Assembly: GCF_013009345.1 (NCBI RefSeq)
Contig: NZ_JABELE010000007.1
Span: 166,704-178,614, forward strand
Source of the DNA: Acinetobacter geminorum
GTDB lineage: Bacteria > Pseudomonadota > Gammaproteobacteria > Pseudomonadales > Moraxellaceae
Reading direction: 5' to 3'
Length of the DNA stretch: 11,911 nucleotides
Shown here: positions 1 to 11,911 of the stretch, in pieces
Layout of the letters: each line of letters opens with the position of its first letter
Numbering within the stretch: the first letter of the stretch is position 1
Translations under genes and position numbers: made by a program
Notes under the pieces: generated by a model
Told to the model about the DNA's origin: nothing
The model's input: the letters and a program-made list of their open reading frames with translations, nothing else
Database searches by the model: none

Positions 1-1
1 A

Positions 2-754
<753 letters not shown>

Positions 755-761
755 ATAAAAT

Positions 762-789
762 AAAAAGGGCTGTGATTCAGCCCTTTTTT
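762..789. terminator. Bidirectional rho-independent terminator shared by convergent adhC and the 324-aa gene
   Basis: Stem gggctg (767-772) / cagccc (778-783) with a 5-nt loop. It is flanked by aaaaa (762-766) on one side and tttttt (784-789) on the other, so it reads as hairpin plus U-run on both strands. Confidence 0.8.
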
Positions 790-807
790 ACGATTTACAG
801 TTTTATC

Positions 808-1782
808 TTAAATGGCATTACCGCACATGTCTGTTGTGCCCTGAGGGTAGCTAAACTGTAGCGCATTACGGTCAGTAATGAGTTCATTAGACAACTCTTG
901 TCCAAATAATTGTTCAGCATCTATTGATATAGCACTTGAGACAGAAAAGCTTATATTCTCAAGTGGAGCGGGTAAAGTAGATTTATATCCCTGATCAACA
1001 CCGTTTACGATAAAGCCAACCTGCTTAGTGTTTTGATTAATATATATGCCTAATCTCTGGTATCCATTTGAACTATTTGTCATGTTTTGACCCTTATAAT
1101 ATGGATTGTCAGGCCCGCTATTATCACTAAGTCGATAAGCTACAGAATAGTATAATCTAGCAGGATTCTCACCAAAATCTGGATCATAAGTGCCCATATT
1201 AAACCAATAGTTGGACCTAACTGTATAGCCATTATTTGTTACGCCATTAAAACCAATGGCAGAGGAGTAATAAGCAGAATTACCAAGTGATGAGTTCCCA
1301 AGAGCTGAGGTTGGAATCTTAAGCTCCATTTCAAATGCAATAATCCCTGTGTGAGGTATTATTAAATCACCAATGTCATTAGTCGAATTAAGGCTAGCTT
1401 TACTTCTAGCTACATACTCTACAGTACCATACTCATTTTCTGGCATAGGCTCTACTTTAAGACTAAATTTTTGGCCCGTTACCAATGGGAATATTTTCAT
1501 AGACCAATAGTCAGAGTGTTCATTATTCCAAAGATCATAATCTTCTTGAGTCGCGTCAAAATTATATTTGCAGACTGGGGCAGAGGAATTAAGGGAATTC
1601 GTTTGAGCTAATAGCATCTGTGGTGCTAATTTTTCATTCTTTGTAGTGGATGAAATGCTTTTAGATGCTACTTTTTGGCTAGATTCATTACCCAGTGCTG
1701 TATTGGTATTATCAGAAGATACTTCATACATTGCCCAACATAATGTCACTGCACTAACAGCAATTAAGCCTATTTTTTTCAT
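808..1782 (-). CDS. Secreted protein of unknown function (324 aa), beta-rich, Asn/Ser/Gly/Tyr-rich
   Basis: ATG at 1782 with GGAA 7 nt upstream. N-terminal signal peptide MKKIGLIAVSAVTLCWAMYEV. Two distal Cys (APVCKYNF near the N-terminus, DMCGNAI at the C-terminus) could form one disulfide. No motif that I can assign to a family; it may correspond to an Acinetobacter-restricted DUF family, unverified. Confidence 0.7.
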   Translation of the reverse strand: MKKIGLIAVSAVTLCWAMYEVSSDNTNTALGNESSQKVASKSISSTTKNEKLAPQMLLAQTNSLNSSAPVCKYNFDATQEDYDLWNNEHSDYWSMKIFPLVTGQKFSLKVEPMPENEYGTVEYVARSKASLNSTNDIGDLIIPHTGIIAFEMELKIPTSALGNSSLGNSAYYSSAIGFNGVTNNGYTVRSNYWFNMGTYDPDFGENPARLYYSVAYRLSDNSGPDNPYYKGQNMTNSSNGYQRLGIYINQNTKQVGFIVNGVDQGYKSTLPAPLENISFSVSSAISIDAEQLFGQELSNELITDRNALQFSYPQGTTDMCGNAI

Positions 1783-1879
1783 AAATGTTCCTATCGAGTT
1801 AAGTATTAAATTTTTAGAAAGTAGCGATAAAGCAAAATTTATTATTAATATTTAAATATTTGAAATTATGAAGTTTATA

Positions 1880-1913
1880 AACTATTGAATATGATTAATC
1901 ATATTCAATAGTT
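1880..1913. repeat. Perfect 34-bp palindrome (17-bp arms, no spacer) spanning the adhesin stop codon; possible operon-end hairpin
   Basis: aactattgaatatgatt|aatcatattcaatagtt equals its own reverse complement (checked base by base). The right arm encodes the last residues ..TIEYD* of the adhesin gene; the left arm is intergenic. There is no clean U-run after it on the minus strand, so terminator function is uncertain. Confidence 0.9.
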
Positions 1914-2905
1914 ACAGTAGCCATTGCACGCACTTTACCAGCAGTCACATTTGTTGCTGTTTGATAGTAGCGAGCAGTCATCGGTACGTTATATTGAATT
2001 GTCTGGTTAGAAGACAATGTACCTAAGGCTAATTTGTCACCTTTTTTGATGACCTGATTTTTATTTTGATAATTCCAGAGTAACTGTACACCTACGCCGT
2101 TTGCTTTTTCAGATGCGGCAGCCGTATTTGCCAATACCTGATTGTTTGTTCCATCTTGGGTAAAGTCGTAAGTTAAACTAATGAGATTTTTCTCTTCGTA
2201 ACCTGTTGGGTTGATACCGCCATTACAGAGAATGTTCATATCAAAGGTTTGTTCACCTTGAGTAGAACCAACACCTTTGAAGCCAGCCTTTGTAACTGTT
2301 GGTAATTGTACAACTTTATTAATATTACCTTGAATTTCACATGAAGATGATGCAATTGTAATGGCATTGGCATTGACAGTACTTGTTAAGAAGGGTTGAT
2401 TAGGAAAGCCCCGAATATAATAACTACTATACCTGCCTGGTACTAAGGTTCCAGAACCTGTTTGTGGGGCAATTTTAATAATTTCTACCACAAAGTAACC
2501 TGATGCTAAATAACGTCTACCAGATATTCCTCCACGTACATAAGGATAATAGCCAGAAAAATTAGTATTATTCTCGGCTTCACGATATAGGCGAATACCA
2601 ATACCGGGAATATTAGTAGTATAAATGCTATTGCCTAAAGGGCTTAAAGGATAAGCTTGGGTTAATTCTGCAACTACTGCATCACTATAGTCACAGTACC
2701 AAGCTTCTGTACTAGTACGACTAATAGGAAAAGTCGCTTTTCTTAAAATAGCACCGACTGGGTCGCTTGGACGCACAACAACACGCCCCACAGCCATAAG
2801 GACGTCATTTTTTTCATAATCATATATACGACAGGCAGCCTTAGCCTCGCCATAAATCCCAAGACCAGCGGTAAATAGAGCACCCGTTAATAATATTCTT
2901 TTCAT
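1895..2905 (-). CDS. Fimbrial tip adhesin-type subunit (two-domain: N-terminal putative receptor-binding domain plus C-terminal pilin domain)
   Basis: 336 aa, about twice pilin size, and the last gene of the operon. Its ATG overlaps the usher stop (ATGA at 2902-2905). Signal peptide MKRILLTGALFTAGLGIYGEAKA. The C-terminal half has the pilin signature SSCEIQG..VQLPTV....F.MNILCNGG and a C-terminal beta strand ATVTIEYD with penultimate Tyr. Confidence 0.8.
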   Translation of the reverse strand: MKRILLTGALFTAGLGIYGEAKAACRIYDYEKNDVLMAVGRVVVRPSDPVGAILRKATFPISRTSTEAWYCDYSDAVVAELTQAYPLSPLGNSIYTTNIPGIGIRLYREAENNTNFSGYYPYVRGGISGRRYLASGYFVVEIIKIAPQTGSGTLVPGRYSSYYIRGFPNQPFLTSTVNANAITIASSSCEIQGNINKVVQLPTVTKAGFKGVGSTQGEQTFDMNILCNGGINPTGYEEKNLISLTYDFTQDGTNNQVLANTAAASEKANGVGVQLLWNYQNKNQVIKKGDKLALGTLSSNQTIQYNVPMTARYYQTATNVTAGKVRAMATVTIEYD

Positions 2906-5460
2906 TTGCAGACAGCCTCAGTCATTACCATGCTTTGTTGCTTATTTTGCAACTGATTACTGATGTTGTACTCAACAGAACAACGTTCATTGCTTTCATC
3001 GCCCCATTTCACATAGAGACGATCTTGAGCAAGTGGAGTACGTAAGTAAATCATACTACCTTGTGCAACAATACCGACAGCTTCATCTTTTTGGTTAAAG
3101 ACTTGAGCTGCAAACGGTAAACTATTGCCATCTACAGTTTTACTATTAATGTAAACTGCATAACCAGTTTTAGTCGCAAAATCTACTTTAGCAATTGCGC
3201 CAGCAAAAGGTGCGATACGTTGACTTGTTTCTTCAAGCTCTACTTGGCTCGACATTTCTTGTGGGTCAAGGGTAATGTCATTAAGACGGTACGGAGTAAC
3301 ATAAGGAACTACCGCATAACCCGCTTTATTCACGCTCAAACCAACAGCATTATTAACTTTTGCTCCTGCAGCTTCTGGCGCATGCACAAGTACCATCGTT
3401 TGGCCTTGCTCAGGTCCAAATAAAATACCTTCTGAGTGTGCAACCACACTACCAGTTAAGCTAACCATTGCTTGTTGGTAAGAATCAGCCACACTATAAG
3501 AACCACCAACAGTTGTATAGTTGGTACGATAACGTCCATTTACGTTAAATGATGGATTTGAATAGTCCTGATGTGACATTGAAGCGCCGTAACTAAAGCG
3601 ATCTCCAACCATACCACTTGCACCAACAGTACGACTGTCTTCAGAAGCAGTAACGTTAACGTTAACTGAATTCTTTTTGAAATCAATCGGGAACGATAAT
3701 GTCATTAAATATTCAGTATCGTGTGTTTGATTGGTTGAGCCATATTCAACTTTACGGTTAATTGCAGATAAACCATAAGTTAAACCATGGAAGTTATTAC
3801 TGTAACCAACCTGATATTGTTTAGTACTTTCACTACGGTTCCAATAATCAACCCAAGAACCTACTACATAGAAGTTACCCCAACCTTCAGGTAAACCTTG
3901 GTTTAAGGTAATTTGGAATTCACTACGTTGACGACCAGCAGAGTAGGTATTAATACCTTTTTCTTCAAAATCACGAATCTGTAGAGCATCACGTAATTTA
4001 TAGAAGTTTTCTGTTGAGTAACGATAAGCTGCTAGTGTTAAGTTTGTGTTGGTTGGAGTAATTAACTTGCTATAACTTAAACGGAAACTTTGTCCTGACT
4101 GTGAAGACTGTTTTTCAAATTCAGCTTCAGAGTGGGTTACATCTAACGCCACGGCACCAATTGGTGTAGCAAAAGCGGCACCCAACAGTATAGCGGCATA
4201 ATTTTCAGTTGCTTGTATGCCTGTATAACCTGTTAGGTAATTATTAATCCCTTGTTGATATTTACCTTGAACAACCCAAGGATCAATATCAATATCTGAA
4301 TCACGGAACTGACCAATAGTTAAAGCATAACGATTCATGCCAGGACGAAGCATCTGCACAACAGATGCATAAGGCACAGCAAATTTCTGTATTTCCCCAT
4401 TCGCTTCGATAACAGAAACTTCAATTTCTCCACCAAAACCAGTAGGGTAAAGGTCATTAATTTCAAAGTTACCTGGTGCTACTGTTGTTTGATAGATAAG
4501 TTGGCCTTGTTGACGAACTTCAACTTTTGCATTGGTTTTAGCATTACCACGAATACGTGGAGCATAACCCACCATACTATTTGGTAACATACGATCATCA
4601 CTTGAGAAATCAATACCGCGATAACCATATGAATCAAATATTTCGCCGTTTGTAAAATTATCACCTAGTGTTAAGACACCTCGGTATTTCGGAAATGCTC
4701 TTTGTAAATATGTACTCGTTTCTTCGTAGCTTGACTTAGATTGATTTTCAGCAGGGGTATCCTGCCATTGCCACTGACCATTATGACGTAATTGCCAACC
4801 ACCTAAATTCAACCCAGCAGTCACTCCCATAAACGCATTTGATGTTTCGCGTATATCGCCAGATTGATTAAAAGTCTTATAAGCACTACCGTTATAAGAT
4901 AAAAATCCAGCATTAATACCACGATCCCATACACTTGGGTCGACATAGCCTTGCGCATTTTTTTGCAAAGCAACTTGCGGAATAGAAATATCTACACGTA
5001 AACGAGAGGTATCAAACTCATAAAATGCATTTTCAACCCACTCTTCAATTTTATAACAACTATTATTTTCTTTTTGAAGGGTAGTGTGTTTAGACAAAAC
5101 ATCTTGTTTAACGCCGTACTCAAGCAGGTTTGTTCCTGTGAAACAGGTTACAGCATTTTTATTTGGATCTAATGCTTTAAAGAACATACGACGTTTGCCA
5201 AACCATTGGCCATTTACATAAACGTCAACATTATATTCACCTGGTAAAACAGGATTACCATATTTAAAACGTGAAATATCAACTTTTTGAGCATCACCAA
5301 TTAAAAAAGCAGAATCAAATTCAGCTTCCACTGGTGCACTCGCGGTTGTTTCTTCAGCATGCACGAATACGGGCATTGTCATTGTGACAACACCAGAAGC
5401 CAAGTAGTAACAAATATGGCGTTTTAATAATTTATAAGATTCTTGCCTTTTTTTTGGCAT
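2902..5460 (-). CDS. Fimbrial outer-membrane usher (PapC/FimD family)
   Basis: 852 aa, with a signal-like N-terminus ending VFVHAEE. Usher N-domain motifs FDSAFL and GEYNVDVYVNG, a long beta-barrel-type sequence rich in G/Y/S/N, and a C-terminal Cys pair (ERCSVEY...EAVCK). Positioned between the chaperone and adhesin genes. Confidence 0.93.
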   Translation of the reverse strand: MPKKRQESYKLLKRHICYYLASGVVTMTMPVFVHAEETTASAPVEAEFDSAFLIGDAQKVDISRFKYGNPVLPGEYNVDVYVNGQWFGKRRMFFKALDPNKNAVTCFTGTNLLEYGVKQDVLSKHTTLQKENNSCYKIEEWVENAFYEFDTSRLRVDISIPQVALQKNAQGYVDPSVWDRGINAGFLSYNGSAYKTFNQSGDIRETSNAFMGVTAGLNLGGWQLRHNGQWQWQDTPAENQSKSSYEETSTYLQRAFPKYRGVLTLGDNFTNGEIFDSYGYRGIDFSSDDRMLPNSMVGYAPRIRGNAKTNAKVEVRQQGQLIYQTTVAPGNFEINDLYPTGFGGEIEVSVIEANGEIQKFAVPYASVVQMLRPGMNRYALTIGQFRDSDIDIDPWVVQGKYQQGINNYLTGYTGIQATENYAAILLGAAFATPIGAVALDVTHSEAEFEKQSSQSGQSFRLSYSKLITPTNTNLTLAAYRYSTENFYKLRDALQIRDFEEKGINTYSAGRQRSEFQITLNQGLPEGWGNFYVVGSWVDYWNRSESTKQYQVGYSNNFHGLTYGLSAINRKVEYGSTNQTHDTEYLMTLSFPIDFKKNSVNVNVTASEDSRTVGASGMVGDRFSYGASMSHQDYSNPSFNVNGRYRTNYTTVGGSYSVADSYQQAMVSLTGSVVAHSEGILFGPEQGQTMVLVHAPEAAGAKVNNAVGLSVNKAGYAVVPYVTPYRLNDITLDPQEMSSQVELEETSQRIAPFAGAIAKVDFATKTGYAVYINSKTVDGNSLPFAAQVFNQKDEAVGIVAQGSMIYLRTPLAQDRLYVKWGDESNERCSVEYNISNQLQNKQQSMVMTEAVCK

Positions 5461-5518
5461 AACTAAGTCCGCCTACTCACATAATAGGTGCTTAAATTTA
5501 TTAAAAAGATAAATCTGA

Positions 5519-6253
5519 TTACTGAAGTTTTATTTGGTGTTCGACTCGACCACCATAGTCATTGACATTCATAAAACTCATATCTTGAAGATTGCCATTC
5601 TTAAGCTGAACAGACTCTTCAGAAAAAGGTTTAATCATTAAACCTTGAGGTAATAAATCAACTTTTTTATCACCTGCCTTTTGGTAAACAGAAGTCATCG
5701 TAATGTGGAAAGGAGTTGGATTTTTTACCGTTAAATTCTGACCAGATTTAACCCATTGAAGCTTATCTGCTGCTAAATTCGCATCTTCTTTAATTGAAGC
5801 CGGACGATAGAAGAATTTGATCCGGGAACGAATTGCAAGTTGTAAGAAGTTATCAGGTGTCGTATCTGCATTTTTTGAGGTAGGTCTTGGTGGAATATCC
5901 AAAACGTTTAACCACAAAACAGTTTCTTGCTTCTGGTTAAATTGAGAAGCATTTGGAAGGGCAGTAATACGAAGCGTCTGACTTTTTGTCGCTTCAACAC
6001 GAGAAATTGGAGGAGCAATCATAAAAGGAACTTTTGATTGATCCGGAGTACTTTTTGGATCACCTTCATCAATCCAAGCTTGGACAAGTGCTGGTTTTGA
6101 ACCGTTATTGCTAACTTGTAGCGTAACTTCTCTAGCATCCGACGGATAAATTACACGGGTGCCATGAATTACAATTTCTGCTTGAGCGGCAGGAGCAGCA
6201 ACAGATGAAGCAAACGCCAAACCTAACAAAAAATTATAACTGTTCAATTTCAT
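5519..6253 (-). CDS. Periplasmic fimbrial chaperone (PapD/FimC family), start moved to the internal Met
   Basis: The ORF track starts at 6337, but MKLNSYNFLLGLAFASSVAAPAAQA (ATG at 6251-6253) is a proper signal peptide giving 244 aa, the normal chaperone size. The upstream 28 codons overlap a terminator hairpin. PapD-like motifs present: IVIHGTRVIYP, QAWID, PPISRVEA..SQTLRI, VLWLNVLDIPP, LQLAIRSRIKFFYRP. Confidence 0.9.
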   Translation of the reverse strand: MKLNSYNFLLGLAFASSVAAPAAQAEIVIHGTRVIYPSDAREVTLQVSNNGSKPALVQAWIDEGDPKSTPDQSKVPFMIAPPISRVEATKSQTLRITALPNASQFNQKQETVLWLNVLDIPPRPTSKNADTTPDNFLQLAIRSRIKFFYRPASIKEDANLAADKLQWVKSGQNLTVKNPTPFHITMTSVYQKAGDKKVDLLPQGLMIKPFSEESVQLKNGNLQDMSFMNVNDYGGRVEHQIKLQ

Positions 6254-6294
6254 TTTTCGAGTTCTCAACCAAGAAAGATTCAGGAAAGTGCTAC

Positions 6295-6330
6295 ACAAAA
6301 CAGGGTTTCCATGCGGACATAGAAACCCCG
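6295..6330 (-). terminator. Intra-operon hairpin/attenuator after the major pilin gene
   Basis: On the minus strand: gggtttc (6328-6322) / gaaaccc (6309-6303), 7-bp stem, 12-nt loop, followed by tgtttt. This is the usual arrangement in chaperone-usher operons, keeping pilin mRNA in excess over chaperone/usher mRNA. Confidence 0.55.
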
Positions 6331-6341
6331 CTATCAATTAA

Positions 6342-6875
6342 TTATTGATAGATAATTGTGTATTGAACAGAAGTAGTTACTTTACCAGCAGTAGAAGCAC
6401 CAGTTGCATAGTATTCAGCATAGTAGTTAAGGTCAGCACTTGCACCTTCAGCTACGTCAACCCATTGAGAGTTAGCTTGAGCACCGTTTGCACCAGCAGC
6501 AAGTACTGGGATGAAGTTGTTGTTGCTACCTAAAAGTTGAACGTTAACGTTTTTAGCACCAGTAGCGTCTGTGTTAAGTAAACGACCAGTATTAAAGTCA
6601 ACGTTAGCACCTGGTTCGAAGTAAGTAGCTACTTTACCTTCAGAACAGTTAGCTAATTTAATTTGGAAAGGAGTACGACCAGCAACATCCCCAGCAACAG
6701 CTAAAGTTTGTTTAGAAACAGTTGGAAGAGTAACTGTCAAGTCTTTACCACCGTTATTAACGATGTCACAAGTTTTGTCTGTAACTAAACCATTAATTGT
6801 AATTGTACCATCAGCAGCTTGAGCATTCGCAATCCCTACAACCGAAAGAGCAGCGATCAAAGCAAGTTTTTTCAT
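6342..6875 (-). CDS. Major fimbrial subunit (type 1 / FimA-family pilin)
   Basis: 177 aa, signal peptide MKKLALIAALSVVGIANAQA. Mature N-terminus ADGTITINGLVTDKTCDI (donor-strand motif plus first Cys), second Cys in KLANCSEG, C-terminal strand TSVQYTIIYQ with penultimate Tyr. First gene of the operon. Confidence 0.9.
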   Translation of the reverse strand: MKKLALIAALSVVGIANAQAADGTITINGLVTDKTCDIVNNGGKDLTVTLPTVSKQTLAVAGDVAGRTPFQIKLANCSEGKVATYFEPGANVDFNTGRLLNTDATGAKNVNVQLLGSNNNFIPVLAAGANGAQANSQWVDVAEGASADLNYYAEYYATGASTAGKVTTSVQYTIIYQ

Positions 6876-7366
6876 AGTGTTTTCTCAAAGGTCTGGATAA
6901 AAGTTTAATTCCTTACTTTTCCAGTGTTTGACATCTTGAAAAGTAATGCCGCAATATTAACACTTCTTAAACAAAATGCAAACTACATCACATTATTTTT
7001 TCATATTTTTAATTTTAACACACAATTTATTTGGAATGTAGAGCTAGTATTTACAACTTATGCAGCTGTTTATAAAAGTTTTTTTGTTTTCTGAAAGAAA
7101 GATGCTATGTAAAAAAGTAAGTTACATAAGAACACTATGAAAATTGAAAAGAATTAAACAATTTATGTGAAAAATAAGCTTAAACTCTTAGAATACAATT
7201 ATATAGAATAAACTGTGTATATGTATACAAAAAAATAGACAAATAGTCATTTTTGATGAAAAAGAGCTAACAAATCATCAATTCATAAAAATGTGCGATG
7301 AATTCGACAAATCACTCTTTTATCCAAGCTTACTAATGAAATAAGCTCAAATATTCTAGTTATAAG

Positions 7367-7657
7367 TTAGTGATAATTGATAAGTACAACCTTGTGATTA
7401 GAACCTATACTTTCAATACTAGTGTCCATTTTCTCAGTGTGTTGAGCTAATTTAAAAAGACTATCTTTATTTAAATATTCATTATCAAGTTTAATATTTA
7501 AATTATTTACATCAACACATTCTATCTCACTATGTTCTCTTGAACACGTATCTTCAACAATATTTCCTCTTATCATTATTGTGTTATTTGCATAACAAAA
7601 TAGTGGGGAAGCGGAAAGCACCATCAAAACAAGAAGTTTAAATATATTATTTTTCAT
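7367..7657 (-). CDS. Small (96 aa) signal-peptide protein with pilin-like N- and C-termini; possible internally deleted pilin remnant
   Basis: ATG at 7657 with AGGT about 10 nt upstream. Signal peptide MKNNIFKLLVLMVLSASPLFCYA. The mature N-terminus NNTIMIRGNIVEDTC matches the pilin pattern TIxIxGxhxxxTC of the neighbouring major pilin (GTITINGLVTDKTC). The C-terminus KVVLINYH resembles the pilin F-strand with penultimate Tyr. About 73 mature residues is too short for a full pilin Ig fold. Very AT-rich, so coding status is uncertain. Confidence 0.4.
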   Translation of the reverse strand: MKNNIFKLLVLMVLSASPLFCYANNTIMIRGNIVEDTCSREHSEIECVDVNNLNIKLDNEYLNKDSLFKLAQHTEKMDTSIESIGSNHKVVLINYH

Positions 7658-7980
7658 TTTATATACCTATTTATAAAATAGCTTATATATAGTTGATACA
7701 TTATTTTTAATTTAAAAACAATCATTAAGCTTAAAATAATAAAAATTATTAATTTTCACGTGATATAAATCACATTAACCATTTTAAATAATGTAATAGT
7801 TAAAATTCTTAAACCATATTAATCCATGTAATTAGTTAAAAATTAAATAATTAATATAAATTATTGATATTTAATTAATTTTTAAAAAATAGATTAATAA
7901 ATCAACTAAATGATATATGATTAAACATATAATTTACTTATTTGATTTATAATTTATGTTTCAAAATTATTACCGAGAAA
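7658..7980. other. Extremely AT-rich tract (putative curved / nucleoid-protein-bound regulatory DNA)
   Basis: Hand count: 41 G/C in the 300 nt 7681-7980 (about 14% G+C) and 13 G/C in 7801-7920 (about 11%). No ORF of 60 aa or more on either strand. Confidence 0.7.
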
Positions 7981-8421
7981 TAAAATATGGATTTTAATAA
8001 AAATGTGACCAAATATACATTATCGAAGCAATGTGTAATTAAATTTGCTTTATATTGTAGATCCTGAGTATATAAGATCTAATGAATTAGAATTTAGCAT
8101 ACACTTTAAATATTTTAGGAAAATGAACTAACGAAATATAATTCGTAGATTCCTTTGGATTTAGGTAGGAGAAAAGTTCAATAAAAATCAAACAAGCGAT
8201 TATTAGCCGAACCTAATCATAATTTCTATTTAATTAGATTTATGAATACTATTTATTATGCATCAATAGCAACTTCAGAAGATGCTAGTGCTGAATTTAA
8301 TTAGAATAAAGATTCATTCCACATAGCTAAAACGTACCACAATAGCTAGAAAGAGAAATAAGTACTACAAACAAATGAAGGATAGCTACCAAGCTATGGG
8401 TCAATATTGAATTATATGACT

Positions 8422-8505
8422 GTTCGTATAATGTGATGCACAGATTATGTTACTAAGCCCCAGTGAGAACATTGTTAGTCTCACGGGGCTTTTTAACATC
8501 AATCT
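8422..8505 (+). repeat. Left copy of the 84-nt direct repeat (junction with chromosomal DNA)
   Basis: gttcgTataatgtgatgcacagattatgttactaagccccagtgagaacattgttagtctcacggggctttttaacatcaatct. 83/84 identical to 11828-11911; the only difference is T8427 versus C11833. Sequences immediately upstream of the two copies are unrelated. Confidence 0.95.
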
Positions 8506-8517
8506 GCATTATGCGAA
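8423..8517 (+). other. About 95-nt imperfect (forked) hairpin carrying inverted dif-like half-sites: putative ssDNA attP and/or packaging signal
   Basis: Pairing checked by hand. 8423-8433 pairs with 8507-8517 (XerC-arm-like TTCG(T/C)ATAATG). A 7-nt bulge follows at 8434-8440. 8441-8446 pairs with 8501-8506, with a 1-nt bulge at c8500. 8447-8452 pairs with 8494-8499, followed by 2 mismatches. 8455-8461 pairs with 8485-8491, with a bulge at a8462. 8463-8468 pairs with 8479-8484, closing a 10-nt loop. Confidence 0.65.
8457..8494 (+). terminator. Rho-independent terminator-like hairpin forming the tip of the att/packaging hairpin
   Basis: gcccc(a)gtgaga - 10-nt loop - tctcacggggc followed by ttttt (8490-8494). 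In the circular phage map it sits just after the last + strand ORF, as the f1 packaging-signal hairpin doubles as the gene IV terminator. Confidence 0.6.
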
Positions 8518-8533
8518 TTTGAAGCCGAGGCGG

Positions 8534-8578
8534 GGAGTCCACGTCTTCTAATGGTGGACTCTAGTCCGAAATTTCGGA
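8534..8578 (+). other. Ff-type (+)-strand origin core: nick-site hairpin plus adjacent Rep-binding palindrome
   Basis: ggagtccacgt (8534-8544) and gtggactct (8554-8562) are identical to the f1 origin core as I recall it (GGAGTCCACGTTCTTTAATAGTGGACTCTTGTTCCAAACTGGAACAA). Same 8-bp stem and the same 11-nt loop length (gtcttctaatg versus GTTCTTTAATA). A second inverted repeat, tccgaaatttcgga (8565-8578), follows immediately. Confidence 0.75.
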
Positions 8579-8582
8579 ATTT

Positions 8583-8795
8583 TTATAGATCTTTTGCGTT
8601 TCTTACAACTACTTTTCCATGTGCTGATATCTCAACATTTTCTATAGCTTGATCAAGGATGATGTGTACAAGCTCACTATCCTTGATCGGCTGTAGATTT
8701 TTATTGATCAGAATTTTATTGAGCTCTACACACTTCTTTCGTAGAGATTCTTGCTCTTTGTCATTTAAACGAACTGTTACTGCCATTTTCGTCAC
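8583..8795 (-). CDS. Small DNA-binding regulator, probably ribbon-helix-helix (Arc/CopG-like) phage repressor
   Basis: 70 aa, divergent from rep. The N-terminus (M)AVTVRLNDKEQESLRKKCVELNKIL fits a beta-strand followed by helix A, and DSELVHIILDQAIENV fits helix B. The listed start at 8795 is GTG; an ATG at 8786 (MAVTVRL, 67 aa) is an alternative. No good SD for either. Confidence 0.55.
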   Translation of the reverse strand: MTKMAVTVRLNDKEQESLRKKCVELNKILINKNLQPIKDSELVHIILDQAIENVEISAHGKVVVRNAKDL

Positions 8796-8915
8796 ATTTT
8801 CGGGTTATTAACTTGCATACAATATTACTTGTATATCTGTTATATGTGCTTGCTATTCATGTGTAATTGTATTAAATTCCGCTTAATGTTATTTGTATAC
8901 ATGCGTAATTAGACC
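8796..8915. promoter_or_regulatory. Divergent control region between the regulator and rep
   Basis: Candidate + strand promoter TTGCTA (8850-8855) - 17 nt - TAAATT (8873-8878), about 35 nt upstream of the rep ATG. Repeated word TTGTATA at 8829-8835 and 8893-8899, and its near-complement cATACAA at 8816-8822, forming an inverted repeat atacaa-N6-ttgtat. These are plausible operators. No experimental support. Confidence 0.4.
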
Positions 8916-9800
8916 ATGCTAGATCATATTTGCATAAATGCGCCTTTTGAATCCAGCTTCTACTCAGTAGATGCGGAAGGGCGTTATTTTTTTGTAGATA
9001 TCGATCTTCACAGTATAGAAATACCGCTTGCTTCTCGTTCTGTTCATAAGAATGACGATGGTTCAATTTCTGCTGCTGCGTTATTCCATCCGTTTGAGTC
9101 GGTTCCGACTCATTACACTGGTATGGCAATGAAAGTTTTTTTTGATTCTTCGTATGAACCTTTTGTACAGATCAAGGCTTCTCCTGCGAAATTGCTGCAA
9201 GGGCATAATGTCTTTGGCAGCGACAACATAGAGCAGGGTGCTATGGAAATGATCGGCTTCTTACATGAAGCTTATCCGCTTCTTGCAAGGATGCTAGATT
9301 GGCCTCGTGCATGGGTTTCACATATTGATGTGACTTACTCAGTACGATTGAAAGACCAGAACACAGCTAAAAAAGTTTTGGATTTCTTGAGCAATGTCAG
9401 CAATGGCCAGACTCGTTTAAGTAACAAGCGTTTCGACAGTTCAGTATATTGGGGAGGTCAGACTTCAAGACTTGTGAATCACAAGTGTTATATGAAGCAT
9501 GACGAATTTATCGCTCAATTTGAGGAGTATAAGCAACTTGCAAAGAAGAACGATAAAGCAGCTCAACGAGTTGTTGATGTCATGTCCAATTCGGATCTGA
9601 TTAACTGGACTGTCGGTCTTTTACGTTTTGAATCACGTTTAAAAAAACGTTGGCTTGAACGTAATGGAATTCCTACCAATCTCAGTTATGAAACCTTTTG
9701 TTTAGGGGCCTCTTATGCTCGACCGTGGATTATTTTTGTAGGCATGTTAACTGCCTTCTTCATTGTCACTGGACATTATCGAGGGGGTAGTAATGATTAG
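8916..9800 (+). CDS. Rolling-circle replication initiator, filamentous-phage gene II (gpII / Phage_CRI) family, C-terminally short
   Basis: Motifs shared with f1 gpII as I recall it: HPFESVPTHYTG (f1 HPFESLPTHYSG), IKASPAKLLQGHNVFG (f1 IKASPAKVLQGHNVFG), NVSNGQT, LLRFESRLKKRWL..GIPTNL (f1 LVRFEARIKTRYL..GLPLNL). Candidate catalytic region SSVYWGGQTSR....YMKHDE. It is 294 aa versus 410 aa for f1 gpII. An in-frame stop lies 6 nt upstream of the ATG, so the start is fixed. Confidence 0.9.
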   Translation: MLDHICINAPFESSFYSVDAEGRYFFVDIDLHSIEIPLASRSVHKNDDGSISAAALFHPFESVPTHYTGMAMKVFFDSSYEPFVQIKASPAKLLQGHNVFGSDNIEQGAMEMIGFLHEAYPLLARMLDWPRAWVSHIDVTYSVRLKDQNTAKKVLDFLSNVSNGQTRLSNKRFDSSVYWGGQTSRLVNHKCYMKHDEFIAQFEEYKQLAKKNDKAAQRVVDVMSNSDLINWTVGLLRFESRLKKRWLERNGIPTNLSYETFCLGASYARPWIIFVGMLTAFFIVTGHYRGGSND

Positions 9801-10083
9801 AGGATTAATATTTTTATTGATGTATGTAGGCGAGAAATTCTTAACTACTGCATTTAAAAAATTATTGGCTGGTGCAGGTTTGGGACTTGTTTCATTTGCA
9901 ATTTCACAGTCAGTTTTTTCAATTTTACTTAACTATGTAAACAATCAATTTCAGCAGCTTTCAGGTCTATTTTATTTAATTGACCTTGCGGGGGTTGATG
10001 TTGCTATCAGCTATATTTTGTCTGCAATTTCAATACGCATAACAATGAACGCGGGCAAATTATCGATTAGGAAACTACAATAA
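9793..10083 (+). CDS. Small hydrophobic virion/assembly protein, pVI / Ace-like (96 aa from the ATG)
   Basis: The ORF track starts at a TTG (9763). ATG at 9793 is preceded by GAGGGGG (9781-9787), giving MIRGLIFLLMYVG.... It has several hydrophobic segments, is similar in size to f1 pVI (112 aa) and CTXphi Ace (97 aa), and sits immediately upstream of the pI/Zot gene with a TAATG stop/start overlap at 10081-10085. Confidence 0.65.
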   Translation: MIRGLIFLLMYVGEKFLTTAFKKLLAGAGLGLVSFAISQSVFSILLNYVNNQFQQLSGLFYLIDLAGVDVAISYILSAISIRITMNAGKLSIRKLQ

Positions 10084-11567
10084 TGTTATACGCTATCATT
10101 GCAAAGCCTGGTCAGGGGAAATCATATTTTGCTGTTGTTCGTATGTATGAAGAGCAGCAAAAAAATTTAGAAAATCTTAAAAAGAATGCTCCTATTTTTG
10201 AAGAAAATAGAAAGTTACTAGAAGATCGTGATCTACTAAAACGTGATTTTACGTATACCTATGAGCTAGGTGATAAAACACTTCAAAAAACCTCTAATCA
10301 TGAAGATTTCGATGTGTTGGAGGATGCGGAGCAGTTTGAGGAATATTTCGAATATTACTTTTTTTATAATAAATATATTGAGCAGATTACCAAAGAGGAA
10401 GGAATTGCATTAACTGCATTGCTTCCAGTAAGGCAAATTTATTCAAATATTAACGGTTTAAAAATTGCAGGTGTTTTGCCATTTCCAGATATTGACTGGC
10501 GTAAAACTCCGATGGGTTCTATTCATTACATTGATGAGATTCGTAGACGTCCTCCTTACAAATGGGAAGGCCGAGTACCATCTCAAGATCCAATTATTTT
10601 AGGTATGTCTGAGGTGCGTCATACCGATAAAGATGTATGGCTTATTTCTCAAGATGCAGAAGATTTAAACTATTCGCTTAGACAGTTAATCGATAAGCTG
10701 TATTTTGTTAAAAGACCACCTCAAAACCCACAGGCTTGCGGTATTTATGTATTCGATAAATATCTTAGTCGCCCACGTGATGCAGCAGATTCACAACGCG
10801 ATCCGAAGAAGTATGTTGATTATTTTCTGTTAGTTTATAAAAAGAAATTTCAACGCATGTATGTTAGTGCATCTTCTCATACATCAATGAAATTCAGGAT
10901 TTCGCCAAAAGTATTTGCATACATATTTTTGTTTTTTGCCATATTAACGATTGCCATTGTCGGCTTTATGAAAATACCTATTTTTCAAAGTTTTGGCAGT
11001 GCAATTAAGCAAATGACAGGACAGGAAAAAGATGCATTTAGTCAATTACAGTCGGGACCTCAAGTTGCTGATGACAAGTCGAAATCTATGGCTGACAAAT
11101 TAAAATATGAAGCTGAGTGCGGTACTTTAACACCAGAACAATGTGCTGATTTGAAGAATCCAGAAGTCAGAAATAATCAACTACAGCAAGTAAATGATGT
11201 TCGTATGGAGACAATTGCAGTCAAGTACAATCCGAATAGGCCTTATGATGTTGATACTTCAAAGATTGAGTATCAAGTGACGTCTAAGCCTGTATTTGCG
11301 GGCTGTATGAAGAAAAAAGGTAGATATGTTGCTTACACTGAACAGGGCACAATTTTGCATGATGTGAGCCAGTCAGACTGTGCGAAACTGATTGAAGATA
11401 ATGACCGTCCGTACAACTACTTTAAGCAGCAATCACAAGGTTTTTCGCAACCACAGCAGGCACAACAATTGCCACAGCAACCACAACAAGCTGATTACCC
11501 GTCTCGATATAAAGAGGCTGAAATTATCGCTAAGTACGAGGCAGCAAAACAGCAAGGCTTAATTTAA
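10083..11567 (+). CDS. zot: Filamentous-phage assembly ATPase, pI / Zot family
   Basis: N-terminal Walker A AKPGQGKS (residues 7-14) and Walker B HYIDE (148-152). DVWLISQD matches f1 pI DIIFLVQD. One TM helix VFAYIFLFFAILTIAIVGFM (277-296) is followed by a ~198-aa C-terminal domain. AGGAA lies 10 nt upstream, and the start is coupled to the previous gene. Confidence 0.92.
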   Translation: MLYAIIAKPGQGKSYFAVVRMYEEQQKNLENLKKNAPIFEENRKLLEDRDLLKRDFTYTYELGDKTLQKTSNHEDFDVLEDAEQFEEYFEYYFFYNKYIEQITKEEGIALTALLPVRQIYSNINGLKIAGVLPFPDIDWRKTPMGSIHYIDEIRRRPPYKWEGRVPSQDPIILGMSEVRHTDKDVWLISQDAEDLNYSLRQLIDKLYFVKRPPQNPQACGIYVFDKYLSRPRDAADSQRDPKKYVDYFLLVYKKKFQRMYVSASSHTSMKFRISPKVFAYIFLFFAILTIAIVGFMKIPIFQSFGSAIKQMTGQEKDAFSQLQSGPQVADDKSKSMADKLKYEAECGTLTPEQCADLKNPEVRNNQLQQVNDVRMETIAVKYNPNRPYDVDTSKIEYQVTSKPVFAGCMKKKGRYVAYTEQGTILHDVSQSDCAKLIEDNDRPYNYFKQQSQGFSQPQQAQQLPQQPQQADYPSRYKEAEIIAKYEAAKQQGLI

Positions 11568-11625
11568 ATTTCTTCTCTTTGATTACAAAAACCGTCTATT
11601 TGATGTAACGTAGCTGTATAGAAAA

Positions 11626-11709
11626 GTGTCTTCAGGGGAATTGAGACACATCGAGTAAACACTTAAATCTTGTACAATTTTTGCGTGTCTCAAGGCGTAG
11701 TCTAGACAC
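11626..11709. repeat. Two inverted repeats built from the same hexamer: GTGTCT-N12-AGACAC and GTGTCT-N13-AGACAC
   Basis: GTGTCT at 11626-11631 / AGACAC at 11644-11649; GTGTCT at 11685-11690 / AGACAC at 11704-11709. They lie in the 159-nt gap between zot and the 32-aa ORF. Function unknown (operator pair, or ssDNA hairpins of a minus-strand origin). Confidence 0.8.
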
Positions 11710-11726
11710 TTTGGCGGGTGGGATAT

Positions 11727-11825
11727 ATGACAAATGATGATATTGCTTTAGTACTTTTTTTGATTTTTATCTTTTTTGCAGCCCTCTACTATGTTTTGAA
11801 ATCCATTAAAGAAACTTCGCTCTGA
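11727..11825 (+). CDS. 32-aa hydrophobic peptide, candidate small coat protein (pVII/pIX/pVIII-like)
   Basis: Not in the ORF track (too short). ATG at 11727 is preceded by gggtggg. Translation: MTNDDIALVLFLIFIFFAALYYVLKSIKETSL, with an acidic N-terminus, a 19-residue hydrophobic core and a Lys-containing C-terminus. Stop at 11823-11825, 2 nt before the repeat. Short ORFs are easily spurious. Confidence 0.4.
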   Translation: MTNDDIALVLFLIFIFFAALYYVLKSIKETSL

Positions 11826-11827
11826 AA

Positions 11828-11911
11828 GTTCGCATAATGTGATGCACAGATTATGTTACTAAGCCCCAGTGAGAACATTGTTAGTCTCACGGGGCTTTTT
11901 AACATCAATCT
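11828..11911 (+). repeat. Right copy of the 84-nt direct repeat, truncated by the window edge
   Basis: Same sequence as 8422-8505, offset 3,406 bp, with C at 11833. It starts 2 nt after the stop of the 32-aa ORF. Confidence 0.95.
11863..11900 (+). terminator. Second copy of the same terminator-like hairpin, directly downstream of the 32-aa ORF and zot
   Basis: Identical sequence to 8457-8494 (offset 3,406). Hairpin plus T5 about 40 nt after the stop at 11825. Confidence 0.6.

Follow-up and report, generated by a model that had tools for sequence, protein, structure and literature searches.

[quoted passage not shown] The hairpin lies in a stretch of DNA of 11,911 nucleotides (GCF_013009345.1 NZ_JABELE010000007.1:166704-178614; hereafter the window). 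Comparison of sequences placed the hairpin at dif, recovered both types of recombination junction, delimited the interval of the crossover, and showed that the fold is conserved and covaries and that the phage encodes no recombinase.

The hairpin and the host dif site

Folding of positions 8415-8525 (+ strand, 111 nt) with DNA parameters gave -25.8 kcal/mol compared to -8.5 +/- 2.2 kcal/mol for 200 dinucleotide shuffles (z -7.9), none of which was as good (0/200), and returned the pairing of 8423-8517 that had been listed in an earlier note on this DNA. The base of the stem joins 8423-8433 to 8507-8517 (11 bp, including a T8427.G8513 wobble) and is followed by a 7-nt bulge, TGATGCA (8434-8440), by an upper stem in which 8441-8452 is paired with 8494-8506 and C8500 is bulged out, and by a tip composed of a 13-bp stem, a 10-nt loop, and a T5 run. 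For hairpins of the window type, no difference in fold energy was found between the + and - strands, and a search of Rfam with permissive thresholds matched the hairpin to no family.

Both strands of the folded stem can be read as a Xer site. On the top strand (TGTTCGTATAA / TGTGATGCACAGA / TTATGTTACTA), the XerC-binding arm (8421-8431, + strand) is host-derived, an 11-mer identical to that of the empty dif with two differences from the phage arm AGTTCGCATAA. The 13-nt centre (8432-8444, + strand), in which TG and CAGA are paired and TGATGCA is bulged, begins with the three nucleotides, TGT, that start the host centre TGTATA, and the XerD-like arm (8445-8455, + strand), of which 8445-8452 pairs with 8494-8502, equals the dif XerD arm TTATGTTAAAT at 9/11 positions. 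The bottom strand, read on the minus strand (AATTCGCATAA / TGCAGA / TTGATGTTAAA), consists of a phage-derived XerC-binding arm (8509-8519, assigned from the DNA fold, the comparison with the empty site, and the motif count), a 6-nt centre that covaries with the top strand (8503-8508), and a XerD-like arm whose extra G is the bulged C8500 (8492-8502). The centres are unequal, with 13 nt on the top strand and 6(+1) nt on the bottom strand, and partly unpaired. Three copies of the 11-mer TTCGYATAATG are present in the window, all in hairpin arms, compared to 0.00 expected by chance. In linear double-stranded form, the spacer of the 5' arm measures 13 bp, and the 3' arm gives an inverted site close to canonical, TTCGCATAA-TGCAGA-TTGATGTTAA, with a 6-nt spacer and one extra base in the XerD arm. 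The proposal that a dif-like site exists here only when the strand is folded thus holds for the 5' arm, the arm of the crossover, and fails for the 3' arm.

The tip of the hairpin (8455-8494, + strand; AAGCCCC-A-GTGAGA / TCTCACGGGGCTT, then T5) is terminator-like in its fold, and in intact units the stem AAGCCCC.../...GGGGCTT with its T5 run lies 3' of the last morphogenesis ORF, such that a role as transcription terminator is plausible. A consensus terminator scan did not call the tip, which has a 10-nt loop and an internal bulge, and called 8565-8578 instead. To a packaging signal of the Ff type, the other role raised in the earlier note, the hairpin is similar in its intergenic location only.

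In the window, the hairpin is preceded by the 3' portion of a gene for a zinc alcohol dehydrogenase (50-754), a minus-strand operon for chaperone-usher fimbriae (808-6875), and an AT-rich stretch. Using exact-protein look-ups, this chromosomal neighbourhood was gathered from many assemblies, and two of the resulting loci (L005 and L011) hold an empty site, hostL-TGTTCGTATAA-TGTATA-TTATGTTAAAT-hostR, in the context ...ATTATATGAC-TGTTCGTATAA-TGTATA-TTATGTTAAAT-AGGATATC..., between the fimbrial operon and the adeC/adeABC-adeRS genes, which are adjacent there. On its left side, this empty site has exactly the sequence (...GGGTCAATATTGAATTATATGAC) that lies directly left of the hairpin in the window (8380-8420). 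The empty site matches 26/28 bases of GATTCGTATAATGTATATTATGTTAAAT, the dif of A. baylyi ADP1 predicted by Carnoy and Roten (PMC2731167), and by this comparison the hairpin stands at the host chromosomal dif; the earlier note had proposed a check against that site, and host dif does lie at this junction. A location at the replication terminus is only suggested, by the identity to the ADP1 dif and by a position of ~2.0 Mb in one 3.88-Mb contig, while local GC skew and KOPS within 20 kb around the empty site were uninformative on terminus location. The XerC and XerD of A. baumannii are canonical, and dif is cleaved by XerC without FtsK (bioRxiv 10.1101/2024.04.09.588662). As a separate observation, in several Acinetobacter species a hairpin of ~150 nt is formed between the host dif, as its 5' arm, and a degenerate dif in inverted orientation; this structure may be left over from earlier hairpin elements or may have its own function.

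A search with the pattern TTCGYATAATGTG-N(1-9)-AGATTATGT, which constrains the 5' arm only, recovered 64 viral contigs with 40 distinct hairpins in several classes. In a collection of species-representative genomes the same pattern matched only twice (Acinetobacter sp. ANC 5054 and A. lactucae), the prophages being strain-variable. Across 24 representative sequences, the lower stem was 98.6% paired compared to 23-41% (about 35%) when the partners were slid against each other, and changes on both sides of the stem were observed at one position per segment: C:G/T:A in the XerC arm, C:G/A:T in the centre (CAGA/TCTG vs AAGA/TCTT), and T:A/A:T in the XerD arm. Judged by these sequences, compensatory changes in each of the three segments maintain the pairing. 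Variation of the 5' arm among the 40 hairpin variants was clustered in the bulge, and the 1-nt bulge equivalent to C8500 was kept in most hairpin classes. A phage with an unrelated Rep_trans initiator (L007) occupies the same dif with the same hairpin plan, albeit with another tip, a 4-nt bulge (TGTG), and a compensated centre (TGCC vs TGCA).

Prophage genes and recombination junctions

To the right of the hairpin, the phage genes all lie on the + strand except for a small divergent ORF (8583-8795, minus strand; 67-70 aa, phrog_5642), which occupies the position of a CTXphi rstR-like regulator, is 65 nt away from the hairpin, and is its neighbour in every related array; AlphaFold gave a poor model of the 67-aa product (pLDDT 56). 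It is followed by a rolling-circle Rep of the Ff type (8916-9800, + strand; PF05144, E 4e-50), truncated to 294 aa with a foreign tail, a DUF2523 / pVI-like minor coat protein (9793-10083, + strand), a Zot-like, pI-like assembly ATPase of 494 aa (10083-11567, + strand; phrog_197, E 3.6e-42), and a small hydrophobic ORF at the end of the morphogenesis module (11718-11825, + strand; 'M-end'), the stop of which is 3 nt before TTCGCATAA and 1 nt before the 11-mer arm. ORFs in the M-end position also occur in M02, L082, and other relatives. Rep, the pVI-like protein, and the Zot-like protein mark the element as a filamentous prophage.

A near-identical, intact prophage (L002, 99.98% identity to the window) encodes a 407-aa Rep with PF05144, DUF2523, Zot-like, coat-like, and pIII-like proteins, and small ORFs. 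A blastn comparison of the window with this prophage (6444 to 9595) placed the junction of a 3.15-kb internal deletion, with short microhomology, at 9676-9683. The deletion removed the C-terminus of Rep, a 107-aa ORF, a duplex dif-like site termed S, the coat gene, and most of the pIII-like gene. Because of this loss, the first unit of the window is predicted to make neither functional Rep nor virion proteins and at best could be copied in trans from a downstream unit beyond the window; an exact look-up of the truncated Rep returned no identical protein on record. No recombinase was matched among the phage proteins of the window and of the intact prophage. In Ff phages and CTXphi, the packaged strand follows gene polarity, and because of the polarity of the genes here the packaged strand is, by the same rule, presumably the + strand.

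At occupied sites (the window, L002, and L013), the host left flank and XerC arm are as in the empty site and are followed by TGTGATGCACAGA.... Host and phage differ at arm position 7 (T/C) and centre position 4 (A/G), and therefore the crossover is confined to a 7-nt interval, ATAA|TGT. XerC cuts the top strand of dif at the border of arm and centre, and the interval includes this canonical cleavage point. On this comparison, 8421-8519 is best described as a post-integration hybrid left junction, with a host XerC arm and a phage remainder, and not as an intact attP. Left junctions of this composition, host XerC arm plus hairpin remainder, were found in the window, L002, L007, L013, L082, and L084-L093. 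The right junction J, ...CTGAAAG-TTCGCATAA-TGTATA-TTATGTTAAAT-host, was found in L080 and L081, in the latter directly 3' of a complete coat/pIII-like/pVI-like/Zot module, and a decayed prophage of Acinetobacter sp. ANC 5054 (L082) has both junctions on one chromosomal contig. J is composed of the M-end and phage XerC arm, the host centre, and the host XerD arm, as an XerC exchange on the 5' arm of the hairpin predicts.

In several hosts and two unrelated phage lineages, the border between chromosome and phage falls exactly at the border of arm and centre, and the mapped loci yielded no junction that used the other arm or the reverse orientation. These dif-type junctions, and not the integrase-type att sites that the earlier note had named as contrary evidence, border the homologous elements, and the note's likening of the site to the attP of CTXphi is upheld by a recombinase-less filamentous prophage at dif, both predicted junctions, compensatory changes, and asymmetric centres. 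Hairpins also occur behind the XerC arm of other dif-like sites (R-end|hairpin), which shows repeated entry of the hairpin into whatever dif is present. A scan of metagenomes for J returned five matches, two of which are phage-derived in appearance; the other three probably represent dif sites native to other bacteria. The window stops short of the right end of its own array.

A second copy of the hairpin (11823-11911) lies 3406 bp downstream and is 97% identical to the first. It carries the phage-type XerC arm AGTTCGCATAA and, from 11827 to 11911 on the + strand, has attP-type sequence at the border to the next unit, with the end of the window cutting the copy. To the right of the XerC arm, both copies in the window are identical, and the arm AGTTCGCATAA, shared by the second copy and all M-end-preceded copies in relatives, pairs perfectly with the 3' arm. 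The full-length counterpart of the second copy in the intact prophage (L002:11740-11850) folds at -29.6 kcal/mol (z -9.4), and the phage-type copies of three lineages have z values of -9.4, -9.2, and -6.0. By its sequence, the second copy is the intact attP-type sequence and the start of the next unit in a tandem array. This copy, the hybrid nature of 8421-8519, the 3.15-kb deletion, and the duplex site S of relatives are features beyond the first reading of the DNA.

Site S and the composition of prophage arrays

Site S is a duplex dif-like site between the replication (R) and morphogenesis (M) modules, R-end-TTCGTATAA-TGTATA-ATATGTAAATA, located at 7259-7297 in the intact prophage, where its XerC arm is good, its XerD arm is degenerate, and its centre is the complete dif centre TGTATA. 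The window has no S because of the 3.15-kb deletion. Across loci, XerC arms are preceded by the host flank, an R-end, or an M-end and followed by the hairpin remainder, S, or the host right half, and six of the nine combinations were found. An M-end|S junction was found in none of the loci, and the host|S junction was absent from all mapped arrays (n = 0) and from a direct search with the A. baumannii host flank (0 matches). Apparent host|S junctions in four loci (L020, L024, L049, and L061) proved in longer context to be ends of replication modules and not host sequence.

Most arrays have the organization hostL-H'-R-S-M-H-R-S'-hostR (L002, L007, and L089), where S' consists of the R-end arm, the host centre, and the host XerD arm. 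Right ends were S-derived in 13/13 arrays among the first 78 loci, and most arrays do not end in J. Elements of H'-R-S' only stand alone at dif in L085, L091, and L092, while L051 and L088 are tandem or mixed arrays. These forms may have arisen from hairpin integration together with a Xer exchange that joined S to the regenerated dif, or through entry of the replicative form (RF) at S'. The same R-end is joined to a dozen M starts and three hairpin classes, which makes the hairpin and S both breakpoints of mosaicism. The unit most likely to represent a circle or a tandem is one of 6,207 bp from A. lactucae (L083), with a 127-nt terminal overlap, a phage-type H, and S. The record of M02 (OQ693633, 'circular complete genome') was considered as proof of a free genome and rejected, as the two ends share a 141-nt duplication and the record, which extends from S to S', was cut from an array.

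The combination of a hairpin before R and a duplex S after R in one genome lies outside the window and may be a new variant; no description of a genome with both CTX-type and VGJ-type sites was found in the literature, and a 2026 preprint treats the two types as properties of different elements (bioRxiv 10.64898/2026.06.12.731946). A tentative, though by no means far-fetched, reading is that the two sites divide the work. The hairpin would serve irreversible insertion, deletion of M between S and the regenerated dif would leave elements like RS1, the RF would enter and exit at S, and modules would be swapped between unrelated phages like pdif modules, with the ~150-nt hairpin at host dif as a relic or a structure with its own role.

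Probable route of integration and relation to known systems

The route of integration that best accommodates these observations begins with the packaged (+) single strand, which would fold such that the two inverted dif-like half-sites pair, giving an XerC arm, a 6-bp centre with seven additional unpaired bases on the top strand, and an XerD arm at canonical spacing. XerC and XerD would bind the rebuilt arms, and XerC would cut the top strand at the border of arm and centre, both in the 5' arm of the hairpin and in dif. With the phage TGT paired to the bottom strand of dif, one pair of strands would be exchanged, and replication would convert the product to a prophage with 8421-8519 as its left end and a working dif as its right end: hostL-[host XerC arm | hairpin rest]-phage-[phage XerC arm | host centre + XerD arm]-hostR. 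The single-stranded substrate, catalysis by XerC only, and resolution by replication are the parts that we infer. As a duplex with a 13-bp spacer, the left junction would be inert, so that integration could not be undone there. Production of new phage genomes would depend, as in CTXphi, on rolling-circle replication that crosses tandem units. For the S-derived right ends of most arrays, additional Xer events must be assumed.

The same junctions would be left by a cruciform extruded from the supercoiled RF, and integration of double-stranded DNA, by this means or by XerC acting on the duplex 5' arm with a phage or host activator, would also accord with the equal folding of window-type hairpins on both strands, the small ORF (8583-8795) within 65 nt of the hairpin, and the Xer activation factors known next to attP in vibrio phages, such as the XafT and XafV used by TLCphi and VGJphi, respectively (bioRxiv 10.64898/2026.06.12.731946). 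Such a route is nonetheless unlikely, given the 13-bp spacer of the 5' arm as a linear duplex and the exclusive use of one arm in one orientation, as expected of a single packaged strand, whereas a symmetric cruciform offers two hairpins. Further, the plan copies that of the CTXphi attP, for which use of single-stranded DNA has been demonstrated (PMC3089051). A different objection to the hairpin arises from the arrays, since most of their right ends are S-derived (R-end | host centre + XerD arm) and S has the complete dif centre, as though S were the true attachment site, of the VGJphi type, and the hairpin junctions secondary rearrangements. It is very improbable that this is so, as primary entry into a naive dif would oblige S to leave a host|S junction, of which there were none in the mapped arrays or the direct search, while every left end is host|hairpin, J junctions exist, and the array of the window lost S in its first unit and kept the hairpin junction. 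The VGJ-type arrangement, a duplex attP with a host XerC arm and phage right half at the left end, was found neither in the window nor in the mapped arrays of its relatives.

It is scarcely credible that the structure is solely a terminator, a packaging signal, or a complementary-strand origin with an incidental likeness to dif, even though it lies 3' of the last morphogenesis ORF with a GC-rich tip stem and T5, and is the largest intergenic hairpin, like the signals of Ff phages. An incidental likeness sits poorly with an arm motif expected 0.00 times by chance, with a border exactly at arm/centre in several hosts and two unrelated lineages, and with arms swapped as a Xer exchange predicts. 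Signal roles could coexist with attachment and, on the evidence of the junctions as sequenced, which contradict a sole role of this kind, cannot replace it.

As an attachment site folded from the packaged strand, the hairpin most resembles attP(+) of CTXphi in V. cholerae (Val et al. 2005, PMC3089051), likewise an inverted dif-like pair in the + strand of a filamentous phage without a recombinase. The attP1 of CTXphi is AGTGCGTATTA-TGTGGCGCGGCA-TTATGTTGAGG, the centre of attP2 has 7 nt, and the centre of dif1 is TGTATG (PMC3089051); the centres of attP1 and attP2 are thus 12 and 7 nt compared to 13 and 6(+1) nt here, and both long centres begin TGTG. In both systems, only the XerC side shares homology with the dif centre, a host XerC arm and the hairpin make up the left junction and a regenerated dif the right one, tandem arrays are formed, and a small divergent ORF in the regulator position and Rep adjoin the site. 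The Acinetobacter site differs in its genus, in its dif (centre TGTATA), in a half-site spacer of ~40 nt with a terminator-like tip compared to ~90 nt in CTXphi, in a Rep of the Ff type (PF05144), or Rep_trans in the sister lineage, and in the presence of a second duplex site. The RS1 satellite and RS2 of CTXphi likewise comprise a hairpin, an ORF in the regulator position, Rep, and a small ORF, alone or in tandem, though the replication-only elements here (L085, L091, L092, L051, and L088) can arise by simple Xer deletion between S and the regenerated dif, and no rstC-like antirepressor was identified.

Outside the vibrios, CUS-1phi of E. coli and YpfPhi of Yersinia pestis are filamentous prophages at dif with reported attP features for single-stranded integration (PMC3089051), and both form tandem arrays (as cited in PMC11209303). 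The Acinetobacter hairpin can be likened to these two by description only, and in view of their features it is not the first CTX-type case outside Vibrio. Like S, the duplex attP of the VGJphi type (VGJ, VEJ, VSK, fs2, and f237) is a single dif-like site that recombines with dif-type sites; S differs in sharing its genome with a hairpin and in a 6-bp centre equal to that of dif, compared to 7 nt in the VGJ type (PMC3089051). Integron attC sites also are recombined as a folded strand with extrahelical bases by a tyrosine recombinase, with exchange of one strand pair and resolution by replication (PMC4792948), but the recombinase (IntI) and the sites are others and have no relation to dif. The pdif modules of Acinetobacter plasmids share the host recombinases, have very similar arms (ATTTCGTATAA / TTATGTTAAAT), and occur as Xer-bounded modules in mixed combinations; they differ as duplex plasmid sites with 6-bp centres that mediate cointegration and not excision (bioRxiv 10.1101/2024.04.09.588662).

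The literature on Acinetobacter with inovirus, XerCD, or IMEX yielded nothing beyond one study of filamentous phages of A. baumannii, in which prophages are flanked by replication modules and use of XerCD/dif is supposed by analogy, with no attP, dif junction, or hairpin reported (PMC11209303). By its sequence, the hairpin attP described here adds Acinetobacter to a CTX-type design already known beyond Vibrio. To our knowledge, integration of a single-strand hairpin by XerCD has been demonstrated for CTXphi only and inferred for two enterobacterial phages, and to these a large Acinetobacter family would be added. Public genomes hold the whole natural series of products, from the empty dif and the two junction types to satellite-like remnants and arrays that are tandem or mixed, in which the rules of compatibility between hairpin and dif can consequently be read, and the purified XerC and XerD of A. 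baumannii with which to test these rules already exist (PMC7399989; bioRxiv 10.1101/2024.04.09.588662). Exact prophage boundaries become available for annotation, as with the mis-delimited GenBank record of M02. For the biology of A. baumannii, dif would be a busy entry point for mobile DNA, adjoining the adeABC efflux locus.

Tandem units, the duplex site and possible arm exchange

A second copy of the hairpin, the inovirus attachment site that imitates host dif, lies at 11823–11911; it has a phage-type XerC arm (AGTTCGCATAA) and runs off the end of the window. Its presence shows that what the window covers is unit one of a tandem array. Intact relatives carry, between the replication and morphogenesis modules, a duplex dif-like site, S (CACTTCGTATAA-TGTATA-ATATGTAAATA; positions 7259–7297 in L002, a near-identical intact prophage), which is absent from the window. 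The majority of array right ends, designated S' and consisting of the arm at the replication-module end, the host centre and the host XerD arm, were built from S, and S was also a mosaic breakpoint.

A C/T variant at position 7 of the XerC arm (position 5 of TTCGYATAA), together with two outer arm bases, was not always linked to the upstream flank. Host-type arms were found at some morphogenesis-module ends and C-type arms at some replication-module ends (among the related loci, L020 at 5643, L016 at 2099, L022 at 6481 and others). This mismatch between arm variant and upstream flank suggests either conversion inside the arm or repeated exchanges.

Deletions and small features of the first prophage unit

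The first prophage unit of the window has undergone a 3.15-kb deletion with its junction at 9676–9683 (corresponding to positions 6444 and 9595 of L002), such that a truncated Rep is joined to the stretch immediately preceding the DUF2523 gene. L088 and L093, which belong to another phage lineage, have an independent deletion at the same array position, comparable in extent but with other endpoints; the deletion endpoints lie 1321 nt from the hairpin start in these two loci and 1260 nt in the window. Selection may be the cause of this repeated first-unit loss of the Rep C-terminus, S, coat and pIII.

Downstream in the same unit, the Zot-like protein is 494 aa long, compared to about 350–400 aa in relatives, and has a repetitive, glutamine/proline-rich C-terminal tail (QPQQAQQLPQQPQQ; 11440–11500), with direct repeats in this part of the gene at 11447–11491. 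A small hydrophobic ORF of 32–36 aa (11718–11825 in the window, ~3775–3885 in the Acinetobacter phage M02 record and ~2140–2243 in L082, from Acinetobacter sp. ANC 5054) stops in every case just a few nucleotides short of the hairpin's XerC arm, and its stop codon (cTGAaag) belongs to the conserved context of the morphogenesis-module end. Between the first hairpin and the end of a divergent small ORF, a terminator-like palindrome (TCCGAAATTTCGGA; 8565–8578) with a T run could act as a bidirectional terminator.

A candidate free genome and the M02 record

The best candidate for a free form of the genome is L083 (A. lactucae NZ_JABVBF010000187.1, 6334 bp), in which an exact terminal overlap of 127 nt yields a 6,207-bp unit, circular or tandem, with both the hairpin and S present. 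The M02 record (GenBank OQ693633) is annotated as a circular complete genome, yet its module ends are duplicated (1–141 and 5817–5959), and it spans S to S' with ~290 bp of host flank included. From this arrangement, the record seems to have been excised from a prophage array at the wrong boundaries.

Host dif and its surroundings

At the 'empty' site, the chromosomal dif itself forms the 5' arm of a ~150-nt hairpin (DNA dG -40.2, z -10.6), located at 9085–9238 on the minus strand of L005 and at 13831–13990 of L002, and also present in L018, L022, L030 and L082. An inverted and degenerate dif, reading ATTTCTGCATAA-CTTATA-TTATGTTACTT on the opposite strand, makes up the 3' arm, and the equivalent arrangement in Acinetobacter sp. 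ANC 5054 has different inner loops. This structure could be what remains of an earlier hairpin element, or it could be functional.

At ~30–170 bp left of the hairpin junction, the 'host' flank in some strains (L084–L093) resembles the end of a phage replication module (tcaaagacctaggtg...acacaacag), and the AT-rich region left of dif (7000–8400 in the window, GC 18–30%) contains a 96-aa ORF assigned to phrog_25569, a family of phage proteins. Decayed earlier insertions may make up the left side of dif. On the other side, at three loci where dif is intact (L008, L012 and L014), its XerD arm is followed directly by other islands, which have two or three Phage_integrase-family genes, and dif is therefore a hotspot for non-inovirus elements too in these strains.

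Follow-up and report, generated by a model that had tools for sequence, protein, structure and literature searches.

A probably damaged CTXphi-like filamentous prophage array at the chromosomal dif site of Acinetobacter

The region 8422-11911 of the 11,911-nt stretch of Acinetobacter geminorum DNA analysed here (the window) is very probably the left end of an Af-type filamentous prophage array at dif, CTXphi-like in organization, whose left copy lacks 3,157 bp. The element is integrase-less and Ff-like, is sited exactly at dif, where chromosome dimers are resolved, and represents in damaged form a known type, the Acinetobacter filamentous-phage arrays found at this site. Judged against a near-identical relative, its 3,406-bp unit appears to be a damaged 6,563-nt CTXphi-like prophage and not a natural small phage.

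A repeat search within the window recovered direct repeats of 89 nt at 8417-8505 and 11823-11911 (97% identity, spacing 3406). These contain the 84-nt repeat of the original prediction, in which 83 of 84 positions agree between 8422-8505 and 11828-11911, the single mismatch being T8427 versus C11833 and the final 78 nt being exact, and the right copy reaches the window edge. Because the second-best direct repeat within the window is just 33 nt long at 73%, the 84-nt repeat is not a product of chance. The comparison with vacant loci of relatives, which had been proposed, returned a canonical 28-bp dif, TGTTCGTATAA-TGTATA-TTATGTTAAAT: the empty sites in L005 and L011 read ...TATATGAC TGTTCGTATAA TGTATA TTATGTTAAAT AGGATATC..., and the dif of A. 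baylyi ADP1 differs from them in two outer bases only (PMC2731167). These sites also establish that the XerC-arm-like motif at which the repeat was said to start is a true XerC arm. The left junction joins the host XerC arm to the phage central region, with the crossover between 8427 and 8434 and the exchanged arm marked by the host T at 8427 versus the phage C at 11833, a sequence pattern consistent with XerC-side strand exchange. An unrelated Rep_trans inovirus occupying the same dif has an identical layout. As claimed, no integrase ORF was found in 8422-11911, either in the ORF list or by profile searches.

Table 1. Features of the prophage region, in window coordinates
Feature	Position	Strand	Evidence or detail
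attL (chromosomal dif / phage attP cassette hybrid)	8421..8519	+	empty-site comparison, repeat, DNA fold
Host XerC arm in attL	8421-8431	+	TGTTCGTATAA
Phage 13-nt spacer; XerD-arm-like motif in attL	within 8421..8519	+	TGTGATGCACAGA; TTATGTTACTA
Distal GC hairpin of attL	8458-8490		
Inverted dif-like site in attL	8492-8519	minus	AATTCGCATAA-TGCAGA-TTGATGTTAAA
Ff-type (+)-strand origin	8534..8579	+	local alignment to M13 V00604 5765-5809; folds as hairpin
Origin hairpin, loop GTCTTCTAATG	8534-8561	+	GGAGTCCAC-GTCTTCTAATG-GTGGACTC
Palindrome downstream of origin hairpin	within 8534..8579	+	TCCGAAATTTCGGA
Divergent small protein, 67 aa (70 aa from GTG at 8795)	8583..8786	-	phrog_5642 E 4.4e-26, no assigned function
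Truncated Rep fused in frame to g3-like adsorption protein tail	8916..9800	+	Phage_CRI E 4.4e-50
pVI-position small membrane protein, 96 aa, DUF2523	9793..10083	+	Pfam DUF2523 30.8 bits (cut-off 22.1), phrog_1242
pI/Zot-like assembly ATPase, 494 aa	10083..11567	+	phrog_197 E 3.6e-42
Small hydrophobic ORF, 32 aa	11727..11825	+	ORF list; no family match
Phage attP cassette opening next copy	11827..11911	+	XerC arm AGTTCGCATAA; window edge 14 nt before cassette end

From its sequence, the repeat can be read as most of a ~100-nt cassette with two inverted dif-like sites, whose spacers measure 13 bp and 6 bp. Folded as DNA, the phage copy of the cassette gives a bulged hairpin (dG -39.7, z -7.7) similar to the CTXphi attP(+), and folds of cassettes alone gave z values from -6.8 to -10.2. 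The cassette is kept in 46 contigs of an IMG/VR scan, and a scan of species-representative genomes returned a single match, in A. lactucae. In a comparison of 22 distinct cassettes, the arms proved invariant, the bulge and the terminal loop hold the variation, and compensatory changes were found at two arm pairs; there are two cassette types, with distal stems that are unrelated in sequence and each self-complementary. The attP was accordingly found to hold a pair of inverted dif-like sites, of which one has an extended central region, and the pair is foldable in the (+) strand into a predicted hairpin. Site A had also been considered as an ordinary duplex dif-like site, with XerC-like and XerD-like arms 13 bp apart, and was set aside in favour of the inverted partner and the fold, which explain it better. 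The distal hairpin was not called as a terminator by a consensus scan, its loop being too long; with its GC stem and T-run, it may terminate the core operon.

The Ff-type origin hairpin that had been proposed was recovered. The region 8534-8561 aligns to the M13 (+) origin (GGAGTCCACGTTCTTTAATAGTGGACTC), downstream palindrome included, in an alignment of 47 columns with a match at almost every position, 2 gap regions and a few mismatches, and homology to the M13 gpII nick site predicts a nick between T8549 and A8550. A packaging signal or minus-strand origin was sought in 11560-11735, where the fold is no better than that of shuffles (z -0.76).

Profile searches agreed with the proposed Ff gene order, as Rep, pVI-position gene, Zot-like ATPase and divergent small gene are all present. 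The gpII-family assignment of Rep held for its Phage_CRI N-terminal domain only, the product being a truncated fusion without the G2P_X_C domain that accompanies Phage_CRI in the intact 407-aa Rep of the relative L001. Of this family the ORF covers only the N-terminal portion (positions 2-240 of the 382 in phrog_702). Its 294 aa comprise Rep through residue ~256 and then the last 38 residues, the membrane anchor, of the adsorption protein, a tail that matches the C-terminus of phrog_7568. The pVI-position gene is found in L001 as well. Of the two profile families proposed, Phage_CRI matched in this N-terminal part and Pfam Zot reached E 0.029, below cut-off; the Zot-like ATPase contains AKPGQGKS as its Walker A motif, has a single transmembrane segment around residue 270, and is 100% identical in three other assemblies. 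The divergent 67-aa protein gave a weak, sub-threshold hint of DUF6290 (E 0.053) and no match in a search of PDB sequences; its place, that of rstR, makes it a probable repressor. The stop codon of the 32-aa ORF lies one base upstream of the phage XerC arm, and most related phages likewise have a TGA stop within the conserved ...cTGAaAGTTCGCATAA context. The coat gene, the adsorption gene and the 107-aa RS-module gene are absent from the unit, and, with major coat and adsorption genes missing, the window copy is a defective remnant. An RS1-like satellite, consisting of a replication module only, was rejected as a description, as Rep is truncated and the 107-aa gene missing while zot and the pVI-like gene are present.

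The intact counterpart of this remnant was found in L001 (GCA_039887275.1), which matches the window at 99.98% over 3240-9683 and at 99.9% over 9676-11911, with 3,157 extra bases between. The intact phage in L001 has 6,563 nt, and removal of 3,157 bp leaves exactly the 3,406-bp period; the earlier view of the unit as a small phage or satellite thus gives way to that of a larger phage with a deletion private to the window. The deletion junction lies at 9683|9684 in the window, and the BLAST breakpoints on L001 are 6444|9602. Lost with it were the C-domain of Rep, the 107-aa RS-module gene, a further dif-like site, B, as well as the coat gene and the greater part of g3, and its edges share an imperfect microhomology of 5-7 nt (CCAATCTC vs CCAATTT). 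The 35-nt junction had zero matches in the genome, viral and metagenome collections searched, and the 294-aa fusion protein had no record in an exact look-up; the intact core is present in three assemblies. In the intact phage, the attP cassette, Ff-type origin, divergent regulator, Rep, 107-aa protein, site B and small ORFs are followed by the coat gene, adsorption protein, pVI-like protein, Zot and a small ORF, which leads back to attP. The coat candidate of L001, 89 aa long, matches Phage_Coat_B weakly (E 0.002), and the adsorption protein of L001 is g3-like (506 aa).

The original prediction had held that the right repeat is more than a simple attR, and this stands: it retains the phage central region TGTGATGCACAGA in place of dif's TGTATA-TTATGTTAAAT, which rules out a plain attR, and L001 continues as predicted (gcattatgcgaatttgaagccgaggcggggagtccacg), then with a regulator and Rep. 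Beyond the right repeat, L001 carries an origin, a second regulator-Rep-107aa module with a 407-aa Rep, a B/dif hybrid, ACTTCGTATAA-TGTATA-TTATGTTAAAT, and host DNA; the gene to the right of dif in relatives encodes an RND-efflux outer-membrane protein. Its array therefore has one full copy and a partial replication-module copy that runs to the dif hybrid, the two replication modules being identical, and the expected tandem run of equal 3.4-kb units is not what the relative contains. This arrangement resembles a CTX-RS1 array. Tandem or RS-flanked arrays providing a second origin were seen in L001, L007 and L052. In the window, the next copy is visible for its first 85 nt, and we infer a second copy from these and from the near-identical relative; in the source genome, zot would be followed by attP, origin, regulator, Rep (407 aa), the 107-aa gene and then ACTTCGTATAATGTATATTATGTTAAAT.

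The following course of events would account for these observations. On this reading the 84-nt repeat is the attP cassette, its left copy forming attL and its right copy, unrecombined, opening the next phage copy. By analogy with CTXphi, the inverted dif-like sites of the cassette would pair in the packaged (+) strand into a bulged hairpin presenting XerC and XerD arms; XerC would swap one strand pair with dif, and replication would finish the integration. The downstream replication-module copy would supply a second origin, Rep nicking at origin 1 and terminating at origin 2. XerCD dependence, a single-stranded DNA substrate and origin-to-origin replication are all carried over from CTXphi. 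The left copy, again on this reading, lost its 3,157 bp by illegitimate deletion between imperfect CCAATnT repeats and retains the regulator, the pVI-like gene and zot, together with a Rep'-'g3 fusion that is dead. With this deletion, an origin-to-origin reaction would release only a 3.4-kb circle without capsid genes, so that the array most likely represents a prophage in decay and is non-infectious.

Other explanations were weighed against this one. The regular 3,406-bp period, with a second attP cassette that begins on schedule, and the retention of origin, attP, regulator, pVI-like gene and zot would suit a natural 3.4-kb mini-inovirus or satellite, present as equal functional units in tandem at dif and released by origin-to-origin rolling-circle replication. 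This is very improbable, as the unit corresponds to the 6,563-nt phage less 3,157 bp, the breakpoints lying inside Rep and g3, its Rep has no C-terminal domain, and all other genomes, viral contigs and metagenome contigs searched are without the junction, while three assemblies have the intact core. Somewhat less improbable, and still unlikely, is a real second copy that belongs to a different replication module or phage, making the array a mixed one. The cassette is common to phages with differing downstream modules, and arrangements at Acinetobacter dif include RS-RS-RS, RS(CRI)-RS(Rep_trans)-core and one phage followed by a different one. However, the right copy shares both the variable bulge (TGATGCA) and the terminal loop (AACATTGTTAG) with the left copy, a pair that, among the fetched cassettes, occurs only in L001 and its duplicate contigs, and the flanks are 99.98% identical to L001, whose two replication modules are identical.

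An assembly artefact would take one of two forms, the terminal 84 nt being a graph overlap at a contig break in a collapsed repeat, or the 3,157-bp deletion being a misjoin. Short-read assemblies of relatives do break here, L002, L003 and L013 ending 36-113 nt into the repeat, and the exact part of the terminal repeat, 78 nt, is near a common assembler k-mer size. Yet the junction microhomology of 5-7 nt is imperfect and too short to mislead an assembler, the contig passes straight through the would-be repeated 1.26-kb region, and the phage-type site after zot would be real even as a graph overlap and would imply a second cassette. An artefact is thus hardly to be expected, and a damaged left copy at the head of an array is retained as the preferred reading.

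The intact relatives carry a further site, deleted from the window copy. Site B is duplex and dif-like, a single site of 28 bp (ACTTCGTATAA-TGTATA-ATATGTAAATA), and a conserved 29-37-aa zinc-finger-like ORF that could encode an accessory factor lies directly after it. Junctions fell into classes: left ends have host-left|attP, stacked replication modules are joined by B-left|attP, and all 10 right ends examined have B-left|dif. The attP-left|dif right junction predicted by simple CTX-type whole-phage integration was seen at none of these 10 ends, and the integration pathway therefore requires at least one further step, probably involving site B. As a tentative and rather doubtful extension, Acinetobacter inoviruses might have two Xer sites bracketing the replication module, a CTXphi-type folding attP and a VGJphi-type duplex B, and follow a two-reaction pathway, with which each of the observed junction classes is compatible. 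In the first step, single-stranded integration via the cassette and B x dif recombination would drop the core and leave a replication-module-only resident; in the second, the replicative form would integrate reversibly via B. In this two-site scheme, site B combines the central region of dif with an XerD arm that is weak. If the scheme is true, the replication module is an independently mobile Xer cassette, swapped between unrelated phages, and the architecture could explain the shuffling of replication modules and structural cores and array building at the dif of a nosocomial genus. No description of such an architecture was found in the searchable literature.

The window thus contains no half-size inovirus but most likely a prophage in decay, which would be locked in place through the loss of Rep function and of site B with the deletion. 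The comparison set provides base-pair-resolved attachment sites for Acinetobacter filamentous phages, for which published work goes no further than "probably" XerCD/dif, and it places a CTXphi-style attP, with a predicted fold, beyond the enteric and Vibrio hosts of its definition.

Among known systems, Ff phages (M13/f1/fd) share the gpII-family Rep (Phage_CRI and G2P_X_C in the intact relative), the origin hairpin and, again in the intact relative, the gene order Rep, small protein, coat, g3, g6, g1. Unlike the present phages, Ff is non-integrating and without dif-like sites; a secretin gene is absent here, and the window copy is without the coat gene and most of g3. As in Ff miniphages, an internal deletion spared the origin and intergenic signals and removed essential genes, whereas the deletion described here has become fixed within a chromosomal prophage, and the 3.4-kb product is a predicted one. 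Site B of the intact relatives resembles that of VGJphi-type IMEX as a single duplex site that yields hybrids with dif at right ends, but it coexists in these phages with a CTX-type cassette.

Acinetobacter "Af" filamentous prophages flanked by replication modules have already been published (Narancic et al. 2024, PMC11209303), and these and phage M02/AfM2 (OQ693633; PMC12285184) share host genus and gene set with the present element. M02, the closest deposited record (Rep 85% nucleotide identity, attP-origin region 91%), itself stems from a prophage, and 288 nt of the record are host DNA. The core genes differ from those of Af and M02, and these phages are therefore mosaic; the 3,157-bp deletion is peculiar to the window copy. 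The passages on Af and M02 located by term search (PMC11209303, PMC12285184) contain no "attP" or such site.

The analogy with CTXphi drawn in the original prediction proved apt. CTXphi differs in its cassette of ~150 nt, against ~100 nt here; the present phages have an origin hairpin of nearly Ff sequence, no toxin cargo, an extra duplex site B between replication module and core, and array right ends that are B/dif and not attP/dif. Like CTXphi, they are without integrase and inserted at dif, and their attP pairs two dif-like sites in inverted orientation; the spacer of one is over-long, with 13 bp here and 12 bp in attP1, and that of the other measures ~6 bp (5-7 bp in attP2), in line with the published values (PMC4246890). 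A (+)-strand hairpin is possible, and the left junction combines the host XerC arm with the phage central region. The gene order also corresponds, with a divergent regulator, Rep and a small protein (cf. rstR-rstA-rstB) followed by coat, adsorption protein, pVI/Ace-position gene and Zot, and, as in CTXphi with RS1/RS2, the arrays seen in relatives end in an extra replication module, a potential second origin.

The same chromosomal locus was retrieved from several assemblies through an exact look-up of the 96-aa neighbour protein. In two of them (L005 and L011) the site is empty, TATATGAC-TGTTCGTATAA-TGTATA-TTATGTTAAAT-AGGATATC, and reads as a canonical 28-bp dif, from which the published dif of A. 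baylyi ADP1 differs only in the two outermost bases (PMC2731167). The predicted dif-type junction was thus borne out, with the switch to phage sequence coming after the host XerC arm and the first central-region bases. The direct repeat was also recovered, whereas the second-best repeat within the window has 33 nt at 73%. The 84-nt core originally described contains one mismatch only, T8427 vs C11833, the difference between host arm and phage arm. The gene content between the copies is as claimed: a small gene of 67 aa is divergently oriented, a Rep of the Phage_CRI family and a Zot-like ATPase stand on either side of a DUF2523 protein in the pVI position, and an integrase is absent. The Ff-type origin hairpin, together with its palindrome, aligns with the part of the M13 (+) origin that gpII nicks.

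The surrounding chromosome is Acinetobacter-like. In other strains (L008, L009, L012, L014), different islands start at this locus where the XerD arm of an intact dif ends, carrying tyrosine recombinase pairs or trios, a HipA toxin, a Fic protein and helicases; the right side of dif here is a general insertion hotspot.

Features of the window and of the related loci
Feature	Position	Remarks
Zinc alcohol dehydrogenase gene		fragment, chromosomal part
Chaperone-usher pilus operon	808-6875, minus strand	complete, adjoins dif, unrelated to the prophage; fimbrial subunit, chaperone, usher, MrkD-like adhesin, DUF4882 protein
DUF4882 gene		chromosomal part, by the pilus operon
96-aa gene		left neighbour of the AT-rich stretch before dif
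Non-coding stretch	7660-8400	~750 bp, GC 16-28%, between 96-aa gene and dif
Inverted repeat	8411-8431	host flank TTATATGAcTG with dif XerC arm (TTCGTATAA); recurs upstream of many phage B sites and, in other species, in the host-left flank
Element start	~8421	
Direct repeat	8417-8505 / 11823-11911	89 nt, 97% identity, spacing 3406
XerC arm	8421 / 11827	
Origin hairpin	8534-8561	followed by palindrome
32-aa hydrophobic ORF	11727-11825	stops one base before phage XerC arm; no family match; stop-codon context cTGAaAGTTCGCATAA kept across most related phages
Deletion	L001 6444 joined to 9602	breakpoints at imperfect CCAATnT repeats
Zinc-finger-like ORF	L001:7328-7420	29-37 aa across related phages, CxxC...H..C motif; starts 11-32 nt past site B
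Region shared with L007 phage	L001 8198-9380	1.18 kb, 90.5% identity; adsorption protein N-terminal part
Extra segment of M02	OQ693633 (L004), 5817-6243	139-nt duplication, B/dif hybrid site, 288 nt host-like

The 3.4-kb unit had been taken for a distinct small phage, and this did not hold: it is a deletion product of a 6,563-nt phage. The exact Zot protein was found on three other contigs, one of which, L001 (GCA_039887275.1), represents the same locus: flank plus phage agree over 6.4 kb at 99.98% identity and the right-hand 2.2 kb at 99.9%, and between these two stretches L001 has 3,157 bases more. Its unit comprises attP, origin, regulator, Rep (407 aa, Phage_CRI and G2P_X_C), a 107-aa protein and a second dif-like site, B (ACTTCGTATAA-TGTATA-ATATGTAAATA), followed by small ORFs, an 89-aa coat-like protein, a 506-aa adsorption protein, a pVI-like protein, Zot and a small ORF. 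At the junction in the window, Rep is fused in frame at residue ~256 to the C-terminal 38 residues of the adsorption protein. This accounts for the Rep ORF aligning to no more than the first 240 of the 382 profile positions, and for the hit of its tail to a g3-type family. Since the junction sequence had no match in genome, viral and metagenome collections, and exact look-up found no record of the fusion protein, the deletion is a private lesion rather than a phage type. The left copy retains intact zot and pVI-like genes and lacks the 107-aa gene, the coat and adsorption genes, site B and presumably a functional Rep, so that its excision by Xer via this site should be impossible. If the right copy supplies Rep, origin-to-origin replication should produce a 3,406-nt circle unable to build virions.

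Of the next copy, the window shows no more than the first 85 nt. The continuation predicted beyond them was matched exactly in L001, where the same cassette, origin, regulator, full Rep and 107-aa gene follow Zot and the small ORF. The bulge and loop variants of the right copy match those of the left and were found, among the fetched cassettes, only in L001 and duplicate contigs; the same continuation is therefore expected, and quite likely, in the window. In L001 the tandem array was accordingly upheld as to the second cassette, origin, regulator and Rep, but its layout was not: the two replication modules of L001, identical over 2.1 kb except at recombined half-sites, stand on either side of the core, so that the array is replication module, core, replication module. 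Its right end, ACTTCGTATAA-TGTATA-TTATGTTAAAT joined to host DNA, is a B/dif hybrid by which a complete dif is restored.

Site B lies between replication module and core in all related phages. A census over the fetched loci gave 47 phage-type attP junctions, 41 internal B junctions (two more were mislabelled by the classifier) and nine B-left/attP hybrids between stacked replication modules. All six left ends were host-left/attP and all ten right ends B-left/dif; attP-left/dif and host-left/B junctions numbered zero in these loci. Among the arrays seen were inserts of the replication module only, replication modules in triplicate and unrelated phages mixed together, and the layout recurs in an unrelated Rep_trans inovirus inserted at this dif. 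The simplest reading would be two Xer reactions, integration of a folded attP and duplex recombination at B, under which replication modules would be separately mobile cassettes; the junctions would come out alike if the events took place in another order. The zinc-finger-like ORF, deleted from the window, opens the structural core at the corresponding place in 25 of 30 distinct related phages, including phages whose Rep families are unrelated. Because of its position beside the Xer site, it is possibly a recombination accessory factor or regulator.

The element is a damaged addition to a known kind, since a 2024 paper (PMC11209303) described the 'Af' filamentous prophages of A. baumannii, and M02/AfM2 is a deposited relative. 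The M02 record, deposited as a 'complete circular genome', is prophage-derived, with a true unit of ~5,816 nt; its 288 host-like nt match, at 94%, the host sequence to the right of dif at another locus. M02 has its replication module, not its core, in common with this phage, and the L001 and L007 phages, which share part of the core, have unrelated replication modules (Phage_CRI vs Rep_trans). The phages compared are strongly mosaic. A non-exhaustive search of the searchable literature turned up neither the base-level attP structure nor the two-site architecture.

In the cassette, a XerD-like arm follows the XerC arm 13 bp on, not 6 bp, and past a GC-rich hairpin lies an inverted dif-like site with a 6-bp spacer, AATTCGCATAA-TGCAGA-TTGATGTTAAA on the minus strand. 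In the predicted single-stranded DNA fold both sites pair, with 11 bp between XerC arms, a seven-base bulge, paired XerD arms and a distal stem closing the hairpin (dG -39.7 kcal/mol, z -7.7); cassette-only folds of two cassette types gave z -6.8 to -10.2. A pattern scan matched 46 IMG/VR contigs and one A. lactucae contig. Conservation is bounded by the two inverted XerC arms, with differing flanks, and variation is limited to bulge and terminal loop. The distal stems of the two types are unrelated, yet each is self-complementary, and two arm pairs carry compensatory changes.

This arrangement of long and short spacers, inverted and folding, closely resembles CTXphi, in which attP1 (12-bp central region) and attP2 (5-7-bp) are inverted and fold in the (+) strand, XerC making the only strand exchange (PMC4246890). 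The repeat is thus best regarded as a CTXphi-type attP, and by analogy this phage would depend on XerCD and integrate as a single strand. The dependence of CTXphi on tandem copies is documented (PMC4246890), and the L001 array follows the same logic as CTX-RS1, in which a unit-length single strand can arise from the chromosomal copy thanks to a downstream origin.

Follow-up and report, generated by a model that had tools for sequence, protein, structure and literature searches.

Introduction

The Ff phages (f1, M13 and fd) and IKe are non-integrating filamentous phages, and conservation of the Ff origin among phages that encode gpII has been known since IKe was sequenced. In Ff, gpII cuts the + strand through Tyr197 and the 3'-OH primes synthesis; the terminator is the same sequence, including the left hairpin arm, and there the displaced strand is cut and circularized. 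gpII binds supercoiled RF DNA in the dyad region, which lies 3' of the nick (work on f1 by Horiuchi, Dotto, Zinder and Asano).

CTXphi of Vibrio cholerae offers a second point of reference. Its order is attP, ori(+), an opposite-strand regulator and rep, and its attP is a forked single-stranded DNA hairpin (PMC4439123). CTXphi and RS1 form tandem or mixed arrays, in which a short satellite with only rep also occurs and dif is recreated on the right, and phage genomes are released by replication between successive origins (PMC4439123).

The window analyzed here is an 11,911-nt stretch of an Acinetobacter geminorum contig. Acinetobacter filamentous phages have been characterized only recently and are linked to biofilm and virulence traits. 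Their prophages lie in tandem arrays and are thought to use host XerCD (PMC11209303), and published descriptions of these phages and tandem prophages (PMC11209303, PMC12285184) locate no origin. Our full-text search for origin sequence strings returned only vector or f1-origin listings and nothing on non-enterobacterial phages, while a literature search on nicking-site conservation yielded marginal papers only. An earlier note, made from the letters of the window alone, had pointed to a hairpin at 8534–8578 that resembled the f1 (+)-strand origin. We followed this observation up by comparison with phage, metagenomic and bacterial sequences.

Results

A hairpin of the Ff origin type in an Acinetobacter prophage

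The left part of the window carries a chaperone-usher fimbrial operon and a DUF4882 gene on the minus strand, and from about 8417 rightwards there is a filamentous-phage element with the order attP, origin (8534–8578), a 70-aa ORF on the minus strand, a gpII-type rep, a DUF2523/pVI-like gene and a Zot-like gene. The earlier note had quoted GGAGTCCACGT at 8534–8544 and GTGGACTCT at 8554–8562 of the window + strand and set them against the f1 origin of phagemids. Both the bases and the coordinates are correct, and the match holds against the real fd record (J02451), whose origin reads GTTGGAGTCCACGTTCTTTAATAGTGGACTCTTGTTCCAAACTGGAACAA. The putative nick-site hairpin occupies 8535–8561 of the + strand, where the arms GAGTCCAC (8535–8542) and GTGGACTC (8554–8561) are 100% complementary over 8 bp and enclose the 11-nt loop GTCTTCTAATG (8543–8553). 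Against the fd core, the 29-mer at 8534–8562 is identical at 25 of 29 positions; the shared 8-bp stem, the loop length and the 7/11 loop identity stated for f1 are all borne out by this record. The stem is also the same in IKe, whose record (X02139) annotates 6554–6580 and 6582–6599 as stem-loops of the viral-strand origin, and the window segment, when folded as single-stranded DNA, forms the same two stem-loops as the fd origin. An Rfam search of 7000–11911 gave no match.

We considered whether the hairpin might be a chance inverted repeat, or contamination by a cloning vector with an f1 origin. The pattern of 25 bases shared with fd occurs once in the window and in 0 of 200 shuffles, even at up to 3 mismatches, and binomial arithmetic predicts about 2e-7 matches of 25/29 or better by chance in 2 x 11.9 kb. 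We searched 50,697 phage records, 2.3 Gb in all, by blastn with 8500–8600; the only matches were Ff phages or records with an f1 origin, at the "origin of viral strand synthesis," together with Acinetobacter phage M02. Alignment, which the note had proposed as the check on its f1 sequence, therefore yields a match far beyond chance. Contamination has a precedent, since exact f1 origins lacking gene II are scattered in unrelated assemblies among the bacterial matches listed (Streptomyces, Bacillus and others), and these copies are evidently vector contamination. The window, however, departs from f1 along the whole of both flanks and at 4 positions of the loop. Its segment is part of a native prophage that encodes a Rep of its own, and it is 89–100% identical to other Acinetobacter phage origins. 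Chance and contamination are thus refuted, and we leave them practically no weight.

The rep start lies 354 nt past the hairpin. Its product matches PF05144 (E 4e-50) and is 36% identical to fd gpII, in line with the clear gpII homology that the note had seen, and its Tyr192 aligns with fd gpII Tyr197, a residue invariant in the alignment. The Ff-type hairpin and dyad and the gpII homologue on the same strand support the reading, already made in the note, that the window + strand is the viral strand. Taken together, the comparisons indicate that 8534–8578 is very probably the origin core from which a filamentous (inovirus) prophage of Acinetobacter makes its viral (+) strand by rolling-circle replication, and that this origin is homologous to that of Ff and IKe.

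Loop conservation and the predicted nick site

The fd record places rep_origin at 5782, which is the first A in AATAG and follows CTTT, and the pII cut site is given as TTCTTT/AATA, the slash marking the cut (bioRxiv 10.1101/015511). Homology with these two places the predicted Rep cleavage site of the window between T8549 and A8550 (8549–8550, + strand); the position that the earlier note had chosen by analogy, 8552/8553, lies 3 nt too far 3'.

To place this site in a wider set of phages, we scanned IMG/VR by stem alone (GAGTCCAC-N11-GTGGACTC), which returned 111 contigs. The loop fits nnnYTYT/AATR, or ...T/GGTG in one clade, in 107 of them, and 32 carry the exact loop of the window. This loop, GTCTTCT/AATG, fits the consensus from the 107 contigs with the cut site in the loop, as in an Ff/IKe-type origin. 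Same-strand synteny with the gpII family (PF05144 plus PF05155) was found from both directions. When loci were selected by the hairpin, a gpII-type Rep lay on the loop-defined strand in 100 of the 107 contigs, mostly 305–635 nt downstream; these 100 Reps are 32–100% identical to M02 Rep and 33–100% to fd gpII, and in most of the exceptions the hairpin is close to a contig end. When loci were selected by Rep homology alone, a hairpin with the loop motif was present no more than 1.2 kb upstream at 53 of the 60 loci with enough upstream sequence, compared to 1 match in the control, which was 63.7 kb of sequence lying downstream of rep starts. Of the 7 misses, several do have the hairpin, with a loop outside the motif used. 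Among the matches listed for the stem pattern in bacterial genomes, genuine origins occur in Acinetobacter, Psychrobacter, other Moraxellaceae, Pseudoalteromonas, Colwellia and Zobellella, and at least about 40 further matches have the stem only, with neither loop motif nor Rep, and so serve as a negative control.

In more distant relatives the loop is kept on another stem. Dulem virus 65 has GGCACAC-CGCTATCTAATG-GTGTGCC, one contig has the stem GTACGAC and GTCGTAC, and Inovirus D_HF5_61 has swapped arms, AGTGGAC-TCTCTTTAATA-GTCCACT. A conserved loop on stems altered with compensation is the pattern expected for a cleavage site presented in the loop.

A variable dyad downstream of the hairpin

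The second inverted repeat that the earlier note had described directly after the hairpin is a perfect 14-bp palindrome (TCCGAAA and TTTCGGA) at 8565–8578, 3 nt past the hairpin, and its position is that of the second stem-loop of f1 and IKe. Compensatory changes affect 5 of the 7 palindrome pairs across 49 distinct origins, with 95.6% of cells in the paired state, a level reached by 0 of 500 shuffles. The dyad is kept in position and variable in sequence, with the variants TCCGAAATTTCGGA, TCTCAAATTTGAGA, TCCCAAATTTGGGA, TGACAAATTTGTCA and TCCGGAATTCCGGA; f1 has TGTTCCA-AAC-TGGAACA in this place and IKe has GTTGCA-TTT-TGCAAC. The palindrome type is associated with the Rep cluster (AMI 0.49–0.63) and about equally with the DNA between origin and rep (0.45–0.53), compared to 0.26 for the flank upstream of the hairpin. 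The link is imperfect in that two or three palindrome types can occur within one Rep cluster defined at ≥90% identity. We regard the dyad as the likely Rep-binding and specificity site, so that a constant hairpin for cleavage would stand apart from a variable element that probably sets specificity.

A terminator scan flags 8565–8578 as terminator-like on the + strand because the T-run ATTTTTATAG follows 8578. Both inverted repeats might therefore be mainly transcription signals, with palindrome and T-run forming an intrinsic terminator that shields the regulator/rep module from read-through; in the IKe record the stem-loops of the origin carry the label "pot. transcription termination," and the covariation would be expected of a hairpin no less than of a dimer-binding site. 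However, the stem is weak, with the scan counting 5 pairs of which 3 are G-C, and the f1 and IKe dyads at the same offset have no T-run. The first hairpin also has no T-run and has an 11-nt loop of conserved sequence, and this conserved loop on swappable stems points to a cleavage site in the loop. We consider a mainly transcriptional function improbable and retain the origin reading, with a secondary transcription (terminator) role for the dyad and T-run as a possible addition.

An internal deletion truncates rep

Between origin and rep, in the position that the repressor gene rstR has in CTXphi, lies the 70-aa ORF (8583–8795, minus strand), which matches PHROG 5642 (unknown function, E 4e-26) and has no Pfam match. 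The Rep reading frame spans 8916–9800 on the + strand. The earlier note had taken its 294-aa product as the native Rep, and here the evidence goes the other way: only residues 1–256 (nt 8916–9683) are genuine, the remaining 38 (257–294) are unrelated read-through, and the native form has 407 aa. Residues 1–256 are 100% identical to a 407-aa Acinetobacter protein (P0001) and 95% identical to M02 Rep, and all Rep homologues from the protein homologue search are at least 83% identical. Missing from the window Rep is the C-terminal G2P_X_C domain (PF05155) of its full-length relatives. The window thus holds no intact cognate initiator on the same element, as Rep ends as Rep at residue 256, and since the 294-aa protein is a truncation, a nicking assay with it, as the note had proposed, would be ill-founded. 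The exact fused 294-aa protein has no record elsewhere. A profile search of PDB sequences found no homologue and gave a weak match to a MarR-type regulator (E 0.1).

How the truncation arose can be read from a near-identical genome, L316 (GCA_039887275.1, a 195-kb contig), which was found through the 494-aa Zot-like protein (identical in L316–L318) and has the same host flank as the window. Window 3240–9683 corresponds to L316 1–6444 at 99.98% identity and window 9676–11911 to L316 9595–11829 at 99.9%. The two blocks meet at a deletion junction with CCAAT microhomology (9676–9683), where 3.15 kb of the intact prophage (L316 6445–9594) is missing. The deletion took the Rep C-terminus and the genes for a 107-aa, an 89-aa and a 506-aa protein; compared to L316, the functions gone are ssDNA binding (gV-like), coat and adsorption (g3-like). 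Still present on the + strand are the gene for a DUF2523/pVI-like minor virion protein (9763–10083; PF10734, E 4e-7; PHROG 1242) and that for a 494-aa Zot-like (pI-type) assembly ATPase (10083–11567; PHROG 197, E 4e-42). Judged from the alignment, the window element, 3,406 bp long, derives by deletion from an L316-type prophage of 6,563 nt and has lost half its genes. We had also entertained a hybrid of two phages as its source, and the L316 alignment replaced this idea with a simple internal deletion.

L316 also shows what may surround such a derivative. Its intact 6,563-nt prophage has identical origin hairpins at both ends (5296 and 11859), and a second element of ~2.1 kb, with only a small ORF, a full-length Rep and the 107-aa protein, follows before dif. 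Full-length Rep is thus encoded by both the intact prophage and the adjacent element, and the hairpin and palindrome of the window are identical to those of both L316 elements. As window position 11911 equals L316 11829 and the next L316 hairpin is at 11859, the next hairpin of the window array should lie ~30 nt past the window end; the evidence for a second origin and a helper Rep comes from L316, a related genome, the window ending ~30 nt short.

The activity of this origin copy is uncertain because the Rep encoded in cis is truncated. It could be a sequence-intact fossil, never replicated or packaged in this copy and with a hairpin that has no present function in the strain. The truncation at residue 256 with loss of PF05155, the absence of the gV-like, coat and g3-like genes present in L316, and the fused 294-aa protein without a record elsewhere all fit this idea. 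Against it, hairpin and palindrome match the intact L316 prophage and its neighbor element base for base, so any cognate Rep in the cell should act on them in trans, and Ff miniphages and the CTXphi satellite RS1 (PMC4439123 for RS1) are defective genomes that bear an origin and are replicated by a helper. The 99.9% identity to L316 outside the deletion further suggests that the deletion is recent. A fossil is therefore a serious alternative but the less probable one, and we favor an origin that can still be used when Rep is supplied from elsewhere.

The probable origin adjoins a Xer-type attachment site, probably in a tandem array

Upstream of the origin, 8423–8517 (+ strand) forms an attP of the forked-hairpin type, with two inverted dif-like half sites and a 7-nt bulge. 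Its arms are inverted repeats, of XerC type at 8423–8433 and 8507–8517 and of XerD type at about 8447–8452 and 8493–8498, the latter within a pair of inverted repeats at 8447–8461 and 8485–8499. The single-stranded fold of 8410–8600 has −38.4 kcal/mol (z −7.4) and the 7-nt bulge, as in CTXphi-type integrative mobile elements exploiting Xer (IMEX). A second copy of the attP region, with a phage-type XerC arm, lies at 11823–11911 (+ strand) as the start of the next array element, ended by the window edge. The two copies are an 89-nt direct repeat, 97% identical at a spacing of 3,406, and copy 2 differs from copy 1 only in the XerC arm and flank: the left copy has the host-type T8427, mismatched with the other arm, while the internal copy has the phage-type C11833 and pairs perfectly. 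The left Xer site of the integrated prophage thus appears to be a hybrid. On the right, the L316 array terminates at a canonical dif, ACTTCGTATAA-TGTATA-TTATGTTAAAT, the array end falling outside the window. From such a prophage, free genomes would arise as in CTXphi, from one origin to the next, and by analogy the L316 array matches the CTXphi model of replication between tandem copies (PMC4439123). The note had called the element an Ff-type replicon coupled to a Xer-type integration site. This stands as a description, since the origin does adjoin a Xer/dif-type attachment site, but the architecture is not new (PMC11209303; CTXphi, PMC4439123).

Only 17 nt separate the attP stem end from the hairpin, and in many relatives an ATTATGCGAA arm stands just upstream of the latter. 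Could the hairpin belong to integration or packaging, as an accessory arm of the Xer attP, a packaging signal or a minus-strand origin, rather than to (+)-strand initiation? This seems highly improbable: in the non-integrating Ff and IKe the same hairpin is a mapped or annotated viral-strand origin, the sequence upstream varies widely among contigs while the hairpin stays constant, and loop and palindrome type track the Rep cluster (AMI 0.46–0.63) more closely than the flank on the attP side (0.26–0.27). Each of these points favors a role in (+)-strand initiation.

The same hairpin upstream of Rep_trans-type initiators

The most interesting lead of the survey comes from relatives rather than from the window. 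At four loci (L065, L098, L103 and L125), the same hairpin and dyad lie 436–816 nt upstream of a Rep_trans (PF02486) initiator in the same orientation, with no gpII gene, and Acinetobacter sp. A47 (L131) has a remnant of this arrangement. The hairpins of L065 and L103 carry GYTATCTAATG. When 5- and 64-sequence gpII profiles were compared by hhalign with the Rep_trans proteins, the sole match was C-terminal and non-significant (E 0.03, probability 1.5%), and BLASTP between the C-terminal domains of the gpII-type and Rep_trans-type proteins found nothing. We tentatively raise the idea, which we regard as doubtful at this point, that the invariant Ff-type nick hairpin is a shared portable origin module not bound to one initiator family. 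If both families do cut the hairpin, gpII and Rep_trans would share nick-site recognition across a very deep divergence, and defective elements like that of the window would be mobilizable by heterologous helpers, with specificity set only by the variable dyad.

Discussion

By analogy with Ff and CTXphi, we infer how this origin would be used, including binding, the exact nick, the direction of synthesis, termination and the supply of Rep in trans. A gpII-family initiator would bind the dyad at 8565–8578 on the supercoiled duplex and cut the + strand in the hairpin loop at T8549/A8550 through the residue equivalent to Tyr192 (fd Tyr197). From the 3'-OH, host polymerase would then synthesize DNA rightwards across the regulator gene, rep and the genes for morphogenesis until, at the next copy of the hairpin, the initiator would cut again and ligate, releasing a single-stranded circle. 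Because the element, judged from L316, sits in a CTXphi-like array next to dif, the next copy would be that of the adjacent element. A round of replication begun at origin 1 and ended at origin 2 would give a 3,406-nt circle with a regenerated forked-hairpin attP and without coat genes. The circle would form only when full-length Rep reaches the window origin in trans, and the most plausible supplier is a neighboring element, as in L316.

If correct, this reading gives the filamentous phages of Acinetobacter a located replication origin and a predicted nick site, both absent from PMC11209303 and PMC12285184. It also suggests a signature for inovirus origins and the viral strand, namely a GTCCAC-type stem, an nnnYTYT/AATR loop and a variable dyad 2–4 nt on. 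That the window element has an internal deletion and belongs to a CTXphi-like array bears on whether the strain can make phage or no more than a helper-dependent mini-genome.

Compared to domain A of the Ff origin (f1/M13/fd), the window has the identical 8-bp stem, an 11-nt loop and T/AAT at the cut site; in both, the dyad begins 2–4 nt past the stem, and the origin lies on the viral strand upstream of a gpII-family gene with a conserved catalytic Tyr. The window differs in four loop substitutions and in its dyad, which is 7+7 without a spacer and has another half-site (f1: 7-3-7). It also has no evident third (delta) repeat and no separate AT-rich enhancer like f1 domain B, the latter because the coding region starts 5 nt past the palindrome. 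In contrast to Ff, the window origin is flanked by a Xer attP and an opposite-strand gene and belongs to an integrative phage with an Acinetobacter host. IKe (and I2-2) likewise have GAGTCCAC-N11-GTGGACTC as the first stem-loop, with the loop TATGTTTAATA, and a dyad as the second; IKe Rep is ~60% identical to fd gpII and only ~38% to the Acinetobacter Rep.

A close counterpart within the genus is M02 (OQ693633; Af group), which has the same hairpin, a palindrome with a one-base change, an attP-origin segment ~90% identical to that of the window and the same layout of attP, ori, small ORF and rep. M02 has a complete genome of 6,243 nt and encodes a 406-aa Rep, whereas the window element has 3,406 bp and a different morphogenesis module. 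Ff miniphages are also internally deleted, keep the origin and depend on a helper for Rep and virion proteins, a dependence that we would expect in the window as well; here, in contrast, the deletion lies in a chromosomal prophage and the Zot-like and pVI-like genes are kept.

The layout and arrays of CTXphi/RS1 in V. cholerae are mirrored by the window/L316 element, so that the combination of an Ff-type replicon with a Xer site is an architecture already known, and nothing is overturned by its presence here. The two systems differ in their replication modules: the CTXphi initiator RstA is of the Rep_trans family rather than gpII, and its 167-bp origin needs HU and is cut at G/T in a different hairpin (PMC4439123), while the window joins the same layout to an origin hairpin of the Ff type.

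Origin type and initiator families

The Ff-type nick-site hairpin of the (+)-strand origin (8535-8561 in the window) and the 14-bp palindromic dyad beside it (8565-8578) are not confined to loci encoding gpII-type Reps. On four contigs (L065, L098, L103, and L125), a hairpin and dyad of this type lie 436-816 nt upstream of, and in the same orientation as, a gene for a Rep_trans initiator (PF02486; E = 3e-22 and 6e-18), with hairpin loops reading GTTATCTAATG, GCTATCTAATG, and ATACTTTAACA. In L065, for example, the hairpin is at 1360 and the Rep at 2134-3582, both in reverse-complement strand coordinates. A remnant of the arrangement was found in Acinetobacter sp. A47 (L131). Since the same hairpin and dyad precede Rep_trans initiators and the gpII gene is absent from these four contigs, one origin type appears to be linked to two Pfam Rep families. 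Profile comparisons between gpII-type and Rep_trans initiators revealed no significant similarity.

Short contigs from Streptomyces, Bacillus, Nocardia, Runella, and a range of MAGs (L124, L128-L130, L137, L138, L142, L146, L148, L149, and about 30 more bacterial genome-contig loci among the matches listed) were also seen to carry the exact f1 origin together with f1 flanks. Gene II is not present on these short contigs, and such exact f1 origins in public assemblies are almost certainly phagemid or vector contamination.

Among Acinetobacter-type origins, the predicted cut site itself varies. In one clade (L004, L010, L011, L020, L029, L050, L060, L061, L075, L076, L102, and L107), whose Reps are ~70-73% identical to that of the Acinetobacter filamentous phage M02, TAATG is replaced by TGGTG (GTCTTCT|GGTG, GCTTTCT|GGTG, with the bar marking the predicted nick); therefore, the dinucleotide just 3' of the predicted nick is not AA in every origin. 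As for the dyad, its type correlates slightly better with Rep residues 261 to the end (AMI 0.51-0.63) than with N-terminal parts, and the C-terminal region of gpII (A2 profile positions 253-352, in the gpII-type Rep alignment) matches the sequence of PDB 2fxa, a winged-helix regulator of the MarR type, only weakly (E = 0.1). Together, these two observations are no more than hints that the dyad may be recognized by the C-terminal part of gpII-type Reps, which the window Rep lacks.

Prophage deletion, attP, and minimal elements

Comparison with L316, a near-identical contig carrying the intact 6,563-nt prophage, revealed that the 3,406-bp element in the window arose by loss of 3.15 kb, with the deletion junction at a CCAAT microhomology (window 9676-9683; cf. 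L316 6445-9594); attP, the origin, the regulator (a small opposite-strand ORF), half of the rep gene, and the genes for the pVI-like and Zot-like proteins were retained. Outside the deletion, identity between the window and L316 is 99.9-99.98%, so the event looks recent on this sequence comparison. To the left of the prophage, the stretch separating it from the fimbrial operon (7000-8400) is very AT-rich (18-24% G+C) and includes a minus-strand 96-aa ORF (7367-7657) with a signal-peptide-like N-terminus and no family match.

Like that of CTXphi, the window attP (8423-8517; 11823-11911) forms a forked hairpin, which, minus a looped-out 7-nt bulge (TGATGCA), equals a dif-like site, TTCGTATAA-TGCAGA-TTATGTTA. 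The XerC arm is host-type in the left copy (8423-8517; T8427, a stem mismatch) and phage-type in the internal copy (11823-11911; C11833, with perfect pairing), as expected if XerC strand exchange took place at ~8433/8434. We also found minimal elements of ~2.0-2.3 kb containing only attP, the origin, a small opposite-strand ORF, and a full-length Rep. One, which additionally has a 107-aa ORF, occupies L316 11746 to ~13830, with the prophage on one side and dif on the other; others form a 2,040-nt tandem array in L054 (hairpins at 2474, 4514, and 6554) or separate contigs of 2.1-2.3 kb (L015, L017, L022, L031, L037, L056, L073, L074, and L094). In layout, these minimal elements are similar to RS1, the satellite of CTXphi.

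Follow-up and report, generated by a model that had tools for sequence, protein, structure and literature searches.

What kind of filamentous phage encodes a 294-aa initiator protein that ends in a membrane anchor? This question is raised by an 11,911-nt stretch of Acinetobacter geminorum DNA (GCF_013009345.1, NZ_JABELE010000007.1:166704-178614; hereafter, the window), in which an ORF annotated as a 'replication protein' begins like gpII of the Ff phages and runs into a pVI-like gene. A sequence-only reading of this locus had offered two answers, a deletion derivative dependent on a full-length helper or an unusually minimal inovirus. The comparisons presented here led us to favor the former: the unit at 8417-11911 is very probably a defective copy of a ~6.56-kb Acinetobacter 'Af'-type filamentous phage that suffered one non-homologous deletion of 3,157 bp, and the annotated protein, WP_170248585.1, is a Rep::pIII chimera.

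A filamentous prophage unit next to a fimbrial operon

The left two thirds of the window corresponded to Acinetobacter chromosome. An alcohol dehydrogenase gene is represented there by its 3' part, together with a DUF4882 gene and a minus-strand chaperone-usher fimbrial operon, the latter separated from the prophage by an AT-rich spacer with a 96-aa ORF. An 89-nt direct repeat (8417-8505 and 11823-11911, 97%) bounded a single filamentous prophage unit, in which a divergent regulator, the 294-aa Rep ORF, a DUF2523/pVI-like gene, a 494-aa Zot/pI-like gene and a 32-aa hydrophobic ORF follow each other in this order. The right copy of the repeat, on the + strand, is the start of the next unit, whose att region is ended by the window edge.

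The regulator (8583-8795, - strand, 67-70 aa by ORF call) matched PHROG 5642, a family of unknown function (E=4.4e-26), and showed a weak Pfam match to DUF6290 (E=0.053); it was kept at the same position in all related units, and from its sequence we read it as a putative ribbon-helix-helix protein. The pVI-like minor coat gene (9793-10083, + strand, 96 aa) was assigned to DUF2523 by PF10734 (E=4.2e-7) and PHROG 1242. It is followed by an intact 494-aa pI/Zot-like assembly ATPase gene (10083-11567, + strand; PHROG 197 'Zot-like', E=3.6e-42), whose product shows the Walker A motif GQGKS. The small hydrophobic ORF of 32 aa (11728-11826, + strand), of unknown role and also found at 11636-11743 of the related locus L002 described below, gave no family match above threshold.

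The 294-aa ORF joins a truncated Rep to a pIII-type anchor

The ORF at 8916-9800 encodes Rep residues 1-256 plus a 38-residue tail. Its Rep codons (8916-9683, + strand) specify the N-terminal domain of a gpII/X-family initiator: the Pfam family PF05144 (G2P N-terminal) spanned residues 1-258 (E=4.4e-50), and residues 3-256 aligned with positions 2-259 of the 407 in the NCBIfam model TIGR01629 (rep_II_X). The alignment to M13 gII (V00604) was colinear up to GLPLNL, GIPTNL in the window, and beyond this point the window protein shared nothing with gII. The colinearity proposed earlier was thus upheld by alignment, Pfam and NCBIfam alike, as were the Ff lengths it had been measured against (410 aa for M13 gII and 111 aa for gene X). 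Similarity to full-length Rep proteins ended exactly after L256, at nt 9683; had the C-terminus been genuine gpII sequence, the proposal would have been in trouble, and no such alignment with M13 gII was found.

The Rep part was 100% identical to residues 1-256 of a 407-aa Rep (P0001). This parent protein contains PF05144 together with PF05155 (residues 309-400), and the methionine within its QTMKLTDD motif aligns with the M13 gpX start. The window Rep retained PF05144 only; both the C-terminal G2P_X_C domain and the internal gpX-type start were missing from the ORF, as judged by Pfam and by alignment. M13 gIIp nicks its origin between 5780T and 5781A and becomes covalently linked through Tyr-197 (PMC5405960), a catalytic residue with which Y192 of the window Rep aligns. 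From this domain content the truncated Rep would probably be unable to complete rolling-circle replication alone, although the retention of the whole Pfam N-terminal domain and of the Tyr-197-aligned tyrosine argues against an inactive protein. In an AlphaFold2 model of the 407-aa Rep, of poor quality (mean pLDDT 58.6), residues 256-285, which include both breakpoint 256 and breakpoint 275 of the L010-type event described below, were if anything helical; none of the solved structures matched the 407-aa Rep by sequence.

The 38 codons after L256 (9684-9800 with the stop, + strand) contain the only hydrophobic stretch of transmembrane grade in the protein (Kyte-Doolittle 1.60, residues 268-286). 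Residues 254-287 scored 34.7 bits with NF041109, a curated NCBIfam model for the 'TspB C-terminal domain' whose cutoff is 24, and the tail aligned without gaps to the TspB-like adsorption protein of Acinetobacter phage M02 (residues 411-448 of 449; BLASTP, E=6e-5). A weak PHROG match placed residues 254-292 on the extreme C-terminus of phrog_7568, which was also matched by the 506-aa pIII-like protein of L002; the 38-residue tail was identical to the C-terminus of this latter protein. The earlier suggestion of a pIII-type anchor remnant therefore proved correct. Its architecture is that of a conserved Cys, a hydrophobic anchor and a short polar tail directly upstream of the pVI (DUF2523) gene, and the predicted overlap with this gene was also present, the stop codon TAG (9798-9800) lying inside the pVI-like gene that starts with the ATG at 9793. 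In an alternative NCBI annotation of the source contig the region appears as a 43-aa protein beginning MPTNLSYETFC, named as a member of the TspB C-terminal domain family. Because similarity between the 506-aa protein and M13 pIII was undetectable by BLASTP (best E 0.51), we use the label 'pIII' on the basis of gene position and of TspB_C_term family and architecture.

An intact relative at the same site defines the deletion

The longer version of the element was found at the same chromosomal site in L002 (GCA_039887275.1), between the fimbrial operon and adeC/adeB/adeA/adeRS. This locus contains an intact 6,563-bp phage with flanks 99.98% identical to the window, and its genes run in the order regulator, 407-aa Rep, 107-aa gV-position gene, small ORFs, 89-aa coat protein, 506-aa pIII-like protein, pVI and Zot; the coat protein showed a weak Phage_Coat_B match, below the Pfam cutoff. 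L002 therefore carries, at the same locus, the genes of the middle block that the sequence-only reading had seen to be absent from an Ff-like order.

Positions 3240-9683 of the window equal L002 1-6444 with a single mismatch, at 8913, and positions 9684-11911 resume at L002 9602 (99.9% identity, blastn). The units measure 3,406 bp in the window and 6,563 bp in L002, and the window lacks exactly 3,157 bp (L002 6445-9601). By blastn and base-by-base comparison, the junction lies at 9683-9684 (+ strand): the left break is at the last base of Rep codon 256 and the right break at the first base of pIII codon 469. As both breaks fall on codon boundaries, Rep 1-256 reads in frame into the pIII anchor, and a single deletion would suffice to join the two. 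The joint shows no microhomology; in either parent, CCAAT is found 3 nt upstream of the break. Lost with the block were the Rep C-terminal domain including its gpX-like start and the 107-aa gV-position gene, as well as an internal hybrid dif site and the small ORFs occupying the gVII/gIX position. The major coat gene is gone too, together with pIII codons 1-468.

With both sides of the junction near-identical to the intact relative, the comparison shows directly that the window unit is a deletion derivative of the full-length phage, equal to L002 minus 3,157 bp, as had been suspected. The window Zot was identical, residue for residue, in L002, L003 and L004, and the pVI protein was likewise identical in full-length relatives. 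As the intact phage encodes both without a single difference, the deletion is recent.

We also considered that the short Rep might be native, either to a naturally minimal inovirus or to an RS1-like satellite. Rep-only modules, consisting of att, regulator, Rep, gV-position gene and dif, are indeed common at this locus; however, they carry a full Rep of 405-407 aa and neither pVI nor Zot. Moreover, the junction cuts two ORFs, and the sequences on both sides are at least 99.9% identical to the intact phage. Among 5.8 billion protein clusters, 752 homologues of Rep were retrieved, and the best 120 of them all covered residues 1-256 only (87% of the query); nearly all were 405-407 aa long with both Pfam domains, and the shorter ones were annotated as partial or lay on short contigs. 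None of these best 120 covered the tail or shared the short form, so relatives with the same short Rep, which would have spoken for a natural architecture, were not seen among them. With homologues that stop matching at residue 256 and an intact phage at the same site, the minimal-inovirus alternative was rejected, and a native short Rep in either guise is highly improbable.

A junction known from a single assembly could in principle be an artefact of assembly or of a chimeric read, as tandem prophage arrays are hard to assemble, and at two other loci (L097 and L098) spurious short pIII fragments did come out of an error-prone long-read assembly. Nevertheless, assemblers collapse at repeats, and the joined sequences share none; the two parts meet cleanly at codon boundaries, the downstream genes are intact, and an analogous junction (the L010 type, see below) recurs in independent assemblies. 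We regard an artefact as very unlikely indeed. The fusion protein was recorded on one contig only, of 198,810 bp and from A. geminorum, and the junction sequence was not found in GTDB representative genomes, IMG/VR or JGI metagenome contigs.

The att hairpin, the dif sites and the origin

The retention of the att hairpin and the origin, both claimed before, was supported by folding and by homology, respectively. An attP-like region (8417-8530, + strand), recognized through the repeat, a pattern scan and its fold as ssDNA, contains two inverted dif-like Xer sites flanking a hairpin. In the pattern scan, site 1 (8423-8452, + strand) read TTCGTATAA, 13 nt and TTATGTTA, and site 2 (8494-8517, - strand) read TTCGCATAA, TGCAGAT and TGATGTTA. 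As single-stranded DNA, 8423-8517 folded into a forked hairpin of -38.4 kcal/mol (z=-7.6), a stability that 0/200 shuffles reached, and which we take to be an attP of the CTXphi type. The same att region begins every unit in related arrays. In the second copy (11823-11911) the XerC arm was TTCGCATAA, the same as in the internal copies of L002.

The core of the (+)-strand replication origin (8534-8579, + strand) was located by local alignment to that of M13. It consists of a nick-site hairpin, GAGTCCAC/GTGGACTC, followed by the palindrome TCCGAAATTTCGGA, and its alignment score against M13 5766-5810 was 53, while shuffles scored 18.3 +/- 3.4 with a maximum of 32. The window reads GGAGTCCACGTCTTCT / AATGGTGGACTC where M13 reads GGAGTCCACGTTCTTT / AATAGTGGACTC, and by homology the nick is predicted between T8549 and A8550. 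An 'Af'-type inovirus would thereby combine an Ff-like Rep and origin with a CTXphi-like Xer/dif integration module. The idea that Rep itself caused the deletion at pseudo-nick sites found no support: neither endpoint is the origin, and by eye the junction flanks bore no consistent likeness to the nick site CTTCT/AATGG.

Downstream of the full phage, L002 contains a second att site, a regulator, a Rep, a 107-aa gene and the chromosomal dif, with no coat genes. The true dif of L002, TTCGTATAATGTATATTATGTTAAAT, lies at 13833; near position 7266 there is also a hybrid site, TTCGTATAATGTATAATATGTAAATA. Within the dif central region the first and second units cease to be homologous, the hybrid reading TTCGTATAATGTATA / ATATGTAAATA and the true dif TTCGTATAATGTATA / TTATGTTAAAT, which implies that the L002 array is made of a resident Rep-only module plus a full phage integrated by Xer. 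The 3,157-bp deletion of the window spans this hybrid site. The right end of the window's array falls outside the window, and the arrangement abutting dif is known from L002.

The origin and the att hairpin kept by the unit are also what would be expected if the deletion had arisen in the episomal replicative form while the phage was replicating at a high level, as a miniphage whose 3.4-kb circle then integrated at dif through the att hairpin. Such miniphages have precedents in Ff and Pf (PMC11996451), and the missing stretch forms one uninterrupted piece of the phage circle just as it does of the array. Against this route, the left flank and the left att copy, including the host-type XerC arm TTCGTATAA, were identical to L002; a deletion in situ, within an L002-like array, is one step shorter; and no circular 3.4-kb contig with the junction was present in IMG/VR or JGI metagenome contigs. 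We consider an episomal origin fairly unlikely.

Consequences for the unit and comparison with known phages

The most likely interpretation is that the unit is a decaying prophage fixed in one A. geminorum strain. Owing to the deletion, the unit would be unable to make coat, adsorption and gV-position proteins. If Rep were provided from elsewhere, the origin could nevertheless be nicked and a single-stranded circle of 3.4 kb set free. A source for this Rep might be the next, Rep-only unit, if the window's neighbor resembles the one encoded in L002; packaging of the circle would nonetheless require a superinfecting full-length phage. The sequence-only reading had pointed to the neighboring copy as a possible helper, and this holds in part: the neighbor may provide Rep and the gV-position protein, as judged from L002, but it is unlikely to be a full helper, given that in L002 it has no coat genes. 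The A. geminorum strain is accordingly not to be listed among the producers of the phage. It does offer a clean and datable example of decay at the Acinetobacter dif locus, beside the AdeABC efflux operon, with the intact and deleted prophage states both available in near-identical backgrounds.

Filamentous prophages of A. baumannii have been described as tandem arrays that carry replication/regulation modules at their flanks (Narancic et al. 2024, PMC11209303), and Acinetobacter filamentous prophages have been likened by their authors to CTXphi and Ypf (PMC11209303; PMC12285184). The window unit resembles the Acinetobacter 'Af' phages (M02, OQ693633) in its Rep family, with 88% nucleotide identity to the M02 Rep over codons 1-256, in the att region, in the order Rep, gV-position gene, coat, TspB-like pIII, DUF2523 and Zot, and in the tandem arrays with flanking replication/regulation modules. 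It departs from them in lacking the block from the Rep C-terminus to the pIII N-terminus, and from M02 in the lineage of its pIII, pVI and Zot, the Zot having 494 aa instead of the 354 of M02.

As for Ff (M13/f1), the retained Rep is colinear with gII and the ori core is homologous; the full-length Rep conserves the tyrosine aligned with Tyr-197 and the methionine aligned with the gpX start, and the full-length Acinetobacter phage preserves the order II(X)-V-...-VIII-III-VI-I. In contrast to Ff, the Acinetobacter phage has no gene IV, is integrative, and its pIII-like protein shows no M13 pIII similarity that BLASTP can detect.

With CTXphi/RS1 of Vibrio cholerae the locus shares the two inverted dif-like sites and the forked ssDNA hairpin and, as seen in L002, integration beside the chromosomal dif and an array mixing full prophages with Rep-only modules. 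Unlike CTXphi with its RstA, the locus pairs an Ff gpII-type Rep with an M13-like origin, and Xer use is here predicted from the sites; unlike RS1, the deleted unit has neither an intact Rep nor an RstC-like gene. According to the CTXphi model, which two Acinetobacter studies cite (PMC11209303, PMC12285184), tandem origins are the source of phage DNA.

The loss of capsid genes through large deletions is a classical phenomenon of Ff, known from its miniphages or defective-interfering particles. The window unit is like the Ff and Pf miniphages in its single large deletion of capsid genes, in the retained origin and in its predicted dependence on a full-length helper. It differs from them in that its deletion is fixed in a chromosomal dif array, truncates Rep, removes the gV-position gene and leaves pVI and pI in place. 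In the 'cheater miniphages' of Pseudomonas Pf, independent deletion edges differ by a few nucleotides (PMC11996451).

Similar deletions in other lineages

A second event of the same kind was found at L010, L015 and L017, where Rep 1-275 reads in frame into the 39 C-terminal residues of a different pIII, of 515 aa. In this case 3,131 bp were lost, with 1 nt of microhomology, and the intact parent (L011/L012) was 99.98% identical on both sides; the resulting 314-aa fusion protein, WP_171072240.1, occurs on four contigs. This event surfaced among arrays encoding an identical 407-aa Rep. In a tblastn survey of 85 loci, a Rep N-terminus without a Rep C-terminus was found only in the window and in the L010-type event.

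The third event, at L099, L100 and L101 (metagenome contigs), concerns a phage whose Rep is of the Rep_trans type; codons 1-24 of its gV-position gene (98 aa) run in frame into the 48 C-terminal residues of a 483-aa pIII. It came from a profile search with pIII tails, whose sensitivity was low, with only 8 short proteins returned. Other leads from the search for tails and short pIII proteins were set aside: L097 and L098 were frameshifted long-read assemblies, L102 and L029 had IS insertions in gIII, and further ones were truncated at contig edges. Slippage driven by microhomology does not fit as a cause, as the three junctions share only 0-1 nt.

This recurrence hints that the architecture may be favored, and not be pure decay. 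It could be that in-frame fusion of a replication-module ORF to the pIII anchor has been selected, so that mini-prophages or cheater satellites of this form would make up a recurrent class in the dif arrays of Acinetobacter; the benefit may be the maintenance of translationally coupled pVI/pI expression, or a membrane-tethered Rep fragment that interferes with incoming relatives. Three independent in-frame events, all keeping the anchor, pVI and Zot, speak for such selection, two of them (the window and the L010 type) having been found by a search blind to the right-hand end, and the Pf 'cheater miniphages' likewise show recurrent deletion edges (PMC11996451). On the other hand, these were the only three events among roughly 160 Zot-bearing units scanned, and the L099-type event came from the tail search, which is biased to in-frame cases that retain the tail. 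The window junction, furthermore, is present in one genome only. Nor did the 3' end of gIII show a conserved ssDNA structure in 27 lineages (mean z about 0): a cis-acting packaging hairpin, which could have accounted for the shared right edges, was looked for between -130 and -10 nt from the gIII stop (mean z -0.1) and the stop region was folded from -60 to +60 nt (mean z 0.0), while the fold of 9620-9820 in the window gave z=-0.73. On balance we hold selection for this architecture to be unlikely, and retain decay of a prophage as the preferred interpretation of the window unit.

If the recurrence were confirmed, it would tie natural Acinetobacter isolates to the experimental dynamics of the Pf 'cheater miniphages' and open a way of testing what has to be retained of gIII, gVI and gI. 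Were selection the true explanation, the window would represent a member of a class of cheater or immunity elements and not a random wreck. It is worth mentioning that other kinds of damage were also observed in the units, namely IS insertions in gIII, a split Zot and Rep fragments.

Results and discussion

The in-frame joining of a truncated upstream gene to the last codons of a pIII gene was also detected outside the window. A second, independent Rep::pIII fusion was found in the related locus L010 (6374-7318), where residues 1-275 of Rep are followed by the 39 C-terminal residues of another pIII, 515 aa in length; the loci L015 and L017 carry this fusion as well. Relative to the parent, L011 (3243-7318), 3,131 bp are missing, and the reading frame is kept across the join. 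The fusion protein corresponds to WP_171072240.1, which is carried by four contigs. A third independent deletion affected a phage of the Rep_trans type (L099, 3106-3324; parent L088, 11414-13996), leaving codons 1-24 of the 98-aa gene in the gV position fused, with the reading frame preserved, to the final 48 residues of pIII; pVI and Zot follow this fusion ORF. This deletion was also found in L100 and L101, and it is present in several ENA metagenome assemblies.

Two further prophages contained IS elements within gIII, approximately 55-60 codons ahead of its stop (L029, 11913-13121; L102, 5424-6452), each leaving a 53-aa C-terminal gIII remnant ORF upstream of pVI. In addition, a 645-bp ENA contig encodes a 74-aa ORF (P0140) in which the N-terminus of a short-chain dehydrogenase is joined to a pIII tail. 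This ORF could represent a further deletion edge at the same place as the pIII-tail fusions, or the contig could be chimeric.

Arrays of short modules resembling RS1 were identified at the dif locus of Acinetobacter, beside adeC or other host genes (loci L006, L007, L013, L014 and L085-L094). These modules comprise the att hairpin, origin, regulator, Rep, gV-position gene and dif, and six or more can stand in tandem. Two Rep types that are not related to each other, Phage_CRI and Rep_trans, are interleaved with full prophages in these arrays.

The (+) origin of the window (8534-8579) is recognisably homologous to the M13 origin core, nick-site hairpin included, and this homology holds despite the distance between the hosts. 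Over the 6.4 kb to the left of the junction, the window differs from the near-identical relative L002 at a single base, 8913, which precedes the Rep ATG by 3 nt; the window has an A there and both L002 copies a C.

The Zot/pI-like protein (10083-11567) is about 140 aa longer than the 354-aa Zot of the filamentous phage M02, and it matches the Pfam Zot model no more than marginally (E=0.029). When both sequences were compared by eye, the window protein showed an insertion of some 95 acidic/aromatic residues directly behind its Walker A motif, as well as a C-terminal tail rich in Q. Zot is separated from the following att site by a region with a conserved, hydrophobic ORF of 32 aa (11728-11826), which was also found in the full-length relative.

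On the left, an extremely AT-rich spacer (7367-8400; GC 18-24%) separates the prophage from the fimbrial operon. It contains a 96-aa ORF that matches phrog_25569 (E=3e-60). The N-terminus of this ORF is hydrophobic and resembles a signal peptide, and in the related loci examined the ORF is again present at this position.
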